Source of the DNA: a virus
Taxonomy: Duplodnaviria > Caudoviricetes
IMG/VR virus record: IMGVR_UViG_3300021400_001091
Location: 1 to 64,000 of that record
Direction: 5' to 3' (one strand)
DNA: 64,000 nucleotides
The translations under genes and the position numbers were made by a program. Shown piece by piece: positions 1-64,000 of this stretch. How positions within the stretch are numbered: the stretch's first letter is position 1; each line of letters starts with the position of its first letter. Under the pieces are notes generated by a model. It searched no databases. It had not been told where the DNA came from and saw nothing but the letters and a program-made list of their open reading frames with translations.

Positions 1-84
1 TTTTTTCTAAAAGGGGTTGACAATTCCTCTTCAATCGCTTATAATCTAATTGTAAGTTGAAAGTACAACCGAAAGGAGAAGAAA

Positions 85-348
85 ATGACTCATATCGAAG
101 CACTCGAAGTTATGCTCACTCGCAGAAACATCAATTTTAAGGTTGAAGTTCAGCCTTGGTATGGTACTCCGCAGATTATCGTCTATGACGAGAATGGCGA
201 AATCGCGGGCGACGTCATCAGTCACAGTTACAGTTACGGCGGTCCCGATGGGTTGCTTGAAATCATGGGGTTCGGCCTTGACGATGTGAGGGGTTGGCTC
301 ACCGCGGCAAAGGCGTGTTTCATCATCATGGAATACTTGCAGAAGTAA
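85..348 (+). CDS. Early hypothetical protein (87 aa)
   Basis: ORF with AAAGGAG RBS downstream of promoter 17-45. Confidence 0.8.
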   Translation: MTHIEALEVMLTRRNINFKVEVQPWYGTPQIIVYDENGEIAGDVISHSYSYGGPDGLLEIMGFGLDDVRGWLTAAKACFIIMEYLQK

Positions 349-500
349 ACGAAGTGTCAGGCAATTGTCTAAATTGTCTGACAATTCTCCCTTATCCAAT
401 TTCCATATATTGGAAGTAAAAAAAATTAAAATAAATACTTGACAAAAAGTCGTTTTTCTGTTAATATATAATTGTAAAGAGAAGAAGAAAGGAGTCAAAA

Positions 501-659
501 ATGGAAAAGATTCAAGTATTCAAAATCGTAGCCAAGAAAAAGGGCAAGGCGGAAGTTATCCGCTATAGCGAAAAACCGTTTTATGCGTACAAACTGCTTG
601 ACAAGTACGACCGCAAGGGTTATAATGTAACTATCAAAAAGGTTTGGATTCAGATGTAA
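501..659 (+). CDS. Small basic early protein (52 aa), paralog of 1009-1167
   Basis: MEKIQVFKIVAKKKGKAEVIRY...; RBS AAAGGAG; own promoter; not in ORF track because of size. Confidence 0.8.
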   Translation: MEKIQVFKIVAKKKGKAEVIRYSEKPFYAYKLLDKYDRKGYNVTIKKVWIQM

Positions 660-673
660 GAAAGGAAAATCAA

Positions 674-820
674 ATGAGAAAGTTAATCGGAGACATTTTT
701 ACAGGTGTAAGTTTCATCGTCATTTTGTGGGGTTTGGTATCGTGGATTGACATTTGCGCCCACAATCTGAATGGCGGTACTGAATGGAGTTATAACCTTT
801 TTGTTCTTCTCTTTTCCTAA
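674..820 (+). CDS. Small membrane protein (48 aa)
   Basis: MRKLIGDIFTGVSFIVILWGLVSW...; RBS; followed by hairpin GGGCGTCC-GAAA-GGACGCC. Confidence 0.7.
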   Translation: MRKLIGDIFTGVSFIVILWGLVSWIDICAHNLNGGTEWSYNLFVLLFS

Positions 821-1008
821 CAGGTGGGCGTCCGAAAGGACGCCTTCCTCTTCATTGGAAATTGTCTGAATTTTCTGACAATTTGTCCTATGGAGATTGT
901 TAAAAATTTAACAAAGATTTTTTTCTAAAAGGGGTTGACATTTGGCGGCGCGCCGTATATAATAAGATTGTAAGGTAAAAGAAAAACAAAACCGAAAGGA
1001 AGAGAAAA

Positions 1009-1167
1009 ATGGAAAAGGTAAAAGTTTACAAAATCGTTTGCAAGAAAAAGGGAAAGGCGCAGATTATCCGCTATTGTGAAAACTTCGACTTCACCTATAA
1101 ACTTGTTGACAAGTATGAAAGAAAAGGATACAACGTGATTGTAAGAGAGGTCAGCGTGCAGTTGTAA
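1009..1167 (+). CDS. Small basic early protein (52 aa), paralog of 501-659
   Basis: MEKVKVYKIVCKKKGKAQIIRY...; promoter 935-963; terminator GAGGAC-GAAA-GTCCTC-T7. Confidence 0.8.
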   Translation: MEKVKVYKIVCKKKGKAQIIRYCENFDFTYKLVDKYERKGYNVIVREVSVQL

Positions 1168-1451
1168 AATGAAGAGGACGAAAGTCCTCTTTTTTATCCT
1201 CTTCAGTTAGCAAAGACTAACTGAATTGTCAGAAAACTTTCCCTCTTCATGGTTAGCATAGGCTAACTGAATTGTCAGAAAACTTTCCCCTATTAAAAGA
1301 GTCTCCCATTTAATCATATCACACTTGCGCGCCGTTGTCAATAGGAAAATTAAAAAAGTTTTTTTAATTTAGGGGTTGACAAATAGCGTTTTATCCCTTA
1401 TAATTGACTTGTAAGATAAAGAAAGGGTAAAACCCAAAGAAAGGAAAGACA

Positions 1452-1733
1452 ATGGAAAAGAACAAGAATGAAGTGACAGAAGCAACGGCAACGAGGTTTG
1501 AAAAGGTATTTATCAATTTTCAGTATGTAGTCCTTGCCTTGTTAATCGTAGGACAGTGTACCGTAGGAATTGATTTCTTAATCGGACAGGTGGTCTATCT
1601 GGCAGCAAATGGAATCTCGGTTGCTCGGTGTTATGTACTCCATCGACCCGCCGCAGATAAAGTAAAGGATTGGGCGTGTACTGGTATCACTCTCGGACTA
1701 ATCGCCATCAAGTTACTAAATGGATTGGTATAA
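1452..1733 (+). CDS. Early membrane protein (93 aa)
   Basis: Several hydrophobic segments; promoter and RBS present. Confidence 0.75.
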   Translation: MEKNKNEVTEATATRFEKVFINFQYVVLALLIVGQCTVGIDFLIGQVVYLAANGISVARCYVLHRPAADKVKDWACTGITLGLIAIKLLNGLV

Positions 1734-1820
1734 AAAGTTTTGGAGAAAGGGTTGACAAACCCTTTTTTCTTTTGTATAATAAGGTTGTAAGGTAAAGATA
1801 TGAACCGAAAGGAGTTCAAA

Positions 1821-2066
1821 ATGAAAATTGAAATTATTGGTATTGATGGATTAAAAGAATGGTTTGAAGAAGATAGAGAATGGATAGAAAGAGAAAATCC
1901 TAAATTGGCAAAAGAGTGCGAAGAAAAAATAAAGTATCTTGAAGAAGTTAATGGAACGGCAATCGTCTACTTTAAAGACTATGTAAAAATCTTATCTATA
2001 GTAACAGATATGACAAATGGAGAGTACGAGGTTTACAATTGCGGTACAACCATTGAAATTAAATAG
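1821..2066 (+). CDS. Early hypothetical protein
   Basis: Start reset to the ATG after the AAAGGAG RBS; terminator TAGTCCC-GAAA-GGGACTA-T7. Confidence 0.75.
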   Translation: MKIEIIGIDGLKEWFEEDREWIERENPKLAKECEEKIKYLEEVNGTAIVYFKDYVKILSIVTDMTNGEYEVYNCGTTIEIK

Positions 2067-2304
2067 AAAGTAGTCCCGAAAGGGACTATTTTTTTATCCT
2101 CTTCATCGGAAGTTGTCAGAATTGTCAGAAAACTTCCCCTATAGGAGTTAGCATATGCTAACTCAAGTTGTCAGATAATTAAACCGAAGATGTATATTTA
2201 TACGGTAAAATGAATAAATATTTTTTCAAATAAAAGGTTGACAAATTAACAAAATAAGTTTATAATCTAATTGTAAGATAAAAGAAAACCGAAAGGAGTT
2301 ATCA

Positions 2305-2493
2305 ATGATTATTTGTGAAAGTCAGAATGAGGCGCGCATTGAGGCGGTCCATGCTCTTACAAACGAGGACGCAGATGTTAAAACGGTGACAATCTTCTAT
2401 AGGGAAGATATTGGAAAGTGGTGTTGTGAATTTGAGTACTTCTCTGATGAAGAAATGGAAAAAATCGAAGAAATGGAAGAAGAAGAGGATTAA
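2305..2493 (+). CDS. Small highly acidic early protein (62 aa)
   Basis: RBS and own promoter; E/D-rich C-terminus. Confidence 0.75.
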   Translation: MIICESQNEARIEAVHALTNEDADVKTVTIFYREDIGKWCCEFEYFSDEEMEKIEEMEEEED

Positions 2494-2789
2494 TTCCTCT
2501 TTTTCTTTCCTCTTCAAGTTAGCATATGCTAATTGTCAGACAATTTCACATTATGAATTGTTAAAAAATTAACAATCCCTCTTCATTGGTAAAAATTGGA
2601 ATTGTCAGACAATTCCCCCTATACACCGCGCCCACTCCCATTCTACAATATGAGTATAACATGGCGCAAGGGGTTTGTCAAGGGAAAAATTAAAAAAATT
2701 TTTTTTGAAAAGGGGTTGACAAATTAAAAGGCAAGGCTTATAATAAGAGTGTAAGGTAAAGAGAAAGCCAAAGGGCAGAAAGGAATCCA

Positions 2790-3470
2790 ATGGTAAAGAT
2801 TGACAGAAGAAAGAATTATTTCATCACGGTGGACACCGAAACAAGCGGCGATATCACAAATAACGAGCAGTTAGTCTATGATATCGGATGGGCTGTCCAC
2901 GACCGCAAGGGCAATATTCTCGAAAAGCGGTCGTTCGTGGTCTATGAAACGTATTGCTTGCGTAAAGACTTGATGGCAACGGCGTACTACAAAAACAAGT
3001 TACCGCAGTATGAAAGCGATATCAAAGACGGCAAGCGCAAAATTGCAAAATGGGCGACCATCGGGCGGATTTTCCGCAAGGATTGCAAGGACTACAACAT
3101 CAAGGCGATAGTCGCCTATAATGCAAGGTTTGACAGGATTGCAACCAATAACACCGAAGAGTATACCACCAACGGCAAATACAAATACTTTTATCCGTAC
3201 GGTATCGAGTTATGGGATTCAATGAAAATGGCAAGCGATACAATTTGTAAGCAAAAAGAATATAATCGCTTTTGCCGAGAAAATAATTTTATGACACGCC
3301 ACGTAAGACCAAGACCGCAACGGAAAGCCGAAACAGTTTACCGATACATGACAGGCGATACCGATTTTATCGAATCGCATACGGGTTTGGAAGATGTTTC
3401 CATCGAGGTCGCAATCATGGCAGAGTGTTTCAGACAACACAAGAAAATGAGAAAGTTACTTTATGCATAA
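2790..3470 (+). CDS. DEDDh (DnaQ-like) 3'-5' exonuclease, paralog of 6158-6829
   Basis: ExoI DTET, ExoII YNARFD and ExoIII HTGLED motifs. Confidence 0.8.
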   Translation: MVKIDRRKNYFITVDTETSGDITNNEQLVYDIGWAVHDRKGNILEKRSFVVYETYCLRKDLMATAYYKNKLPQYESDIKDGKRKIAKWATIGRIFRKDCKDYNIKAIVAYNARFDRIATNNTEEYTTNGKYKYFYPYGIELWDSMKMASDTICKQKEYNRFCRENNFMTRHVRPRPQRKAETVYRYMTGDTDFIESHTGLEDVSIEVAIMAECFRQHKKMRKLLYA

Positions 3471-4107
3471 GAGTGGATATTTATCCACTCTTTTTTTCGG
3501 GTCGATTGTTAAAAATTTAACAATCGCATAAGGGTGAATTGTCAGAATTGTCTGACAATTCACCCGGGCCGAGTGCGTCCCTCTTCATTATATCACAAAA
3601 GAAAAACAATGTCAATAGGAAAATTAAAAAAATTTATTTTATTTTTTTATAAAAAAGGTTGACTTTTTCACGAATTTTTGGTAATATATAATTGTCAAGA
3701 GAAGATGGGGACGGCGCAGAGAGTTGAGCCACTCCTTGAGGGTTATAGTCGGTGTAAAGTAATCCGGAAAAAGTTCAGATTTTCTCTTGACAAACCACTT
3801 AAAAGGTGGTAAGATGTAATTGTCAAGGGGAGAGAAAGGGAAACAAGGAAAGTTGGAAACAATTTCTCTTCAAAATGCGAAAAAACTCTTTTCTAAAATC
3901 TTTGAAAGTTTTTTTCAAAACCCCTTGACAAAATCACCAAAGGGTGATACAATAAAAATGTCAAGAGAGATAAACGAAACGCCAAGCACATTAAAAAAAT
4001 TAAAAAAATCTTAAAAAGTACTTGACAAATCAAAACAAATCCCTTATAATAAGGGTGTAAGGTAAAAGTAAGGGGTCTACTCCCTCAAGTAGAAGAAAGG
4101 TTACACA

Positions 4108-4431
4108 ATGACTTACAGAGAGTTCTACAACGCCGTCATCAACGGAGAAATCACCGAGGAAATGGTCGAGTTCGCCAAGGGTGCAGTTGAAAAGTTGGAT
4201 GCCCGCAATGCCAAGCGTGCCGAGCGTCCTTCGAAGAAGGCACTTGAAAACGAGCCTATCAAGGCGAAGATTGCCGAGATTCTGACCGATACTCCGCAGA
4301 CGGCAAGCGAAATCGCCGCCAAGGTCGAAATCTCCGTACAGAAGGCGTCCGCCCTTCTCCGTCAGATGGACACTAAGGTTTGCGATGTGAAGATTAAGGG
4401 CAAGGGTACTCAGAAGGGTTACTCCCTCTAA
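4108..4431 (+). CDS. Small winged-helix-like DNA-binding protein, paralog of 7620-7958
   Basis: TASEIAAKVEISVQKASALL helix-turn-helix pattern followed by a beta wing. Confidence 0.65.
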   Translation: MTYREFYNAVINGEITEEMVEFAKGAVEKLDARNAKRAERPSKKALENEPIKAKIAEILTDTPQTASEIAAKVEISVQKASALLRQMDTKVCDVKIKGKGTQKGYSL

Positions 4432-4722
4432 ACCGAAAAGGGGTCGGCGTGCCGACCTCTTTTTTTCGCCGTAAATTGTCAGAAAATTCTGAAAATTCTG
4501 ACAATTCGCCCCTTTTGAATTTTCAGAATTTTCTGACAATTCGCCCTCTTCATTTGTTAATTTTTTAACAATCTTCCGCAAAAGTTTGTTAAAAAATTAA
4601 CAATCCCAATAGGTAGAGTTTTCAGAAAACTTTTCAAAAAAGTTAAAAAAACTTTTTAAAAAGTGTTGACACCCTCTTCATTATGTGCTAATATGTATTT
4701 AGATAAAGAAAGGAGACCAAAA

Positions 4723-5166
4723 ATGGCTAAAGCAATTTACTTCGATATGGACGGCACAATCGCCAACTTCTACGGCGTAGAGAATTGGTTGGAAGATTTA
4801 ACCAATTCCAATCCTCGCCCTTATGCACAGGCGCGCCCACTCGTCAACATGAACGTACTTGCAAGGCGGTTAAACCGTTTGCAGAAGATGGGGTATAAAA
4901 TCGGTATTGTGTCATGGTTAGCAAAAAATTCCAATCCAGATTTTGACAGTGCCGTTACCACCGAAAAAATCAAGTGGTTAAAAACCCATCTCCATTCCGT
5001 CAAGTTCGATGATATTAAAATCGTACCATACGGAACGCCGAAGTCGGAAGTGGTAGAATATGGAAACGGAATCCTTTTCGACGACGAAGAACCAAATAGA
5101 AAAAATTGGAAAGGCGTAGCATACGACGAAAGTAAAATTATGGAAGTTCTCGGGGCGGTCGCATAG
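4723..5166 (+). CDS. HAD-superfamily 5'(3')-nucleotidase-like phosphatase
   Basis: N-terminal FDMDGT motif and C-terminal LFDD motif; start reset to RBS. Confidence 0.75.
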   Translation: MAKAIYFDMDGTIANFYGVENWLEDLTNSNPRPYAQARPLVNMNVLARRLNRLQKMGYKIGIVSWLAKNSNPDFDSAVTTEKIKWLKTHLHSVKFDDIKIVPYGTPKSEVVEYGNGILFDDEEPNRKNWKGVAYDESKIMEVLGAVA

Positions 5167-5564
5167 GCCGTCCCAGTTTTTGGAAGTTCATAAATTGTCT
5201 AAATTGTCTGACAATTTCGCCGTTCGATTGTTAATTTTTTAACAATCGACAAGGCGCAGTTTTCAGAATTGTCTGACAATTTCATCGTGGCTTGTTAAAA
5301 AATTAACAATCCAAATTGTCAGAAAACTTTACCTATTGCCGAGTTAGCATATGCTAACTTAAATTGTCAGAAAACTTACCCTATTAGTAGTTCCACTCCC
5401 ATTCTACAATATTATAATACCATGGCGCAAGTAGTTTGTCAATACTTTTTTCAAAAAAAAGAAAAAAATATTTTTCTAAAAAGGGTTGACAAATACCCCA
5501 AAATCCGTATAATAAAGATGTAAGGTAAATCAAGCGGTTGCCAACGGCAAAGAAAGGAAACCAA

Positions 5565-5885
5565 ATGGCAGTATCTCGCAAGTCTGAACAGGATTTACTC
5601 CGTAACCAGTGGGTGGAAGCCCTCTTCCAGCTTCTGGAAGAGCGTGGCGAAGAAGCCATGCTCACCGCCTCCAACAAAATCGCTTTTCCTGCGGTTGGTT
5701 GTGAGGGCAACGAGGACTTTATCGTCCTCACCGTGTCCGTCCCCAAGGGTGGGCGTGACGGCGAGCCGTACGACGGTTACGGCGAAGCCGAAGCCTACCG
5801 CCTGAAAGTGGCGGAAAGAGCCGAAAAGGCCAAGGCCAAGGCCGAAGCCAAGGCGAAGAAAATCGCCAAGGCCAAGGCCGAGTAG
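5565..5885 (+). CDS. Early hypothetical protein with AK-rich tail
   Basis: RBS AAAGGA; terminator GGAGACCC-GAAA-GGGTCTCC. Confidence 0.75.
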   Translation: MAVSRKSEQDLLRNQWVEALFQLLEERGEEAMLTASNKIAFPAVGCEGNEDFIVLTVSVPKGGRDGEPYDGYGEAEAYRLKVAERAEKAKAKAEAKAKKIAKAKAE

Positions 5886-6157
5886 GCCGAGGGAGACCCG
5901 AAAGGGTCTCCATTTTTTTACATTTTCCAAGTTTACCAACATAAACATTATGTAAACTTGCAAGAGGGCAAATTGTCGAAATTGTCTGACAATTCGTCCT
6001 ATTCCGCTTGTTAAAAAATTAACAAAGTCGGACGGGCGCCCTCTACATAAGAAAAAAGTTTTCCCAAATTGCAAAAAAGTCTTGACAGGTTTTGCGGTCA
6101 TGGTGTATAATCAATATAGAGTTAAAGAGAAGGGCAACGCCCAAAGAAAGGAAAACC

Positions 6158-6829
6158 ATGACTACTAAAATTGACCATCGCCGTTCCTATTATCTGACCA
6201 TCGACACCGAGACCGCCAACGGATTCGATGACCCGATTGTCTACGATATCGGCGGCGCAATCCATGACAAGTACGGCAACGTCTACGAGACTTTTTCCTA
6301 CGTCATTTATGAGACGTTCTACGGCATGCGCGACTTAATGCAGACCGCCTACTATGCTGACAAAATCCCCAAGTATGAGGAAGAAATCAGCAATCAGTCC
6401 AGAGTAGTTGTCCCCTACATCAGAGCCAAGTTGACAGTCCGCAACCTTTGTGAGAAGTACAACGTCAAGGCAATCATCGCCCACAATATGCGGTTCGATT
6501 ATAGGGCAACGACACGGACGCAAAGGTATCTCACCAAGTCCGCCTTCCGCTACTTTCTCCCCTATGGCGTACCCCTTTGGGACACCATGAAGATGGCACA
6601 GGACACCATCTGCAAACAGAAAACGTACATCAAGTGGGCAACCGCCAACGGATATGTCACCAAGTATGGCAAGCCGAGAGCAACCGCCGAAATCCTTTAT
6701 AGGTACATCAGCGGACAGGAAGATTTTTCCGAGGACCACACGGGACTCGCGGACGTGTTGATTGAAAAGGAAATCTTTTCCAAGTGCATGGCTCAGCATA
6801 AGCCGATGAGAAAGGAGTGCTTCGCATGA
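6158..6829 (+). CDS. DEDDh (DnaQ-like) 3'-5' exonuclease, paralog of 2790-3470
   Basis: DTET, HNMRFD and HTGLAD motifs; start reset to RBS. Confidence 0.8.
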   Translation: MTTKIDHRRSYYLTIDTETANGFDDPIVYDIGGAIHDKYGNVYETFSYVIYETFYGMRDLMQTAYYADKIPKYEEEISNQSRVVVPYIRAKLTVRNLCEKYNVKAIIAHNMRFDYRATTRTQRYLTKSAFRYFLPYGVPLWDTMKMAQDTICKQKTYIKWATANGYVTKYGKPRATAEILYRYISGQEDFSEDHTGLADVLIEKEIFSKCMAQHKPMRKECFA

Positions 6830-7154
6830 AGCACTTTCTTCTACCACCATTTGTTAAAAATTTAACAATCGCAGCGGATCCCCATTGTGTCTGAATTTTC
6901 TGACAATTTACCCATATCCATTGTTAAATTTTTAACAATCGACAACGGATTAATTTTCTGAATTGTCAGATAATTTCCCCGCTCTTAATAAAAACACTCC
7001 CATTCTACAATATAAGTATAGCGCCTGTCAAGCATTTTGTCAAGTATTTTTTTAAAAGAAATTTTTTCCAAATTTGGAAATATTTTCCAGAATTACCAGA
7101 AATTTCCTTGGCTTCCAGTTATTGGAGGGACTTCCAGAAATTTCCAGTTCCGTG

Positions 7155-7475
7155 GGAGCTGCGATTGGAAGAAATTTCCAGGAGCTGCGTCAAATTTTAA
7201 ATTAATCCAAATTTTGGGAGCTGCGATTCAAAAATTTTCCAAATTTTTCCAGGAGCTGCGTTGGAGCTGCAAATTTTCTGGTAATTTTTTCCTATTTTGG
7301 GAGCTGCAACCAGGAAAAATTTTAAAAATAAGGTAATTTCTTCCAATTTTCATTTAATTTTTAGTAAAAACTTGACAAAAATTTGTCAAATTTTCTGGAA
7401 ATAAATAGTAAATTTGCAAAAACTCAAATTTTTTGCTATAATATATATGTAAGATGAAGAGGGAAAAGGAGCTGC
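7155..7475 (+). repeat. Seven co-oriented GGAGCTGC repeats in A/T-tract DNA
   Basis: 7155, 7181, 7217, 7252, 7263, 7300, 7468, separated by AAATTTT tracts. Confidence 0.8.
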
Positions 7476-7619
7476 GTTCTCCGCCCCGAGGGAATTAAGA
7501 AGTGAAAACTTGAAAAATTCCGAAAATCTTGCTATAATATATATATAAGATGAAGAGAGAAAAAACCTCTCAAATGTAATTGGCGCTCACGGCCGTATGT
7601 GAGAGAAAGGTTGGTCACC

Positions 7620-7958
7620 ATGACTAAGAGAGAATTCCTGAACGCTGTTGTTGCTCTGAACGTTGAAGAGGTTTCCGATTTCGCTGTTGCGGAGCTGGAG
7701 AAGATGGATGCCGCTAACGAGAAGCGCAAGAACACTCCTTCCAAGAGAGCGCTGGAGAACGCTCCTCTGGTTGACAAGATTGTCAATGAGATTCTCGGTG
7801 AGGAAGCTCTGACCGCGACCGATATCGCGGCTGCTATGGAGATTTCCGTGCAGAAGGCTTCTGCTCTGTGCCGCAAGGCTGTTGCTGAGGGTCGTGCGAC
7901 TTCTCAGGACATCAAGGTCAAGGGCAAGGGAACTGTCAAGGGTTATATCCTGGCGTAG
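7620..7958 (+). CDS. Small winged-helix-like DNA-binding protein, paralog of 4108-4431
   Basis: MTKREFLNAV...TATDIAAAMEISVQKASAL; hairpin terminator GAAGAGAG-CGAAAG-CTCTCTTC. Confidence 0.7.
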   Translation: MTKREFLNAVVALNVEEVSDFAVAELEKMDAANEKRKNTPSKRALENAPLVDKIVNEILGEEALTATDIAAAMEISVQKASALCRKAVAEGRATSQDIKVKGKGTVKGYILA

Positions 7959-7999
7959 TTGAGGGAGAAGAGAGCGAAAGCTCTCTTCTCTTTTATTGT

Positions 8000-8970
8000 A
8001 TGTAAGGGAAATTTCTGGAAAGAGAGGAAAAATTTGGAAATTTTGTACGTTTTTAACGTTTTTCGATAAAAAATTAACATTTTTAATTAAAAATTTGACT
8101 TTTGTCGTGTGCTGTGGCACCCAATTTTACCCAATTCATATAGCCAATCCAATCTATCTCAGATATCCCCTACGGAACTACCTCAGCCCCTCCACCTACG
8201 TCCGCATCCATTTTCAAGGGCAACGTATACGTATATCGTATACATTTATTGTATACATTTTAAAGCTACGACCCAAGGTTATCCGTTCGGTTATCCTCCG
8301 CTCCCTATTTATATATATATGTTGAAAGCTGCGTTGCCAGCTCTACCCTATGTAAGCTGCGCCAGGTTGAATTTAAAAGCCATCCTTATATATATACGTT
8401 AAACCAGCTACGTTTAATCCGTTGGAGCTGTAACGGACTTTTTATATATACATAATAAAATAAGCGTCCCAAGGTTGATACCAGCTACGACTATCCGTAG
8501 ATTGCGCCAGTTCAACGTTGAAACGCGTTTATTTATATATACTTTATATATATACATTGTAAGTCTTGTTATATGTATACGTCTCGCGGCTTGGTCTTGG
8601 ACTGCGGGACTACGCCCTTGCCAAGATCTGCGCGCGATTGGCGTCTCTTTGGATTGAGAGTTCTTATTACGTATACATATTATATATACGTATTACTTAT
8701 ACGTTATATATATTTAATTTTCTTATTTGATTTTAAGTAGATTTTAGTTAAAGTTCCTATAATTTTTTGAGACCCGAAATTTTTGGAAAATTTCTTGGAA
8801 AATTATTCCTACAAAATTATTCCTCGGCTAAGATTTTTGGAAAATATTTCTAGAAAAATTCTTGGAAAAATTCCTGGAAAATATTTTACGTTGACTGCGC
8901 CGGCCCGTAATTTTTCCCGAAAATATTCCCATAATTAAAAGAGGGCTTCCAAAAAAAGTCCTCTAAAAAT
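8000..8970. other. Non-coding low-complexity region at the +/- strand switch (candidate genome terminus, packaging or origin region)
   Basis: TATATATAC-type and TTTTGGAAAAT-type repeats; only spurious ORFs; convergent transcription meets here. Confidence 0.45.
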
Positions 8971-8974
8971 CCCA

Positions 8975-9124
8975 TTATTCTGCCCGCTCGTACTCTTCAT
9001 CCAGCGCATACTGCACATAGTCCAATACAATCGCTAAATCTTCTTTCCAGCCTGGATAATCTAACTTACCAGATGCAAAGAACCACTTGCATAACCTCTC
9101 ATATACAGTTTCAAAATCTTCCAT
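8975..9124 (-). CDS. Small hypothetical protein (49 aa)
   Basis: MEDFETVYERLCKWFF...; start coupled to the stop of the upstream gene. Confidence 0.6.
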   Translation of the reverse strand: MEDFETVYERLCKWFFASGKLDYPGWKEDLAIVLDYVQYALDEEYERAE

Positions 9125-9474
9125 TACTCTCCATCCTCATCCACATAAAACTCAATCGGTGGCAAATTACTCGCTTCAATCTCTTCACAGCGGGCCGCCA
9201 ACTCAATTCCATCAATTACTTCTATAAAGTTCCTGCAAAAACTTTCGGGTGGCTCTCCGAACCCGCGCCAACAATCGGCGCAACCTCCGAAAATACCCCG
9301 ATATTTACAGAACTCATATTCGGAGAAGTTCTCATAACTAATCTCCCACTCTCGATTTGGCGTTCTATTCATGGGAAGTTTTGTAAAAACCTGCCGCACA
9401 TAACGCCCATTCATGAGAGGTTGCGTGAAGATAATTTTGGAAAAGTGGTTGATATATCCTTTATTATAAGTCAT
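9124..9474 (-). CDS. Hypothetical protein
   Basis: ORF within a coupled operon. Confidence 0.65.
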   Translation of the reverse strand: MTYNKGYINHFSKIIFTQPLMNGRYVRQVFTKLPMNRTPNREWEISYENFSEYEFCKYRGIFGGCADCWRGFGEPPESFCRNFIEVIDGIELAARCEEIEASNLPPIEFYVDEDGE

Positions 9475-9493
9475 CGTTCTACGTTTTCTCCCG

Positions 9494-9634
9494 CTAATAC
9501 ATTTGAATTTCTATATTGCGGAGGACGTAGTCCACCGCTGACTGATAGAGTTCATCTTCATTCTCCGCTTCGGGATCTTCGTAGTCGAATTCGATGTACT
9601 CGGTTTCAAAGTTAATTGAAAAAGTTCGTTCCAT
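9494..9634 (-). CDS. Small acidic protein (46 aa)
   Basis: MERTFSINFETEYIEFDYED...; fills the operon gap. Confidence 0.55.
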   Translation of the reverse strand: MERTFSINFETEYIEFDYEDPEAENEDELYQSAVDYVLRNIEIQMY

Positions 9635-9974
9635 TATTTGGCTCCTTCCAATATCTTGGGATTTCTACGTTTACTAAATAATCATACAGCGCGGCTGCAT
9701 CTGGGATTTCAAAAAGTACTGCGCCATCTTCATTTAAGATCGCGGCGTTCCTCTTACCAAAATGAGTTTCAAAGCACCACCAATCAAGGGTTGAACCTAA
9801 ACCCTCGTCTTTAAGCTCGCAAAGGTCAGAGATTAGATTGTAATAGTTATCAATCCAATGACTTATGGTGTTTTCAAAATCAATACCAAGAGCATTGACA
9901 ACCTGCTCTTCTTCTTCACACATTTTCGCATAGGTGGATATATAGATAATGAATTCATTTTTGGTAAGTTTCAT
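9612..9974 (-). CDS. Hypothetical protein
   Basis: ORF with AAGGAG RBS and upstream TTGATT/TATAAT promoter. Confidence 0.75.
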   Translation of the reverse strand: MKLTKNEFIIYISTYAKMCEEEEQVVNALGIDFENTISHWIDNYYNLISDLCELKDEGLGSTLDWWCFETHFGKRNAAILNEDGAVLFEIPDAAALYDYLVNVEIPRYWKEPNNGTNFFN

Positions 9975-10090
9975 TTTTGACTCCTTATTTTTTTAGAATA
10001 TTTTCTTCTATTATTATTATAACAAATTTTTAGAAAAAAATCAAAATTTAAAAGACGGCAGATTTTGCCGCCTTAGTTAATTTCCTAATA

Positions 10091-11893
10091 TTAAAAACCC
10101 CAACTTGATCTAAGTTTTGTTTGATGAGATTCTAGCCCACCTTTAGACTTACCATTTAAGTAACTAACTATATTAAAAGCTTGTTTTTCACCCCTTAATC
10201 TATCAAAAGTAGCTTCTAATTTAAAACTCAATTGCTGCCCTAAATTTTTAATTTCTTTTAAAGCTTTTAATTCTTCCATTAGTTTAGTTAACATTTCATC
10301 AGCAAAAGTTACTGTTGGTCCAACTATATAGACATAATTGCCACCAGTTTCAATAACCTCAAGATCCAAAGTTGCTAATTGACTCGAAAACCCCATTTGG
10401 TCAAGACCCATATATAAGAAATCTGGAGCAAATTGAGTGAAATATAAGTTCATTTTTTGAACTATACTATCAATTCTTTCATCTAATTCTATATATAAAG
10501 GAAATCTTTCAGCAGAAGGATCATCATGACTAAAAGTGGTGTTTGGTCCAACTTGAGAATAGCTAGACCCAATTCTTTTATATGGCACGTTGTATGCATC
10601 ACTAGTATAAACATCTTTTAAAGGGTCCAACCCACCAAATAAATTAAAAATATCATCTACAGGTTTTTCTGCAAAAGAAATATAGTGAGAAAAATCAGTT
10701 GATAAATCATCTATAGTATTTTTAACTTGAATACCATATTGAATACCACCCACTTCTTTTAAAACTATATCTATACTTGGTTGTTTTTTACTATAAACCC
10801 CTCTTTGAGAACCTATCCAATGAAAAGCTTTGTCTCGATATTTATCTCCTAATAAAGCAGTTATAGCTACAACCGCACTTAATTCTCCTAAAATACCCTC
10901 TAATTGTGCATAAGACCTACCAACAAAAAACATCTTTTCATCTAGGCCTAGCATATATTTAATTCGATTTTGCACGAATTCTCTATCTTTTCCTTGTAAA
11001 TGTAATTCATCTAAAATACGTATTGTTAATTCTTCATTAACTTTTGTTAATTCAGCATTAGATTTTATGTCAGACCCCTTTCCTGTTTTCCCTGTAGTAG
11101 CATTTGATGTTATATCAGACCAAGTTACCCCTAATGTTTGACTAAGGGATTCATTACCAAAATTAGCTTTCCCATGAACTGGTTTTAACAATATTCTTGC
11201 AGTTTTAATAGCTTCATATTCTGGAGAATCTTTTGCCAGTCCCCTTAAAGTAGCATTAGAATTAATTAATTTTTGTAAACTGTCTACGTGTGCATCAAAA
11301 GCAGTTGTAGTTAATCCTGCAGCAATCTCTAAAGCTCCTTTTCCTCCACTTTTTGATTTGTATTGTGCAAATGAACTGGCCGTTAGTGTACCACCTTTTC
11401 CAAGGGTAGAATTAGACAATGCTCCTAAAAGTGTGTTTATGACCTCGTCAGCTATTTCTTGAGTAACTTGATCATTTTGAAAAGCTTGAAGTATTTTATT
11501 TTGCCCTGGCCCCATTAAATTTGAACTAATAAGATTATAAATCATATTTTCAATTAATTGGGACTTTTCTCTAAGTTTTATATCTGTAGCATTTTTATAT
11601 TGGTCTACTATTGTTTTTAAAGACTTTCCAGTAAAAGTAGTCAAATTATAATTATTATAATATTCTGCAACTCTTGTCTTAAACAACTCAGGGTTTCCTT
11701 TACAACCAAACTGGTCTAAAAAATTATCTTTTTGTTGACTCATATCTTTAATTTTTTTATCTAAGTCGATAATCGTTTTATCAATTAAATTATCAATATC
11801 TAATTGAGTAGCAATTGACATAAAATTTAAGGCACTTTCTCCTCGTTCAACAACATTTGCTACACCCTCTATAGAGTTTAAGTCTAAAGCCAT
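10091..11893 (-). CDS. Large hypothetical protein (600 aa) with a possible PD-(D/E)xK-like motif
   Basis: Long ORF; SIDIVL...GIQVKN; preceded by the CTACTTATTT late-type motif. Confidence 0.75.
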   Translation of the reverse strand: MALDLNSIEGVANVVERGESALNFMSIATQLDIDNLIDKTIIDLDKKIKDMSQQKDNFLDQFGCKGNPELFKTRVAEYYNNYNLTTFTGKSLKTIVDQYKNATDIKLREKSQLIENMIYNLISSNLMGPGQNKILQAFQNDQVTQEIADEVINTLLGALSNSTLGKGGTLTASSFAQYKSKSGGKGALEIAAGLTTTAFDAHVDSLQKLINSNATLRGLAKDSPEYEAIKTARILLKPVHGKANFGNESLSQTLGVTWSDITSNATTGKTGKGSDIKSNAELTKVNEELTIRILDELHLQGKDREFVQNRIKYMLGLDEKMFFVGRSYAQLEGILGELSAVVAITALLGDKYRDKAFHWIGSQRGVYSKKQPSIDIVLKEVGGIQYGIQVKNTIDDLSTDFSHYISFAEKPVDDIFNLFGGLDPLKDVYTSDAYNVPYKRIGSSYSQVGPNTTFSHDDPSAERFPLYIELDERIDSIVQKMNLYFTQFAPDFLYMGLDQMGFSSQLATLDLEVIETGGNYVYIVGPTVTFADEMLTKLMEELKALKEIKNLGQQLSFKLEATFDRLRGEKQAFNIVSYLNGKSKGGLESHQTKLRSSWGF

Positions 11894-12043
11894 ATATAAA
11901 TCCCCCCTAAAAAGAAAAGGGCGATTGTTTAATACGACCGCCCCAAGAGATATATATTAAAAGTCTTGGCGTTTGCGCGAAGACTTGTATTATTTAACTG
12001 TCACAAATAAGTAGACAGAATTAAGTTGCTCTCAATTTTTTTG

Positions 12044-12277
12044 CTACCAAATTGCGTTTTCTTCAATAGAATTCCAAAAATCCAAATAGCTCTCTTCATC
12101 CAGCTTTACCACGCGGTCTGGACTTAAAATTCTCAAAGTACATTCTAAAATCTCATTCTCTCCATACTGCTCTGCCAAAATATTTGAAGCCTCACCAAAA
12201 GTCCCAGCAACTACCACTCCAGCGTGAGACTCCATTTCCCCTTCATAATCCCAGACCAATCTATATCCATAAACCAT
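12044..12277 (-). CDS. Hypothetical protein
   Basis: ORF with GGAGG RBS. Confidence 0.7.
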   Translation of the reverse strand: MVYGYRLVWDYEGEMESHAGVVVAGTFGEASNILAEQYGENEILECTLRILSPDRVVKLDEESYLDFWNSIEENAIW

Positions 12278-12424
12278 TTAATCTTCCTCCTTTGCTTCGC
12301 CCCAAGAACAAAAATCATCGTCCCAGCAGTTAATCAAATGGAACTTACACCACATATTTGTAAGCTGCTCCTTTGCATAAATACAATCTTTACAGAAAAT
12401 TGTTACAATCTTCTCCTTATCCAT
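12278..12424 (-). CDS. Small Cys-rich protein
   Basis: Start reset to MDKEKIV after AAGGAG; CKDC...C...C pattern. Confidence 0.6.
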   Translation of the reverse strand: MDKEKIVTIFCKDCIYAKEQLTNMWCKFHLINCWDDDFCSWGEAKEED

Positions 12425-12435
12425 TGTAAACTCCT

Positions 12436-12876
12436 TTACCAACTCACATAAACATCGACAATTCCACTGGTCGGACAAACATCGTAAACCTTTGCTGGCC
12501 CGAAAGGTGTAGACAAAACAGTCCCTTGCGCATAGTCACAGGAAGCTACACAAATGTAACCATCACCATCACAAACATATCCATTCCCATCGACATGGCG
12601 GCCAGGGATATTAAGTCCTCCACCAGGAAGAACTTTCTCGCTATACCAGGTGTATTGAATACCGTTAGCATAGATAACTCCTTGTGTACGAAACTCTGAA
12701 GGAGATACATAACCTCCAGACTGAACTTCAGCGGCCTCTTCTTCTGCAGCCTTTTCAGCTGCAATTTCAGCTTGCCTTTGTACTTCTTTCTCTAAAGCTT
12801 CTTCTGATAAGTCTGTCATAGTCGCACAAAATGGCAATATTAAAGACATAGCAATAACAAAAGCTTTTATACCCAT
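12436..12876 (-). CDS. Secreted 3D/RlpA-like (double-psi barrel) cell-wall protein
   Basis: Signal peptide; YICVAS..GTVLSTPFG..VYD..VDVYVSW pattern; related to 18323-18751. Confidence 0.5.
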   Translation of the reverse strand: MGIKAFVIAMSLILPFCATMTDLSEEALEKEVQRQAEIAAEKAAEEEAAEVQSGGYVSPSEFRTQGVIYANGIQYTWYSEKVLPGGGLNIPGRHVDGNGYVCDGDGYICVASCDYAQGTVLSTPFGPAKVYDVCPTSGIVDVYVSW

Positions 12877-13046
12877 ACATAACCCTCCTATTATAAATAT
12901 ATTATATCATATTTTTATGGAAAAATCAAATTTTAGGTGTTGTTATGTAGTTGGCGCGAGGCCGTAATTTCCTATAATAAAACCGCCGCAAACTTACGTC
13001 TACGGCGGAGAAAGGAGGGACTTTGGGTACCAATATTGCACCCATG

Positions 13047-13127
13047 TGGTGGAGATGGCGAGAATCGAACTCGCGTCCAAGACGTTCACTTCGGGTTTAC
13101 CGTCCCGTCGAAACCTTTCTCATCCCC
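13047..13127 (-). ncRNA. ssrA: Mini-tmRNA: tRNA-like domain only, no mRNA/tag domain
   Basis: GGGGAUG..AGGUUUCGAC 5' end; GGAC-GCGAG-UUCGAUU-CUCGC-CAUCUCC-ACCA 3' end; G3:U70; short closing hairpin in place of the MLD. Confidence 0.8.
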
Positions 13128-13136
13128 ATAAACTGA

Positions 13137-13343
13137 CTAAGGCAGCTTAGTCAGAAGGCTCAACATTTCCCGAGAATTGCGAACTGTTTCATCGTATTCA
13201 TCGAGAACTTCATTAGCCTGAACGAGTCGCTTTTCCAACTCAATTAACCAGTCGGATAGCGGCCCAGCAAGGTCGTTATCAAAGATTGTGTTGATGTCCT
13301 TAATAATTTCCTCATTACTGGTCATTACTTCTATGAGTGTCAT
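13137..13343 (-). CDS. Hypothetical protein
   Basis: ORF with AGGAGG RBS inside the tRNA operon. Confidence 0.7.
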   Translation of the reverse strand: MTLIEVMTSNEEIIKDINTIFDNDLAGPLSDWLIELEKRLVQANEVLDEYDETVRNSREMLSLLTKLP

Positions 13344-13368
13344 TTGAATATTCCTCCTATAAAGTAGC

Positions 13369-13452
13369 TGGTGCGGGAGAAGGGACTCGAACCCTTACGC
13401 ACACGGCGCCAGTTCCTAAGACTGGTGCGGCTGCCAATTACGCCACTCCCGC
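13369..13452 (-). tRNA. tRNA-Leu(TAG)
   Basis: Cloverleaf; CCAGT-CT TAG GA-ACTGG; long variable arm; CCA. Confidence 0.95.
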
Positions 13453-13460
13453 ATATTAAC

Positions 13461-13539
13461 TGGAGGACAGAGTGAGATTTGAACTCACGAATACACGGGT
13501 TGCAACCGTGCCCAATAGACCGAACTCTGGCATCTGTCC
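13461..13539 (-). tRNA. tRNA-Cys(GCA)
   Basis: CACGG-TT GCA AC-CCGTG; U73; CCA. Confidence 0.9.
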
Positions 13540-13542
13540 ATA

Positions 13543-13619
13543 TGGTGACGCTACGCGGACTCGAACCGCGACTCTTTAGGATGAAAACCTAATGTGTTAG
13601 CCTGTTGCACCATAGCGCC
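13543..13619 (-). tRNA. tRNA-Glu(TTC)
   Basis: TTAGG-TT TTC AT-CCTAA; CCA. Confidence 0.9.
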
Positions 13620-13622
13620 ATA

Positions 13623-13767
13623 AACTGTTGGTGAGGATTTGCACCTCACATAAGTCGATATCTACTCAAGTCGGAGGGAGTTGAACCCATAGGCACTTCC
13701 CGAAGGTTTTTAATCCTATGCCTGTCGCCTGACCATCCTCGCGTCTACCTATTCCGCCACAACAGTT
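13623..13767 (-). ncRNA. Oversized tRNA-like RNA (about 145 nt) with a nested insert
   Basis: AACUGUUG/CAACAGUU closing stem; Leu-type D arm UGGCGGAAUAGGUAGACGC; T-like arm GUGAGG-UGCAAAU-CCUCAC; about 90-nt insert. Confidence 0.6.
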
Positions 13768-13770
13768 AAT

Positions 13771-13847
13771 TGGTGGATCGACCGGGGCTCGAACCCGGAA
13801 CCTCCTGCGTGCAAAGCAGGCGCTCTCCCAATTAGAGCTACCAACCC
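13771..13847 (-). tRNA. tRNA-Ala(TGC)
   Basis: G3:U70; CCTGC-TT TGC AC-GCAGG; CCA. Confidence 0.95.
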
Positions 13848-13922
13848 ACAAAATATCAGTTTAAGCGTGCAACTGAAAAGCAGCAGAGATTTTTTATCCG
13901 GATATAGTAATCTGCCAACTAA

Positions 13923-14000
13923 TGGTCGGGGTGATAGGATTTGAACCTACGGCCTTCCGGTCCCAAACCGGACGCTCTAGCCAAGCTGAGCTACACCCCG
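13923..14000 (-). tRNA. tRNA-Pro(TGG)
   Basis: Canonical cloverleaf; CCA. Confidence 0.95.
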
Positions 14001-14021
14001 ATAAAAGGAGGAAAATCCTCC

Positions 14022-14222
14022 TTAATCTTCATATGCATCCTGCCAAGCGAAATTGAGACGGTCCTTTAATTCCTCAATATCTTCATGGAGTTCAGCCAAC
14101 CTATCCCATTTAGGGTCATTAGGTTCCCAGTTAAGACAATCAGTAGAAAAATCGGTATAAGTCTGCCGCGCAGCTTCTAATCTCTTCTCCAGCATGGGGA
14201 TGCTTTCATAATCACGATACAT
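14022..14222 (-). CDS. Hypothetical protein
   Basis: ORF with RBS. Confidence 0.7.
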   Translation of the reverse strand: MYRDYESIPMLEKRLEAARQTYTDFSTDCLNWEPNDPKWDRLAELHEDIEELKDRLNFAWQDAYED

Positions 14223-14235
14223 TGTAGTTTCCTTT

Positions 14236-14769
14236 CTAAAAAGCCTTCAAACCTTCATCAAAATCATTTACTACACAGAATGTCCAAAGCTCTTCTGTCC
14301 ACTTCTCCCAAAACTCTCTCAATTCCTTTTCGTGGAAGTAGATATAGTCGGCGGCCCAGGCTGTAGCAACACATTCGTCAAGGATATAGTAATATGCAGT
14401 ACAATACTTAGCATATTCTTCCTCATCCTCACAACACACAGTCAATGCTTCAATGAGTTCTTTCGTTTCATCAAACTCTGCCTGCTCTGTGTCAGACCAC
14501 AGCCGCCAAGTTTCATGATGACCAATTTCGTGAAGAAGACTCCAAATGAAAACGTTATCGGTAATTCTTGCGGCTTCGGGATGGTTTTCACAAATGAATT
14601 TCATAAAAGTTTCATCAGCAACGGCACTCATCAACAGTGAATACTGAAGTCTCTCAGTTTCATAGCAATAATTAAAATCCATACCGAGCTCCGCAGTACA
14701 CCCAAATTGAGATACAAAATCGTTAACAACCTTATCCAGTTGTTCTTTTCCTTTTAACGCATAAAACAT
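14236..14769 (-). CDS. Putative zincin-like metalloprotein
   Basis: LLHEIGHH (HExxH) with a downstream E. Confidence 0.55.
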   Translation of the reverse strand: MFYALKGKEQLDKVVNDFVSQFGCTAELGMDFNYCYETERLQYSLLMSAVADETFMKFICENHPEAARITDNVFIWSLLHEIGHHETWRLWSDTEQAEFDETKELIEALTVCCEDEEEYAKYCTAYYYILDECVATAWAADYIYFHEKELREFWEKWTEELWTFCVVNDFDEGLKAF

Positions 14770-14828
14770 AATAAAATCTCCCTTCTTTCTATATATATTA
14801 TATAAAAAATTTAGGATTTTTTCAAGTT

Positions 14829-15200
14829 TTACTTTTCAAGAAAACTAGCCACCATTTCAATATGGTCTTCAATTTGAACTATATTCTGGCAGGAAGTTCT
14901 CACTACTATCCCATCCTTGTCAAAGCCTTCGATTTCTTTTGAAAGAGGAAACTTTTTATAAACCATAATTGTCTTGCCGCCCTTCAAATTCACAACATCA
15001 CCAATAAATACTTCAGTGAAGATTGTATTGGACTTGCGCTCGGTCTGGATTTCATCTACAAAATCGTAGATATCCTCGTCATATAGAATGTCCATAATGT
15101 CTGTTGTCCCGAAAAGATCAAGGCAAGCAGTTTCGTTGCGGCTAAGCCACTTTAAACAATCAATTAGTTCGTTAAAGCTTTCTCTTTCTTCTGCTTTCAT
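14829..15200 (-). CDS. Hypothetical protein
   Basis: ORF with GGAG RBS. Confidence 0.7.
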   Translation of the reverse strand: MKAEERESFNELIDCLKWLSRNETACLDLFGTTDIMDILYDEDIYDFVDEIQTERKSNTIFTEVFIGDVVNLKGGKTIMVYKKFPLSKEIEGFDKDGIVVRTSCQNIVQIEDHIEMVASFLEK

Positions 15201-15210
15201 AGTATTTCTC

Positions 15211-15705
15211 CTATTTACTTAAACGATCTGCAATAGAGCTTGCAGCAAAAGAGTCTGGTTTAATCTCACATTCTAAACCTGTAGCATGAACCCAACCTAC
15301 TAATCCATCAACCAAGGTTGCAGTTTTATTCCTGGGCGCATTACCTACATCGAGATGAATACAGACAGGAACTTCGCTTACGAATTCCGCATACTGCGGC
15401 TGGTCGAGTTCGTCAAGAAGACGGGTAGCCACAATTAGTGAATCACCAGTTTCAATTTCTAATTTCTCTCTTAAGCTTTCAATTAAAGGTAGATACTTCT
15501 TTTTATAGAAAAAAATACCGCCATGACCTTCACAGACAATCGTAATTACCGTTACGACCTTCGTATCATGACGATTTTGACTATCAGTACCCACGATTAA
15601 GCTGAAGGGCATACCATATTTTTTTCTCTCATTATAAAAAAGAAGTAACTTTGAAGGGATTTCTTCTAAGTCGATTTCCCCGTAAGTCATACTGTGAAAC
15701 TTCAT
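15211..15705 (-). CDS. RNase H-like YkuK (DUF458) family protein
   Basis: IVGTDSQ, IHLDVG and IKPDSFAASSIADR motifs. Confidence 0.75.
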   Translation of the reverse strand: MKFHSMTYGEIDLEEIPSKLLLFYNERKKYGMPFSLIVGTDSQNRHDTKVVTVITIVCEGHGGIFFYKKKYLPLIESLREKLEIETGDSLIVATRLLDELDQPQYAEFVSEVPVCIHLDVGNAPRNKTATLVDGLVGWVHATGLECEIKPDSFAASSIADRLSK

Positions 15706-15787
15706 AATTACTTCCTCTGAAAAGCCGCTGTACGAGTTAACTCGCCTATTTGTGCATTTGGCCGCACGTCGGTGGCGACAGAATTAA

Positions 15788-15863
15788 TGGAGCCTGAAGA
15801 GGGACTCGAACCCCCGACCTATTGATTACAAATCAATTGCACTACCAGCTGTGCTATTCAGGC
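15788..15863 (-). tRNA. tRNA-Thr(TGT)
   Basis: ATTGA-TT TGT AA-TCAAT; CCA. Confidence 0.95.
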
Positions 15864-16048
15864 GCATATGCGGGAAGCTTTAGTTTTTTCCATGGACAGG
15901 TACTATATGCTTCCCTGGGAATACCTGCACTCCCAGATTGTTTCTTGATGAGGTTTTCTAATATAGTTTATCCTTCCAAGAAACTTACAAAAGGCCTGTC
16001 GATTTGTGCATCGGTAGACGTCCGGCCGAGAGGCCCGACAGGAACTAA

Positions 16049-16119
16049 TACCCTGGGCAAGAATCGAACTTGCGACCTGCAATATAATTGCTTCTTCTCT
16101 TCCACTGAGTTACCAGGAT
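16049..16119 (-). pseudogene. tRNA-like element with an aberrant anticodon arm (pseudo-tRNA)
   Basis: Intact acceptor, D and T arms (GCAAG-TTCGATT-CTTGC), but the anticodon arm GCAAT-TAT-ATTGC lacks a 7-nt loop; no CCA. Confidence 0.65.
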
Positions 16120-16126
16120 ATATAAT

Positions 16127-16200
16127 TGGCTACCCCTGTTGGAGTCGAACCAACACATACGGGATCAAAACCCGTTGCGCTGCCATTACGCTAAGGGGCA
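16127..16200 (-). tRNA. tRNA-Gln(TTG)
   Basis: ACGGG-TT TTG AT-CCCGT; U1:A72; CCA. Confidence 0.93.
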
Positions 16201-16205
16201 TCAAC

Positions 16206-16279
16206 TGGAGCAGTATACGAGGTTCGAACTCGTGACGTCTGCTTGGAAGGCAGAAATGTTACCACTACACCAATACTGC
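16206..16279 (-). tRNA. tRNA-Gly(TCC)
   Basis: TCTGC-CT TCC AA-GCAGA; U73; CCA. Confidence 0.93.
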
Positions 16280-16284
16280 ACATA

Positions 16285-16670
16285 ATATAGCGTATTATAC
16301 GCATACGCCAGACGGATTTAAGGTAATCACACCATGGGCGGTTTTCTATGCTGGATAACCGCAAACCAGGGTATGAGGCTTTTCTACCGCGCGCCACTCC
16401 TTACGCGCCTTTGATGGAAAGTTCGCTCTTTTCCGCGCCATCAGCGAATGGGTCACTCCTCCCGCGTACAGGGTCTCTCTTAGTCGAGCGATTCAACTTT
16501 TCCTTACCTTTGTTTGCTCCCCATGGATCCCCGGCTCCCCTTTATGTCCACAATTCATTCGGTCATGACTCCGATACACAGGTACTGTTGGTCATCATTC
16601 CTTCGATGGATGGTTCGTCATCAGCAAACTCTCTCAATACATTGGGTACCTATATTGAGTTTTGATTGAT
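16285..16670 (-). ncRNA. About 390-nt structured non-coding RNA candidate between tRNA-Leu and tRNA-Gly
   Basis: GC-richer and non-coding; several helices (CUCAAUAU/GUAUUGAG, UGAUGG/CCAUCA, GCGGUU/AACCGC) and a possible AGGUAC/GUACCU pseudoknot. Confidence 0.5.
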
Positions 16671-16677
16671 AAGCTTA

Positions 16678-16764
16678 TGGTGCGAGCGACCGGAGTCGAA
16701 CCGGTACGTCCGTGAGGACATTGGATTTTAAGTCCAAGGCGTCTGCCTATTCCGCCACGCTCGC
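16678..16764 (-). tRNA. tRNA-Leu(TAA)
   Basis: TTGGA-CT TAA AA-TCCAA; long variable arm; CCA. Confidence 0.95.
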
Positions 16765-16857
16765 ATTTCAATCCCGATTTCCCCTCGGGATAACAGAGGA
16801 TAGTTTAACCGACAACTATCAAGAGAGTTCTGATTTATCCTCAGGCTCTTAAAGATG

Positions 16858-16933
16858 TGGCGCTCCAAGTAGGACTCGAACCTACGACCCAGCGGTTAAC
16901 AGCCGCTTGCTCTACCAACTGAGCTATCAGAGC
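16858..16933 (-). tRNA. tRNA-Asn(GTT)
   Basis: AGCGG-CT GTT AA-CCGCT; CCA. Confidence 0.95.
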
Positions 16934-17198
16934 ATAATGGCGAGTTTACTTTGCCTCTTTTGGTATACCGTTTGCCACTCATTCATGCCACATATCACAT
17001 ATTGTGCCGGTGGTAGTTTAACTCGCAAATCCATGATAACGGTTTAAGGCGTCATTATTATTCCCTTTAAAGGCGGGTCGCATCAGCCTATAATAGCGAC
17101 TTCCTTTATTTTAAAGAGATACTTCCCTACCGATGCATCGTTTAACGGCCGCCACTTTGTTCGTGACCCTCCGTATAGGTTTTCTCTCTTCATTGGCT

Positions 17199-17274
17199 TG
17201 GTTGCAGGAGAAGGATTCGAACCTTCGACTTCAAGGTTATGAGCCTTGATTGCTAACCTCTGCATCATCCTGCG
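17199..17274 (-). tRNA. tRNA-Met(CAT), initiator-like
   Basis: C1:A72 mismatch; CAAGG-CT CAT AA-CCTTG; CCA. Confidence 0.88.
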
Positions 17275-17357
17275 ATGACGGGATTAAGTTTTTCCTTAAT
17301 CCCTTATCTTCTATATATATTATATAAAAAATTTCAGATTTTTTCAAGTTTTCACTT

Positions 17358-18311
17358 TTAAATGACTGTGAACTTTTTATCGAAAACTTTCTTGGCACCA
17401 TTGCCATCCCAACACCAACATCTATAGTAGTAAGTTCCCTTTGGAAGAGTATTGAAATGAAGTCTTAATCCCACTTTATTTCCTATATTAAATGACCAAT
17501 CTCCTATTGATAAGTCCATCTTGCGTGAAGTCCACTTCTTTCCTGTCTTATCTACAATACCGATTTCAACTCGGCGCATATAGTTGGTGCTTCTAATTGT
17601 ACCATTACAAACGAAAGCTGTACCTTTCTTAACCTTTGTTGGGTAAGCCATATTTTTAAGAGTGTACTTGCTTGCCCACACAAGCTTCTTATTAACCTGT
17701 GTTGCTATATACTTCATTTTACTCTTTAAATAAGGGCCTGGGCAAGCTGTAGCTGCAAACCAACAATGGAGCGTTAAATTTCCAGTTGTGTCTCCTGTGT
17801 AATTAAGTTTCCGAATATTATTTCTCTTACAAATATCAACGCATAAATCAATGAGCTTTGAAAGAGCCTTATCTGAAACTGGCCATTGACCTCCAATTGC
17901 ACTGTTACTAACTTCAATAGTAACTGCGCGCTGGTCATTGTCCCAGCTAGAGCTAGCCCACGATCTATTCTTTTCATCAACATATAATCCGACTCGTCCA
18001 TTTGAATCAATTCCGTAGTTGCTTGACGCTTGGCGCGCGGCCGATGCGAATATTGATCCGCATTGTTCGACGCTTAAAATTCCAGCCATGTGGTGAATTG
18101 TAATGCGGTCGATTTTATGCGTACGCAGGCCAGAATGATTTGGACTCCGCTTTACATAGTCTACGAGTTTGGAATTTGTATAGGTTGGAATAGTAACTGC
18201 TCCCCTCGATTTAGCTAACCACCCATAAAATCGCCCCATTTTTGGCTCGGCGCCACGTCCATTAGACAATTCTTTTAATTCCTCTTCTGTTAATTCTCTT
18301 ACTTCCTCCAT
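17358..18311 (-). CDS. N-acetylmuramoyl-L-alanine amidase (Amidase_2 type)
   Basis: ITIHHMAG, ASSNYGI, IEV and HCWFAATACPG motifs; start reset to MEEVREL after AGGAGG. Confidence 0.85.
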   Translation of the reverse strand: MEEVRELTEEELKELSNGRGAEPKMGRFYGWLAKSRGAVTIPTYTNSKLVDYVKRSPNHSGLRTHKIDRITIHHMAGILSVEQCGSIFASAARQASSNYGIDSNGRVGLYVDEKNRSWASSSWDNDQRAVTIEVSNSAIGGQWPVSDKALSKLIDLCVDICKRNNIRKLNYTGDTTGNLTLHCWFAATACPGPYLKSKMKYIATQVNKKLVWASKYTLKNMAYPTKVKKGTAFVCNGTIRSTNYMRRVEIGIVDKTGKKWTSRKMDLSIGDWSFNIGNKVGLRLHFNTLPKGTYYYRCWCWDGNGAKKVFDKKFTVI

Positions 18312-18322
18312 AATTCCTCCTA

Positions 18323-18751
18323 TTAGATTGCCCACGTAGTGGCTATATCTAATTGATATTCTCCATAGTAAAAATAGCCTGTGTCTAATACAATGCCGGG
18401 ACCAAGACTGGTTTGCACCTTTGTTCCTCTTGGCCGAACAGGTAAATAACCTCCACAAATTACATAATCTCCTGTACCATCATTCCACATATGGACACCA
18501 TCCCAGCGAATCCAATGGTAACCTTCAAAACCTAAATCATAGATAAACTGAATAAAGCTATCCATAGGCATATTATACCAGGTTTCTTTACCGCTTGGAC
18601 CATCGTTAACGCCTTTTTCAGCCGTTAAAACTGGCCCATCCCAGTAATATTCTGCTTCAGTAGTAACGGTCTCTTGAACAACTGGTTGCGCCGGTTCTTC
18701 AATTGGCTGCAACATAATCATTCCGAGTGCTATTGCTATTTCTGCAATCAT
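18323..18751 (-). CDS. Secreted 3D/RlpA-like cell-wall protein
   Basis: N-terminal hydrophobic segment; PRGTKVQTSLGPGIVLDTG..LDIATTW. Confidence 0.5.
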   Translation of the reverse strand: MIAEIAIALGMIMLQPIEEPAQPVVQETVTTEAEYYWDGPVLTAEKGVNDGPSGKETWYNMPMDSFIQFIYDLGFEGYHWIRWDGVHMWNDGTGDYVICGGYLPVRPRGTKVQTSLGPGIVLDTGYFYYGEYQLDIATTWAI

Positions 18752-18850
18752 ATAAACCTCCTTTTATATATGAAAATAAGCCGAGTCGAAATACTTGGCT
18801 CATTTTAATATTCATATGGCGCGAGCAGATAGAGTTAAACTCTAATCCTT

Positions 18851-19108
18851 TTACAGGGGTTTTATTTGCTTAACAATCCCATCAACCATAAACTCTGGAA
18901 TGTGTTTAAAAAGACAATCACCAGTGTCAGGACCAAAATAACCTTTGACCAAAATGTCATATGATACATCTCCATTATCTTGAAAAGTTCCCCAAGCATT
19001 AACAGTATAAATAGAACCAATCAGTTCTTCAATTTTTTGAGTTTTATAATCTGTTAAAACTTGAAATTTTACTATATCTCCATCTACATATTTCGGTTTA
19101 CCTAACAC
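18851..19108 (-). CDS. Hypothetical protein
   Basis: GTG start after AGGAG RBS. Confidence 0.7.
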   Translation of the reverse strand: MLGKPKYVDGDIVKFQVLTDYKTQKIEELIGSIYTVNAWGTFQDNGDVSYDILVKGYFGPDTGDCLFKHIPEFMVDGIVKQIKPL

Positions 19109-19131
19109 TTTAATTCTCCTTTTAAAATTAT

Positions 19132-19207
19132 TGGCGTACCTGGAGGGGATCGAACCCCCGACACACGGCTTAGAAGGCCGTTGTTCTATCCGCTGAACTA
19201 CAGGTAC
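19132..19207 (-). tRNA. tRNA-Arg(TCT)
   Basis: ACGGC-CT TCT AA-GCCGT; CCA. Confidence 0.95.
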
Positions 19208-19211
19208 AAAT

Positions 19212-19381
19212 TGGTGGGAGCAGCGGAGTTCTACCGCACTTTCCGACCTCCGCGGCCGGTGGTCTTACATAGAAGATAAAGTTTGCAACCTTTAAATTCT
19301 ACAAAATTATTTCTTTGCCATTTTCAATAGCTGTATTGTACACTACAACTAAGGGAAATATTTATTTAACCTATCACTCCC
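19212..19381 (-). ncRNA. 170-nt tRNA/tmRNA-like RNA ending in ACCA
   Basis: GGGAGUG/UGCUCCC acceptor plus ACCA; T-like arm GCGG-UAGAACU-CCGC; UUUCC/GGAAA helix enclosing hairpins; abuts the tRNA-Lys CCA. Confidence 0.6.
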
Positions 19382-19455
19382 TGGTGCGCCAACCCAGAGT
19401 TGAACTGGGATAAACAGATTAAAAGTCTGCGAGTCTACCCTTGACCTATTGGCGC
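19382..19455 (-). tRNA. tRNA-Lys(TTT)
   Basis: GCAGA-CT TTT AA-TCTGT; CCA. Confidence 0.9.
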
Positions 19456-19458
19456 ATA

Positions 19459-19533
19459 TGGCGACCCATGGGAGAGTTGAACTCCCGTCTTCGGCGTGAC
19501 AAGCCGATATAATAACCGTTATACTAATGAGCC
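19459..19533 (-). tRNA. tRNA-Asp(GTC)
   Basis: TCGGC-TT GTC AC-GCCGA; G73; CCA. Confidence 0.93.
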
Positions 19534-19536
19534 GAA

Positions 19537-19612
19537 TGGTTGGGAAGGTGGGGTTTGAACCCACGACCAGAGACTTATAAGGTCCCCACTCTCACCACTG
19601 AGTTACTTCCCA
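19537..19612 (-). tRNA. tRNA-Ile(TAT)
   Basis: GGGAC-CT TAT AA-GTCTC; A73; CCA. Confidence 0.88.
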
Positions 19613-19615
19613 ATA

Positions 19616-19702
19616 TGGCGGCGTGTCAGAGGCTCGAACTCTGAAGGCTTTTACACCCAACGGTTTTCAAGACCGCCCGACTACCAATTATCACAACACG
19701 CC
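19616..19702 (-). tRNA. tRNA-Ser(TGA)
   Basis: GCGGT-CT TGA AA-ACCGT; long variable arm; G73; CCA. Confidence 0.93.
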
Positions 19703-19703
19703 G

Positions 19704-19787
19704 CGGAAGGAGAGGGGATCGAACCCTCGCAACCTCTCGGTTGAACGGTTTAGCAAACCGCTGCAGTACCTCTATGCTTACCCCTCC
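19704..19787 (-). tRNA. tRNA-Ser(GCT)
   Basis: GCGGT-TT GCT AA-ACCGT; long variable arm; CCA not encoded. Confidence 0.9.
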
Positions 19788-19793
19788 ATAAAT

Positions 19794-20333
19794 TTATCTA
19801 AACATAAAAGTTACAACCCTTACATCAGAAGCAGAATTATTCCAGAAAAAATCTTCCTTCCCAAACTCGATATAAGAATAAACTCGATCAACCAATTCTT
19901 TCAAAGGATTAACCATATAAACCTTTTCGACTTTATCCCATTCTACATCTTCAGCACGCCAAATCTCTTCCATCTTATCCTCATCCTCAACTTTCGGATT
20001 GTCTTTCAGATAAAGCAGTGCATCAGCAAGATTAAAAAATTTAACTTCATCATTAGTTATTGGATGATTTTTCCTATAACTGTTAAAATGGTCATATTCC
20101 TTTTTAATACCCTCTGATACATTTCCGGGTAAGCCACCGTGCATCGCATCGAATTCAGGTACATCATAACTCTCTTCAAAGCCAAGAATAGAAAACAGTT
20201 CATGAGTTCCATTAGCCCACCACAGGTCAACTTCTTTAAACTCTCCGTCACGCTTGGTAAAGACTTCAACCTTTTCCCACTTATTTTCTTTGTGATTAAA
20301 TACTTCTACATAGTAAAAAGGACTCCAACTCAT
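19794..20333 (-). CDS. Hypothetical protein
   Basis: Start reset to MSWSPF after AAGGAG. Confidence 0.75.
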   Translation of the reverse strand: MSWSPFYYVEVFNHKENKWEKVEVFTKRDGEFKEVDLWWANGTHELFSILGFEESYDVPEFDAMHGGLPGNVSEGIKKEYDHFNSYRKNHPITNDEVKFFNLADALLYLKDNPKVEDEDKMEEIWRAEDVEWDKVEKVYMVNPLKELVDRVYSYIEFGKEDFFWNNSASDVRVVTFMFR

Positions 20334-20406
20334 TTCTAATCTCCTTTCTTCTAATCTTATTTTTCTATATATATTATAAATGAAAATTAGAAAAATTTCA
20401 AATTTA

Positions 20407-21452
20407 CTATGAATTTCCAAACCATTCTTCAATGGTCTTTTCAGAGAATCCTAAAACAGCAGCAAAGCGCCGACAATAATCCCAATACAAATCAATAGGG
20501 AGTAAGTCATAATTATCGTCCCCAAAGAGACCAAATACTGCTTCATATTTTTCTGAAAACTCATTAAGGTCACCATTTTCAACTAGTCTAATTGTTAATT
20601 CCCCTCGTCTCATTTTTTTCTCCTATTTATTCCTATACCACTTATACCACCAACGCAAGGCTACTTCCTTCGTGGGGAAACGTTCATGGACAAACTCATC
20701 TTCTTCCCAAAGTTTCAGAAAATGTTCCTTAGATAATCTCCACTTGTAGTCAGAAATCTCCCAACTCTCTGTATATTTCTTATGCTTAGGGCGTGCAGGC
20801 ATATCTTCATCGCGTTCAATCTGATTACGAAAGCTTTTGTTAGCTTGCCGTTTCTTCTCTTTCGTAGTCTTTCGCGTATGGTCAGTAACCCACGGATTTT
20901 TCTTATAGCTCCTACTCATTCCTATGCCTCCACGCAGCTTCTTCAACCTCATATCCAGTTTTCCTGGAAATACGATTAACGTCCAACTTCAACTGGTGTG
21001 CATTTTTATAAACGTCAAAAGAAAACCTCAATAAATCAGTTCCACTTGGCGTTTCTTCAAAGTATTCAATATGTTCACAATGATACTTATTCTTTAATAA
21101 GTCGCAAAAACCATCGAGGTCTACATTAAATAACCCCGCCATTCCGCGCCAGTTTGTCCACGTCTTTACATCCGCTACATACCATTGGCGCCCAGCCTGC
21201 CACTCATCAACCTTAAGTACGTTACTCATCTGCCATATCCCTTATTGCTTTCCAATATGAAACCGCTTCAAAAAACTTTTCCAGTCTTTGAATTGGATTA
21301 GCATCTCTCCACTCTGAAAAAATTATTTCTGCACGTTCACCTATATAAACTAAATGTTCTAATTGCTCTTCTTCAGTAGAACTTGGCTTATAAACTTCCA
21401 TTGCTAATGCATCAATTAATGAATTGATGTATGTCATAGTTTTTTTATCCAT
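20407..21452 (-). CDS. Four coupled small hypothetical genes (21222-21452, 20912-21229, 20623-20919, 20407-20613)
   Basis: Overlapping stop/start junctions and RBSs. Confidence 0.7.
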
Positions 21453-22079
21453 TTAATTATTATACCCCGCAAAATCGAACAGAACCAACTTTCCATTCTT
21501 TAAACCAATATTCCCATCATGAACATCATTCACATAGCACTCATCAACCACGTTATAGAAATCATCCCCATAAATTTCTGCAAGCAAATCAATAATGCTG
21601 CTATTAGAACTATCCTCACACAGACTCGGATAACTACTATAAACCATATCCTCATCAGTTTCAACCTTTTCTTGGACAACCAACTTTAATCCATGAATAT
21701 TGATTGCAGTTGTAGTCGGGAAAACATCAATTACATCAGGATAGTTATCTAAAACATAGTTATAAGTCATGAGTTCTTCATCATTATAATCATAATTAAA
21801 CTCTTCTTCACTGTATCCTGTGCTGAAGTTAATCTTTGCAACATAAGGAAAGTCTTCCGGCACAATCACAAGACGAGTCGCCCCATTATACATATGCACA
21901 GGGCCGCAAGTCGAACAAAAATACTCATCTCCATCGCCATAGAACCGAATTTCCTGCCAATGCTCATAACCTCTATCGTTGTAAAAGAAGTCATCAAGTT
22001 GATCAAACTCACAGAGCTGTTCAATCAGAGCATTGAAGTAGTTGGTGATTTTCTTTTTTTCTTGAATTGTTAATTCCAT
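21453..22079 (-). CDS. Protein-kinase-like fold protein
   Basis: VAKI lysine, NDVHDGNIG catalytic loop and LFDFAG Mg-binding motif. Confidence 0.6.
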   Translation of the reverse strand: MELTIQEKKKITNYFNALIEQLCEFDQLDDFFYNDRGYEHWQEIRFYGDGDEYFCSTCGPVHMYNGATRLVIVPEDFPYVAKINFSTGYSEEEFNYDYNDEELMTYNYVLDNYPDVIDVFPTTTAINIHGLKLVVQEKVETDEDMVYSSYPSLCEDSSNSSIIDLLAEIYGDDFYNVVDECYVNDVHDGNIGLKNGKLVLFDFAGYNN

Positions 22080-22159
22080 CTCTCTTTTTCCTTTCTTCTA
22101 AATATATTATAACAAAAATTCAAGAAAAAATCAAATTTGCCCAATAAAAAAAGGAGGGA

Positions 22160-22541
22160 TTAGCCCTCCAGTTTCCTAATTTGACGCTCCAACTTCTTTT
22201 TGACGCCGGGGCAGTCAGTGTAACGGCCACGAGTTAAAATAACGTTCAGCCGGTTCTTCAGATAAATAAGTTTCTCTTCCTTAGTCATGAGAAATCACCT
22301 CAAGAAACAGTCCATATTCATCTACAGGAGTAATCCTATATCCATAATCCCGATAGGTCTGAACATAAGTTTTCCAAGCCTTGCAAATATCGTTAAATGC
22401 GGCCTCGAGCTTCTCCTGTTTTTCCTGCTTCGCCTTTTCTGCGGCCTCTTTTTCGGCCTTAAATGCCTTTTCATCTTCCAGACATTCTTCGACCGTGTTA
22501 TACGATTTTCCTGTAATTTCACTCTGAATAATCATATACAC
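22160..22541 (-). CDS. Two small coupled genes (22281-22541 and 22160-22288)
   Basis: RBS and overlap; the second is a 42-aa basic peptide MTKEEKLIYLKNRL... Confidence 0.65.
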
Positions 22542-22560
22542 CTTCTCCTTTTATAACTAT

Positions 22561-23183
22561 AAAACCCTTAAATAAATATATACCTAAGTGACTTTCACCA
22601 TACTCCATACTACTTTCAAGTATATTCAGTCAATAGGGAGACAAGTCCGAAGACCAAGGAGCGACCTTGACCTAACCTGCCCCAGCTCGAGATCTAGAGC
22701 CATCATCCTATATGGGATTGATTACCCACAACTTTCACCCACCTTACGGCATAAGATTAGAAGGAACGGTGCTTCGCGCCTACTTTCCTTAGATAAACTT
22801 TTATCTTCTGTGTCTTGTCGATTTGAGCTACTCGTACGCGACTCACGTAGGTCTTATACACAGATTTCTCTGCTTCACAACAAAAGGAATTATTGGCTTT
22901 ACCAAGGTTTGAAACAGTCGCCGGCTAATCCCTAACTTGGCTTCTTCTCCACAGAAGCGTCTATTACTTCCCCGACCCACATGCTACCTTTACTTGCAAT
23001 AGTAGAAGTGCTACGACTTAGGTTTGGGGATTTAACCACTCCACCATAGGAATCGCTTCTCTATGGAACAGAGCTACTCATAAGTATCCTTACTTTATAA
23101 CTCTGACCTATTCATCGCACCTCAGCCTACTGGTTCAGTAGTTCTACACTGAGTTCTTAGTTATATATTTATTTAAGGGTTTT
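22561..23183 (-). ncRNA. 623-nt large ornate ncRNA (ROOL-like candidate) closed by a 28-bp terminal stem
   Basis: 22561-22588 and 23156-23183 are inverted repeats (27/28 bp); many internal hairpins (CCAUAG/CUAUGG, GCAGA-GAAA-UCUGU, GUGGG/CCCAU); no credible ORF; own promoter. Confidence 0.7.
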
Positions 23184-23190
23184 TCAAGGT

Positions 23191-23244
23191 TCACGCACTC
23201 TGCGTTTACACGGGCTTGTGACCGTCCTTGGCCGCATTACGCAA
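23191..23244 (-). ncRNA. Twister self-cleaving ribozyme (type P1)
   Basis: UUGCG-UAA-UGCG-GC-CAAGG-ACGG-UCAC-AA-GC-CCGU-GUAAA-CGCA-GA-GUG-CGUGA. P1, P2, P4 and both pseudoknots pair; predicted cut between U23239 and A23238. Confidence 0.88.
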
Positions 23245-23334
23245 GTAAGGTGAGGGGCGGAAGAAAGGAAACAAAAGCCGCCCCTCGTTTTATAATCAAA
23301 ACAGTTTATCTGTTTTTCTCAACCTTATATATAT

Positions 23335-23363
23335 ATTATATCTGAATTTTAGGATTTTTTCAA
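23335..23363 (-). promoter_or_regulatory. Promoter for the twister/large ncRNA transcript
   Basis: TTGAAA-N17-TATAAT followed by ATATAT, as at other middle promoters. Confidence 0.75.
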
Positions 23364-23885
23364 ATTTTCAGGATATATTTTTTTGAAAAAATAAACTTTA
23401 CTGATATAGTTCATTTCATCATCATATTCCCAGTCTTGTAATCTACATTCACTGACGGGACCACTTCCGTTTTTCTCCCGCCAATGTCCGTCACGATACA
23501 CTTTGAAGTGCCAGTCAAAATCAACCTCATCCATGATCTCGTCCCAACGACAAAACGCTCTAAAAGCGATTAGTTCTTCATTTGCTTTCAAGATTGGAAT
23601 TGAATCCAGAAGCTGCACTTCACCTTTGAAATCAGCTACGATTCCATCCAGAAGCTCCGCTATATATAGATTAGAAACTTCTAAATCAGAAAGACCCTTA
23701 TCAAAAAGCTGTTCCATCCAAAGATAAGCATAGCCATTTTCGTTCTCAAAAGCTCGGTCAGCATCATACCAGTCTTTTATATTGAAGGCATAAGAGCCAC
23801 AATTTGTGGAGATATAATTGTCTTCATAATAGTTCTGGTCTGAATTAGCTACGATTTTATTTGGTATGGTAGAATTAAGTGACAT
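23349..23885 (-). CDS. Hypothetical protein with a papain-like C/H pattern
   Basis: TNCGSYAF ... DWHF ... WREKNG. Confidence 0.6.
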   Translation of the reverse strand: MSLNSTIPNKIVANSDQNYYEDNYISTNCGSYAFNIKDWYDADRAFENENGYAYLWMEQLFDKGLSDLEVSNLYIAELLDGIVADFKGEVQLLDSIPILKANEELIAFRAFCRWDEIMDEVDFDWHFKVYRDGHWREKNGSGPVSECRLQDWEYDDEMNYISKVYFFKKIYPENLKKS

Positions 23886-24093
23886 TTCTTCTCCTTTCGT
23901 ATATAAATATTATATCAAAATTTCAGATTTTTTTCAAATTTTAATTTGGAGAGAAAAAGCTTCCTTTATATACACGCGCGGGCGCGCACGCGATTATACA
24001 GGAATTTTTGGAGAAAGTCAAATTTTAGTGGAAATTTGATTTTTAGTGGAAAATTTGGTATAATATAAGTAGAATGGATAGAAGGAGGATTCT

Positions 24094-24495
24094 ATGGACG
24101 AGAATAGAGTTAGGAAATATGACGAAATTGTAATGACGGTTTTGCAGAATGTATTAGTGGAAAAAGAAAGGGTTGGAAAGATTGTACTATTTGGTTTCGA
24201 TCCGAAGATTTATTCTCATAGACTATACTATCATGCAGCCGTAATTGCAAGCGCAATTAACCAAGAGAATATATATTTGGGAATGAGTATAGTGGACTAT
24301 GTGAGGTTTGTATGCACCCATTGGCGAATGAGAAAGATACTGCGCCGGTTCGGAAATTACTGGCATAGTGAAGACGTCGATCCAATGAAGTTGTCTTCTG
24401 TCCATTCTGTAATGCACCATGTGAAGGAATATTATGAGATTGGCGAAACGACTTGTGGAAATATTGTAAAAGAGTTTTACGAGAAGGAAGTTTAA
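24094..24495 (+). CDS. Hypothetical protein
   Basis: AAGGAGG RBS, upstream promoter, coupled to the ligase. Confidence 0.75.
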   Translation: MDENRVRKYDEIVMTVLQNVLVEKERVGKIVLFGFDPKIYSHRLYYHAAVIASAINQENIYLGMSIVDYVRFVCTHWRMRKILRRFGNYWHSEDVDPMKLSSVHSVMHHVKEYYEIGETTCGNIVKEFYEKEV

Positions 24496-25629
24496 ATGAA
24501 GGGATTTATTGACGGAATTGACTTTTATAATTTGGAAGTTCAAAAATATTATGCGCCGCCCCGTAGTTGGAGCGATGAAAAGAGGAAAGACACAGCCGTA
24601 TCAAGAATTTTTAGTGGAACTTGGTGGGGCGCTAGAAAAGTCGATGGGGCGTTCTATATGTTTATTAAAGACGAAGACGGGAATATGTTCTTGAGGGGAC
24701 GGAGTAAAAGTGTAAGTGGGAAGTATTTAGATAAATTTGATTGGGTTCCTCAGTTACATGAAGTTTTTGAAAAAATGCCGAATGGGACGTGTTTGCTTGG
24801 AGAAGTTTATTTGCCAAAAAATGAACAAGCCAAAGCAACGACTTCAATTATGAATTGTTTAGTCGACAAAGCGGTGGCGCGCCAGCAAAAAGATGAAGAT
24901 AAATTGCACTATTATGTATTTGATATTCTTGCAGACGAGGGTGAATCGTATGTAGGGATGAAAGCAATTGATAGATTCCTTCGTTTAGATGATTATGCGG
25001 TAAAGTATACAAGTGAATTTATCGACTGGGCGCGGTATACGAACGGAAAAGAACTTTGGGACAACTTACAAGAATTACTTGCAAACGGATATGAAGGAGT
25101 AGTAATTGTTAGAGATGACGCGCCATATCAGCCAGGGAAAAGACCAAGTAAAGACTGTCTGAAGATTAAGAAAGAATTACAAGATACAATTGATTGCTTT
25201 ATTTTAGGGGCAATAATTCCTACAAAAATTTACACTGGAAAAGATGTGGAAAATTGGCCTTACTGGTATAATGAGCAAAATTCTCAGAAAATTTTAGATT
25301 CAGATTATTACAAAGAAAATCATAAGACCATGTATGAGTTGTACGTAGACGGCGCGCCAGTGGTGCCAGTTACGAAACCATGGTTCAATGGATGGGCAGG
25401 ATCACTCAGACTTGGTGTTATAAAAGATGGGAAAGAATTTGAAATTGGTAGTTTGAGTGGAATTACCGATGAAATTAAAGAAAATTGGAAGTCTTATGTA
25501 GGTATGCCGCTTGAGGTTACTGCCATGGAAATTATGGACACCGGAGGACTTCGGCACCCGAAGTTCTTGAGGTTCCGTGATGATTTAACGAAAGAAGATT
25601 GCACTTGGGAGAAAATCTTTGGAAAATAG
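24496..25629 (+). CDS. lig: ATP-dependent DNA ligase
   Basis: Motif I RKVDG, LGEVY, VFDIL, YEGVVI, LKIK and C-terminal LRHPKFLRFRDD. Confidence 0.9.
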   Translation: MKGFIDGIDFYNLEVQKYYAPPRSWSDEKRKDTAVSRIFSGTWWGARKVDGAFYMFIKDEDGNMFLRGRSKSVSGKYLDKFDWVPQLHEVFEKMPNGTCLLGEVYLPKNEQAKATTSIMNCLVDKAVARQQKDEDKLHYYVFDILADEGESYVGMKAIDRFLRLDDYAVKYTSEFIDWARYTNGKELWDNLQELLANGYEGVVIVRDDAPYQPGKRPSKDCLKIKKELQDTIDCFILGAIIPTKIYTGKDVENWPYWYNEQNSQKILDSDYYKENHKTMYELYVDGAPVVPVTKPWFNGWAGSLRLGVIKDGKEFEIGSLSGITDEIKENWKSYVGMPLEVTAMEIMDTGGLRHPKFLRFRDDLTKEDCTWEKIFGK

Positions 25630-25649
25630 TAGGAGGGAACTATTACCAA

Positions 25650-25841
25650 ATGGATGTACAATTAATTTTATTTTGTTTAGTCGCCTTTATTGTGTTAGTT
25701 GGAGTCTATAAGTTAGGCTACTATGTAGGATACAGAGATGGAGTTGAAGACGGCGCCACTTTAGTAACACAAGTTGGATTAGATGTTTTTGAACGAATTG
25801 TAAAGGCCGGCTTTGAAGATGTTGAAATTGAAAGAAAATAA
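25650..25841 (+). CDS. Small membrane protein
   Basis: N-terminal TM helix; followed by a bidirectional terminator at approximately 25844-25877. Confidence 0.65.
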   Translation: MDVQLILFCLVAFIVLVGVYKLGYYVGYRDGVEDGATLVTQVGLDVFERIVKAGFEDVEIERK

Positions 25842-25882
25842 AGAAAAGACCACTAACAATTAAGTTAGTGGTCTTTTTATAT

Positions 25883-26749
25883 CTATTTTGTAACTTTGAA
25901 TTTCCGACGTAATAGAGTCTTTACTGTACCTTTTGCATCAGTTGCTTTTATCTTATACCTATATTCTCCCACAGGTAGTTTTCTAAAAGCAATATATTGG
26001 TCGATTTTATTTAAGTTGTAGGTTTTTGAATTGGGTACTACTGATTTAGTTGCATAACTTATATCCTTTCCATTATCTGCCCGTTCAACTACTACCACAA
26101 CTTTCTTCAAAATATTTGCGCTGGTAATTTTACCCTTTACAGTAAAGCGGCTTCCTTTCTTAAGTATGGTTGGATATGATGCGCCGGTCAGTGTGAACTT
26201 ACTTGCGACAATTGAAGTAGTAAGTTTAGAACGCAAGGTTTTCCAACCACTATCGGAAATTAAGTACGTTTTCAAGTTATATTCTGGATAGGCGCCAGGG
26301 CACTCCTTTCCAGTTACGTCAAAGTGACGAATTACTCTTGATGCAGGAACATTGTACTTCTTCATAAGGTAACGTACCAATTCACCGGTATTTTTAATCG
26401 TACCGTTCTTAACAATGTATTTACCATTCTTTCTGATAACGCACATCTCGATACCGATAGAATTGAGGTTGGTACATATTCCATGATATTTTGCTCCTCC
26501 GTTGCTTTTGCCGTAATCCTGAAGTCCACCGCCGCAGTGCCAAGCCGCAACATTGTCGTTGACGGATTGCCAAATCGAGTTTTCATCTACGAAATAGTGC
26601 GCGGAGGCTCTACGATCGCCGCCATAGAAGTAATCTACGTTATTCTTAGCGGTTGATACGGCGCCGACATAGTGGATTACGATGTACTTAATTGTGTTCC
26701 CATAACGTGGAGAATGGTTATAGGGACTTATTTTTTTGTTTATCTTCAT
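25883..26749 (-). CDS. Endolysin, N-acetylmuramoyl-L-alanine amidase
   Basis: IVIHYVG, ASAHYFVD, SIGIEMC and RHFDVTGKECPG motifs; C-terminal domain similar to the 17358 amidase. Confidence 0.9.
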   Translation of the reverse strand: MKINKKISPYNHSPRYGNTIKYIVIHYVGAVSTAKNNVDYFYGGDRRASAHYFVDENSIWQSVNDNVAAWHCGGGLQDYGKSNGGAKYHGICTNLNSIGIEMCVIRKNGKYIVKNGTIKNTGELVRYLMKKYNVPASRVIRHFDVTGKECPGAYPEYNLKTYLISDSGWKTLRSKLTTSIVASKFTLTGASYPTILKKGSRFTVKGKITSANILKKVVVVVERADNGKDISYATKSVVPNSKTYNLNKIDQYIAFRKLPVGEYRYKIKATDAKGTVKTLLRRKFKVTK

Positions 26750-26758
26750 AGATACCTC

Positions 26759-27004
26759 CTATATAATTTTTAACGACTTTTTAATTTCTCTTATTTGCTC
26801 TTTTAGCTCGTCATGGCGTTGCCACATTGTATTCATGTCGCTTTCAATTTTATAAATGCGCTCAACCACTCGATTGTTTTCTTCAATCTTTTTTGCTAAT
26901 TCATCTACTCGGTAGGCGATTAAGCGGTTTGTATTGATTGCTACAATTAAAGCAGGGACGGCTCCAATTAGGGCAGGTAAGAGAATTATTAGAAGTTCGT
27001 TCAT
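26759..27004 (-). CDS. Holin-like / XhlA-like membrane protein
   Basis: One TM helix plus coiled coil, directly upstream of the endolysin. Confidence 0.6.
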   Translation of the reverse strand: MNELLIILLPALIGAVPALIVAINTNRLIAYRVDELAKKIEENNRVVERIYKIESDMNTMWQRHDELKEQIREIKKSLKII

Positions 27005-27017
27005 TGAGAGCCCTCCT

Positions 27018-27461
27018 TTATTTTAATCGAACAAGTTGCATATACCAGGTTAAATTTTGAGCTGACCCACTATTTTGTCTTGCTCTTAAATCAACAGTGA
27101 AACTTGAAGTACTTTTGTATTGATACATTACTTGTAAAGCCATGGCATTGTTAGTTACTGATGGTTTTTGAGCATAAGCGGCACCAATAGCACTATTATT
27201 TATAGCCATTTGTATACCTCTATAACCGGTAGCACTAGCACCAAACCTACAATCAAAAATTATTATCCAAGTACCAGCAGGAATAGTTTTATTTACACCA
27301 AGACTTGTTAAGGTTGTACCACTAGCAAAGTTAGATACTGTACCATAATACCAAGAAGCAGTATGACCTAAAGCATCTGTACCACTTACATCATTGTCAA
27401 AAACATCTATATTATTAAAATGTCCTACTAATTTTTCTAATAATGCTTTTATATTTAACAT
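27018..27461 (-). CDS. Receptor-binding-like beta protein, paralog 3
   Basis: MLNIKALLEKLV.H.N N-terminus shared with two neighbours. Confidence 0.7.
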   Translation of the reverse strand: MLNIKALLEKLVGHFNNIDVFDNDVSGTDALGHTASWYYGTVSNFASGTTLTSLGVNKTIPAGTWIIIFDCRFGASATGYRGIQMAINNSAIGAAYAQKPSVTNNAMALQVMYQYKSTSSFTVDLRARQNSGSAQNLTWYMQLVRLK

Positions 27462-27470
27462 TAAGTTCAC

Positions 27471-27911
27471 CTATTTAAGTTTCATAGCTCTATAATAAAA
27501 GTTACTCAAATTTAAAGCTGTTGTACTTGAACTACTATATTGCCTTACATCAAAATCTAATTTCCAAGAAGAGGTTTTATTGAAAGTAGCAGATAATTCA
27601 ATTGCTGCCGCGCCAGTTCCAGCTTGCCAATGTGTAGTTCCATAATATGCTCCACCTGCATTTATACGAGCGCTTCTATAAGAGGTGTTAGCCTTAGAAG
27701 CAAAACGCATTGAAGCAAAAACTACCCAAGTTCCAGCAGAAAGAGTGGGTGCTGTCCAATTACTCCCAGCTAAAGTATCTACGCTTTGCCAGGTATTAGA
27801 ATTTGGTATGCTAATTGCGCTATCATATCCGTAATTATCGCTTGGTTCAACAGTTCCAATTGTATTATAATGTTGAACCAATTTTAATAATAAAGCCTTT
27901 ATATCTAACAT
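27471..27911 (-). CDS. Receptor-binding-like beta protein, paralog 2
   Basis: MLDIKALLLKLVQHYN; AGTW, YRSARI and AMKLK pattern. Confidence 0.7.
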   Translation of the reverse strand: MLDIKALLLKLVQHYNTIGTVEPSDNYGYDSAISIPNSNTWQSVDTLAGSNWTAPTLSAGTWVVFASMRFASKANTSYRSARINAGGAYYGTTHWQAGTGAAAIELSATFNKTSSWKLDFDVRQYSSSSTTALNLSNFYYRAMKLK

Positions 27912-27919
27912 TGTCTCAC

Positions 27920-28342
27920 CTATTTAATACGCAAAGCAGTTAATGACCAGTTTACATCTTCTGCAGCGCTTCCTTTATTTTGACAACCTCTTACATGAAG
28001 AGTAAATGGTACGTCACTTTTAATTGCACCAACACAGCTCATCCATATTCCATATGTAGCGCCAGGAGATGGAATTTGCATACGAGAAGCCCCTTTATTT
28101 ATAACCGACCCTCCTTGTGGGGTATAGCCCAATTGAACGAGACGATAACCACTTGAATATCCGCCGAATTCTACATGACCACGACATATATAAACTCCAG
28201 CTGGAAGATTTGTTATTGAACCAAAAGTTGATAAACTGGTGCTTGAAGAAAGTGAAGCAATTGTACCAGAATTAGAATAAAAATCTCCAACGTTATTATA
28301 ATGATTGACTAATTTTAATAATAGAGCTTTTATATTTAACAT
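27920..28342 (-). CDS. Receptor-binding-like beta protein, paralog 1
   Basis: MLNIKALLLKLVNHYN; PAGVY, YRLVQL and ALRIK pattern. Confidence 0.7.
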   Translation of the reverse strand: MLNIKALLLKLVNHYNNVGDFYSNSGTIASLSSSTSLSTFGSITNLPAGVYICRGHVEFGGYSSGYRLVQLGYTPQGGSVINKGASRMQIPSPGATYGIWMSCVGAIKSDVPFTLHVRGCQNKGSAAEDVNWSLTALRIK

Positions 28343-28353
28343 TTACTTACTCC

Positions 28354-29757
28354 TTATACTATAACAGAAGAAGTCCAGCCAGCTGTATTTATAGCAGTAT
28401 ATAATGAGTCAGAAGTTGCAAGATCCATGTAAAACAAGTTGCCCTGTACCGTTCCGTTAAATGTTACATCTCCATTCGCATTTGTAATTGCTGCGATTCC
28501 ACCACTTACAATTGAACTTCCATTCAACGTTACATCAGTTACTGGAACTGAAGGTATGTCAGAAGTTAAAGCTACTGTACCTGTAGCATCTGGAAGCGTT
28601 ATAGTCCTAGTTGATGTACCAACACTTGATTTAATAACAGTTAAGTTTTGAGAACTAGGCAAATATATTTCACCTGGATAGTTATAATTACCAACTTTTA
28701 AAGTAGTTGCATTGGAAAGTGCTTCTACATAAAATCTACCCGTTGCCAACCTAACCTTAGTTGAAGCATCTGTACTATTAGTAGTTAGTACTGGATAAAG
28801 TTGCGCATCGGCTGTTTGTTCAATTACCGCCAACTTTTCATCAGTAGTTACATATCCAGCATCATTCGTAAAGACTGATATATTAGTCGGTACTGTTGGA
28901 ATATCAGAAGTTAATGCCAATGTACCTGTAGTAGCAGGTAACGTAATAGTTGTATTAGTAGTCATACTACCGTTAAGAACAATAATAGCTTCATGAGTTT
29001 TTAACAAGGACAGCTTTCCACCTTTACTGCTAGTACCGATTGTTAACCAATTACTATTATTATCCATAACAAAATTCAATCCTTCTGCATATTTTTTAGT
29101 TTCTGCAGAAGATGAAGTTCCTGTTAAAATGGGATAATAATAGGTTCCAGTAGTTGTTGTAACAGAAGTTTTTAATTTTTCATCTGTTCCAGCTGATATA
29201 GCCGCCCAGGTAGGTGCGCCACTACCATTAGATTTGAGATAATATCCGCTTGTTCCAGCACTAGTAGGAGCATAGAAAGATGGAGAAGTTGTAGTACTTC
29301 CATTAAGTGAAATTGTAGGTACTGTGGGTATATTAGAAATTAAAGCTAAAGTTCCAGAAGCGGATGGCAGAGTTATTGTTGTATCTTTAGTCGCATTTGG
29401 TACAAGAGTTGTAAAATCTCCAGAAGAACCAGAATTAGATAACCGTAATTGTCCTTTTGTACCAACTCCATTTCCAATTCTAAGATTAAAAACATCATAG
29501 TTAGAATCTTTATACCCAACTTGCAACAAAGTAGAATATTTTTTTGTTTCTGCAGTTGATGCATTTGTAGTGAGTACTGGATAATAAGCAGTTGTAGAAT
29601 TAGCTAATGCACTTGTTTTTAATTTTTCATCTGTAGTTACATATCCTGCGTCATTTGTAAACACAGATACGTTGGTTGGTACAGTTGGAATTGCTGCATC
29701 CACATATTCTTTAGTTGTTATATCTAAATTATTATCAATTGCAGCTAAATTTTTCAT
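28354..29757 (-). CDS. Tail fibre protein with internal repeats
   Basis: Repeated IPTVPTN.SVFTNDAGYVTTDEKL and ITLP..TGT.AL.SDIP; start reset to MKNLAA. Confidence 0.75.
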   Translation of the reverse strand: MKNLAAIDNNLDITTKEYVDAAIPTVPTNVSVFTNDAGYVTTDEKLKTSALANSTTAYYPVLTTNASTAETKKYSTLLQVGYKDSNYDVFNLRIGNGVGTKGQLRLSNSGSSGDFTTLVPNATKDTTITLPSASGTLALISNIPTVPTISLNGSTTTSPSFYAPTSAGTSGYYLKSNGSGAPTWAAISAGTDEKLKTSVTTTTGTYYYPILTGTSSSAETKKYAEGLNFVMDNNSNWLTIGTSSKGGKLSLLKTHEAIIVLNGSMTTNTTITLPATTGTLALTSDIPTVPTNISVFTNDAGYVTTDEKLAVIEQTADAQLYPVLTTNSTDASTKVRLATGRFYVEALSNATTLKVGNYNYPGEIYLPSSQNLTVIKSSVGTSTRTITLPDATGTVALTSDIPSVPVTDVTLNGSSIVSGGIAAITNANGDVTFNGTVQGNLFYMDLATSDSLYTAINTAGWTSSVIV

Positions 29758-29864
29758 ATCTACCTCATTTATATAAACTGCCCTTTCCATTTTCTGGAAA
29801 GGGCAGAACAACATCTTCCCTTAATTTTATTATATCATAATTATAAAGAGAAGTCAAGTTTTAA

Positions 29865-31598
29865 TTAAACTGTAACTATGCACTTAATTGTAATCGCAGA
29901 ACTTTGCGCCGTATTGATTGAGAAGTTAGTTCCATCATAATCAACAACAACGGCCTCTCCACCCATATATGCTTGGAAAGTAAGCAATTTACTTGCAACT
30001 CCACTCGCACTAACTGAAGTTTGTCCTGCTGCAATTGTAAGAGTCTGATAAGTAATCGCGCCAGCTGATGCTGCAGATAAGTTATCTAAAGTAACTTTAT
30101 CAGCCGCACTCATTAAACCAGCAGTAGTTTGAGTTACATTACTAATTGTAACCGCGCCAGTTGAACCATTAACACTTGTAACGTAATCGCCAAGTAAACC
30201 AGTAATATCAGATTTTCCAACTGCAGTTGTTCCATTAACATGACCATAAGCATCAGTGCTAAACTTATAAAAACCACTTGTTTTAGTCGTCGCGCCGCTT
30301 GGTGTGCCATGGGTTAGAGTAATACTACCAGATGAAGTGATTGGGCTACCACTTACAGAAATTAATCCACCATTGGTAATTCCTACGCTGGTAACTGTAC
30401 CGCTTGGTTCATCACCGGATGGAACGACAACCCATTCAGAACCAGTTGAAATAATTGTGTCGCCAACTGCCGCAGCGGGTTTTCCAGTTTCCGCCGTATG
30501 AGCAGTAATTACTTTATAAGTATGACCTTCATTGGCTGCGGCTGCAGCAGGTAAGTTTGCCCAAGTAACTGTACCACCGGTACCAACGGAACCCTTAAAT
30601 ACCATTGGCTCTGGAAGGGCTTCAATTGCACTATCAACATAAGTTTTAACAGCACCAGAAGTTGGTAAGCTAGCACTTGAATCAACTGTTGTTACAACGG
30701 CCTTATATGCTGCTGCATCTAATCCCTTGACAGAAACATTACTTCCGGCAATCTTTACTTGACCATTTGAATCACCAGTAGCAAGTGCAATGCTATGAAC
30801 GTGATCACTCTTTGACCAAGTTGTCGCGCTACCACCAGAGGCAGTAGTTGAAACCGCAGTTGCTGTAGTTCCAGCAGAAGGTATATCTGGAGTTTCTCCA
30901 TTAATAGTTATAATATAACCATCATCTTTACTTTGACTAGAAGTAACTGAAACCGTTCCAGTTCCAATAATTTGATGAACACTACGTACAGTATTATTTT
31001 CAATCAAATTTAAATATGGATTTGTTAATGTGTTGCCGATTTGTGTTGTTGAAGAATAACTATCTGTAGTAATTAACTTGGCTGTCCATTGAGAGGTTAA
31101 TGGGGTGATTGTATTAGAACCTAAAGTAATAACTCCATTTGCAATTTTTGCATCAGTAATTCCATAACCAGCAAGAGTTGTAGCAGAATTAGCTTTACCT
31201 TCAATTGCCGCCTTAACCGTAGTATTATCACTAGATGACATTGTTAAATCAGAAGCATAAGCTGCCGCGGTTGTCTTAATATGCCCATGACCATCGGTAG
31301 TAATTTTCTTAATTCCGGCAGTACTAACCGCGCTAGTTGTTTCAATATCCTTATGATTAATAGTAACCGCGCCAGTTGAAGCAGAAACATTAATATCTGT
31401 TCCGCTTGTAATACTAGTTACTCCACCATCATCTATAATTGGAACCCATTTCGTCCCATTATAATAATACATCACATCATCTGCTGTATTATAATAAATC
31501 TGTCCATCTGTTGGATTAGATGGCGCAGCCGCAAGATTTTGTATTTTTGCATTTTGCAGCTCGTTTTTATTCAAATTAAGATTAACTAAATAATCCAT
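29865..31598 (-). CDS. Tail fibre protein
   Basis: S/T/G/A-rich; TTLAGYGITDA, VTSVNG.TGAV and GLMSAADK fibre motifs. Confidence 0.8.
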   Translation of the reverse strand: MDYLVNLNLNKNELQNAKIQNLAAAPSNPTDGQIYYNTADDVMYYYNGTKWVPIIDDGGVTSITSGTDINVSASTGAVTINHKDIETTSAVSTAGIKKITTDGHGHIKTTAAAYASDLTMSSSDNTTVKAAIEGKANSATTLAGYGITDAKIANGVITLGSNTITPLTSQWTAKLITTDSYSSTTQIGNTLTNPYLNLIENNTVRSVHQIIGTGTVSVTSSQSKDDGYIITINGETPDIPSAGTTATAVSTTASGGSATTWSKSDHVHSIALATGDSNGQVKIAGSNVSVKGLDAAAYKAVVTTVDSSASLPTSGAVKTYVDSAIEALPEPMVFKGSVGTGGTVTWANLPAAAAANEGHTYKVITAHTAETGKPAAAVGDTIISTGSEWVVVPSGDEPSGTVTSVGITNGGLISVSGSPITSSGSITLTHGTPSGATTKTSGFYKFSTDAYGHVNGTTAVGKSDITGLLGDYVTSVNGSTGAVTISNVTQTTAGLMSAADKVTLDNLSAASAGAITYQTLTIAAGQTSVSASGVASKLLTFQAYMGGEAVVVDYDGTNFSINTAQSSAITIKCIVTV

Positions 31599-31613
31599 TC
31601 TCTTCCCTCCGTC

Positions 31614-32234
31614 TTAATTGCAATAAGCTTTTCCACTAAAAGCCGCATTGAAATTAATAACGGCTTGTTCTGTAGTTTGTAAAATTATCTCTCCAACGAC
31701 TACTGTTCCTGCACTATCAACAACAGTAATTGAAGGGTATTTTCCTAAATTATGTACTACTGTCCAAGTGGCAGCAGGTAAATTTTGCTTAAATACAAAG
31801 TTTTTATCACTCTTCAAATCCAATTCTTCAACGGTCGTTTGTAAATTACTTATATCATTTGTATTGGTATTAATTTGGTTTTCTGCCATAGTCATGCGGC
31901 CCTTTAGTTCTTCAATAGAAGTACTTTCTATCTCTATAAAGTCGTCATTACTATATCTATAACCACTATTAGTAACTGTATCTATATATAAAACCCCTTC
32001 TTCTCCATCAACTCCATCGAGACCATCAACAAATCTTACATTTGTTTCTTCTCTCTCATCTATATAAGGCAGTTCACTCCAATGAGTAACTCCATCTCCT
32101 ATTTTAACCCTTTGTACATCTAATGAAAAAGCAGGTTCTCCAATCGCCAGAACTGGATCAATCCGTTCCCAGTCACTTTCGGGCCCGCGCCGTAACTGGA
32201 TAATCGCTTTTACGTGTCTTATTTTAGTCGCCAT
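31614..32234 (-). CDS. Structural protein with Mtd/hyaluronidase-type N-terminal domain
   Basis: IQLRRG...W...PVLAIGEP....KIGDGVTHWSELPY; C-terminal HNLGKYPSITVVD. Confidence 0.7.
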   Translation of the reverse strand: MATKIRHVKAIIQLRRGPESDWERIDPVLAIGEPAFSLDVQRVKIGDGVTHWSELPYIDEREETNVRFVDGLDGVDGEEGVLYIDTVTNSGYRYSNDDFIEIESTSIEELKGRMTMAENQINTNTNDISNLQTTVEELDLKSDKNFVFKQNLPAATWTVVHNLGKYPSITVVDSAGTVVVGEIILQTTEQAVINFNAAFSGKAYCN

Positions 32235-32856
32235 ATCCTTCTACGCCTCCGCCATCATAATATATAATCTCATCATAATAAATATCTTCAGGCTTGGAGG
32301 TTTGAACTTCAGCTTTAAATTTCTCAATCATTCCACCAGTCTTCATAAACTTAACTTTTCCGAAATTATTTTGAGAAGAATTAAAGCCTACTTTAAATGA
32401 GTTGTCCTTGTTCATCTATATATTCTCCTGTGTCTCTGGAATAGTTCCGTCCTTTAAAACTCCAAAAATTCTTTCTTTGACTGGGAATGATGCATAAGCT
32501 TCTCCGTCGACTAAAAGTCGAATTTGGATAACTGCTATGTTCTTTTCCGCTGCCTTGAAAAAGTCAAAATTGAGGGTGTCTTCTTGAGTTAAATGAACTG
32601 TTGCTTGACAATAAGAGGTATCGTCTTCTGGTTCTACAACATTGGCGTCGTTGCTACCAAAAGAATCCCCACTGTTTTCATCGGTGATGAAGCCATTGGA
32701 GTCGTCGTTTGTAATATCTTCCAGCGTAATCTGTTCGCCGGTCTTTTCCACTTTCATCTGACCATTTTGGATATAAGTGATGTAGATATCGCTTATATCT
32801 GCGGTTGTGAATGGTAGGATAAAACTATGGAATGGTGTTGTTCCTCTCATTATCAT
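32224..32856 (-). CDS. Two small tail-associated genes (32416-32856 and 32224-32415)
   Basis: Coupled ORFs; MRGTTP...LTQEDTL...QIRL pattern seen in baseplate-associated proteins. Confidence 0.65.
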
Positions 32857-32967
32857 TGTATATTAACCCCCTTGTAAATCCATTTCTCTTATTAAGTAGA
32901 AAATAGAGTGAGATGGTATGTATTTGTGGGAAATAAATAGAGGCTTAGTTTATAAGCCTCTATTTAG

Positions 32968-35900
32968 TTATGCAACTCTCATTGCTCGTATAGAACCATT
33001 TATAGTTATATCATCACTTGAAGTAATCGCAGTATATGAAGATATTTGAATAGCTAAAACAGTATTATCTGCTGTCACTTCATAGCAAACACAAGTGTTT
33101 TGTCTACCTACCATACTATTTGGCGAGAAATAAACGGTTGATCCACCAAGTGTTACATCTCCAGTTGTATTACGTATTCTAATTCCAGTTCTAGCCGTCC
33201 AACCTGATTCATACCCTGCATTTCCTTGAATAACCCAAGAGCCTTTACTTAGCGTTATAGTGGCAAGTGTAGTCCAAGTCTGTGCAGACAATGTAGTTTT
33301 TGAACCACTTATTAAATCTGTTGTATAACCAATTTGTGAGGTATGGTTATTAATATAAATACTTGATCCATAAATAGGAACATTAGATGTTATACGATCA
33401 TTATAAACATAAAATTTTCCTTTCCAATCTGGAGTGGCCAATGTCGTATCCCAAGTTCTCAAAGCGTGATAACCATGAGCATCATAATATATGTTATTTT
33501 CTCCAAGATAATCCGCAGCAACAATTCTTGTTTTATTTTGTGGGCTACTATCTCCACTATTAAGATATATAGAATGACCTTTTGTTAGTTTTAAGTCACT
33601 ACTAATTGTTGTCGCGCCGGATACAGTTAAAGTATTAGATAAAGTTGTTGCACCAGATATATCTATTGTACTTCCTAAAATATTAGTTTTATAATTGTTT
33701 GAACCGATATTAATATAATTTACTTTATTATCATTTATAGTATCTGTAACTGACCCTATCATTGGCATTGTAACAACATTACTAGAATCTGAATTGTCTA
33801 CTCCATAAATTGAAGTATTAGTTAACAAATAAATTGGTAAACCAACTTTAAACTTATCATATTCAGCTGGTGCCCCAAAAGCAATTCCATGGCCTGGTTC
33901 AGTTGCGGTATAATACTTTTTATTTTGTTGAGGTGTTAAATCCGCAGTTTGAATGTATTTTTTTTCTGCTTCAATTTTAATATAGTCGTCATCTTGTAAA
34001 AATTCTGCTACATAGGTAATACCTATACTTGCTAAATCTATGTTAGAACTATAGCCTCCATCTCCCGTCGTACCACTCCAACCAGGAGTGGTAGTAGAAT
34101 ATGTAAATTCAAGTCTTATTCTATCAAACGAATAATTTTCACAAAAAGTATCTGCATTAACGCTAACACTAGTAATATTTTCGCTATAAGTTACACTTTT
34201 AATAGAATTGTTTTCATACAATACGACTCCGCTAGGAAAACCACCGCTTACATCAGCTTCATTATATTCAACTTGTCCATAAATATCCATTATAAAATAA
34301 GCCTTTGATAAGAAAGTGCTTTTAGTTGAACTAGTATAGGTAGTTTCTGAAGTAGTTTCATCTATATATATACTTATATTATAAGCCTCATCTTTTGAAA
34401 ATTGACTATAATCACTCCCATTGCTTTGTATTATCCAACTTATTTCTCCACTGTTCCCAGTTAATTGCTTATCATCAAAAGTTATACCAGAAGGAAGAGA
34501 TGGGTTATCAATTTCTATATGTGCCGTTGCAGATGTAACACTAGAATCTAAAGCCCAGCCAACAGTTAATAAAGCATAAGTACCCTCATCATCAGGCTGT
34601 TCGTTTTGATCAGCACGTATTACATTCAATTTAGTAATTTGTGGATTTTGATGCGCAACTTCCCATTGAGCATATAAAGTTATAGAAGCATTAGCTGAAT
34701 AAACCTGACCGGGGGAATAACTGGTTCCAGTACCATCACTTTCTGTATTCCATCCTGTAAAATTATGGCCACTTCGTGTCGGTATTGAAGATGTTAATGT
34801 TAGGTTTACTCCATAAGTTTTTGCTTGTGTTGCAGGAGGATTGCTACCCTTATTTGCATTATAACTTACAGAATACATTTTTACTTGCCATTGAGCATAT
34901 AAAATTAAATTTGCATTTGCGCTATAAGTAGCTGCTCTATTATAAGAGGTACCACTTCCATTAGCCGCTGTATTCCAATTTATAAAATCATGCCCTGGCC
35001 GTGCGGGTGAATTGGTTGCTAAAGTTAAATTCACTCCATAATTTTTTGTCTGTTGAGCGGGCATATCTGTAACAGAAGTTCCATTTGGATTATAAGAAAC
35101 AGTATATGTAAGCCTTTCCCATACAGCATACAATGTATCATTACTAGATAAAGAAATCGTATCTCCAGCAGAATATTTGGCACTAGCAGCACTACTTGAA
35201 GTATTCCAGCCTAAAAATTTATATCCTGTTCTAGTTGGTTTAGTAGCTGAAATTGTAAAGGTGTGACTTTTTGTATCATTGTATACTGTATATGAACTCG
35301 CATTTGGCGCGCCACTACCTCCATTAGCACTATAAGTAAGGGTGATAGTTTTTTTCCATAATGCATATAAAGTATCACTAGCATTTTTAGTGTAGTTACC
35401 TTCTAAACTATAACTTTTTTCTGTCTGTGTAGAAGTGGTTCCCCAACCAAATAAAGTATAACCACTCTTAGAAAAATTTGTACCCTTAAATAATGTTAAA
35501 GTTTCTCCATACCATTTAGTTTGCTTATTAGTAGATCCAGAGTTTGTTCCTCCATTAGCATTATATGTTACTGTATAAGAGGGTTTAGCACCAGGATTAA
35601 AAGTTGCCGTATAATCAGAGGTTCCAGCTGTGACCCCAGGGTGTCCATCTACCGTTACACCATAAGCACTAACTTTTACTTTAATAGTTTTAGAGCTATG
35701 ACCACGTGGAATTTTAATTGTTTTTGAAACAGACGCATCAGTAGTAAAACTTGTACTATAAGAAATGACACCCGTATCTGATCCAGTGGTATACCCAGAA
35801 TATCCCGATGTATCACCTGTTACTTCAACAAGTACTTTAATTCCCCAGCCACTCAAATGTTGAGCTTGCGCGCGACCAATCCATTTTAACACATAGGTAC

Positions 35901-36006
35901 TATCTGTACTACTGTCAGTATCCCACTCAAGTTGCGCCCTATACTGTGCTGAACTTCCATATTGAGACATAGTTCTTATGTCTCCATTTTTAACGCCTGT
36001 TGACAT
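32968..36006 (-). CDS. Tail protein with InlB B-type (Listeria-Bacteroides) repeats and a C-terminal beta RBP domain
   Basis: Four YTVTYNANGG...P.R.G..F.GWNT...LYA.W repeats. Confidence 0.8.
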   Translation of the reverse strand: MSTGVKNGDIRTMSQYGSSAQYRAQLEWDTDSSTDSTYVLKWIGRAQAQHLSGWGIKVLVEVTGDTSGYSGYTTGSDTGVISYSTSFTTDASVSKTIKIPRGHSSKTIKVKVSAYGVTVDGHPGVTAGTSDYTATFNPGAKPSYTVTYNANGGTNSGSTNKQTKWYGETLTLFKGTNFSKSGYTLFGWGTTSTQTEKSYSLEGNYTKNASDTLYALWKKTITLTYSANGGSGAPNASSYTVYNDTKSHTFTISATKPTRTGYKFLGWNTSSSAASAKYSAGDTISLSSNDTLYAVWERLTYTVSYNPNGTSVTDMPAQQTKNYGVNLTLATNSPARPGHDFINWNTAANGSGTSYNRAATYSANANLILYAQWQVKMYSVSYNANKGSNPPATQAKTYGVNLTLTSSIPTRSGHNFTGWNTESDGTGTSYSPGQVYSANASITLYAQWEVAHQNPQITKLNVIRADQNEQPDDEGTYALLTVGWALDSSVTSATAHIEIDNPSLPSGITFDDKQLTGNSGEISWIIQSNGSDYSQFSKDEAYNISIYIDETTSETTYTSSTKSTFLSKAYFIMDIYGQVEYNEADVSGGFPSGVVLYENNSIKSVTYSENITSVSVNADTFCENYSFDRIRLEFTYSTTTPGWSGTTGDGGYSSNIDLASIGITYVAEFLQDDDYIKIEAEKKYIQTADLTPQQNKKYYTATEPGHGIAFGAPAEYDKFKVGLPIYLLTNTSIYGVDNSDSSNVVTMPMIGSVTDTINDNKVNYINIGSNNYKTNILGSTIDISGATTLSNTLTVSGATTISSDLKLTKGHSIYLNSGDSSPQNKTRIVAADYLGENNIYYDAHGYHALRTWDTTLATPDWKGKFYVYNDRITSNVPIYGSSIYINNHTSQIGYTTDLISGSKTTLSAQTWTTLATITLSKGSWVIQGNAGYESGWTARTGIRIRNTTGDVTLGGSTVYFSPNSMVGRQNTCVCYEVTADNTVLAIQISSYTAITSSDDITINGSIRAMRVA

Positions 36007-36008
36007 TT

Positions 36009-37193
36009 TTATTCTCCTATATATTTCAAAGATAAGTTTCCATTTTCACGCGGAATAAAAGCAAAAGCTCCAAATTGTAATTTATTAAGTATTGTAGCGT
36101 CTGTAATTTCTAGCGCTTGGTTAGAAACTGAAGCAACTTTATTATCTCCTTCTAAAAATTGTAACTCTGTATTAGTTATTTTAACAGAAGATGTAGAGTC
36201 TTTTGAAGCTTTAATTTGTAAAGCAGGCTCACCATCTTCAGTACCGAAGGTCATACTTCCTAAAAGTTGTCCTTGCTGATCTACAACCGTAGCAGTTAAA
36301 GCCTCTATAGATTCTAAACTGCCACCTAAATTATCAATATTTTGATTTAGTTCATCAATTAGCTCGGTAGCTCCAGAAATATCTAAAATAGTATTAGCTG
36401 CTGTTGCACTTATTGATAAACTATCTTCAATTGTAACCTCACCAGTTAAAACTGCACCATGAGCATATAAAACTCCTGTTGTATCTACCGCAAAATTATC
36501 TCCTATTGCAAATCTTAAATTTTGTTGTAAAGCTTCATTAATTTCCCTATTAAAACCATAGTCAGCCAATGTAATACAACCACTACTTGCTCTATAATAA
36601 GTTTTTCCCGAATTAATTGTTATATCTGATGTTAATATATATTTAATATTTTTTTTATAATAGATTTTACCGTCTATAACTGATGTGTCTTCAGTAAGTA
36701 CATATTGTCCACTAATTAATTCATATAACTCTAATTCATGAGGGTTTTCTTCTTCTGGAACATCAAATGGAATATATCTTTCTTTTCGTTCATACCAATA
36801 GTATTGAGATGGATTAACATCTAATCCAGTAGTAGTAACTTCTACAAAATCTCCTTCAAATACAATGGCTCCATCTTCAATATTAAAACCGCCACTATCA
36901 ACTTTAGCAACAACCTCTCCAATTGGATTATAAAAAGCAAGACCACCAGCCGTAAAAGAAGCTAAATTCAATAAGCCGTTTCTTAACCAAACTCCATTTG
37001 ATCTTGTTAGAATATATCCACCAGAAGGACTAGCTTTAAATTCTTTAATTGGAATTTCTGTAATATACGCCCCGCCTGGTAAACCAGTTGTTTCACCTTC
37101 TGCTGTCCACCAAAAATGTTGAGTATTGAGGGTGTCTGTTAAATCAGTAATCGTAATCGATCCATGTCCTACTTGTGCCATTTCACTCTCCAT
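36009..37193 (-). CDS. Minor tail protein
   Basis: C-terminal FAFIPRENGNLSL, typical of siphoviral tail proteins. Confidence 0.7.
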   Translation of the reverse strand: MESEMAQVGHGSITITDLTDTLNTQHFWWTAEGETTGLPGGAYITEIPIKEFKASPSGGYILTRSNGVWLRNGLLNLASFTAGGLAFYNPIGEVVAKVDSGGFNIEDGAIVFEGDFVEVTTTGLDVNPSQYYWYERKERYIPFDVPEEENPHELELYELISGQYVLTEDTSVIDGKIYYKKNIKYILTSDITINSGKTYYRASSGCITLADYGFNREINEALQQNLRFAIGDNFAVDTTGVLYAHGAVLTGEVTIEDSLSISATAANTILDISGATELIDELNQNIDNLGGSLESIEALTATVVDQQGQLLGSMTFGTEDGEPALQIKASKDSTSSVKITNTELQFLEGDNKVASVSNQALEITDATILNKLQFGAFAFIPRENGNLSLKYIGE

Positions 37194-37306
37194 TTATAAA
37201 TAAATACTTCCTCTACTTTAATTATAACAGAAAAAGTATAAAAAGTCAAATTTAAGGCTAAAGCGTAATTTCTCAACTACGCTTTAGCCATTTTTTATAT
37301 AGATTC

Positions 37307-40300
37307 TTAAGGTTCCAGCTCAGACTCCGATTCAGATTCTGAAGGTTCTGGTTCCTCTTTTTCGCTAACTGTAACTTCAGCTATTAGTTTACCATTAATC
37401 ATCTCTTCGGTAAAGTAAATTATTTTATCATTAGAGAAAGGAATAGTTGTTTGATCACTATAATTCCATTGATAATCATAAATGAATGTTACTAAATTCC
37501 ATTTCCAGTCATCTGATTGGTAATAAGTTTTTCCAGGATTAACTCTAACGTCTTCAGTTTCTATATAGCCATCTTCTGTTAATTCATACCAACCATTTTC
37601 ACTAGGATTTATTGTTACTCTATAATACGTTTTTCCCTCTTCTGCAACCATATCTTCTGTTTTTTCGTAGTCTTCTTCTTCTTCATTATATTCATATACA
37701 TCAAATCCTAAACCAACTAAACTATCACCAACTTGTACATCAATTACTTCATATCCATTTAAATTTTCTATTTCTGCCCACGCAGTAATTTCACAAGTTT
37801 TTGGAAAAGCTCTTTTTGGGCTATTTGGTGTACCAACTTCTGTCTCAATGAATACGAAAAATTCTCCATTCTTAGGATGTCTATCTCCAGCAAATGCTTC
37901 ATAAGTTTCTCCAAAATTTGGACTATCAGGAATTGAATCTATCTCTTCTTCTCCGCTATAAACTTTTGCATAAAGTAATCCATCAGAATATGGATCAACT
38001 ATTTGAGTCCCCATTGTAGAAGAAACTAACACAGTTAAAGAACCTTCTATTAAATCTTCCCAAGTGGTTGCATTACCATCATCATCAATATCATAGATTA
38101 AGTCTTTTGCACTAATTTCTAAACGCTTTGCACCGTTTGTATCCGTATAGAAAGCAAGATATTGTTTTCTATCACCAATATACATATTATTTGTAAATAT
38201 ACCTTGACTTCCCGCCATTTGTCTATTATAAATATCTGATACAAGAGTCGTACCAAGCGGCGGCAGTGTACCAAGAATACCTTTATAATCATAAGATACT
38301 TTAACCGTTGCCTCTGGATGAATATTAGATTCGAACAAACTAATGGCGCGCTCTGGTAAGCCGACATAATTATCTGAACTATTTATTCCAATTCCATAAT
38401 TGTGGCGCCCGTTTTCATAAGATTCATTATTCTCATCATATCCGAAGCTTATTAACGCGCCGCCAATTAAATCATCAATTGAAGAAGAAGGATAAGTATC
38501 ATCACTGACTGAAAACTCTAAAACAACTTCTTTAGGAATATAACAATAAACCTTATAAGATACTGGAGTCGTATCTTCAGTAAGTATATAAGTATCTGTT
38601 AAAACGTCATATTCATAAAGACCTAATGCGGCAGGATTATCATTAGGAGATATATCATAAATTTCATAAAGATCTGGTAAATATGCTCTAATATTAGTAG
38701 TTGGTGTGGACTCATTATAATTAGTAATAATATAGTTCTCAGAAATAAGAGTTAGTTGATCATCAATTAAAACAGGAGTATCTCTATAAGCAACATCAGT
38801 AAAACTAAAAACATAAGCATGGTTTTCAATTAAAGTTAAATCATAAGTAGCGGTATACCAAGAAGTATTTTCTTCTTTTGTGAAAGTAATTGGCTGTAAT
38901 TCTGTTTCTTCTTGTTCTTGCTCCTCAATTTGTGGTTTTTCAAAATACAAACCAGCATTTTCTAAAATCAAACCATTTAAATCTGTTGTCCCTTTTATTT
39001 TATAAATATGAGATAGACCACCGTTATCTATAGAAGCGTTAGCATTACTTAATTTAACCCATTCATAAAGTCTAAACAATTCTGGTTGTTCAACTAGAAC
39101 AACTAAATCATCTTCGTCGAAAAATACTTCATTAATTGTAGAACTTGGTCTGAATAAAAATGCTCCACCAACTGCCTCAATTTCACTATATTCAAATACA
39201 GCAGTTTTAATCGCTCCACGAACTGATACATTATTAAATATTGCATCGCCAGATGCATCAATAATCCATCCAGTAGAAGTATTATGTAAATAATTTGAAG
39301 AAAATATTGCTGGCTGTTCAGACTCAGCATCAATCATTATAAATTGATCTTCGCTTCCAACTTGAATATTTCCACTAAAATCTCCACCAGTAGCATTTAT
39401 TCGTCCCGTAATAGCAATATTACCATCGTCATTAGTAGTAAAAACAGGTTCACCACTGTCGTTGTAGATATTGATCCCATACTTTGTAGGAACTCCTTCA
39501 CTATCTTTTTCTAAAGCACCAATTTTTATTTTTGTAACTGGAACAAGATTTGAACTACGTAAACTGCGGCCAGCCGAAGGAAGTAATCGTATAACTTCAA
39601 AATCATTATCTGAAGTAAGACTTACATAACCATTCGTGTAGCTATTCTTAATTCTAAAGCCATCCCAGGTTAAACTAAAATGCGCCGCGTCAATAACCTT
39701 GTTTAACTCATCATAGATATAAATTGGATTGCCATATTCATCTTCCCCATGTTTAACTCCATAAATTCCAAATCTATCCATACGAACAAATGAAGTTAAA
39801 TCATACCCTTCAGTACCATCGCCGCCATATGCGTTTAATCCCGCCTGATCCCAACGGAAGGAAGTGTTATTTCCATCCATAATCTGAATGTTTTGAGTAT
39901 TAATAGTACCAGCTGTAAGTGAATCAGTAGTAATACCATTAGCATTTACAATATTCTTCCATGACTTGCCGCCATCAACAGAAGCGTATATTCCACTACC
40001 AGCAAGCTTTACTAAATTAGATTGTGCTTGTTGATCCTGTGCAATAATACCGGTATCGTCAATTTTAATGTATGGACTAATTGGATATGCATTACCTACA
40101 AGACCACTAAGTGATTTAGAAAGTAAATCTTTATTGATTGTTCCATTTTTGTCCAAAATTTTTGCAGCTCGAGAATAGCTTGATTCATTATATTGGACTG
40201 ATTGTACAGTTGCACTAATGCGTTGGAACAAATCTTCAAATTGAGTTTTATAATTTTGAACAGTAATTACATTAGCTGAAGGATCATCTAAATGCCATTC

Positions 40301-43300
40301 AATTTCAGAAAGAATTACCTCTTCTTGAACTGGCGTATAAATTTCAACAATATCATTACCAACTGAAACTTCATCAACAGTCCAGCCAAAGAACTCTGTA
40401 TCTTCTACATAGGTTTTATCGCCTATTGCAAAAGTATATCCCTCTAGCCCTTCAATTGCACTAACTTCTGTTACATTAATTGTATATGTAATCTGCGGCT
40501 TAGCTGAAGTGTGAGCAACTTGTAAGGCATCGAAATAGTAAAGATTAGAGTCAATATATGAGTCCTCTTCCCAAGTACCTTCTTGTATATATTGACGATA
40601 CTTACGCTCAAAAGCATTAATAAGTTCTTGTTTTTCTGCTATTTTTTCATCAATTTGGTCTTGATAACCTTTATACTGCGCCTGAGCTGCTTCAGTTGGT
40701 ACAAGAGCAAATTTTCTAACCATTCCTTCATCAGCAGCTTCATTATAAATTTTAAACGAGCCAGTAGTTACTTTATCTTTCTTTCCTGTATCTATATGAG
40801 TATATTCAAACAAATAATTCGTTGGAACATTCTCAATTATTAAATAAGTACAAGGACTATTGGTTAAGAATTCAAACTCTTTATCATTTAAAGAAGTAGT
40901 GAAAGTTTTCTCATTATCTTCACTCTTTAAAGTAAACTTAAGTCCTTCAATATAATCACTTACTAAAACTTTTGCTTTATAAGTTGTAGATGCGTCATCA
41001 TCCTGTGTATCTTGCGTTTCAGGCTTTGTTGTAGATACAGTTATCGAATATTCTGGGACACCATTAATTAATAGTTGTAACCTTTTATATTCTTCATTAG
41101 CTGATGTCTCTGGACCAGAAACATTATTTAATAAGCTTTGCGCTGCATATAACGCACCAACTGTTTCCATCAAAGTTTCAGCTTTCTTTTCATCATCAAA
41201 TTTTTTCCCAGTAAAATTAGCATATGAAATTCCGGCAATTTCTTCAAAGTCATCTAAGGCTTCATTATACTTATCTTGCGCCGCTGCAATAGTTTCTGCA
41301 TATACATTAGCCTGAGATTTAACATTTATTAAAGCATTATTTGCAAGTGCTAAATCAGATGAAAGCTGTTGTATTTCCTCATTCAAAGGCCCAACTTGCT
41401 CATAAAGATTGTTTAAATCTCTATTATATTGTTCTTTATCTCTAATAAGCCCTTTCTGAACATAGTAATCTAAGTTATAAATAACTGACTCTCTTAATGG
41501 ATTAGAATCTGCATAAGCTATACTAAGAGTTCCATTCTCTGCATAATCACTTGCCGTTTCAGCTACAATAAGTTTTGTTACAACTTCATTACTATCAACT
41601 GTTCGACTTATTGAATTTAAATTAATTCCATATTTAAATCCTGCAGAATTTTCTTTACCAACATATTCTTTAAAAGAAATTTTCTTAATTGGTTTATGGT
41701 CTTTGTCAAGCTTAATCGCACCGTTACGCTCGTGTTCTACAGTTATTTTAAGCCAACACTCAAAAGTCTCACAAAGGGTTTGGAGTATGTTAAATATATT
41801 AGATTTAGATTCTTCTATTGAAAGAATTTTTTCACAGTTTTCATTGTAAACTTGTTGTATTAAATCTGGCTCAATTCCTAAATCACTAGCTATATCTTCA
41901 AGTGAAGAATAAGTATTCATTGAAGAAACTTGTGTAGAATTTTCGGGTTTTAAGTAGTAAAGTTCTCGATTAGTAATAAGTGTTGATGGTGCATTACCTG
42001 GAAGAATTATATTATCTTCGGTATCTCTTAAAACCTTAAAAATTTCTACATCACCAAAATATCTATCTACACCATCTGTGGTACCAATAAATATACCAAT
42101 ATGTATTGTTGGATCAGTAAGTTTTTCATTAGTAACCGTAACCTTCGCATTAGCTGTAGTTATATATGTATCTAAAAACCAGTTTGGATTACTTACAGAA
42201 TAACTTACATAAGTTGAATTATTTGGATTCCATATATAATTCTTCTCCACCTCTTGATTATTTTGTTTTTCTATATTGACATAGATATATTTTAAAGAAG
42301 GTGCTTGAGGTATATTGTCAATAGTATAAACAGTTTTATTAGTATTGAGTTCTCCACCAGTAATTTTGTTTAGTGAATAATCAAACGGTGTTTTAAATTC
42401 AAAAATTATATCATTATCTGTAAAAGTTTTTACATCGGTTGAAGTTCCTTCTACATCTTGTTTAACAGTCTTATAATAGGCAACATATACTTTAACATTA
42501 CTATAATTAGTATCTTTTATTGGTTGCCCATTAGCATTAATTTTACCAATCCTCATTCTAAAAGCATATTCTTCGCCTTTAGAAATACTATCAATTCTTC
42601 CACCATAGTCCATAAAACCGCGGTTAAAAACAAGGTTTTTATATCCTGTAGAATCACTAGTAATTGGAGCATGGGTTGATACCTTTAAATAAGAAGATAA
42701 CTGATTCATTTCCTCTAAAGAAGCTAACTTTGTATTCGTATCAATAATTGGATAAGAATAAAGTTTCGCTTCGGGTTTCTCATCTCCAGTAAAAGCAACA
42801 AAGTCATCCCAACCAGTTACCTTTGCATTATCAACTATTGCAAAGTCATTTCCATTTGTAACTACAGAAGTAACAACAGAACTTGTATTATATTCAGTAG
42901 TAACAACCTTATATATATCTTGTGTCCCATCGGTATAGTTCGCCCGATATACATCTACATATTGACCCATAATTGGATCGTATACGGCGCGCGGTTGATA
43001 AACTAAACGATAAGCTTGGTTTGCATAATATGGAGTTTTATCAGACTCAAATAATGAAGTACCGTCACCTTGATAACGATAATTTGTACCAACTATTGTA
43101 TCATTATCATCATATTTCCAAGATTCTTTATCAGAATCTCTTAAAAACTGTACGTTAGTATAATCTTCATTAGAAACATAGCTATAAAAAACATAAAGTT
43201 TTTCACCCAGTTCTATTGGATCTGTTTCTCCAGTGTCTAAATTTAAGGCACCAAAATTCCTCGCCGCTGTAACTTCATATAAAGGTTCTTGTACTGTCTG

Positions 43301-43819
43301 CTGAAGAAGATCACAATCCTCTTCATCAATAATCCAATCAGTACCTTTAATCGTTTCCGCGCCGAGTTCAGTTATCGTACCTAAATTGTTATTCAATTCT
43401 GTAGCAAACTCAACATTATAACCTTGCTTTGAAAGCTCATTTATAAATATATCCGTCGCTGTATAAGAAAAAGTCTGATTTTCAGAATCTTCTTGACACT
43501 CCTTTATAATAAAGTCATACCATTTATCATTATAATATAACTTTACCTTCCTTTCATTTACTAACAAAGGATAAATAGGATTGGTAATATAGTCCCCAAC
43601 CTTTTCATCAAAATAATAATGTTGTAAAGTAAAGGTTAAAGTTTTTTCTCCATTTACATTCTCCGTTAGTACCGGATCATATACCTTTTGTGGAGCAGGA
43701 AAGTCATCACCGCCGATTATAGCAATCTTTCTTTCTCGATAATAACTTTCCCCGTCCTCTGGAGTGACCAACTCATCTTCCCATACGGAAATTTCATATT
43801 TTTTGAGCATCTCACTCAT
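37307..43819 (-). CDS. Large tail-tip / baseplate hub (Tal-like) protein, 2170 aa
   Basis: Tail-spike-type N-terminus, coiled coils, ITTDSLTAGTINT; follows a Dit-like gene. Confidence 0.75.
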   Translation of the reverse strand: MSEMLKKYEISVWEDELVTPEDGESYYRERKIAIIGGDDFPAPQKVYDPVLTENVNGEKTLTFTLQHYYFDEKVGDYITNPIYPLLVNERKVKLYYNDKWYDFIIKECQEDSENQTFSYTATDIFINELSKQGYNVEFATELNNNLGTITELGAETIKGTDWIIDEEDCDLLQQTVQEPLYEVTAARNFGALNLDTGETDPIELGEKLYVFYSYVSNEDYTNVQFLRDSDKESWKYDDNDTIVGTNYRYQGDGTSLFESDKTPYYANQAYRLVYQPRAVYDPIMGQYVDVYRANYTDGTQDIYKVVTTEYNTSSVVTSVVTNGNDFAIVDNAKVTGWDDFVAFTGDEKPEAKLYSYPIIDTNTKLASLEEMNQLSSYLKVSTHAPITSDSTGYKNLVFNRGFMDYGGRIDSISKGEEYAFRMRIGKINANGQPIKDTNYSNVKVYVAYYKTVKQDVEGTSTDVKTFTDNDIIFEFKTPFDYSLNKITGGELNTNKTVYTIDNIPQAPSLKYIYVNIEKQNNQEVEKNYIWNPNNSTYVSYSVSNPNWFLDTYITTANAKVTVTNEKLTDPTIHIGIFIGTTDGVDRYFGDVEIFKVLRDTEDNIILPGNAPSTLITNRELYYLKPENSTQVSSMNTYSSLEDIASDLGIEPDLIQQVYNENCEKILSIEESKSNIFNILQTLCETFECWLKITVEHERNGAIKLDKDHKPIKKISFKEYVGKENSAGFKYGINLNSISRTVDSNEVVTKLIVAETASDYAENGTLSIAYADSNPLRESVIYNLDYYVQKGLIRDKEQYNRDLNNLYEQVGPLNEEIQQLSSDLALANNALINVKSQANVYAETIAAAQDKYNEALDDFEEIAGISYANFTGKKFDDEKKAETLMETVGALYAAQSLLNNVSGPETSANEEYKRLQLLINGVPEYSITVSTTKPETQDTQDDDASTTYKAKVLVSDYIEGLKFTLKSEDNEKTFTTSLNDKEFEFLTNSPCTYLIIENVPTNYLFEYTHIDTGKKDKVTTGSFKIYNEAADEGMVRKFALVPTEAAQAQYKGYQDQIDEKIAEKQELINAFERKYRQYIQEGTWEEDSYIDSNLYYFDALQVAHTSAKPQITYTINVTEVSAIEGLEGYTFAIGDKTYVEDTEFFGWTVDEVSVGNDIVEIYTPVQEEVILSEIEWHLDDPSANVITVQNYKTQFEDLFQRISATVQSVQYNESSYSRAAKILDKNGTINKDLLSKSLSGLVGNAYPISPYIKIDDTGIIAQDQQAQSNLVKLAGSGIYASVDGGKSWKNIVNANGITTDSLTAGTINTQNIQIMDGNNTSFRWDQAGLNAYGGDGTEGYDLTSFVRMDRFGIYGVKHGEDEYGNPIYIYDELNKVIDAAHFSLTWDGFRIKNSYTNGYVSLTSDNDFEVIRLLPSAGRSLRSSNLVPVTKIKIGALEKDSEGVPTKYGINIYNDSGEPVFTTNDDGNIAITGRINATGGDFSGNIQVGSEDQFIMIDAESEQPAIFSSNYLHNTSTGWIIDASGDAIFNNVSVRGAIKTAVFEYSEIEAVGGAFLFRPSSTINEVFFDEDDLVVLVEQPELFRLYEWVKLSNANASIDNGGLSHIYKIKGTTDLNGLILENAGLYFEKPQIEEQEQEETELQPITFTKEENTSWYTATYDLTLIENHAYVFSFTDVAYRDTPVLIDDQLTLISENYIITNYNESTPTTNIRAYLPDLYEIYDISPNDNPAALGLYEYDVLTDTYILTEDTTPVSYKVYCYIPKEVVLEFSVSDDTYPSSSIDDLIGGALISFGYDENNESYENGRHNYGIGINSSDNYVGLPERAISLFESNIHPEATVKVSYDYKGILGTLPPLGTTLVSDIYNRQMAGSQGIFTNNMYIGDRKQYLAFYTDTNGAKRLEISAKDLIYDIDDDGNATTWEDLIEGSLTVLVSSTMGTQIVDPYSDGLLYAKVYSGEEEIDSIPDSPNFGETYEAFAGDRHPKNGEFFVFIETEVGTPNSPKRAFPKTCEITAWAEIENLNGYEVIDVQVGDSLVGLGFDVYEYNEEEEDYEKTEDMVAEEGKTYYRVTINPSENGWYELTEDGYIETEDVRVNPGKTYYQSDDWKWNLVTFIYDYQWNYSDQTTIPFSNDKIIYFTEEMINGKLIAEVTVSEKEEPEPSESESESELEP

Positions 43820-43830
43820 TCCTTTTCCTC

Positions 43831-45183
43831 CTAGTAATATAAGTAATCATAGAAAAGACGGACGGCCGCCAAATCCATACCACTTGTATCACAAACTACT
43901 TGTAGCTTTTGTATTTTACTATTTAAATCAGTTACTAAATCAAACGGCCCATAGTGAATAATCTTTGGAAAGTATCCTTTTAAAAGATATTCATTATATA
44001 TATTACCCGTTGTAGACCAAGATTCATGTTCTGTGGCATCATATTTAACACCTTCAATTAAATGATTTGCTGTATTAATTACAATGCCTGTTTCTTTTCC
44101 ACTTTCATCTTTAGTTTCAATTTCTTCAAAAATCATTGTACCAGAAGGTAAGTTTACAATAAATTGCCCATCTTCTCCAGTAATTTTTCCATTATTATCA
44201 AATGGAATATAAAGTGAAAATGGCGCATCTACATCACCAGGATTATAAGTTAAATAACTAAAACCATCACTTTCTCTTACTGGTCTATCAATTAAATGAT
44301 CTTCATAACTTTGTCTTGTTAAAATTCCACTTGCTTCACCCCATTCATCTATATTACTCCAAGTCGTAACAAGATTACCATGAACCATATCGGTCTCTTC
44401 ATAACTTTCTAATGTTTTAAACGGCGCGCGGGCTAATGGGGAAGAACAAATAAACTCAATCGAGCCTTCTCCCTTATAAATACGTTCTTTTTCTCCAGTA
44501 TGAATATAAGGATAAATTTGTTCCCAATTATAATTATTTTTAACTGTAATCGTTATAATATCTCCATCTTCTCCATATCCGTCAAAAAGAATACCTAAAT
44601 TTGGCATCGCCGTAGGAATTGGCTCTCCATTACACTCCCACATTCCACTCATAGCTAAGGTACAAACAAATTCATATGTTCCATCATCAGGATAGTAGGT
44701 CGAAAACAACTCTTGATTTACAGAAACTTCATCAATTACTTCACTTTGAACAGATATTTGTATTGGCTCCGGCCTATCTGTAATTCTAATTCCTTTTTGA
44801 GGTTCTTCAGAGGCTATTATTTTTTCCTCATCAAAGCACACATAGTTCAATGTAATCGGTGAAGAAATTTTAACTGTATATTCTTTCCAAGGGCGTTCAT
44901 CAAAAATTAACTTCCCTGGCTTCTTTGCTGAAAACAAATATGTGATCTGTCTAAATTGTGTTTCAGTTACATGGTCGAAAGCAATTTGAATTGTTATTGT
45001 TTTGCTTCTATAATCACTACCATAGTAGTATTCTCCATCTCGACCAACAACTCCAGTTCTTCTGTCTTCAATCTCTGGATGAAGTGTTTCCTCATACCAG
45101 TTTCCATCACTGACGTGGAGGATACCAAGATCGGAAGAGTGGACACCATTGAAACTGAATCCTATAAAATCTCTTTGATCCAT
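43831..45183 (-). CDS. Distal tail (Dit)-like protein
   Basis: FSFNGVHSSDLGI, GRDGEYYYG, GKLIFDE.P, IEFIC..P and YNPGDVDAP pattern. Confidence 0.7.
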   Translation of the reverse strand: MDQRDFIGFSFNGVHSSDLGILHVSDGNWYEETLHPEIEDRRTGVVGRDGEYYYGSDYRSKTITIQIAFDHVTETQFRQITYLFSAKKPGKLIFDERPWKEYTVKISSPITLNYVCFDEEKIIASEEPQKGIRITDRPEPIQISVQSEVIDEVSVNQELFSTYYPDDGTYEFVCTLAMSGMWECNGEPIPTAMPNLGILFDGYGEDGDIITITVKNNYNWEQIYPYIHTGEKERIYKGEGSIEFICSSPLARAPFKTLESYEETDMVHGNLVTTWSNIDEWGEASGILTRQSYEDHLIDRPVRESDGFSYLTYNPGDVDAPFSLYIPFDNNGKITGEDGQFIVNLPSGTMIFEEIETKDESGKETGIVINTANHLIEGVKYDATEHESWSTTGNIYNEYLLKGYFPKIIHYGPFDLVTDLNSKIQKLQVVCDTSGMDLAAVRLFYDYLYY

Positions 45184-45195
45184 TTTAATCCTCCT

Positions 45196-47112
45196 TTAAT
45201 TAGATGGTTTCGGTGTTTTTAAACTACCAACATAATTATAAAATTCATCTTTTACATATAATACACCCACTTTAAAACGACATTTTAAGCTATCTTTAAG
45301 TGTATTTTGTAGCCCAAAACATACTTTCGGATGGTCAGTTGCAACATCTTCTAAGAAACATTCCCATACATAGAAATCATCTGCTGCTCCATTATTGTTA
45401 TACATATTCACATTCCAACTTCGAATAATTAATGGACGATAGCCATTAATTTTTTTAATATACATATATAAGTTACCACTACTATTTGAATCTCTATAAA
45501 CAGCCGCATATTCATTTGCTGATGCTTCTGCTATTGCCGCTTGTGCTTTAAAAGCTAAGTTTTCTGGAATACTTCCGAAATCATGATCTTTATCGCTGTT
45601 ATTAAAGGCCGGATAAGTTAATACCATGCTTTCTATTGTACCATATTTAAATAATGGTTTTAAATTGTTTATTTGGGCAATAATTTTTGAATCAACATAA
45701 CTTGATAAAGTTATACCTCCTATATTAATTCCATTATTTATATTAACTGGAACTTCAAAGTTCGCGCTCTCTCCATTTATCCAAAATAGAGGAGTAAAGC
45801 TTGGTATGGTTGTATCTGTAGTGCCAACTTCAAATTTTTCAGTATTTTGCTCCCCAATTGGTAAATTATTTTTACCAATTCCAAGACGAATAGAGTTTCC
45901 GTAAATGCGAGTTTGTGGATCCGGTGCAACAGCAGCATTATCAGCATCTTTCCAATCATTCTGATATGCTTCTAACGATCCCCAACCCATTGTAGTTAAT
46001 AATTGAGGAGTTGCCGTTGAACCTGGAAGTTTATCGGGTCTATACCAAGGAATTATTGTATGAATTGTACCATCGTTACCTTCTGATGAATTTTCTGGAG
46101 CATCATATAAATAACCAATTCCTAAACTATTATCATAAAAATAGTTATTTGTTGTACTCGACCAAAATTTTCCTCGTCCATCTTCGCCATTATTAATAAG
46201 ATCGTTGGTACTATCAATAATAGGTGGAAGAGTGATACTACTTATTGATTCATCAGGTCTATTTAAATTAATTGTTCCCCAATCAGTTGGAATGGTAGAA
46301 CCACTTGGAACAGTTGGATCATCATAGCTCAAAGTTAAGTGAGAAAGCTTTTCATCAATTTCATCGTCAATAACGTTCCAACCAACCGGTCGCTCATCAT
46401 CTTCACCAGTTAAATCGTTTGCGTCTGTTACGAGCTTCGTAACTCCATAAGTATCAGCTGTGGCTTTATCAATTTGAAAAGCTTTCCAATAATAAGTTTC
46501 GTCTTCTGTATGTTCTTCTACATAAGCTACATTAACTATAATAGTATCTTCATCAACTTGATTTTCACAAGAAATTCCATATACTGTTAAATTAACAATC
46601 TGTTCATTTAGATACCAAGCACCAGTGGTCTCTTCGATCTCCTCTGTTTCTTCAGTTTCAGCAACATGATATGTAAACTGATAAGTGCCTGGAGTCGATT
46701 GAACTTCGTTAAGAAAAGTTTCTTCGCTTGTAAAGCTGGCAGTTGCCGTTTGAGCCTGATCAAATTCGGCATCAGCACCAGTAATTATATCTCCGGCAAT
46801 TTTCCCACAACAATAAACGAACCCAACCAACTGCTGCTCAGACCATTCATTATAGCCTGGATAAGTTACAGTTGGTATAGCTCCGGTAGGACCAACATCT
46901 TGAGCAGGATCGTTTACCATCAGTTTAAGCTGTGGATAAACTTCCTCATTATTTCCATTATTAAATTTAACGATTAACTCATCTCCAACTTGGAGATCAA
47001 GCTCGTCATTATCTGTTAAATCTCCAGGATTTCGGATTATAACTTCTTTAACTAAATTCCCTTTAGGAGTATCCGAAACACCAAAATATAGCCGTCCACT
47101 TCTATTGGCCAT
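45196..47112 (-). CDS. Virion structural protein (638 aa)
   Basis: Tail-module position; KATADTYGVTKL fibre motif. Confidence 0.65.
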   Translation of the reverse strand: MANRSGRLYFGVSDTPKGNLVKEVIIRNPGDLTDNDELDLQVGDELIVKFNNGNNEEVYPQLKLMVNDPAQDVGPTGAIPTVTYPGYNEWSEQQLVGFVYCCGKIAGDIITGADAEFDQAQTATASFTSEETFLNEVQSTPGTYQFTYHVAETEETEEIEETTGAWYLNEQIVNLTVYGISCENQVDEDTIIVNVAYVEEHTEDETYYWKAFQIDKATADTYGVTKLVTDANDLTGEDDERPVGWNVIDDEIDEKLSHLTLSYDDPTVPSGSTIPTDWGTINLNRPDESISSITLPPIIDSTNDLINNGEDGRGKFWSSTTNNYFYDNSLGIGYLYDAPENSSEGNDGTIHTIIPWYRPDKLPGSTATPQLLTTMGWGSLEAYQNDWKDADNAAVAPDPQTRIYGNSIRLGIGKNNLPIGEQNTEKFEVGTTDTTIPSFTPLFWINGESANFEVPVNINNGINIGGITLSSYVDSKIIAQINNLKPLFKYGTIESMVLTYPAFNNSDKDHDFGSIPENLAFKAQAAIAEASANEYAAVYRDSNSSGNLYMYIKKINGYRPLIIRSWNVNMYNNNGAADDFYVWECFLEDVATDHPKVCFGLQNTLKDSLKCRFKVGVLYVKDEFYNYVGSLKTPKPSN

Positions 47113-47221
47113 CTATCAATTCCTCCTTTTAACTCCAAAATTTATAGGAATAAAAAAATCTACCTAATTCTATAAATTAAGTAGACTTTTTTCTGTCGCC
47201 ATACACTTTATTAAACTCCAG

Positions 47222-47572
47222 CTACTTTTCTTTAGTATCCTCACATACAAATGTCTCCACAGCTAAACCAGGACGCTTCTCCAGCTTACAAAAATCTTCA
47301 TAAAGCTTCGCTCCCGTCCCATTTCCACCAATTTCGGTATAAACCTGAAACATTTCGGTTACATTATCAAATTCGTCAAAAGTAGTATATCCACGTAAAA
47401 TAGCGTGTTGAGTGTATCTATAAACTAAGTCATGAAGTATGACTAAATCGGCCTTTTTTCTTGTGTCGTTTCTTTCATCTCTACGCTTAACTTTATAAAG
47501 GATGTAAGTCCAAAATCCTTGAGAAGCTAGAATTGCAGAGATTAAAAGAACTATAAAACTAGTATCACCCAT
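47222..47572 (-). CDS. Holin-like membrane protein
   Basis: N-terminal TM helix; Y..IGGNGTG motif common in phage holin-like proteins. Confidence 0.6.
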   Translation of the reverse strand: MGDTSFIVLLISAILASQGFWTYILYKVKRRDERNDTRKKADLVILHDLVYRYTQHAILRGYTTFDEFDNVTEMFQVYTEIGGNGTGAKLYEDFCKLEKRPGLAVETFVCEDTKEK

Positions 47573-47658
47573 ATTAAAATCCCTCCGCAAACAATACGTT
47601 CTGAAAATAAGTAGAGTTAGAGATGACTAACTTTACTTTTATGGGGAGGAATTGACAA

Positions 47659-48072
47659 ATGAGCAGCTACGAAGAAAAAATTATAATGGTCTTAGGGCGG
47701 GACCGAATTGATTTTGAAAGAGAGAAACGCTTTTCAGATTTGAAAGGTGGAAAGTATAGATACGACTTTTACGTTTACTGCGCGCAGTCAAGAAATTGTA
47801 TCATAGAGGTCAATGGAGAGCAGCATTACCGCAGAGTTGGTAAATTCCATCGCTCCCGCGCAGACTTCGAAAAAGCTAAGGAGCGGGATCGCCGTAAGAT
47901 CAGCTACGCCCTCGCCAACAACATCCCAATTTATATTATCCCATTTTGGGAGATTGAAAACATTAAAACCAGCTCTGACATTTTCCAGGAAAAGTTTAGA
48001 GCTAGAGATAAGTGGAAGAACGATCGCGATTTTTCAATTTATTCAAAATTTGACGGCCGTGGCAAAATTTGA
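47659..48072 (+). CDS. PD-(D/E)xK (DUF559/Vsr-like) endonuclease
   Basis: YRYDFY...IIEVNGEQHY...DRRKISYA..NNIPIYIIPFWE. Confidence 0.75.
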   Translation: MSSYEEKIIMVLGRDRIDFEREKRFSDLKGGKYRYDFYVYCAQSRNCIIEVNGEQHYRRVGKFHRSRADFEKAKERDRRKISYALANNIPIYIIPFWEIENIKTSSDIFQEKFRARDKWKNDRDFSIYSKFDGRGKI

Positions 48073-48158
48073 TATACTATAATTGGGCGAAGCGCAAAAA
48101 GTTCAAAAAAAATTTCAAAACAATTTATTATATTATATATATAAGGAGGAAGTATCTA

Positions 48159-49187
48159 ATGGTAGATTTTTCTATGGAGCTTCTTCTTTTTTGTATTTTA
48201 CTTATAATAATATTAATATTTGTATTAAAGAGCGCCAGTAAGAAGAAACAAAGAATTAATGAGTTAGAAAGGTTAAAAAAAGATGAATTAAAAGAATACT
48301 TTAAAGAAGAATCGAAAAGGTACCAACGGGAACTAAATCTGGAAAAAGATAATGCTAGAATTAAAGCAGAAGCAGAATTAGTAGGTATACAAAATAAGAT
48401 AAATAACTTTCAAGGCGTTTTACAAGAAAAGGAAAAGCGTTATATGGAAGTTAATCAAGACTTAGATTTATATAGACGAGGAAAAATAGAAGAAATAGAT
48501 AAGGCGGCCAAATCAGAAGAACAGCGACAAAAGTTACTTGTTGATAGGTCAGTAGACGTATATCGAGATTTACAGATTGATAAAGCTAATGAAATTCTTT
48601 CAGAACTTTTGGAAATTAAAAAATCTAAAGAAAAAGAAATTGAAGAAATTCAAAATGAATTAGAGGTAGAACGTAGTAAGCGCGCCGCTATAAACGAAGA
48701 GATTTTACGACAGCGTGCCCTCGACGAACAGCAAGACTTTTATCGTATACAAATTAAAGAGGAAGATATTAAAGATATAGAAATTCTACGCTCAATAGTT
48801 CCTCGTTTACGCCATCCAGAAGCAATTAATAAAGTAATTTGGACCGCTTACTATCAAAAACCACTTGCTGAACTTAGAAAGCGCGAGGCCGTTGAAGGTA
48901 GTGGTGTGTATAAGATAACTCGAATGAAAACAGGCGAGATTTATATAGGTCAAGCAGTTAATATATCAACTCGTTGGACTGAACACGTCAAGTCTGCATT
49001 GGGAGTTGGAACTTTAGCTTCTTCGCAACTTCATCGAGTTATGAGAGAAGATGGTCCAGAGAACTTTACTTGGGAAGTTTTAGAAGAAGTATCAAAAGAT
49101 AAATTAAAAGAAAGAGAGTCATTTTATATTGATTTCTATGACTCAAAAACTTACGGATTAAATACTGTAAGTGGTAAGAAAAACTGA
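48159..49187 (+). CDS. Membrane-anchored coiled-coil protein with a C-terminal GIY-YIG nuclease domain
   Basis: TM helix, long coiled coil, GVYKIT...IYIGQA...RW..H...E..YI...YGLN. Confidence 0.75.
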   Translation: MVDFSMELLLFCILLIIILIFVLKSASKKKQRINELERLKKDELKEYFKEESKRYQRELNLEKDNARIKAEAELVGIQNKINNFQGVLQEKEKRYMEVNQDLDLYRRGKIEEIDKAAKSEEQRQKLLVDRSVDVYRDLQIDKANEILSELLEIKKSKEKEIEEIQNELEVERSKRAAINEEILRQRALDEQQDFYRIQIKEEDIKDIEILRSIVPRLRHPEAINKVIWTAYYQKPLAELRKREAVEGSGVYKITRMKTGEIYIGQAVNISTRWTEHVKSALGVGTLASSQLHRVMREDGPENFTWEVLEEVSKDKLKERESFYIDFYDSKTYGLNTVSGKKN

Positions 49188-49224
49188 GACGGCAACGACA
49201 GTTGACCGTAAGGAGGAAAAAGAA

Positions 49225-50295
49225 ATGTTAAGCAAATTACAGGAATTTATTGTTGAAACAAATGAACCAAGAGTTTTAGTATCAAGCGCCGCTGCGTCAG
49301 GTAAAACGGAAGTCTTAATTCAGAGACTTAAGTTTCTTCTTGATAGTGGTATTGACCCTTCAAAAATTGTTGCGATTACTTTTACTAATAATGCAGCATC
49401 GGTAATGTATGAACGTTTAGGGCGGCCGGTCGGTTTATTTATCGGTACAGTTCATTCATATTGTAACTATTTGTTACGGAGCAGTGCGATTGATACGTCA
49501 AACTTATTAGATGATGAACGATTTGATGATTTGTTTCCTTTAATTAAGGAAAATCCTTTCTGCTTTAAAGAAGTCGATCATTTACTTGTCGATGAAGCGC
49601 AGGATTCTACCGAGGCGCAGTTTGAATTCTTCGAACTAATCAATCCGCATAACTATATGTACTTCTTTGATATTCGTCAATCAATCTATGGCTGGAATGG
49701 CGCCGATCCAGAATATCTAATTAAGAAAATGGGTGAGCCAGATGTGGTGGTTTATCGAATGAATCAAAACTATCGCAATCTACCAGACATTCTCCATTTT
49801 GCAAAAAAGTTTCTCTATCGACTCGGCGCTGCCTATGAAGATGACTCTGTTCCAATGAGGAAGAGAGAAAATCACTACACGGTTATTGAAGGTGATATGA
49901 CTCCAAGTGAAGCGGTTAACGTACTTATTAAGTCGAGCGATCGATTAAGCTCAAACTGGGGCGATTGGTTTTTACTTTGTAGGACTAATGCAGATATAGA
50001 GTTGTTCTCGAAATTACTCAATGATAAAGGAATTCCAAATGATACCTTTAAACAATCTGAATTAACTAATTCTGAAATTGAAGACAGAATGAAGGAAGAT
50101 ACTGTGAAGATTCTGACTGCACACAGCGCAAAGGGGTTAGAAAATAAATATGTAATGGTGTTTAATGTACGAGCCTATAACGATGCTGAAGCAAGGCTGT
50201 GCTATGTGGCGGCGACTCGTGCGAGAGATTGTTTAATCTGGGTTAAAATGCCACCAAAGAAAAGAAAAGCGCCCAAAGTTGTAAGTTGGGAATAA
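49225..50295 (+). CDS. Compact UvrD/Rep-like SF1 helicase
   Basis: AAASGKT, VDEAQD, QSIYGW, NYR, TAHSAKGLE and YVAATRA motifs. Confidence 0.85.
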   Translation: MLSKLQEFIVETNEPRVLVSSAAASGKTEVLIQRLKFLLDSGIDPSKIVAITFTNNAASVMYERLGRPVGLFIGTVHSYCNYLLRSSAIDTSNLLDDERFDDLFPLIKENPFCFKEVDHLLVDEAQDSTEAQFEFFELINPHNYMYFFDIRQSIYGWNGADPEYLIKKMGEPDVVVYRMNQNYRNLPDILHFAKKFLYRLGAAYEDDSVPMRKRENHYTVIEGDMTPSEAVNVLIKSSDRLSSNWGDWFLLCRTNADIELFSKLLNDKGIPNDTFKQSELTNSEIEDRMKEDTVKILTAHSAKGLENKYVMVFNVRAYNDAEARLCYVAATRARDCLIWVKMPPKKRKAPKVVSWE

Positions 50296-50329
50296 AAAAA
50301 AGAGGGTTTATACCCTCTTTTTAATTTAC

Positions 50330-50773
50330 CTATTTAGGAGTTTCATTTGATAAAGTATAATAACCATCATGTTCAGTTGAAATTAAATAAGCAATCTCTT
50401 GTTCTGGAACATATACGCTTGTTGTTCCAGGACCAACTACTTTATCAGTAACTCCACACATATCATCTATTATTACAAATTTATCATTACCTTGTTGTGT
50501 AACTTTAAATTGATTTTCTCCATAAGTTGAATCATGCTCTAAAATTGTTGCGACTCCGTCTAGCATTTCACCTGGTGATACGGGTACGTTAACCGTAACT
50601 TTCTTATAAACCTTACCCTCATCTGGTGTATAAACCTTATTCTCTGTAGCTTCAAGTTCGATTTCTTCCTTATTATCTCCCTCTGCAAAGCCATCTAACA
50701 TACCAGAAATAACGGCAGGATTTGTATTACTTGGGGTTTCCCCAAGATACTCTAAAATATCGTCTTTAGTCAT
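50330..50773 (-). CDS. Hypothetical protein
   Basis: AAGGAGG RBS; convergent with the helicase at a shared terminator. Confidence 0.7.
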   Translation of the reverse strand: MTKDDILEYLGETPSNTNPAVISGMLDGFAEGDNKEEIELEATENKVYTPDEGKVYKKVTVNVPVSPGEMLDGVATILEHDSTYGENQFKVTQQGNDKFVIIDDMCGVTDKVVGPGTTSVYVPEQEIAYLISTEHDGYYTLSNETPK

Positions 50774-50901
50774 TGGTATATACCTCCTTATAAAAATAAT
50801 AGATCTATCAAATATAAGTCACAGAACTTATCAATAACTCTCATAATTTGATTTTTATTTTAAAATATGATATAATAATAATAGGATTAAAGGAGGCTGA
50901 A

Positions 50902-51867
50902 ATGGAAGAAAAAAGAATTGAACAACTTTTCAATAAGGCACTCTGTGAACGTTATCCATTCTTAATTCCTCGAAACCGTTTTAGTGATAAAATTATAAAT
51001 GATTGGAACTATGAATGGACAGAACTTGATGTAATGGAAGAAGGCTGGCGCAAAGCTTTTGGAATCCAATTCATGGAAGAGTTAAGAGAAAATTTGATTT
51101 CTATTAATTTTTTAGATAAACTAAGAATATTACAAATTAAAGAAAAATACGGTGTCCTTCGTTTTTACGTTGGTGGTGCATCGAAAGAAATATACGATAT
51201 AATTCATAAATATGAAAAATTATCATCTCACTACTGTTATAGGTGCGGCGCGCCAGGTAAATTAGAATGTTGGGACGGATGGTTTATAACTTGGTGCGAA
51301 GATTGTAAAGAAAAGATTATGAATAGAAATGTTTAAAGCAAAACGTAAAGATACAGGAGTTATCTATCAAGTATTAGACACTTGGTTTGACGAAATCTTC
51401 CATCAAACCTATTTTTTAGTCTGGGACAATAATAAATGGAGATGGCGTCCAGCCGATAAATTTGTCCCGCCTAATGTGGAGGTTAAGAATGAAGACTGAC
51501 ATTAAATACATTGGTAAAGATTATCTTCAAAAATTCATATTAGAAATAAATGGAGTTGAAGCTTTAGTAATTTTCAAAGCACTTTCCTTATTAAATTTAA
51601 ATGAAGATGTGCCAGAAGATGATAAAAGAATAGCTTTAAGAATAAGGTCAGATTTTTTTACTGCTTTGGGTGAAGAAAATGAAAAATAAACCAATTATTA
51701 TTACAATTTCTAATTTCAATGAAAAGGAACTTGATTATATTATTCAACCTGATGCAACAATGGATATTGCACAGGAATTTGATGAAGATATGAAACTTAT
51801 AGGAATTAATATTCATGTAGATGCGTTAGATAATCCAAAAGGTATTATAGAGATTAAAGGTAATTAA
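50902..51867 (+). CDS. Four small coupled genes (50902-51336, 51329-51499, 51489-51689, 51679-51867)
   Basis: Overlapping junctions; the first has QIKEKYG.LRFY plus CxxC..CxxC. Confidence 0.7.
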
Positions 51868-53721
51868 ATGAGTTATACAGCTAAAGATATTGAAACTTTA
51901 AGCTTTCGAGATGCAGTTCGAGAGCGTGTTGCCATGTATATGGGCAGCGCAGACAACCAGGGTGTGCTTCAGTGCGTTCGAGAAATCATTACCAACTCTA
52001 TCGACGAAGCCACAATGGGATATGGAAACTTAATAATTGTAGAGCTAGACAAAGACAACCTCGTAACTGTAACAGATGAAGCAAGAGGTGTTCCTTTTGG
52101 TATTAGAGAAGATGGAACAGAAGCTTTAGAGGCCGTTTATACAATGCCGCATACTGGTGGTAAATTTAACGAAAAAGTTTATCAGAATGTAGCTGGTATG
52201 AATGGAATTGGCTCAAAAGGCGTAGCTTTATCTTCCTCTTTCTTCCAGGCGGAGTCTTTCCGTGATGGCCAGCGCGCCGTATTAACTTTGAAAGACGGAA
52301 TTAAGGAATCATTTGAAGTCCATGAAGAAAAAAATAGCAGAACTGGTACGATTGTACGGTTTATACCAGATTCTAAAGTATATAATCTCGAGCCAATAAA
52401 GATTGACTTTAAAGATTTAAAAGAAATGTGTAAGAATTGGTCGTATTTGACCAAAGGAGTTAAGTTCCATTTAATCGACCATACAACTGGTGAGAAAGTC
52501 GAATACTATTCGAAAAATGGAATTTTAGATTTCCTTAAAGATTCAATTACAAAACCAATTCATAAAACACCACTTTATATAAGCGTTGAAGAAGATGGGA
52601 TTGAATGTGAGGTTGCTATGCAGTGGGCGGCCGACCGTTCCGAACATTGGTACGTATTTACTAATGGCCTTGCTAATCCAGAGGGCGGCACTTCGTTAAC
52701 TGGTACGAAAACTGCTCTTACAAATTTCTTCAAAAAACAACTCAAAGGAGAATTCACTCCTGAGGTAGCTCGGTCTGGTCTCTTTTACGTTATTAACTGC
52801 AAAGTACCAAATCCGTCTTTTGCAAACCAGACAAAGACAAAAGTCAACAATCCGGAACTCCGAGGACTATGCCAGAGAGCGACCGGTCAGATGTTGGAGG
52901 ACTACTCCAGGAGATATACAAGTGAGTTTGATCAGATTTTAGAGCTTCTTACAAAGGAACTGAAGGCAGAACGAGCAGCAGAAAGGGCCCGGCGCCAAGT
53001 ACTTGAAGCCTCTAAAGAAATCGAAAAGAATCAAAAGAAAAAAGTCTTTGCTAGCGATAAGCTAAAGGACGCAGAGTTTCTCGGTCCAAGTGCTACACTT
53101 CTTATCGTAGAAGGAAATTCTGCTATGGGTGGTATGGCGCAGGCTAGAGACTATACCAAATATGGTATCCTTGCTATTCGTGGTAAGATTATTAACTGTT
53201 TGTCAAATCCAGAGGAAAAGATTTTTCAGAATGAAGAAATCAAACTTCTTTTAAGTGCGATGAATATTGTGCCAGGTAAGTACAATGCATCGAAGTTACG
53301 TTATGGACGTATCGCAATCTGTACTGATGCAGACTCCGATGGGTCTCATATCGGACTTCTAATAATGGCAGCATTACAATATCTAGCACCAAAGTTCATC
53401 GAAGAAGGCAGATTATGCTGGCTTCGTTCCCCTCTTTATATTGAGGAATATAAAGGGAATGAGATTTACTATTTCACAGATGAAGAGTTTAATGCCGTAA
53501 GACATAAGATTAAAGGTGAAGTAACTCGTGCAAAGGGACTTGGTGAACTCTCTGCAGATACGGCGCGGGCTTCAATGTTTTCTTCAACCTATCAGAGAAT
53601 GGATGTTTTGAAACCAACACCACAATCAATTGACTTACTTTATGAATTGATGGGTACAGATGTTGAGCCGAGACGTAACTTCATCATGAAGAATGTGGAC
53701 TTCAGTACGATAAGAGAATGA
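51868..53721 (+). CDS. gyrB: Type IIA topoisomerase B subunit (GyrB/ParE-like)
   Basis: GHKL motifs EIITNSIDE, HTGGKF, GMNGIG; TOPRIM motifs VEGNSA, IRGKIIN, TDADSDGSHI; KGLGE. Confidence 0.92.
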   Translation: MSYTAKDIETLSFRDAVRERVAMYMGSADNQGVLQCVREIITNSIDEATMGYGNLIIVELDKDNLVTVTDEARGVPFGIREDGTEALEAVYTMPHTGGKFNEKVYQNVAGMNGIGSKGVALSSSFFQAESFRDGQRAVLTLKDGIKESFEVHEEKNSRTGTIVRFIPDSKVYNLEPIKIDFKDLKEMCKNWSYLTKGVKFHLIDHTTGEKVEYYSKNGILDFLKDSITKPIHKTPLYISVEEDGIECEVAMQWAADRSEHWYVFTNGLANPEGGTSLTGTKTALTNFFKKQLKGEFTPEVARSGLFYVINCKVPNPSFANQTKTKVNNPELRGLCQRATGQMLEDYSRRYTSEFDQILELLTKELKAERAAERARRQVLEASKEIEKNQKKKVFASDKLKDAEFLGPSATLLIVEGNSAMGGMAQARDYTKYGILAIRGKIINCLSNPEEKIFQNEEIKLLLSAMNIVPGKYNASKLRYGRIAICTDADSDGSHIGLLIMAALQYLAPKFIEEGRLCWLRSPLYIEEYKGNEIYYFTDEEFNAVRHKIKGEVTRAKGLGELSADTARASMFSSTYQRMDVLKPTPQSIDLLYELMGTDVEPRRNFIMKNVDFSTIRE

Positions 53722-53774
53722 AATTTGATTTTTTCTGAAAATTCATATATAATATATATAGTTGAGAGATAAAA

Positions 53775-56126
53775 ATGAGCGATTTAAACAAAGCAATCAA
53801 TGAAAGTTTCATACAATACAGTGGAGCGGTACTTCAATCCCGCGCATTAGTAGATGTGCGAGATGGCTTAAAGCCGTCCGCACGGCAAATTTTCTACTCA
53901 ATGCTACTGCATAAACTAACAAGCAACAAACCATATAAGAAAACTGCTAATGCAGTAGGTATGGCTATGGCCGACTTCTATATCCACGGTGATTCATCGT
54001 GTGAGGGAGTCATAATGCGTGCCGGTCAGCCTTTCTCAATGAGATACCCTCTTATTGATGTCAAGGGTAATGCTGGTTCGTTAATTGAATCAGGTAACTG
54101 GGCCGCCATGCGTTATACAGAGAGTCGCTTATCAAAGCTCTCTTCTGTTCTCTTCAATGACATTGATAAAGATACTATTAATGAATGGAGAGATAGTTAT
54201 GATAATACCAAACAGTTTCCTGCTGTTCTCCCATCGAGGGGGTATTATAACCTAGTCAATGGGACGATGGGAATTGGTATTGGTATGGCCTGTTCAGTTC
54301 CTCAATATAATTTGAAGGAAATGAATAAGGCTTTAGAAACCTTACTTTTCAATCCAGACGCTCCCTTCGAGGACATTTATATTGCTCCGGACTTTGCAAC
54401 GGGCGCAATCTTATTAAATGAATCTGAAGTAAAAGAGTCAATGAAGAGAGGTAATGGTTTCGCTTGTAAGCTACGTAGCGTCGTTGATTTCGATAAGCGA
54501 GAGCGGTGTTTCGTAGTTACAGAAATTCCATACGGAGTGTATACTAATACAATCTGCGGCGAGCTTGAAGAGATAATCAATAGCGAGGACAATCCCGGTA
54601 TAGAGCGTTTTAACGACCTAACTGGAGAGACAGCTCTTATTAAGATTTATCTTAACAAAAGGGCCAATCCCGATAAGATTTTGCGTTTCCTCTATAAGGA
54701 AACCTCTCTTCAATCTCACTATGGAATTAACTTTACAATGCTCGATAAAGGTCGTTTTCCAAAAGTTTTTACTTGGAAAGAAATGCTCCAGGCGCATATC
54801 GACCATGAGAAGGAAGTTTATCGTAGAGGTTTTGAGTTTGATCTCCATAAAATCGAAGACCGCCTTCACATTATCGAAGCACTCTTAATTGTTATTGCTT
54901 CTATTGATGAAGTAGTACAGACAATTAAGTCCTCTGATTCTACTGATACTGCGCGCCGCCGTCTGATGGAAGATTACAACTTAGATGGCGCCCAGGCTAA
55001 AGCAGTTCTCGAAATCAAACTGTCAAGACTGGCGCATTTAGAAGTAGAAAAACTTCAGAAAGAACAGGTTGATCTTCTAAAGAAGAAAGCATCTATTGAG
55101 GAAATTCTCAATAATACTGACCTGTTCAATGAAGAAATAGCCAAAGGATGGCGTGAAATCGCGCAGAAATTTGGCGATGAAAGACGTACTCAAATTTTGG
55201 ACATTTCTAAAGAGGATAATGAGCCAAAAGAACTGAATCAACTCTTAATCAACCTTTCTAATCAAAATAATATCTACGCCACCACAGTGTCTACCTTATA
55301 CACACAACGGCGTGGTGGCGTAGGTAACAAATTCAAAATGAGTAAGGGAGAATATGTAGTTAGCACAGCGACTGGTACAAATTTTGACACCGTACTACTG
55401 TTCTCAAATCGAGGGAATTGTTATCATATCAACCCTAACGAATTATCTTATGATGAAGTAGTTCCAATTGAAAGCTTAGTCAATCTAGACAAAAACGAAC
55501 AAATTAAAGAACTTGTTTTCTTAAACAAAAAAGAAAAGACAGAATTCATCATATTCTTTACAAAGAAGGGCATTTTGAAGAAAAGTAAACTTTCTGACTA
55601 TAATATACGAAGAAAGAGTGGGGTTAAGGCTTTAAACTTAGATAAAGACGATGAAATTGTCTCAATCTTATTTGTTAATGACGAAAGAGTTGGTATGATG
55701 ACTGCGCGCGGTCAGTTCGTAATGTGTGAAACTAAGAACATAAACGCCATTGGACGGGCCGCAAGAGGAGTTAAAGGAGTAACGCTTAATACTGGTGATG
55801 AACTCGTATGCGCCAAGGCCATCGCGCCAGATACGAAAGAACTACTAAGTATAAGTGAAAAAGGATTTATTAAGAGAACCTCAATAAACGAATTTACCGT
55901 AACGAACCGTGGTACAAAGGGAAGTAAAATACATATCTTAAATGACGAAGATGATCGCCTAATTTGCTTCGCGCCACTAGTTAATGAAAAAGAAACAATA
56001 ATCGTGTCTTCAAAATCACAAATTAAAATTAATCTAAATGAAGTGAACCTACTTTCAAAAGGCGCGCAAGGCACTAAATCTATAAAATTAACCAATTCAA
56101 AGGTGATCGGTTTATTGACTTTTTAA
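53775..56126 (+). CDS. gyrA: Type IIA topoisomerase A subunit (GyrA/ParC-like)
   Basis: RDGLKP, HGDSS, catalytic AAMRYTE; beta-pinwheel CTD with GyrA-box-like QRRGGVG. Confidence 0.92.
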   Translation: MSDLNKAINESFIQYSGAVLQSRALVDVRDGLKPSARQIFYSMLLHKLTSNKPYKKTANAVGMAMADFYIHGDSSCEGVIMRAGQPFSMRYPLIDVKGNAGSLIESGNWAAMRYTESRLSKLSSVLFNDIDKDTINEWRDSYDNTKQFPAVLPSRGYYNLVNGTMGIGIGMACSVPQYNLKEMNKALETLLFNPDAPFEDIYIAPDFATGAILLNESEVKESMKRGNGFACKLRSVVDFDKRERCFVVTEIPYGVYTNTICGELEEIINSEDNPGIERFNDLTGETALIKIYLNKRANPDKILRFLYKETSLQSHYGINFTMLDKGRFPKVFTWKEMLQAHIDHEKEVYRRGFEFDLHKIEDRLHIIEALLIVIASIDEVVQTIKSSDSTDTARRRLMEDYNLDGAQAKAVLEIKLSRLAHLEVEKLQKEQVDLLKKKASIEEILNNTDLFNEEIAKGWREIAQKFGDERRTQILDISKEDNEPKELNQLLINLSNQNNIYATTVSTLYTQRRGGVGNKFKMSKGEYVVSTATGTNFDTVLLFSNRGNCYHINPNELSYDEVVPIESLVNLDKNEQIKELVFLNKKEKTEFIIFFTKKGILKKSKLSDYNIRRKSGVKALNLDKDDEIVSILFVNDERVGMMTARGQFVMCETKNINAIGRAARGVKGVTLNTGDELVCAKAIAPDTKELLSISEKGFIKRTSINEFTVTNRGTKGSKIHILNDEDDRLICFAPLVNEKETIIVSSKSQIKINLNEVNLLSKGAQGTKSIKLTNSKVIGLLTF

Positions 56127-56257
56127 AATTTGAAGGGTGTCAAAATTTGAGTTTTTTATAAAAATCTATTATAATATATATAGAAAGTTAAGAGAAACTT
56201 TCTGCAAATTAAATTAACTCAAAACAAATTAACTATTAACTAAGGAGAGAAAAAACT

Positions 56258-56509
56258 ATGAAGCTTACTGAAAAGAGTGCAGAAGTACTGAACTATGTTA
56301 AGTCCAATGGTGGAAAGGTTTCCATCCCCGAGCTGGCTGAGGCTCTTGGCCGTAGCGAGCGTTCCGTCGGCGCTAACGTCACTGACCTGACCAAGAAGGA
56401 GCTTGCTGCTCGTGAGAAGGTTGAGATCGAAGGTGCTGAGAAGCCAATTACTTATGTTGTTCTGACCGATGCTGGTATGGAGTGGGTTCCTGCCGAAGAC
56501 GCTGAGTAA
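56258..56509 (+). CDS. Small winged-helix protein
   Basis: SIPELAEALGRSERSV...LTDAG pattern; own promoter and terminator. Confidence 0.7.
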   Translation: MKLTEKSAEVLNYVKSNGGKVSIPELAEALGRSERSVGANVTDLTKKELAAREKVEIEGAEKPITYVVLTDAGMEWVPAEDAE

Positions 56510-56600
56510 TTGAATTAAAAACAGAATAAAGTCGGAGGCTGAAAAGCCTCCCCTTCTATTATTCTTTTTAAAAGCAAGAGTAAAGTAAGAGGTAAAGTAA

Positions 56601-57524
56601 ATGTTGAGACAAGCAGAGAATAGAGTAAAGATTGAAGGGATTTTAAGTGAAGTTGATATTAAGCCATTGACTTTTAAGAAGAATGGACAGGATGCTGAAG
56701 CTATCAGCGGATCTATCATTGTTAAGGTTACTCAAAAGATTCACAAAGACGATACTGAAGAAAAAGATTATCTGGTTCCGGTTCATATGTTCGCGCCCAA
56801 GCTTACAAACGCTGGTAAGCCCAATCCGGCTTATGAGTCGATTAAGAGGGTTGCGAATGAGTTTGTCTCCATCGCCCAGGCTGGTGATGAGGACAAGGCC
56901 GATAGAATTAGAATCACTGGCGCAAATGTTCGTATGAACGAATACTATGCGGCCGATGGTCATCTTGTTTCTTTCCCAAGAATCAACGCTTCTTTCGTCA
57001 CTAAGATTGCGAAGGGTGATTGCAAGCCTGAAGCTAGTTTTACAATGGAACTGGCTGTTGCAAAGAAGGGCGAAGAGATGGATCGGAATGGAGAGCTGAC
57101 TGGTCGTTACAGAATTGATGCGATTCTGCCGCAGTATGGTGGTAAGGTCGATGTCGTTCCTCTGTATGCGGCTAAGCCTGGTGTTATTGATGGAGTTTCC
57201 ACTTATTGGGAGATTGGTGACACCGTTAGAGCAAATGGCAAGCTGGACTTTTCGTCTACAACCGAGACAACTTATGAAGATGTTGACTTTGGTGATCCGA
57301 TTGAGAGGATTCGTACTATCAATAAGAGCGATCTGATTATCACTGGTGGTTCCCAGGAGCCGCTGGAAGGAGACTTTGCGTTTGCAAAGGCTGACCTGGA
57401 TGAAGCTCTGGCTGACAGAAAGGCTAGACTTGAAGGTCAGAAGGAGAGAGACATGGCGCGGACTGCCTCCAAGAAGGCTCCCGCTGCGAAGGCGAACAAT
57501 GGATTCGATGACCTCGGATTCTAA
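56601..57524 (+). CDS. Putative single-stranded DNA-binding protein
   Basis: NRVKIEGIL OB-type start; acidic/aromatic tail FDDLGF; replication context. Confidence 0.6.
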   Translation: MLRQAENRVKIEGILSEVDIKPLTFKKNGQDAEAISGSIIVKVTQKIHKDDTEEKDYLVPVHMFAPKLTNAGKPNPAYESIKRVANEFVSIAQAGDEDKADRIRITGANVRMNEYYAADGHLVSFPRINASFVTKIAKGDCKPEASFTMELAVAKKGEEMDRNGELTGRYRIDAILPQYGGKVDVVPLYAAKPGVIDGVSTYWEIGDTVRANGKLDFSSTTETTYEDVDFGDPIERIRTINKSDLIITGGSQEPLEGDFAFAKADLDEALADRKARLEGQKERDMARTASKKAPAAKANNGFDDLGF

Positions 57525-57535
57525 GGAGGTAAATT

Positions 57536-58516
57536 ATGGCTGGGATTGATATTCTAAATATCGAGCCTACCGTAATTTCAAGAGATTTAAAGGGAAAATA
57601 TATCTTAATATATGGAAAGCCAAAGTCTGGGAAAACCACTTTGGCTTCTCGTTTCCCGAAGAATCTACTTATAGCTTTCGAGAAAGGTTATAATGCTATT
57701 GACGGAATTAAAGCGGTCGACATTAACAAGTGGGCCGACTTTAAATTAGTTCTCCGTCAGCTTGAAAAGCCGGAAGCTCGCGAAATGTATGATACGATTA
57801 CGATTGATACTACTACGATTGCCTATGAAATGTGTGAACAGTTCATATGCGCGCAGAATGGGGTACAGTCTGTATCAGAAATTCCTTGGGGTGGTGGTTA
57901 TGCTGCTACTAAGAAGGAGTTTGAAAGATGTCTTAGAAAAATTACAATGCTGGGATATGGTCTTGTTCTGATTTCTCATATTGAGACAAGAAAGGAGAAG
58001 ACTGCAGATGATAGCGAGATTGAAATTCTTGCGCCATCAATGCCTAAGCGTTGTTATGAAGTCGTCAACCAAATCGTTGATATAATTGGTTATATCGCTA
58101 CTGAGTGGGATGAGAGTGGAAATAGCCAGAGATGGTTATATACTAGACAAACTCCTACAGTTATGGCAGGAAGTCGTTTTCCGTATTTGGCTCCGAAAAT
58201 TAAGTTAGGATATGATGAACTGGTTGCAGCGATTAATGAAGCTATTGACCAGCAGAGGGAAAGAGACGGCGCCACAGTAGTAGATAAGGTTGAAACTAAA
58301 GTTGAAGAACAACTCAACTTTGATGATATTAGAACAGAAGCTTCCCGTATTTGGGGGAACTTGGTTACTAAAGACCCAGCTAATGCTGATAGAATTTTGA
58401 AGAAGGTTGAAATGGTCTTCGGAAGAAAAGTTAAGCTATCAGAAATTACTGAGGACCAGGTTGATTTGTTTAACTTAGTTCTACTTGACATGAGAGACAT
58501 GGAAAAGGAGCAGTAA
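57536..58516 (+). CDS. AAA-family NTPase (Sak4-like recombination protein)
   Basis: Walker A GKPKSGKT, Walker B ITIDT, LVLISH. Confidence 0.75.
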   Translation: MAGIDILNIEPTVISRDLKGKYILIYGKPKSGKTTLASRFPKNLLIAFEKGYNAIDGIKAVDINKWADFKLVLRQLEKPEAREMYDTITIDTTTIAYEMCEQFICAQNGVQSVSEIPWGGGYAATKKEFERCLRKITMLGYGLVLISHIETRKEKTADDSEIEILAPSMPKRCYEVVNQIVDIIGYIATEWDESGNSQRWLYTRQTPTVMAGSRFPYLAPKIKLGYDELVAAINEAIDQQRERDGATVVDKVETKVEEQLNFDDIRTEASRIWGNLVTKDPANADRILKKVEMVFGRKVKLSEITEDQVDLFNLVLLDMRDMEKEQ

Positions 58517-58585
58517 TGCTCCTTTTTAAATTTGACATTTTCTTGAATTTCTGGTATAATATAATTAGGATAAAAGGAGATTAAT

Positions 58586-59104
58586 ATGGCGGAATGTAGA
58601 ATTTGTCATGTACCGATTGATAAAGAGAATGATGATTGGGTTATGCCAAGTACAAATTGGTATTATCATCGTCAGTGTTATGAAGATTGGAAAAAATCAG
58701 AGCCTCTCAAAGATGAAGAGTGGCGTCCTTTTATTTACGATTTTTTAAGTAGAGATTTAAAGGTATCTTATAACTGGCATATGTGTCAAGCGCAAATTAA
58801 GAAGTTTACGAAGGAAAGTATGACAATTAAGGGTATTTATTTTGCGTTGAAATATTTTTATCAAGTACAACATCATGATTGGGATAAAGGTAATGGCGGA
58901 ATTGGTATAGTTCCTTATATTTATACAGAGTCTTGTGAATATTGGGCGAGACAAGAAAGGTTGAATAAGGGAATTGTCGCAGAGATTGAACGTCAACTGC
59001 GTGAAGCCACAGAAAGAGATCGTAAAGTCGTTACGAAGAAAAAATCTCCGAAAAAAATTACAGTTAACTTAAGTATTATTGCAGAAATGGAGGATGAAGA
59101 GTGA
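58586..59104 (+). CDS. Hypothetical protein upstream of the helicase
   Basis: CxxC...HxxC N-terminus; coupled to the helicase. Confidence 0.7.
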   Translation: MAECRICHVPIDKENDDWVMPSTNWYYHRQCYEDWKKSEPLKDEEWRPFIYDFLSRDLKVSYNWHMCQAQIKKFTKESMTIKGIYFALKYFYQVQHHDWDKGNGGIGIVPYIYTESCEYWARQERLNKGIVAEIERQLREATERDRKVVTKKKSPKKITVNLSIIAEMEDEE

Positions 59105-60675
59105 TCGACAAAAGAGATATACAACAAGTTCTCGGATGTTTGATGAAGCATCCTCAGTTTTTAAGTGAGATAGATAAATATTCGTTTACGATAACTGATT
59201 TCCCGACTAGGTTTGAGAAATATATCTTTCAAGCGATTAATGGTTTGTATCAAGGCGGCGCCGTAAACATACAGCCGATTGATATAGAGAATTTTTTAAG
59301 CGTCGATGAAGTTGGCGCGAGGGTCTTCAAAGAGAACAATGGAATTGAATATCTGCAAGACATAGCAGAGTTATCAGAACCAGGAAACTTCGGATATTAT
59401 TATAATAGGTTTAAGACTTTTAACTTATTAAAGGATTTGAAGAAGAGTGGATTTGATACCTCCAGTTTTTATTGTGAAGATTTAACAAATCCGAAAGCAA
59501 AGGAGATTAATGAAGCATTTAACTTCTTAACTCCAGCAATGGTAACAGAAGAACTTAAAAGGAAACTTTTAGGAATTGAATCGAAATATGAGACAACTGA
59601 TGAGATTGAGGTTGAAACTGCTTTTAAAGGAATGGAGCAATTCATTGAAGATTTAGGAGTAGAACAAGCAATTGGTATTCCGATTCAGGGGCAGATTTAT
59701 AATCAAGTAATTGATGGAGCGAAGAAGGGGACATTAACAATTAGAAGTGCGGCCAGTGGTGTTGGTAAGACAAGAAATGCGGTCGCAGATGCGTGTTATT
59801 TAGCTTATCCGTTTAGATATAATAGTAAAACTTGCAAATGGGAACAAGCAGGAAATAAAGAAAGGGTTCTATTTGTAGTTACAGAGCAGACATTTGATGA
59901 AGTAAGAGCGATGATTTTGGCATATCTTACAGATATTAACTCAACTCGATTTAAGTATGCAGATTTTAGTACGAGAGAAAGCGGAGTTATTCAACAAGCG
60001 TTAGGTTTAATTAAGAAATATGAGGAAAATTTAATTTTGGTGAAAATGCCAAATCCAACAATTGAGTCGGTTAAAGCGATTGTAAGAGAGAATTGTATTG
60101 TACACGATATAGAGTATGTATTTTATGATTATATCTTTATTGGACCATCATTACTTAATGAATTTAGAGGTTTTGCATTGAGAAATGATGAAGTATTGTT
60201 GATGTTTGCAACGGCGCTGAAAGATTTGGCGGTTGAATTGAATGTGGCAATGTTTACATCAACTCAGTTAAATGCAAAAGGTGATGATAATAAGGATATA
60301 AGGAATGAAGGGACATTAGCGGGCGGCCGCAGTACAATTAATAAAGCGGATAATGGTGCGGTTATGGCAAGACCAACTCCAGAGGAATTGGAGGTTTTGA
60401 AGCCGTTATATGAGACAAATCTTGATTATAAGCCGAATTTAGTAACTGATATATTTAAGGTAAGAAGTGGAGAATGGACACAGGTTCGTATCTGGTCGGA
60501 TGTGAATTTAGGAACATTGAGAAAGAGAGATTTGTTTATAACGAACTCTCGATTAGAGCCACTTGAAGGATTTTATGTGAGAAGTGAATATCAGATTAGA
60601 AGTTGGGACGATAGTGAAGACGAGCATTTGAAGATTATTTTAGAAAGGTTAAATGAGGGTGAGATAATTGAGTAA
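59101..60675 (+). CDS. dnaB: Replicative DnaB-like helicase
   Basis: AASGVGKT, TEQ, FYDYI, TSTQLN, KAD, KVRSG. Confidence 0.8.
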   Translation: MIDKRDIQQVLGCLMKHPQFLSEIDKYSFTITDFPTRFEKYIFQAINGLYQGGAVNIQPIDIENFLSVDEVGARVFKENNGIEYLQDIAELSEPGNFGYYYNRFKTFNLLKDLKKSGFDTSSFYCEDLTNPKAKEINEAFNFLTPAMVTEELKRKLLGIESKYETTDEIEVETAFKGMEQFIEDLGVEQAIGIPIQGQIYNQVIDGAKKGTLTIRSAASGVGKTRNAVADACYLAYPFRYNSKTCKWEQAGNKERVLFVVTEQTFDEVRAMILAYLTDINSTRFKYADFSTRESGVIQQALGLIKKYEENLILVKMPNPTIESVKAIVRENCIVHDIEYVFYDYIFIGPSLLNEFRGFALRNDEVLLMFATALKDLAVELNVAMFTSTQLNAKGDDNKDIRNEGTLAGGRSTINKADNGAVMARPTPEELEVLKPLYETNLDYKPNLVTDIFKVRSGEWTQVRIWSDVNLGTLRKRDLFITNSRLEPLEGFYVRSEYQIRSWDDSEDEHLKIILERLNEGEIIE

Positions 60676-61589
60676 GGTAGAATTAATTGATGTAGCTATC
60701 TTAAAGAAAGAACTTGGACTTGCAGATGATTGTGATAATTGTCAAAGACGTAAAAGCAAGTTTACTGGATGTGAAAGTGCGGCTTGGGCGATTGTTTGTG
60801 ACCATATCGATCAATTAGTAGAAGATAATTCTAAAATTGAATATGTGCCAGTACGACATGCTTATTGGATACATGAACATCTACCAAGCACTAATGGTGG
60901 AACATATGCAGTAGTCAGATGTTCAAATTGTAAGAGCCAATTCCCGATGTGGGAAACAAAATATTGTCCAGATTGTGGCGCAAAAATGGATAAGGAGAAT
61001 AGAAAATGAGTAGATGCGAATATTGTCAATATCGAAACTCATGGGAATGTGGTGATGGTTGGAACAGGCGAAGCAATGACACAATTTGCAATGATTTTAG
61101 ACTAGATTATGACGCATTGACAGATGAACAGAAGCAGATTTTTCAAGAGATTCTTATGCGAGAGGATGAAGAAGAATGGGTTTAACAGGAGAACAAATAA
61201 AACATTACTGTAAGAAGTACGAAGTTTTCTGCACAGGAGCAAATGAACGTGGAGAGTGCAGTACAACAGGGTGTTGGAACAGTACTATTCAAATTGTGGA
61301 GCTAAAACGTGCGTGGGAGCAGATGGACAGTAGCAATATTCAAGTTAATTCATATCTAAATCCCCTTGCAAAAGAGGGATGGCGTTGTCCTGCTTGTGGA
61401 AGAATCAATGCACCTTGGATGCCATCATGTACTTGTCGAGGCATAACAATGGGTGAATGGATACCTGTACCGGATGATGAAGACGGATATACATGTAGTA
61501 TTTGTAATGCTTATATGAAAGCTTATAAAGGTATTCTGTCAAATTATTGCCCAAACTGTGGGGTAAAGATGAATAAAAGAAAAGTATGA
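60668..61589 (+). CDS. Small Zn-ribbon proteins (60668-61009, 61176-61589, plus a short ORF between them)
   Basis: CxxC...YCPxCG motifs. Confidence 0.65.
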
Positions 61590-62638
61590 TTAATTATAAA
61601 GAAATAATAGAACAACTCGATACTCAAAAAGTTATTCAATTAATGGAAACCTTGGGAGTAGACGATTATATAGAAAAACCAGAATATGTAATCTTCCCAA
61701 CCATCTGCCATAATGAAGACCCATCTGAAGCATCTATGAAATTATATTACTATGAAAATAGTCATATCTTTCAATGCTATACAGAGTGTGGATCAATGTC
61801 AATTTTTCAGTTCATGAAGAACTACTATGAAACAAGAGGAATTGACTATGACTGGTATCAAGATGTATATAAAGTAATTCTCGATTGTAGTAATTACAAT
61901 GAAAATCTTAGCTTCGCGCCACCTAAGTACAAAAGTATACGTAGTTTGTATACGGCAGCCGTGCCAAAGAAACTCCCAACATACCCTAAAGGAATATTAA
62001 ATTGCTTTACTCACTTCTATCCTCCAGAATGGTTAAGTGATGGGATTTCAAAAGCGGCGATGGATAAGTTCGACATACGCTATTCTGCACCGCTTAATAA
62101 AATAATAATCCCACATTATAACCCCGATGGAGAGCTTATTGGAATAAGAGGAAGAGCGCTCAATGAATGGGAGATTAAAAATATAGGAAAATATATGCCA
62201 GTGCAGATTGAGGGTAAATGGTATAGTCACCCATTATCTCTTAACTTATACGGCTTAAATATAACAAAAGACAATATAAAAGAAAGCGGAGTATGCTATT
62301 TATTTGAGGCCGAAAAGGCAGTAATGCAGTTTGAAAGTTTTGATCGTCCGAATTGCGCGGCCGCCGTGTGCGGAAGTCAATTCAATAAGTTCGCTTTAAA
62401 ACTTCTACTCAAAACTTGTCATCCAAATGAAATAATAATTTGCTTTGATAAAGAAGAACTGCCAGGTCAAGATATTTACTTCAATAAACTCAATTCAATG
62501 TGTAAGAAATATCAGAATTATGCTGATTTCTCTTTTATATACGATAGAGATAACCTTTTGAACTTAAAAGATTCTCCAACAGATCATGGACAAGAGGTGT
62601 TTGAGCAACTACTAAAAAGGAGAGTTAAAGTTAGATGA
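61586..62638 (+). CDS. DNA primase (DnaG-like)
   Basis: Zn-binding CHN...CYTEC, IIIPH..GIRGR, NLYGL, TOPRIM FEAEK and FDKE. Confidence 0.8.
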   Translation: MINYKEIIEQLDTQKVIQLMETLGVDDYIEKPEYVIFPTICHNEDPSEASMKLYYYENSHIFQCYTECGSMSIFQFMKNYYETRGIDYDWYQDVYKVILDCSNYNENLSFAPPKYKSIRSLYTAAVPKKLPTYPKGILNCFTHFYPPEWLSDGISKAAMDKFDIRYSAPLNKIIIPHYNPDGELIGIRGRALNEWEIKNIGKYMPVQIEGKWYSHPLSLNLYGLNITKDNIKESGVCYLFEAEKAVMQFESFDRPNCAAAVCGSQFNKFALKLLLKTCHPNEIIICFDKEELPGQDIYFNKLNSMCKKYQNYADFSFIYDRDNLLNLKDSPTDHGQEVFEQLLKRRVKVR

Positions 62639-64000
62639 AAACAAAATTAGTAAACAAAATAATTAAAGATAACTACGTAATAGAATTACTAAAAGAAAGA
62701 GGATTGACCGATGATGACGTAGAATATTTTTTAACTGTGCCCGATGATAGCGCACTACAAGCGCCCACCTTCCTCGATAATATGGCGGAGGCCGCAGATA
62801 TGTTCACTCATATGGTTCACTTACCAGATGATAAGCGTATCGCTATTGTAGTCGACTCTGATGTAGATGGATTTACTTCTGCTGCGATCTTCTATCAATA
62901 TGCGAAGAAAATCAATCCAAATCTTCGTATCGACTACGTTCTCCATGAAGGAAAGGGTCATGGACTTGCAGATACAATCGACCGCATTATCAACGAAAAC
63001 ACAGAAGGCGACTTGGCTTTCGTAGTTCTTCCAGACTCCAGTTCTAACGATTATGAATACCACGAACGACTCGGCGCTGAAAACATAGAATGTTTGATTC
63101 TCGACCATCACATTGTCGAAGAAGATACAAAGTTTTCTGACTATGCAGTAATCGTCAACAATCAGCTTTCAGAAAACTATACCAATAAGGCACTCTGCGG
63201 CGCTGGAGTTACTTGGCAGTTCTGTAACTACTACGACTCCATCAATGGCACAAACTATGCTGACGAATACATTGACCTGGCTGCCCTTGGTATCGTATCT
63301 GATATGATGTCGATGCTATCTCTCGAAAATCGCTATATCGTTCATACCGGTTTCAGTCAAATCAAGAACTATTTCTTTCACTGTCTAATCGAGAAGCAAT
63401 CCTTCTCAATGGGTGGTAAAGTAACGCCAATGACGGTTGCTTTCTATATCACTCCACTTATCAACGCTCTTATCCGTGTTGGTACAATGGAAGAGAAAGA
63501 GCGGTGTTTCCTGGCTTTCGTTGATGGACATGAACTAGTCGTCTCCCATAAGCGGGGAGCTAATGGTGCGCTGGAAGAGGTTGCGATTGAATCGGCAAGA
63601 GAATGTACCAATGCAAGAGCTAAGCAAAATCGTATCCTCGACAAAGCTGTAGAAGAGCTAGAGTATAAGATTTTCAAATATGACCTGCTGGAAAATAAAA
63701 TCCTGTTTATAAGGCTAGATGAGGAAGACTTCCCATCTGAGCTGAATGGGCTTACGGCGATGAAATTAGCCGCTAAATACCAACGACCAACAATTGTGGC
63801 GCGGCTCAACGATCAAGGCTATGATAGAGGTTCTAGCCGCGGATTGAATGAGTCAGAACTTAAGTCTTTCAAGCAATTCATGAACGATAGTGGTTTCTTT
63901 GAGTACACCGCCGGCCACGATAACGCCTGTGGTATTTCAATTCTTGATAAGAATCTTGATGATTTTCACAAATACGCTAACGAAGCGCTTGCTGATGTAG
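62635..64000 (+). CDS. recJ: RecJ-like DHH ssDNA exonuclease (runs off the window end)
   Basis: Open frame from ATG 62635: VDSDVDGFTS, LDHH, LCGAGV, VSDMM, GSSRG, AGHDNACG. Confidence 0.85.
   Translation, partial: MKTKLVNKIIKDNYVIELLKERGLTDDDVEYFLTVPDDSALQAPTFLDNMAEAADMFTHMVHLPDDKRIAIVVDSDVDGFTSAAIFYQYAKKINPNLRIDYVLHEGKGHGLADTIDRIINENTEGDLAFVVLPDSSSNDYEYHERLGAENIECLILDHHIVEEDTKFSDYAVIVNNQLSENYTNKALCGAGVTWQFCNYYDSINGTNYADEYIDLAALGIVSDMMSMLSLENRYIVHTGFSQIKNYFFHCLIEKQSFSMGGKVTPMTVAFYITPLINALIRVGTMEEKERCFLAFVDGHELVVSHKRGANGALEEVAIESARECTNARAKQNRILDKAVEELEYKIFKYDLLENKILFIRLDEEDFPSELNGLTAMKLAAKYQRPTIVARLNDQGYDRGSSRGLNESELKSFKQFMNDSGFFEYTAGHDNACGISILDKNLDDFHKYANEALADV

Follow-up and report, generated by a model that had tools for sequence, protein, structure and literature searches.

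Phages are known to carry host-factor sites, each time for a single regulator, that switch phage promoters. In the Bacillus phages phi29 and Nf, Spo0A represses early promoters and also blocks replication initiation (PMC2731898). The CtrA sites of Alphaproteobacteria phages lie in terminal repeats and gap regions, serve one cell-cycle regulator without a mix of regulators and are interpreted as a means of lytic deferment; that paper uses none of the words titrate, decoy or sequester (PMC9437464). For the injection-stop region of T5, with its 8 DnaA boxes, a physical action not via promoters has been proposed, in one compact, conserved block for one protein (bioRxiv 10.1101/866236). The T4-type PeSLs consist of a promoter and a stem-loop, and the abstract describing them reports neither host operators nor back-to-back gene-less promoters (PMC2839356). 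A search of the open-access literature found no description of phage multi-repressor operator arrays or decoys.

The DNA studied here (IMGVR_UViG_3300021400_001091:1-64000; hereafter the window, the whole stretch of 64,000 nt that was analysed) comes from a large ruminant-gut phage. Its early region is a string of cassettes, each consisting of a gene, a terminator, a block of host operators, an optional leftward promoter and a strong rightward sigma70 promoter. The features are as follows, with "iron box" denoting a predicted iron-repressor operator.

363-386, unstranded: CodY-type tandem of boxes at 363 and 372 (9-bp offset); rightward promoter at 439-467
847-914, unstranded, past a terminator: polar 8-mer at 847, CodY tandem at 860-883, Rex box at 897-914; promoter at 935-963
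1198-1284, unstranded: 8-mer at 1198, iron box at 1206-1221, CodY box at 1224-1238, 8-mer at 1242, iron box at 1252-1267, CodY box at 1270-1284
1313-1341, minus strand: gene-less leftward sigma70-type promoter, the nearest CodY box ending 28 bp past its -10
1376-1404: rightward promoter, back to back with the leftward one at 1313-1341
2098-2180, unstranded: 8-mer at 2098, CodY tandem at 2111-2134, iron box at 2147-2162, weaker CodY box at 2166-2180; promoter at 2238-2266
2509-2614, unstranded: 8-mer at 2509, iron box at 2518-2532, CodY box at 2531-2545, Rex box at 2558-2575, 8-mer at 2578, CodY box at 2600-2614
2653-2681, minus strand: leftward promoter, CodY box 38 bp past its -10; rightward partner at 2716-2744
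2790-3470, plus strand: gene for a DEDDh-type exonuclease-like protein of 226 aa, the family marker; paralogue at 6158-6829, 48% identical
3506-3587, unstranded: Rex box at 3506-3523, CodY tandem at 3537-3560, 8-mer at 3580
3587-3615, minus strand: leftward promoter, CodY box 26 bp past its -10
3659, 3787, 3925 and 4022: four rightward promoters after the leftward one at 3587-3615
4108-4431, plus strand: gene for a winged-helix protein of 107 aa, a candidate phage binder; paralogue at 7620-7958
4474-4631, unstranded: CodY triple at 4474-4506, CodY tandem at 4518-4541, 8-mer at 4545, Rex boxes at 4554-4571 and 4586-4603, weaker CodY box at 4617-4631; promoter at 4666-4694
5193-5376, unstranded: CodY tandem at 5193-5216, Rex box at 5228-5245, CodY tandem at 5258-5281, Rex box at 5292-5309, CodY box at 5314, iron box at 5343-5358, CodY box at 5362-5376
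5414-5442, minus strand: leftward promoter, CodY box 37 bp past its -10; rightward partner at 5486-5513
5980-6025, unstranded: CodY box at 5980-5994, Rex box at 6008-6025; promoter at 6082-6111
6851-6975, unstranded: Rex box at 6851-6868, CodY box at 6894-6908, Rex box at 6921-6938, CodY tandem at 6952-6975
7015-7043, minus strand: leftward promoter, CodY box 26 bp past its -10
7155-7475, plus strand: seven clustered polar GGAGCTGC repeats, directly beyond the operator region

A sequence-only reading of this DNA had described some 19 clusters of a CodY-type pattern, AATT(G/T)TC(A/T)GA(A/C)AATT, about half of them paired at 9 bp, together with 10 perfect copies of a Rex pattern, TTGTTAA-N4-TTAACAA, and no such density after 7 kb; the counts bear this out. 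The CodY-type pattern has 11 exact matches in 1-7000 versus 0 in the other 89.5 kb of the contig. Allowing at most 1 mismatch gives 17 boxes in the early spacers (1-7050) versus 1 in the remainder, and at most 2 mismatches yield 21 clusters, of which 2 are doubtful (352 and 2556). A partner at exactly 9 bp accompanies 9 of the 17 strong boxes, with none at offsets of 4-8 or 10-15. The whole contig holds exactly 10 perfect Rex boxes, all in the first ~7 kb, and 0 in the remaining about 89 kb even with 1 mismatch allowed. All sites are intergenic (0 of 3887 coding bases hold one). The reading had also proposed a comparison with shuffled sequence, and 500 dinucleotide shuffles of the spacers never exceed 1 CodY box, with a mean of 0.04, and contain no Rex box. 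What it omitted is a third palindrome, GTTAG-N6-CTAAC, with 5 copies in the early-region spacers. The polar 8-mer has 10 copies in the early region; a Chi/KOPS-like role for it and for GGAGCTGC was rejected, neither being over-represented in 400 kb of an Anaerovoracaceae genome (G006), which is perhaps not the host. The array extends ~2.7 kb leftward past the contig start on a second record (L009), which shares 107 identical bases with the window start and contributes 15 further CodY and 3 further Rex boxes, for a phage total of 32 CodY and 13 Rex sites in about 10 kb.

CodY senses branched-chain amino acids as well as GTP, and Rex senses the NADH/NAD+ ratio. The phage Rex pattern is the published clostridial Rex consensus, an 18-bp palindrome (PMC5367854), and the 9-bp offset corresponds to the 6-nt overlap needed for cooperative CodY binding (PMC10415144). 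An exact match to the CodY consensus, as implied earlier, does not hold: within 2 mismatches of the canonical box there are 20 sites (shuffles give at most 3), 0 of them identical to it; in most, position 5 is G or position 11 is C. The same variant is present in the likely host family, the Anaerovoracaceae, a placement made solely from the names of endolysin homologues. Each motif passed a regulon test in this family. In 46 genomes of what is a codY-bearing but itself putative host group, the CodY box gives 191 matches versus 55 for a control. Of the sampled matches, 23 of 29 are intergenic, and the amino-acid transport and nitrogen genes behind the boxes (chosen by eye for Pfam checks) include those for permeases of the SNF and amino-acid types and for peptide-binding proteins, as well as gdh, glnA-III and formiminotransferase. 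The Rex box precedes thiolase (thl, four times), hbd (twice), crt, bcd, rex, ackA and Fe-ADH. The third palindrome precedes feoA, feoB and DUF2325 and lies 70-370 bp upstream of a DtxR-family gene in four genomes (G006, G349, G377, G083), which points to a predicted operator of a short DtxR-family iron repressor of 125-131 aa; a literature search found no published consensus for a clostridial DtxR-family iron regulator. An exact CodY tandem searched across GTDB genomes was too strict as a regulon test; most of its matches fell in a Lachnospiraceae CRISPR leader, in Campylobacter repeats or in phage contigs. No codY, rex or DtxR-family gene was found in the phage contig.

Operators occupy 575 spacer bases and RNA-polymerase zones 1456, with 3 bases common to both. 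This is not the phi29-type arrangement, in which host-factor sites are placed to repress early promoters. The earlier statement that most sites miss the rightward promoters was right about avoidance and understated it, as none of the counted window sites, including 0 of 10 Rex boxes, overlaps a strong promoter core. In the host family, 14 of 40 iron boxes do overlap a promoter core. Because the sites lie outside the polymerase footprint, the phage promoters would not be shut by them, and the phage Rex boxes are Rex-type sites rather than classical operators of the adjoining promoters. Consensus-grade host operators kept clear of promoters suggest that the phage array probably acts as a sink for host repressors or recruits them in some other way; from the motif and regulon matches, binding or recruitment of host proteins by the spacers appears very probable.

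The reading preferred here, tentatively, is that the array serves as a decoy which derepresses host supply regulons as phage DNA replicates. The blocks would act as docks for three host repressors, CodY, Rex and the short DtxR-family iron repressor. Host-family chromosomes hold, at no more than 1 mismatch, a median of 3.5 CodY sites and mostly 0-3 Rex sites; since near-perfect sites are more numerous per phage genome than per host chromosome, replicating phage DNA could draw the repressors off host operators. Derepression would then raise the import of amino acids, nucleobases and Fe2+ and increase butyrate/acetate energy metabolism. The abundance of CodY counts against a decoy: S. aureus has about 1,900 molecules per cell (PMC4921807), and the 49 CodY dimer sites of each phage genome would take up about 5% of CodY until some 20 copies are present. 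Rex and the iron repressor, if of low copy number, would be saturated after a few genome copies and CodY after tens. Exclusion from polymerase footprints and the consensus grade of the sites favor a decoy. The phage also encodes NrdD and NrdG, the latter an Fe-S activase, which counts for a decoy as well.

A different use is suggested by the leftward promoters. In all 7 that face the array, a CodY box lies 26-28 or 37-38 bp downstream of the -10, two distances that differ by one helical turn, and in three relatives (L030, L016, L023) the iron box spans the start site, at 8-10 bp from the -10 of the leftward promoter. A sponge does not need such fixed spacing. Bound repressors might instead act locally, so that early expression tracks nutrient, redox and iron state, either as a roadblock on the gene-less leftward promoters (100-250-nt RNAs or antisense transcription) or by upstream modulation of rightward promoters. 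We judge this host-state sensor unlikely. No rightward core is overlapped, whereas Rex and DtxR proteins repress through steric occlusion; a leftward promoter is missing from half of the spacers that carry operators; the number of sites is far above the needs of local control; the signals vary among close kin; and no tyrosine integrase was found in the two incomplete records G000 and L009. Precedents for a sensor do exist in Spo0A on phi29 (PMC2731898) and in CtrA sites (PMC9437464). An RNA-hairpin reading of the leftward transcripts was rejected; they fold better than shuffles, but the palindromes guarantee that, and only 2 of 10 Rex boxes have symmetry extended by at least 3 bp.

About 130 related loci share the layout with other occupants (LexA, HisR-like, cre, parS). 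Boxes for further host repressors occur in relatives, in some cases within gene-free blocks, and one relative has parS. In the Enterococcus phages EF1 and H1 the Rex variant is of the Bacilli type, and cre is present as well; in H1 a homologue of the exonuclease-like family marker is annotated as exodeoxyribonuclease. This family-wide layout with swapped host operators and a host-matched Rex variant makes recruitment of host proteins likely. The repertoires are scattered over the exonuclease tree, a quick tree of a gene that lies in the shuffling region. Swapping between unrelated signals counts against a decoy.

Such mobility might mean that the motifs spread with recombination spacers as a by-product of cassette duplication and need bind nothing. 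As in PeSLs, promoter and terminator are repeated and genes are exchanged between copies, here between homologous spacers of two close strains. In these strains CodY and iron boxes are gained or lost as blocks and are conserved no better than other spacer DNA, which also speaks against a decoy (Fisher p 0.09; Rex, 1 change in 112 bases; the differences are block swaps). The by-product account is nevertheless very unlikely, given that flanks diverge while arms stay invariant among Rex and CodY copies, motif order and number differ in every spacer, at least 6 different host operators of known kind are found again in separate lineages, and the type of Rex box follows host class.

The winged-helix paralogues had been named as an alternative binder. 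The phage encodes two such proteins, and a phage-encoded protein could in principle bind all three palindromes; the polar 8-mer, which has no host match, may be a phage-protein site, as may a 19-bp palindrome that occupies the equivalent slot in 29 related loci. That palindrome occurs in 0 of 151 Clostridia genomes and is not enriched in 251 Bacillota genomes, and no host factor could be matched to it, its best chromosomal match being a terminator-like hairpin; its lack of a host match is a further point against a decoy. A phage binder of the three palindromes is very improbable. Four relatives (L020, L029, L252, L262) have near-identical recognition helices and different motif sets, each of the three motifs leads to a coherent host regulon, and across 129 loci the protein families that correlate best with any motif contain no conspicuous HTH family, as judged from sequence only.

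Interchangeable occupants in a retained slot, including parS and the 19-bp motif, also fit occupancy as such, in which any tight, ready-made host DNA-binding protein would coat DNA near a genome end and there act as an entry ratchet, shield the DNA from nucleases or silencers, insulate cassettes from one another or provide a localisation handle. The operators fill the space from terminator to polymerase zone and do not enter the latter. The terminase belongs to the SPbeta/c-st/Kirov group, and Kirov has 284-bp terminal repeats, with small genes that point towards the end and lie upstream of the sigma-factor gene, terS and terL; by analogy, a genome end in this phage may lie near 8-9 kb. Occupancy is rather unlikely, as operators cover just 18% of spacer bases, three cultured relatives by terminase show no such arrays in their left 15-25 kb, and ligand-gated repressors make poor constitutive coats.

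To return to the decoy, both motif assignments of the sequence-only reading are supported, and its decoy is tentatively preferred to its sensor. It is quite conceivable, if short of probable, that a large family of gut siphophages reprogrammes host metabolism by DNA alone, with interchangeable perfect-operator blocks titrating several global repressors simultaneously, here those of amino-acid, redox and iron control. A decoy of this kind would match auxiliary metabolic genes in effect without needing a protein, and it would scale as phage DNA replicates; more broadly, a multi-repressor array clear of promoters would be a different use, with host takeover or DNA handling encoded in non-coding sequence that annotation overlooks. 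Array function is directly testable because cultured relatives share the design, EF1 and H1 each having the Rex and CcpA boxes of its own host. Such motifs can also hint at the hosts of uncultured phages, and the third palindrome indicates a clostridial iron regulon for which no published consensus was found.

Compared with known systems, the sites resemble the operators for CodY, Rex and DtxR-family proteins on clostridial chromosomes in sequence, symmetry and the CodY 9-bp tandem (PMC10415144, PMC5367854); the chromosomal sites are mostly imperfect, few and often on promoters, whereas those of the phage are near-perfect, dense and promoter-avoiding. With T4-type PeSLs the array shares a repeated strong sigma70 promoter and terminator between small genes and the shuffling of genes, as far as the abstract describes them (PMC2839356). 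As in T5, host-protein sites lie in untranslated DNA, possibly likewise near a genome end (bioRxiv 10.1101/866236), here spread over about 10 kb with variable occupants. The CtrA phages are alike in their high-scoring host-factor sites in intergenic or terminal DNA, of convergent origin (PMC9437464). Spo0A boxes likewise place host-regulator sites in the early region of a lytic Firmicutes phage (PMC2731898); in contrast to phi29 and Nf, the present array combines sites for three metabolic repressors, dozens in number, outside polymerase footprints and in a set that varies among relatives.

The operator array of the early region is a real feature. The source contig is viral, linear and 96.5 kb long, and the window is its first 64 kb. 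Small + strand genes occupy positions 1-8000, and most of them come with a terminator and a sigma70 promoter close to consensus. The sequence-only reading had described dense CodY-type and Rex palindromes in the first 7 kb, and the counts bear this out: within 1-7000 the CodY-type box occurs 11 times exactly and 17 times at up to one mismatch, compared with 0 and 1 in the rest, and the Rex pattern in 10 perfect copies compared with 0 elsewhere. Every one of these sites is intergenic, and 500 spacer shuffles, a control of the kind proposed, yielded at most one CodY box and no Rex box. The pairing of CodY boxes at a 9-bp offset was likewise recovered, with an exact 9-bp partner for 9 of the 17 strong boxes and none at neighbouring offsets; this offset means a 6-nt overlap, an arrangement under which CodY can bind cooperatively (PMC10415144).

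Two additional motifs lie in the early region: the palindrome GTTAG-N6-CTAAC, present five times, and a polar 8-mer, present 10 times on the + strand only. The 8-mer is sited after terminators and within promoter spacers. It is common to ∼18 related loci, and no over-representation was found in 400 kb of the Anaerovoracaceae genome G006. A further polar cluster, with position and strand kept in 14 relatives examined, is followed by AT-alternating tracts in a zone of converging transcription that is a candidate genome end or origin. The phage terminase is a member of the SPbeta/c-st/Kirov group; by comparison with Kirov, a genome end would lie near 8-9 kb.

26, 847, 1198, 1242, 2098, 2509, 2578, 3580, 4545, 4673 (+): 8-mer CCTCTTCA
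7155-7475 and 8260-8490: cluster of polar GGAGCTGC and the AT-alternating tracts that follow, at the close of the early region

The 8253-bp contig L009 shares 107 identical bases with the window start and, at 94.5%, also overlaps the contig end; these overlaps assign it to the same phage or a close strain. By bridging the two (the terminase lies at the contig end) it gives a circle of ∼104.6 kb. It also contains further cassettes and the genes upstream of terL, and it extends the array ∼2.7 kb leftwards, which brings the totals over ∼10 kb to 32 CodY boxes (49 when partners are counted) and 13 Rex boxes. The region recurs at 96-98% identity on L227, another metagenome contig, and the array is therefore no assembly artefact. 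The window and L227 represent two close strains in which small genes have been replaced or added between homologous spacers (window 1821-2493, L227:2110-3400).

The nearest named homologues of the endolysin belong to Anaerovoracaceae (Family XIII) and Eubacteriaceae, a lead to the host and not an assignment. Anaerovoracaceae genomes were scanned for Rex and the third palindrome (81 genomes) and for CodY (46 genomes). The Rex motif, which agrees with the published clostridial consensus (PMC5367854), precedes genes for thiolase (4 loci), hbd (2), crt, bcd, rex, acetate kinase and Fe-ADH. CodY is encoded in these genomes, and its motif gives 191 matches versus 55 for the reversed control; 23 of 29 sampled matches are intergenic, with SNF and amino-acid permeases, peptide-binding proteins, glutamate dehydrogenase, glutamine synthetase III and formiminotransferase among the genes behind them. 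The third palindrome, present in 39 of the 81 genomes and far above control, precedes feoA, feoB, DUF2325, DUF6110 and DUF3793, and in four genomes a short DtxR-family repressor gene lies directly downstream. This regulator is 125-131 aa long, and the iron regulon (loci L138-L167) comprises feoAB, DUF2325, DUF3793, DUF6110 and ABC transporters. The palindrome is taken to be the operator of this iron repressor; a literature search for a published consensus for the clostridial iron regulator's palindrome found none. CodY, Rex and DtxR domains were sought in the phage contig, and Rex and DtxR in L009, and none were found. Judged from sequence, the phage DNA is likely to recruit the host CodY, Rex and iron repressor.

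The position of the sites relative to promoters bears on their purpose. With the polymerase zone defined as ∼-60 to +20, the 3163 spacer bases include 575 operator bases and 1456 polymerase-zone bases that overlap at only 3, in line with the sequence-only reading that most sites do not overlap the -35/-10 of the rightward promoters; the phage sites are therefore not classical operators of the early promoters. At the same threshold, 14 of 40 host iron boxes overlap a promoter core. Five gene-less leftward promoters lie back to back with rightward ones, the paired -35 elements 35 or 44-46 bp apart, or at the region end. In seven of seven array-facing cases (L009 included) the nearest CodY box ends 26-28 or 37-38 bp past the leftward -10, and in three relatives an iron box spans the leftward start site. 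Nothing else speaks as strongly for local gating. As the purpose of the array, however, local sensing by way of the leftward promoters, which would account for the fixed spacing, is considered unlikely.

A decoy that titrates host repressors is tentatively ranked first, because the sites are near-perfect, numerous and promoter-avoiding, their repressors govern supply functions, and the phage encodes an anaerobic ribonucleotide reductase (with its activase). Comparable chromosomal sites in Anaerovoracaceae have a median of 3.5 per genome for CodY and are mostly 0-3 for Rex; the more numerous phage sites would draw off repressors of supply functions while keeping clear of promoters. Protein abundance limits the claim. 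In S. aureus a cell contains ∼1,900 molecules of CodY, and small-regulon factors number 50-100 (PMC4921807); at such abundance one phage genome would bind ∼5% of CodY, so that CodY titration would need phage replication. If they are as scarce as small-regulon factors, early saturation would be possible for Rex and the iron repressor. Decoy, occupancy and local-sensing roles can coexist.

Searches with the exonuclease and a 106-aa protein led to ∼130 related loci in which the dense promoter layout is kept and the occupants vary: 12-17 copies of LexA boxes, HisR-like boxes, Rex, CodY and the iron box (up to 34), with parS alongside CodY in one relative. The names LexA, HisR, cre and parS are putative, given by resemblance to the consensus of each site. 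Enterococcus phages EF1 and H1 each carry six Rex boxes, all of the Bacilli type, and 4-5 cre sites, partly within a 1-kb gene-free block; the ten Rex boxes of the window are all clostridial. A quick exonuclease tree shows the CodY and Rex sets dispersed over its branches. Interchangeable occupants would be accounted for if occupancy as such were the purpose, whichever host protein is bound, a reading rated as unlikely. Neutral cassette spread fits poorly and is improbable. Binding of the palindromes by a phage protein fits poorly too and is highly improbable: across relatives the recognition helix of the winged-helix protein is almost unchanged while motif sets differ, which counts against this protein as the binder. 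A caution comes from 29 related loci, where the operator slot is filled by a 19-bp palindrome, mostly ≤20 bp upstream of a -35 element. None of 151 Clostridia genomes contains this palindrome and 251 Bacillota genomes show no enrichment of it; its owner may be a phage protein or an unsampled host. Half-sites recur in another branch of the phage family.

L005, L028, L034, L045, L055, L267, L270 and other loci: 19-bp palindrome TTAGACGT-N3-ACGTCTAA, up to ∼30 copies
L001-L008, L025, L051, L058-L085: TTGCACAA/TTGTGCAA half-sites and GC-rich hairpins, adjoining leftward promoters
L176 (G003:C1), 140-kb phage contig of a Peptococcaceae-labelled MAG: 17 CodY boxes, four perfect parS, repeated GGTAAAATTTACC palindrome

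A conserved tandem CodY-type box also lies in CRISPR leaders, ∼60 bp from the first repeat, in L109 (898-921, 6869-6892), L101, L114 and ∼ten other Lachnospiraceae loci, beside arrays of 37-bp repeats with a 72-75-bp period. CodY may control or shape these arrays, and in a host with such a leader immunity could be affected by a CodY decoy. Three leftward transcripts of the phage share a predicted 12-nt leader (2637-2650, 5398-5411 and 6999-7012, - strand) whose likeness to one end of the Lachnospiraceae CRISPR repeat, allowing for a one-base gap, is probably due to chance.

A literature search for multi-repressor operator arrays found no paper. The present case adds that all three motifs were put to a regulon test in a candidate host family, that a putative iron operator was identified, that the sites are almost entirely kept out of polymerase zones, and that in cultured kin the Rex variant matches the class of the host. 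Spo0A on phi29 (PMC2731898), CtrA (PMC9437464) and DnaA boxes in T5 (10.1101/866236) each involve one host factor, whereas the window array has candidate sites for multiple repressors. The cassette layout is that of PeSLs (PMC2839356), whose abstract mentions no host operators, and the gene exchange between window and L227 resembles PeSL shuffling. If titration were proven, the array would be categorically new among these systems.

Follow-up and report, generated by a model that had tools for sequence, protein, structure and literature searches.

The tmRNA-SmpB system is the main ribosome-rescue and protein quality control pathway of bacteria and a drug target. The locus described here raises the question of whether a phage can carry a real tmRNA gene reduced to its tRNA-like domain (TLD) and, if so, what such an RNA would do in the infected cell. 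We have analyzed a window of 64,000 nucleotides that is part of a 96.5-kb linear IMG/VR virus record with a CheckV completeness of 82%. Its marker proteins (topoisomerase II subunits, a DnaB-like helicase, amidase endolysins, an ATP-dependent ligase and a tail protein of 2170 aa) are those of a large tailed phage. It is an uncultured ruminant-gut phage with a G+C content of about 36% and no close cultured relative, the closest cultured topoisomerase match being ~33% identical. DNA of this phage or of near relatives was present in animal-gut metagenomes of several studies, with no RNA run among those listed, and four metagenome DNA runs from animal gut contained, as contigs, related strains together with other mini-tmRNA-like variants. 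An exact 35-nt search of viral contigs gave no near-identical copies. Using megablast and blastn against 50,697 phage records, the matches were limited to tRNAs and to the T-arm/acceptor end of full tmRNAs, and the two BLAST loci that we inspected (a Stenotrophomonas phage and Xanthomonas phage JGB6) were permuted two-piece genes.

The gene is located at 13047-13127 on the minus strand and has 81 nt with the CCA encoded. The acceptor stem has 7 bp; its 5' strand GGGGAUG (13121-13127) provides G3 of the G3:U70 pair, and its 3' strand CAUCUCC is followed by the discriminator A73 and the CCA (13047-13057). The D-loop AGAAAGGUUUCGAC (13107-13120) is unpaired, ends in GGUUUCGAC and, with 14 nt, equals in length positions 8-21 of E. 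coli. Helix 2a has 6 bp, formed by GGGACG (13101-13106) and CGUCUU (13079-13084), a pairing also found in relatives. These strands are separated by only 16 nt, the cap GUAAACCCGAAGUGAA (13085-13100), which stands in place of the pseudoknots, the tag ORF and the remainder of helix 2. The GGAC linker (13075-13078) and the T arm GCGAG-UUCGAUU-CUCGC, with a 5-bp stem (13058-13074), complete the molecule. The elements of the SmpB elbow are there, namely the D-loop ending ...GGNUUCGAC with the equivalents of U17 and G19, which are SmpB contacts, and the linker with the equivalent of A334, part of the pocket for the SmpB Trp (roles from PMC8363625), although position 15 is U here and E. coli has A at this place in the pocket. 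The original prediction, made from the letters of the window, had transcribed this strand in exact agreement with the sequence, and the alanine-identity nucleotides (G3:U70, A73), the SmpB-contact nucleotides and the 16-nt element joining the strands of helix 2 that it described are all seen. Folded as a single sequence, the RNA was no more stable than shuffles (z -0.69), and the D-loop was mispaired in the minimum free energy structure.

An array of 17 tRNA genes, detected by ARAGORN and by Rfam tRNA matches, is found upstream on the same strand (13369-19787, minus). At 39 nt past the CCA end, a strong hairpin of 11 pairs, 7 of them G-C, followed by the T-run TTTTATTATA (12983-13008, minus strand) resembles an intrinsic terminator, so that the mini-tmRNA closes the tRNA gene cluster. 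The gene is probably co-transcribed with the array. A 68-aa ORF just upstream (13137-13343) had no Pfam family and no homologue in the relatives.

The Rfam tmRNA model RF00023 matched the segment over its positions 1-374 with 71.8 bits (gathering 47, E 5.6e-26), and in the alignment at 13047-13127 a total of 306 central model positions were replaced by 12 nt. R1, a covariance model that we made from the lineage of the window phage, scored 81.7 bits. A search with tmRNA models had been proposed with precisely this outcome in mind, both ends matched and the middle deleted, and the claim of an intact tRNA-like domain missing the entire mRNA domain is thereby borne out. The segment was the sole tmRNA match above cut-off in the 96.5-kb record. 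No full-length tmRNA and no SmpB were found in this whole record, which extends the earlier remark that the window holds no smpB gene. Permuted two-piece tmRNAs were also considered and rejected, because the order of the parts is the standard one from 5' to 3' and the corresponding model, RF04321, reached 23.7 bits (gathering 47) over the 3' piece alone. The model match, together with the comparisons below, confirms that 13047-13127 can be taken as a real gene for a tag-less, TLD-only tmRNA, here called mini-tmRNA, and its conservation with covariation in relatives puts the locus far beyond chance.

We have examined the lineage of the phage to find out how the gene is conserved. One of the matches to the loose pattern described in the next paragraph, L049 (in the 99-kb record G001), had a topoisomerase II with 76% amino-acid identity to that of the window. 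A second pattern based on the shared cap, TTCGAC-N4-9-AAACCCRAAGTG, led to further loci; in L192, L194 and L195 the ligase was 58-62% identical to that of the window and another neighbouring ORF was in common. A search for related loci with two neighbouring proteins (a 600-aa ORF and the ligase) gave no confirmed relative. The nine lineage copies have 80-83 nt and the cap UUAAACCCRAAGUGGACU (the window has GUAAACCCGAAGUGAA), and paired substitutions set them apart in helix 2a and the T stem, while G3:U70 was present in 9/9. Overall, 96.7% of the cells were paired and 11/17 pairs were compensatory. In 500 shuffles neither the paired fraction nor the covariation score was ever as high as observed, and the count of compensatory pairs was attained in 1/500, with 45-53% of cells paired in slid controls. 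Conserved homologs in related phages, which had been named as a check, do therefore exist with the same architecture. As to full-length tmRNA, none was found in the lineage relatives examined, so the full-length genes with random deletions that decay should have left are not what these relatives carry. SmpB was not found in a further five carrier records, of which two are 100% complete; in four of these the mini form alone exceeded the cut-off for tmRNA, and in the fifth it scored 40 bits, just below. This data indicate that the reduced form is maintained by selection and not by random decay.

The family extends well beyond this lineage. The loose pattern TTCGAC-N15-45-GGACGNNNGTTCRANTC, in which neither the acceptor stem nor helix 2a was constrained, gave matches in at least 119 viral contigs. 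Among the matches listed, 90 had complete acceptor and T stems, and these reduced to 68 unique sequences of 67-94 nt once one false positive was taken out (69 with the window copy). In all 69, that is, among the matches listed and the window, G1:C72, G2:C71, G3:U70 and A73 were invariant, while acceptor positions 4-7 and the T stem varied with compensation. Since the acceptor stem was left free in the pattern, this invariance was not imposed by the search. Helix 2a positions 1-5, counted by anchoring in the same 69 sequences (matches listed), were paired in 87-99% of them, with every Watson-Crick type represented. A plain MAFFT alignment of the 69 copies (A1) misplaced the 5' ends and helix 2a, and anchored counting and a CM-based alignment were used instead. 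The latter (A3) contains the 84 matches of R1 in the retrieved loci, of which about 78 extend from end to end. In A3, 98.6% of the cells were paired, with compensatory change at 15/17 pairs and a covariation score of 0.73 versus 0.16 in shuffles, and slid controls were 50-59% paired. For helix 2a the values were 96.6% paired and 5/5 pairs compensatory, and for the T stem 100% and 4/5. Actually, A3 is fitted to the R1 model, but the anchored count of helix 2a does not depend on it and agrees.

The carriers are very different phages, in which the gene mostly stands alone. Among the matches listed, a tRNA gene was found within 500 nt of 10/68 copies, always on the same strand, and 51/68 loci had no tRNA; the gene is therefore kept for its own sake and not as a passenger of tRNA arrays. 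ARAGORN misses 65/68 of these listed copies; the gene is thus invisible to annotation that relies on this program, and surveys of phage tmRNAs made in this way undercount. Judging from the pattern and model matches, the family is common in phages but mostly unannotated. On the side of the bacteria, among 150 sampled Clostridia genomes the mini form appeared in one only, as three paralogues, and the other match reported in that genome was its ordinary full-length tmRNA. With one carrier in 150, these genomes give no host assignment.

What could such an RNA do? The G3:U70 pair makes tmRNA a substrate of AlaRS, SmpB binds the elbow of D-loop and variable loop with its Trp in the A15/U17/A334 pocket and with G19 being essential, and EF-Tu brings the charged complex to the A site (PMC8363625). 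A message-less tmRNA fragment with SmpB and EF-Tu also binds the ribosome, according to a structure cited in the same paper. The equivalents of U17, G19 and A334 and all the alanine determinants are present in the window RNA, and from them we infer charging by host AlaRS and binding by host SmpB; the host protein is the presumed binder because the phage encodes none. The mini-tmRNA would be transcribed at the end of the phage tRNA and non-coding RNA unit, trimmed by the tRNA-processing enzymes of the host, charged with alanine through G3:U70 and A73, and bound by host SmpB at the D-loop/GGAC elbow. EF-Tu could subsequently bring the complex to ribosomes that have stalled on broken mRNAs. The mini-tmRNA would be a rival of host tmRNA both for SmpB and for empty A sites, and no ssrA degradation tag would be added in the process, as the RNA has no resume codon, tag or stop codon. 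The net outcome in the infected cell would be that trans-translation tagging is suppressed or short-circuited. Our preferred reading, to which we assign a probability of about 0.55, is therefore the one that these determinants suggest: a functional competitor of host tmRNA, dependent on host SmpB and chargeable with alanine, which would suppress ssrA tagging.

There is prior evidence of a similar situation. The tmRNA of Mycobacterium phage DS6A, described as 'TLD only', has already been published (PMC4131195; tmRNA Website tmID 11587), so that the statement of the original prediction that tag-less tmRNAs were known only from some protist mitochondria does not hold. For E. coli, strong inhibition of the endogenous tmRNA by the DS6A TLD is reported (Mao et al. 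2009, cited in PMC4131195 and PMC11915505), perhaps by titration of SmpB, in the account of these two papers. The functions that had been proposed for the window RNA, SmpB sequestration or the transfer of one alanine and no tag, match this published idea and seem reasonable by analogy. The competitor reading has direct support in the identity and architecture of the gene, in the selection on its structure and alanine identity, in the lack of a phage SmpB and in the kinship with DS6A. It is, on the other hand, a prediction from sequence that the RNA is expressed, charged and bound by SmpB and that it affects the host, and the function attributed to the window RNA is deduced from conserved determinants and from the one published experiment on a homologue. 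The alanine-identity set is invariant while nearly all else covaries, which argues that alanine charging is under selection. As a pure SmpB sponge needs no charging, ribosome entry probably belongs to the mechanism. Titration of SmpB alone may suffice, and then the strict conservation of alanine identity would be only partly explained. As for the gain to the phage, one may conjecture that it spares phage proteins made from cleaved mRNAs, counters defences that cut RNA, or hinders rival phages that need tmRNA.

Among the alternatives, a productive rescue that adds no tag is the one that survives best, although we consider it unlikely. The alanyl-mini-tmRNA with SmpB would enter the stalled ribosome, the chain would gain one alanine and no degron, and either drop-off with Pth or an alternative rescue factor would then release it. 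The phage would benefit when its mRNAs or tRNAs are cut, since ribosomes would be recycled and proteins would stay untagged and stable. The invariant alanine identity with A73, the tRNA-like T arm and the encoded CCA exceed the needs of SmpB titration and speak for such a role, as does the position of the gene with the 17-tRNA array, a translation-support module. In the same way, the tmRNAs of mitochondria and plastids that have no CDS, retained together with SmpB, are thought to help with incomplete mRNAs (PMC11915505). However, there is no known mechanism of release for a peptidyl-Ala-TLD on a ribosome with an empty A site, and the sole experiment on an RNA of this kind, as cited in PMC4131195, gave inhibition and not rescue. 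Nothing in our data separates tag-less rescue from the competitor model.

Phage tRNAs can replace cleaved host tRNAs. By analogy, the mini-tmRNA might be a bait or decoy directed not at SmpB but at other host factors, such as defence nucleases that cleave tRNA or tmRNA, or the SmpB-like sensor domains of defence systems. The location in a phage tRNA array, the exact copying of the ends of host-type tmRNA, and the spread of mostly lone genes over very different phages that we found among the matches listed would all fit. We rate this possibility as quite improbable nonetheless: neither a nuclease nor a sensor against the tmRNA TLD was identified here, the loci examined had no linked defence or anti-defence gene, and the proposal is purely speculative.

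A different kind of explanation comes from the RNA genes in the vicinity. The window contains a ROOL RNA (22570-23177, minus strand; RF03087, 337.1 bits) and, 14 nt upstream of it, a twister-P1-like element (23192-23243, minus strand) that with 54.6 bits and E 8.9e-12 in RF03160 falls below the Rfam cut-off (gathering 67.2). ROOL, a known neighbour of phage tRNA islands, forms a nanocage whose function is unknown (PMC5737381; bioRxiv 10.1101/2024.12.08.627333), and tmRNA goes unmentioned in the preprint (bioRxiv 10.1101/2024.12.08.627333). In six relatives we found on one strand the order twister-P1-like element, tRNA-Met(CAU), mini-tmRNA and ROOL, except that the tRNA-Met was not found in L198; their twister-like elements had 36-56 bits, under the cut-off of 67.2. 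ROOL was 24-790 nt downstream of the mini-tmRNA in relatives, with the tightest gaps at 24-38 nt, and the tRNA-Met was at most ~600 nt from the mini-tmRNA in 8/9 lineage copies, the exception being that of the window. What is new here is thus this conserved RNA operon of the lineage, as read from the gene order: putative twister-like ribozyme, tRNA-Met, mini-tmRNA and ROOL. The order in the window differs. The twister-like element abuts ROOL, and the tRNA-Met (17199-17274) and the mini-tmRNA follow further down the same strand, the latter at 9.4 kb from ROOL. The operon being different and the mini-tmRNA kept, the gene has survived a rearrangement. Next to the ~68 other mini-tmRNAs (matches listed) ROOL was not found with an HMM built from the lineage, the sensitivity of which is limited for divergent ROOL. 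The linkage would then be specific to the window lineage, and it could be plain co-transcription.

The mini-tmRNA might, from this arrangement, be an RNA-processing handle, providing RNase P/RNase Z punctuation notably at the 5' end of ROOL, or a physical partner of the ROOL nanocage. We think it very unlikely. The operon of the six relatives with its short gaps speaks for it, and so does the window itself, where the mini-tmRNA has moved away and the twister-like ribozyme is placed directly against ROOL. Nevertheless, any tRNA could punctuate, and the conserved tmRNA-specific D-loop, GGAC and G3:U70 would be left unexplained. Besides, the window copy has been kept in spite of its distance to ROOL, no ROOL was detected by the lineage HMM at the ~68 other loci (matches listed), and there is none near the DS6A copy. 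With a similarly small probability, the mini-tmRNA could be the working part of a non-coding RNA module (twister-like ribozyme, tRNA-Met, mini-tmRNA, ROOL and tRNA array) that takes over or protects host ribosomes. Mini-tmRNA and ROOL would then act jointly on stalled ribosomes or SmpB; the cages of ROOL might, for instance, hold ribosomal particles or the complex of TLD and SmpB. If true, an RNA to which no function has been attached, ROOL, would become tied to ribosome rescue. In any case, its linkage to the twister-like element and to tRNA-Met offers a concrete genomic setting for probing ROOL function.

The origin of the mini form bears on whether it could be a neutral relic, in which case a chance deletion would have removed the middle of a phage tmRNA and the remainder would now be drifting. 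The 32 nt at the 3' end of the window RNA are identical to those of full-length tmRNAs (341-412 nt) from 59 bacterial species, among which the record titles place 39 in the Bacillota/Mycoplasmatota, and the 5' ends of these tmRNAs, which are of Clostridia type, also read GGGGAUG...GGUUUCGAC. A host among the Bacillota is a guess that we make just from this end, shared and widely distributed, and from ROOL. The motif RAA(N0-2)CY, located 4-10 nt past UUCGAC, was found in 27/68 minis (matches listed) and in 21/49 full-length tmRNAs, with about 2-4 in shuffles. From the shared ends and from this motif after helix 2a, the mini form looks like a tmRNA with the interior deleted just past the base of helix 2. 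A cap that retains a motif which full-length tmRNAs have just after helix 2a fits an internal deletion and, to that extent, a relic. Drift is already disfavoured, however, and seems to us highly improbable, given that nine diverged relatives share the 80-83-nt design, the cap, compensatory substitutions and invariant identity nucleotides, that a full-length copy appears in no relative examined, and that the gene outlasted the rearrangement of the operon.

The gene ssrA is a frequent integration site of phages and islands, which carry its 3' end. Although this and the tRNA-like T arm and acceptor stem might suggest an ordinary tRNA or a piece of ssrA kept as an attachment site (attP), both are refuted by the anatomy: the two gene ends are present and paired with each other, as the original prediction had held against an attachment-site remnant, a search of the 96.5-kb record gave no tyrosine integrase (PF00589), the D stem is lacking, the central arm of 6 bp carries a 16-nt loop instead of a 7-nt anticodon loop, ARAGORN calls neither tRNA nor tmRNA at the locus, and the overlapping tRNA-clan matches score below tmRNA, so that the segment does not score as an ordinary tRNA.

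A natural RNA with only the end that binds SmpB and AlaRS, present in many unrelated phages, suggests that phages routinely tamper with ribosome rescue. So far DS6A alone has been studied, in no host but a heterologous one. The argument for selection on charging goes past the published idea of SmpB titration and is directly testable. The result for this one locus is a confirmation and not a novelty, and the model matches support its identity as a TLD-only tmRNA, of a kind that is published but under-annotated.

Known systems allow a more precise placement. A database paper from 2025 contains 79 phage tmRNAs and 9 'standard, no CDS' sequences (PMC11915505), and in the literature searched we found, besides reports of the Williams laboratory, nothing on mini, TLD-only or truncated phage tmRNA. 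The closest of the known relatives is the DS6A element, unannotated in its record, which we placed at JN698994 28478-28560 and which R1 matches at 53.6 bits. Like the window RNA, it has a 7-bp acceptor with G3:U70 and A73, an unpaired D-loop ending in CGAC, a helix 2a of 5-6 bp, a cap and a T arm, in this order. The cap is in both cases short and A-rich with a small hairpin, there is neither a tag ORF nor pseudoknots, and the T arm is the same (GCGAG-UUCGAUU-CUCGC). Both match R1 and also RF00023 end to end with the middle deleted. On the basis of this shared design, the window RNA belongs to the published kind. The differences are in the detail. DS6A has GGUGGUCGAC and GCAC where the window has GGUUUCGAC and GGAC; its cap has 20 nt (ACGAAAACCGCACGCGGUAC, a type that recurs in many metagenomic copies) versus 16 nt; and its CCA is not encoded, whereas that of the window is. 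With RF00023 it scores 43.2 bits, below the Rfam cut-off, versus 71.8 bits. Its copy is solitary, has 69% G+C and is that of an actinophage, while the window copy ends a tRNA array in a phage of about 36% G+C from an unrelated lineage and with an unrelated presumed host.

Full-length bacterial tmRNAs (RF00023; for example those of Clostridia MAGs, with 341-412 nt) share with the window RNA the 5' GGGGAUG...GGUUUCGAC, helix 2a and the motif that follows, as well as GGAC, the T arm, the acceptor 3' strand and ACCA. Compared to them, the window RNA is missing about 280-330 nt that include the remainder of helix 2, the four pseudoknots, the resume codon, the tag ORF and the stop codon, and it therefore cannot template a tag or terminate translation. 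The full tmRNAs carried by phages (Stenotrophomonas Menderavirus phages, Xanthomonas phage JGB6 and Methylophilales phage Melnitz; PMC9004378) are often located beside tRNA genes, share the T-arm and acceptor sequence with the window RNA and include permuted two-piece forms. They keep the tag ORF (in the permuted Stenotrophomonas phage locus, in a coding piece), of which the window RNA keeps nothing. The tmRNAs without CDS of jakobid mitochondria and Mallomonadaceae plastids likewise have little beyond the TLD and no tag frame, and they are presumed to work with an SmpB encoded elsewhere (PMC11915505), as we propose for the window RNA. Nevertheless, they are usually permuted (RF02544) and vertically inherited, while the phage RNA has the standard order and would act in a cell that already has a complete tmRNA. 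Finally, the TLD fragments prepared in the laboratory (T. thermophilus, as cited in PMC8363625) are essentially the same molecule, a TLD with a capped helix 2a. Those fragments were engineered and have neither evolutionary history nor biological role, whereas the window RNA is natural.

A set of non-coding RNA genes keeps a conserved order in the phage lineage, forming an operon in which a twister-P1-like element is followed by tRNA-Met(CAU), the mini-tmRNA and ROOL RNA. We located this operon in relatives of the window phage at L049 (1831-2999), L192 (3239-4706), L194 (6099-7902), L195 (11798-13202), L197 (1106-3535) and L198 (2976-4960; no tRNA-Met found). The twister-P1-like elements of the lineage scored 36-56 bits, none of them reaching Rfam's threshold of 67.2. 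The window has its twister-like element and ROOL side by side at 22570-23243 (minus strand), 14 nt separating the element (23192-23243) from ROOL downstream, and the tRNA-Met and mini-tmRNA are shifted further down the strand, away from ROOL. The operon order in the lineage, together with this adjacency, suggests that the ROOL 5' end is set by a ribozyme or else by tRNA-type processing.

Three nucleotides past the encoded CCA of the window's mini-tmRNA, and ahead of the terminator-like hairpin (12983-13008), starts an imperfect 6-bp hairpin, GGGUGC...GGUACCC (13025-13043, minus strand), possibly serving in 3' processing or stabilisation. A short way downstream of the terminator, on the same strand, lies a 146-aa ORF (12436-12876) with no Pfam family. 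Sister phage G001 has two homologous copies of this ORF (41-42% identity), both within its tRNA region (L189, 3174-3395 and 8705-8977).

On a single viral contig (L080), 3.5 kb separates two genes for mini-tmRNAs (1562-1638 and 5108-5183, minus strand), scoring 51.9 and 39.0 bits with R1, the covariance model of the lineage. One of the sampled Clostridia genomes, G050, contains three paralogues inside 36 kb (L213, L215 and L216; contig C1, 2620936-2657109, minus strand) with near-identical flanks, and this trio may belong to a prophage or to a mobile element that is repeated there. One paralogue is intact (69.1 bits with R1), GAAC replacing GGAC. The other two are degenerate, one having UUCAUC for UUCGAC; in one the acceptor 3' strand is also broken.

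Among known phages, Xanthomonas phage JGB6 (OQ436456.1, about 52650-52780) has an unannotated acceptor piece, apparently from a permuted two-piece tmRNA, and an opposite-strand CDS annotated 'hypothetical protein' overlaps this piece. The permuted tmRNA is also unannotated in several Stenotrophomonas Menderavirus records.

Follow-up and report, generated by a model that had tools for sequence, protein, structure and literature searches.

Twister and HDV-like ribozymes bordering ROOL RNAs behind a conserved leader hairpin in rumen phages

The ROOL RNA of an uncultured phage lies seven nucleotides downstream of a type-P1 twister ribozyme, and in related operons the same slot, behind a conserved leader hairpin, holds a ribozyme of an unrelated, HDV-like class. 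The window, by which we mean the whole 64,000-nt stretch of DNA analysed here, is part of a 96.5-kb phage contig in IMG/VR, and the sequencing runs containing this stretch come from rumen and gut samples. Our comparisons establish the identities of the parts, covariation within the hairpin and within each of the two ribozyme folds, the synteny of the operons, the fixed position of the predicted cut and the occurrence of RNA contigs that hold ROOL alone. They make it likely that these parts form a compact operon in which twister cleavage frees both a leader hairpin and a ROOL RNA with a 5'-OH end; cleavage in vivo, the chemistry of the ends, any trimming and the purpose of the cut are inferred. 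ROOL, the twister, the phage HDV-like (theta) ribozymes and the placement of a twister upstream of a structured RNA (RAGATH-8) were all known before. What is new is that ribozymes, either twister or HDV-like, border ROOL behind a conserved hairpin in rumen phages, their self-cleavage being inferred.

Parts of the RNA operon

All parts of the operon lie on the minus strand, and are listed here in the direction of transcription:

23335..23363, minus strand: sigma-70-type promoter (-35 TTGAAA 23363-23358, 17-nt spacer, -10 TATAAT 23340-23335)
23252..23286, minus strand: leader hairpin, with a 9-bp GC stem GAGGGGCGG/CCGCCCCUC and a 17-nt pyrimidine loop
23239..23251, minus strand: 13-nt spacer from hairpin to predicted cut, including the 5' strand of twister P1 (UUGCG 23244-23240) and U23239
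23191..23244, minus strand: type-P1 twister without P3, supported by Rfam RF03160, our own covariance model and covariation; P1 23244-23240/23195-23191, P2 23236-23233/23204-23201, P4 23225-23223/23212-23210, pseudoknot T1 23232-23231/23215-23214, pseudoknot T2 CAC 23220-23218 / GUG 23198-23196
U23239/A23238, minus strand: predicted twister cut, from alignment
23190-23184, minus strand: 7-nt linker ACCUUGA between twister and ROOL
22561..23183, minus strand: ROOL RNA, 623 nt, supported by Rfam RF03087 and a 27/28-bp AU-rich closing stem
22281..22535, minus strand: gene X, 84 aa, of unknown function, with homologues that come after ROOL in related operons

The initial annotation, made without database searches, had assigned the large RNA to the ROOL class by inference, and the assignment held: RF03087, with a gathering score of 99.1 bits, matches at 337.1 bits (E 5.6e-77) across model positions 1-574 and window positions 22570-23177, far above the cut-off. 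The 623-nt length and the AU-rich terminal duplex that it had described were also confirmed, the duplex joining 23183-23156 to 22588-22561 with 27 of 28 positions paired and a single A.G mismatch, as were the distance from ribozyme to RNA (exactly 7 nt) and the phage tRNA neighbourhood, which consists of 17 tRNA genes on ROOL's strand at 13369-19787; every coordinate it gave was correct. Like known ROOLs (RF03087; Weinberg et al. 2017, PMC5737381; nanocage PMC12286853), this RNA is of phage origin, matches the same model at full length, is comparable in length (623 nt, where the mean is 581; PMC5737381) and lies near a same-strand tRNA array, whereas its closing stem reaches past the Rfam model. 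Published descriptions of ROOL are silent on how its ends are formed, in contrast to the window and its relatives, where a ribozyme of a self-cleaving class stands at the 5' border. The homo-oligomeric RNA cage is known by cryo-EM for other ROOL members (PMC12286853).

The linker ACCUUGA and the AAA that follows it make up a motif, CYUUGAWAA, by which the 5' border of ROOL can be recognised elsewhere. This motif (window 23184-23192; also L007, L008, L013, L016 and L338) pairs with UUAUCAAG at the ROOL 3' end, which makes the closing stem longer than in the Rfam model; the window retains CCUUGAAAA and has lost the 3' partner.

Downstream, gene X starts approximately 25 nt past the ROOL stem, with its ribosome-binding site (RBS) 10-20 nt past it, and neither a terminator nor a ribozyme was found between ROOL and gene X in the window. 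PHROG searches returned no match for gene X or for the upstream ORF, and blastn of the locus against GenBank phages gave none either. The tRNAs and a tmRNA-like gene share this strand and occupy 19787 to 13047. The latter is a mini-tmRNA (13047-13127, minus strand) whose tRNA-like domain matches the Rfam tmRNA model at 71.8 bits, with 12 nt in place of 306 model positions of the mRNA domain; similar mini-tmRNAs occur immediately 5' of ROOL in two other phages (L334 and L337). On the opposite strand to the genes, at 22057-22128 (plus strand), there is a 12-bp inverted repeat with a 48-nt loop that also contains TTTCCTTTC, which is probably a chance occurrence.

The ribozyme had been described as a complete P1-type twister at 23191-23244 with a CAC/GUG pseudoknot, and this too held, with the reservation that its Rfam match is significant but sub-threshold. 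The element scores 54.6 bits with RF03160 (E 7.5e-12), where 67.2 would be needed to reach the gathering score, so that ROOL passes its Rfam cut-off and the twister does not; it is the sole twister match in the whole 96.5-kb contig. The shortfall can be put down to the missing P3, which is optional, and the gathering score is in any case an operational cut-off rather than a biological feature: when 20 other phage twister loci, most of them without P3, were scanned with Rfam, none reached it. P3 is likewise absent from the crystallised Osa-1-4 twister, and P1 is dispensable for cleavage (PMC6154101). The window's P1 has only 5 bp, two of them G.U pairs, a point against the reading proposed below. 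The twister core was found at 86 loci in viral contigs, with 23 distinct sequences in exactly the P3-less format of the window, and a covariance model of our own, built on 23 other P3-less phage twisters with the window excluded, scored the window element at 76.2 bits (E 3e-20). When the fold, including both pseudoknots, was imposed on 23 phage twisters, 94.4% of cells were paired and nine of 17 pairs had changed on both sides. The conserved UAA, GC, AAGCC, UAAA and GAGNG are all present in the window; its CAC/GUG is the commonest phage variant of T2, in which the middle pair covaries (CAC/GUG, CCC/GGG, CUC/GAG, CGC/GCG). By sequence, fold and covariation, therefore, the element is a twister, while its self-cleavage is inferred. 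With the type-P1 twister (RF03160; Roth et al. 2014, reviewed in PMC6154101) it shares P1, P2, P4, both pseudoknots and the U-A cleavage site; the optional P3 is missing, as in the Osa-1-4 crystal form. It is unlike the typical member in its sub-gathering score, its CAC/GUG T2, and the large non-coding RNA found downstream instead of a gene. An HDV-like descriptor run on both strands of the window found no match.

The linker that replaces P3, CAAGG (23226-23230), is complementary to CCUUG (23185-23189) and to CCUU (23247-23250). Linkers of the AAGG type are frequent in other P3-less twisters, and the complementarity may be due to chance or may represent a competing alternative pairing.

The promoter was confirmed at 23335-23363, where it had first been called as a dedicated promoter. 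It matches the consensus at 11 of 12 positions and would place the transcription start near 23328, but a promoter scan is not by itself above chance (three sites found, 2.8 expected). The call rests instead on consensus and recurrence, since the same block occurs in more than 119 rumen-phage loci and aligns with the promoters heading related ROOL operons; we consider it likely, although inferred from sequence alone. The same ubiquity led us to reject promoter similarity as evidence of orthology, which we base on the hairpin and the flanking proteins.

The GC hairpin (previously placed at about 23252-23286) is more than had been claimed for it, being a conserved element in its own right. It is kept in 11 distinct leaders, with an invariant loop core, UUUCCUUUC, and in six aligned leaders all of the stem cells pair (100%), with four of nine pairs changed on both sides. 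It is not incidental, and would be released by the predicted cut, if cleavage occurs as inferred. For the leader and twister together (123 nt), the fold energy is unremarkable (z -0.90), a weak result given that pseudoknots are left out of the energy model.

Ribozymes at the 5' borders of related ROOLs

The nearest ROOL relatives of the window are about 70% identical to it; their leaders nonetheless align with the window's, combining different hairpin stems with the common loop core. In one of them (L211) the locus is flanked, in the window's order and orientation, by the upstream ORF, gene X and a further ORF, with identities of 39%, 36% and 48% respectively. In these syntenic relatives the slot occupied by the twister in the window contains an HDV-like ribozyme. 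Rfam detected nothing in the relatives' leaders, and the HDV-like elements were recognised by eye and with a descriptor of our own; they consist of a P1 beginning with G1.U, P2, a GC-rich P3, an L3 of UCCNCGU, P1.1 and a C-UAA junction. The nested double pseudoknot (P1, P1.1, P2, P3), G1.U and the catalytic C of J4/2 are found in L170, L180, L197, L211, L212, L336, L338 and L144, while L335 has the same fold by eye but a G1-C pair, hence falling outside the strict descriptor. Across nine sequences 153 of 153 cells pair, against 27-46% in slid controls, with ten of 17 pairs changed on both sides and with G1.U and the catalytic C invariant. It might be objected that element boundaries were set by a descriptor that itself demands pairing, and the pair counts do lean towards the fold for this reason; however, the sequences had come from searches with the ROOL motif or with a pattern confined to P3 and L3, leaving the 5' strand of P1 and both strands of P2 unconstrained.

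Twisters recur in the same position. A near-identical strain from another sample (L213), found through its homologue of the upstream ORF, has the same twister. In L214, where the upstream ORF is 51% identical, the same hairpin precedes a twister whose P3 is short and which Rfam scores at 57.8 bits (E 5.8e-12); relative to that of the window, it has both-side changes in every one of the four P2 pairs and in a single pair each of P4 and P1, the core being kept; a ROOL-like 5' end follows approximately 100 nt after this twister, where the contig stops with only the first ~45 nt of ROOL visible. Further operons came from a search with the promoter block. Two of them (L336 and L338) have a twister behind the hairpin, separated from ROOL by about 300 nt of uncatalogued RNA and, after that, an HDV-like ribozyme; in L335 the hairpin leads to an HDV-like ribozyme and then ROOL; and in L334 a twister is followed by a tRNA and a mini-tmRNA abutting ROOL. 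Seven operon-head twisters, the window's included, have 97.9% of cells paired and 15 of 21 pairs changed on both sides, with slid controls at 20-51%. Direct adjacency of twister and ROOL, at 7 nt, was seen only in this phage and the near-identical L213, and the hairpin-twister head is also found on two fragments with no ROOL in view (L282 and L293). More remote homologues of the upstream ORF (L215-L217, ~33% identical) have other genes after them.

In sum, a ribozyme follows the hairpin in 11 of 11 distinct homologous leaders, five of them twister and six HDV-like, and in every one the predicted cut falls 10-13 nt past the hairpin. Two unrelated classes, each evolving under constraint on its fold, fill one syntenic slot, and both cleave at the 5' edge of the ribozyme, which is most simply explained if selection acts on the cut itself. 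The alternative, that the twister has no role in ROOL biogenesis and is merely a copy of a widespread phage module that came to lie in the ROOL leader, whether or not it cleaves, can draw on the near-identical twister cores that precede many unrelated phage genes, typically 20-40 nt before the RBS, and on the rarity of twisters at ROOL borders in an unbiased sample (one of 51 informative loci, see below). Against it stand the 11 of 11 leaders, with two unrelated classes and a constant cut position, and the divergence of the twisters in these leaders through compensatory changes; we judge it very unlikely.

Two further features of these operons may be recorded. The uncatalogued RNA module of L336 (1103-1425) and L338 (about 1166-1430) has a core ACCAGGYGAGCAAAUGU ... 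GGAUGWGCGGUURGCUGACC, and occurs also between the HDV-like ribozyme and ROOL in L170, L180, L211 and L212; it is absent from the window and from L197. A second HDV-like ribozyme, theta-sized, lies about 200 nt after ROOL and just before the RBS of gene X in L170 (2729-2780), L180 (6081-6133), L212 (812-863 nt after the ROOL 5' end), L193 and L336, such that ribozymes bracket ROOL and its 3' tail in these five; the window has no second ribozyme.

To place these operons among ROOLs at large, we surveyed 75 loci with the conserved ROOL core motif in viral and metagenome contigs, which together with the window comprise 62 distinct ROOL bodies, 51 with enough upstream sequence. Rfam confirmed a full-length ROOL at each of the 15 viral loci tested and at L170, L180 and L197. 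The 5' borders were as follows:

tRNA within 150 nt upstream: 15/51
-10 box within 45 nt: 8/51
HDV-like ribozyme, strict descriptor: 4/51
theta-type HDV-like variant, relaxed descriptor: 4/51
twister, window only: 1/51
unclassified: 19/51

The survey of ROOL loci for upstream ribozymes that the initial annotation suggested thus yields eight HDV-like ribozymes and one twister, giving a ribozyme at the 5' border in at least nine of 51 informative loci, or about one in six. The remainder mostly abut a tRNA or a promoter, and on this basis a defined 5' border, be it ribozyme, tRNA or promoter, is the rule for ROOL. Several qualifications apply. The use of a single exact core motif means that only part of ROOL diversity was sampled, and the HDV-like tally depends on a home-made descriptor. 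L004, L006, L152 and L185 have a longer J4/2, satisfy only the relaxed descriptor and are counted as probable HDV-like; this descriptor found nothing on reverse-complement controls. These four and L144 belong to other ROOL subfamilies, where the HDV-like ribozyme borders ROOL without the leader hairpin. Our twister model found no further twister adjoining ROOL in the survey set.

Two patterns written for the twister-to-ROOL junction matched nothing in metagenomes and one locus in viral contigs (L105), a chance match with neither ROOL nor twister that was discarded. By requiring CCCGNG and a spacing of 40-70 nt the patterns were too narrow, and missed L214, L336 and L338. The same unrelated viral contig carries a hammerhead-like core, CUGAUGAGGGUCUAGUAAGACCGAAAC, just before a gene start (L105:7268-7297), which Rfam does not return at E 0.001.

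A proposed origin of the ROOL 5' end

We propose that the locus is a compact phage RNA operon that would be read from the promoter through a ~90-nt hairpin leader, the twister and ROOL to gene X. The twister would fold and cut between U23239 and A23238 during transcription, yielding a ~90-nt hairpin RNA, with U23239 as its last base and ending in a 2',3'-cyclic phosphate, and a 678-nt RNA with a 5'-OH at A23238 in which 48 nt of twister and the 7-nt linker precede ROOL; this end chemistry is inferred from established twister behaviour. The cut would free ROOL from its triphosphate leader without any protein, and allow the closing stem and the cage to assemble from a defined end. The first reading of the locus had already suggested that the ribozyme removes the leader and gives ROOL a 5'-OH, and the comparative support for this is strong, with cleavage itself still inferred. 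The removal needs partial qualification, since a twister cuts near its own 5' end and ~48 nt of ribozyme and the 7-nt linker would stay on the 5' side of ROOL unless trimmed. The accompanying remark that ribozyme-mediated maturation is not known to have been described for these RNAs also held: in the literature that we searched there is no paper linking ROOL with self-cleaving ribozymes, and nothing on how ROOL ends are made.

A bolder reading would extend this to the ROOL operons of a lineage of rumen phages, as transcripts punctuated by interchangeable ribozymes in which the class is free and the cut is fixed at 10-13 nt past the hairpin, cleavage is selected, a hairpin with a loop like the 16S tail is released, ROOL is left with a 5'-OH and a ribozyme cap, and 5' biogenesis needs no protein; we would neither press this reading nor dismiss it.

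RNA data bear on these proposals to a limited extent. In three metatranscriptomes from two studies ROOL was assembled as stand-alone contigs of 512-569 nt, the widest covering 22582-23150, while the same runs left the leader, twister, gene X and upstream ORF without cover; an unbroken DNA contig from a different study reaches from ROOL across the twister to the hairpin (22851-23316). The uncovered flanks in the RNA runs argue against carry-over of DNA. The strains concerned differ by ~1.5%. These contigs lend support to a discrete and abundant ROOL, and nothing more should be read into them, assembled contigs being uninformative about ends, strand or level; the missing cover over twister, leader and gene X is not used here as evidence of absence. 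They stop inside the closing stem on both sides. A ribozyme left on ROOL might predict RNA contigs that reach the twister, and none do, but this is weak given that the outer stem is uncovered too and that the strains differ.

These observations are relevant to a second rival, that host nucleases make the mature ROOL ends, either by RNase III cleavage within the stem or by 5' exonuclease trimming from the 5'-OH. The ribozyme would then be only an entry point or transcript separator, or a mark for decay as with glmS, where RNase J1 gains access to the 5'-OH that cleavage exposes (Collins 2007, cited in PMC6154101). In favour are the 27/28-bp AU-rich duplex, a length that is enough for RNase III, and, as a weak hint, the RNA contigs, which in all three runs, from two studies, stop within the closing stem and leave out the twister. 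The 3' end of ROOL, moreover, would have to be made by a nuclease, since neither a terminator nor a ribozyme separates it from gene X in the window. On the other side, contig ends cannot be equated with the ends of RNA molecules, an exonuclease should be impeded by a folded ribozyme at the 5' terminus, and ROOL, far from being degraded, accumulates in RNA libraries. We regard nuclease maturation as a possibility; the suggestion in the initial annotation that the long stem could be an RNase III site is a reasonable idea for which there are no cleavage data.

A third rival holds that the selected job of the ribozyme is to release the small leader hairpin RNA, ROOL being merely the next module. 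It overlaps with our preferred reading rather than excluding it. The loop resembles the pyrimidine tail of 16S rRNA, and it is possible that it binds purine-rich ribosome-binding sites. The invariant loop core and covarying stem support hairpin release, as does a cut that always falls 10-13 nt past the hairpin although HDV-like ribozymes need no upstream sequence. In L336 and L338, furthermore, the twister is ~400 nt from ROOL and a second, HDV-like ribozyme borders it, and L282 and L293 have the hairpin-twister head with no ROOL in view. However, no conserved complement to the loop was found downstream in these operons, and the CCUCC core of the anti-Shine-Dalgarno sequence is absent from the loop. 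Five loci (L004, L006, L144, L152 and L185) have an HDV-like ribozyme at the ROOL border without any such hairpin. The leader has no cover from RNA contigs, but for an RNA of 90 nt this carries no information. On balance we lean slightly against hairpin release as the selected function.

ROOL is among the few giant RNAs of bacteria and phages with a solved structure, an RNA-only cage, and has no known function. Were our preferred reading, that twister cleavage frees ROOL with a 5'-OH, correct, ribozyme-defined 5' ends would offer natural termini for structural and functional work, and a cleavage-dead point mutant would be a simple genetic handle on the role of ROOL in infection. Some of the hundreds of orphan HDV-like (theta) ribozymes in gut phages would be accounted for, and two unrelated ribozyme classes in one syntenic slot would constitute a clean natural case of functional equivalence. 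The P3-less phage twisters and these HDV-like ribozymes fall below Rfam thresholds and are, consequently, absent from routine annotation.

Relation to known ribozyme arrangements

The ribozymes in the relatives' leaders have the same fold and core as theta ribozymes, the minimal HDV-like ribozymes of gut phages (Kienbeck et al. 2024, PMC10879173), and both are small, protein-free elements of RNA punctuation in tRNA-rich phage regions. Theta ribozymes were described at tRNA 3' ends, whereas those in ROOL leaders have ROOL downstream, and in the window the element is a twister. The same paper leaves 526 non-tRNA copies unexplained and does not mention ROOL (PMC10879173).

An HDV-like ribozyme is also found at the 5' end of R2 retrotransposon RNA. 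The R2 ribozyme and the glmS/RNase J1 system resemble what we propose for the window in that self-cleavage sets or exposes the 5' end of a downstream RNA, with a 5'-OH. Both differ in organism and in downstream RNA, and the glmS cut leads to decay, whereas ROOL accumulates.

A further parallel is RAGATH-8 (RF02687), which was found beside twister and hammerhead ribozymes and likewise places a twister directly upstream of a structured non-coding RNA. At 276 nt it is unrelated to ROOL, and no leader hairpin module has been described for it. We observed RAGATH-8 directly after a twister with or without P3 in two loci (L032:474-741 and L071:5428-5696; 230-241 bits). In another phage locus a pistol ribozyme (L026:6884-6947), at 52.2 bits and above its cut-off, lies about 720 nt upstream of a twister.
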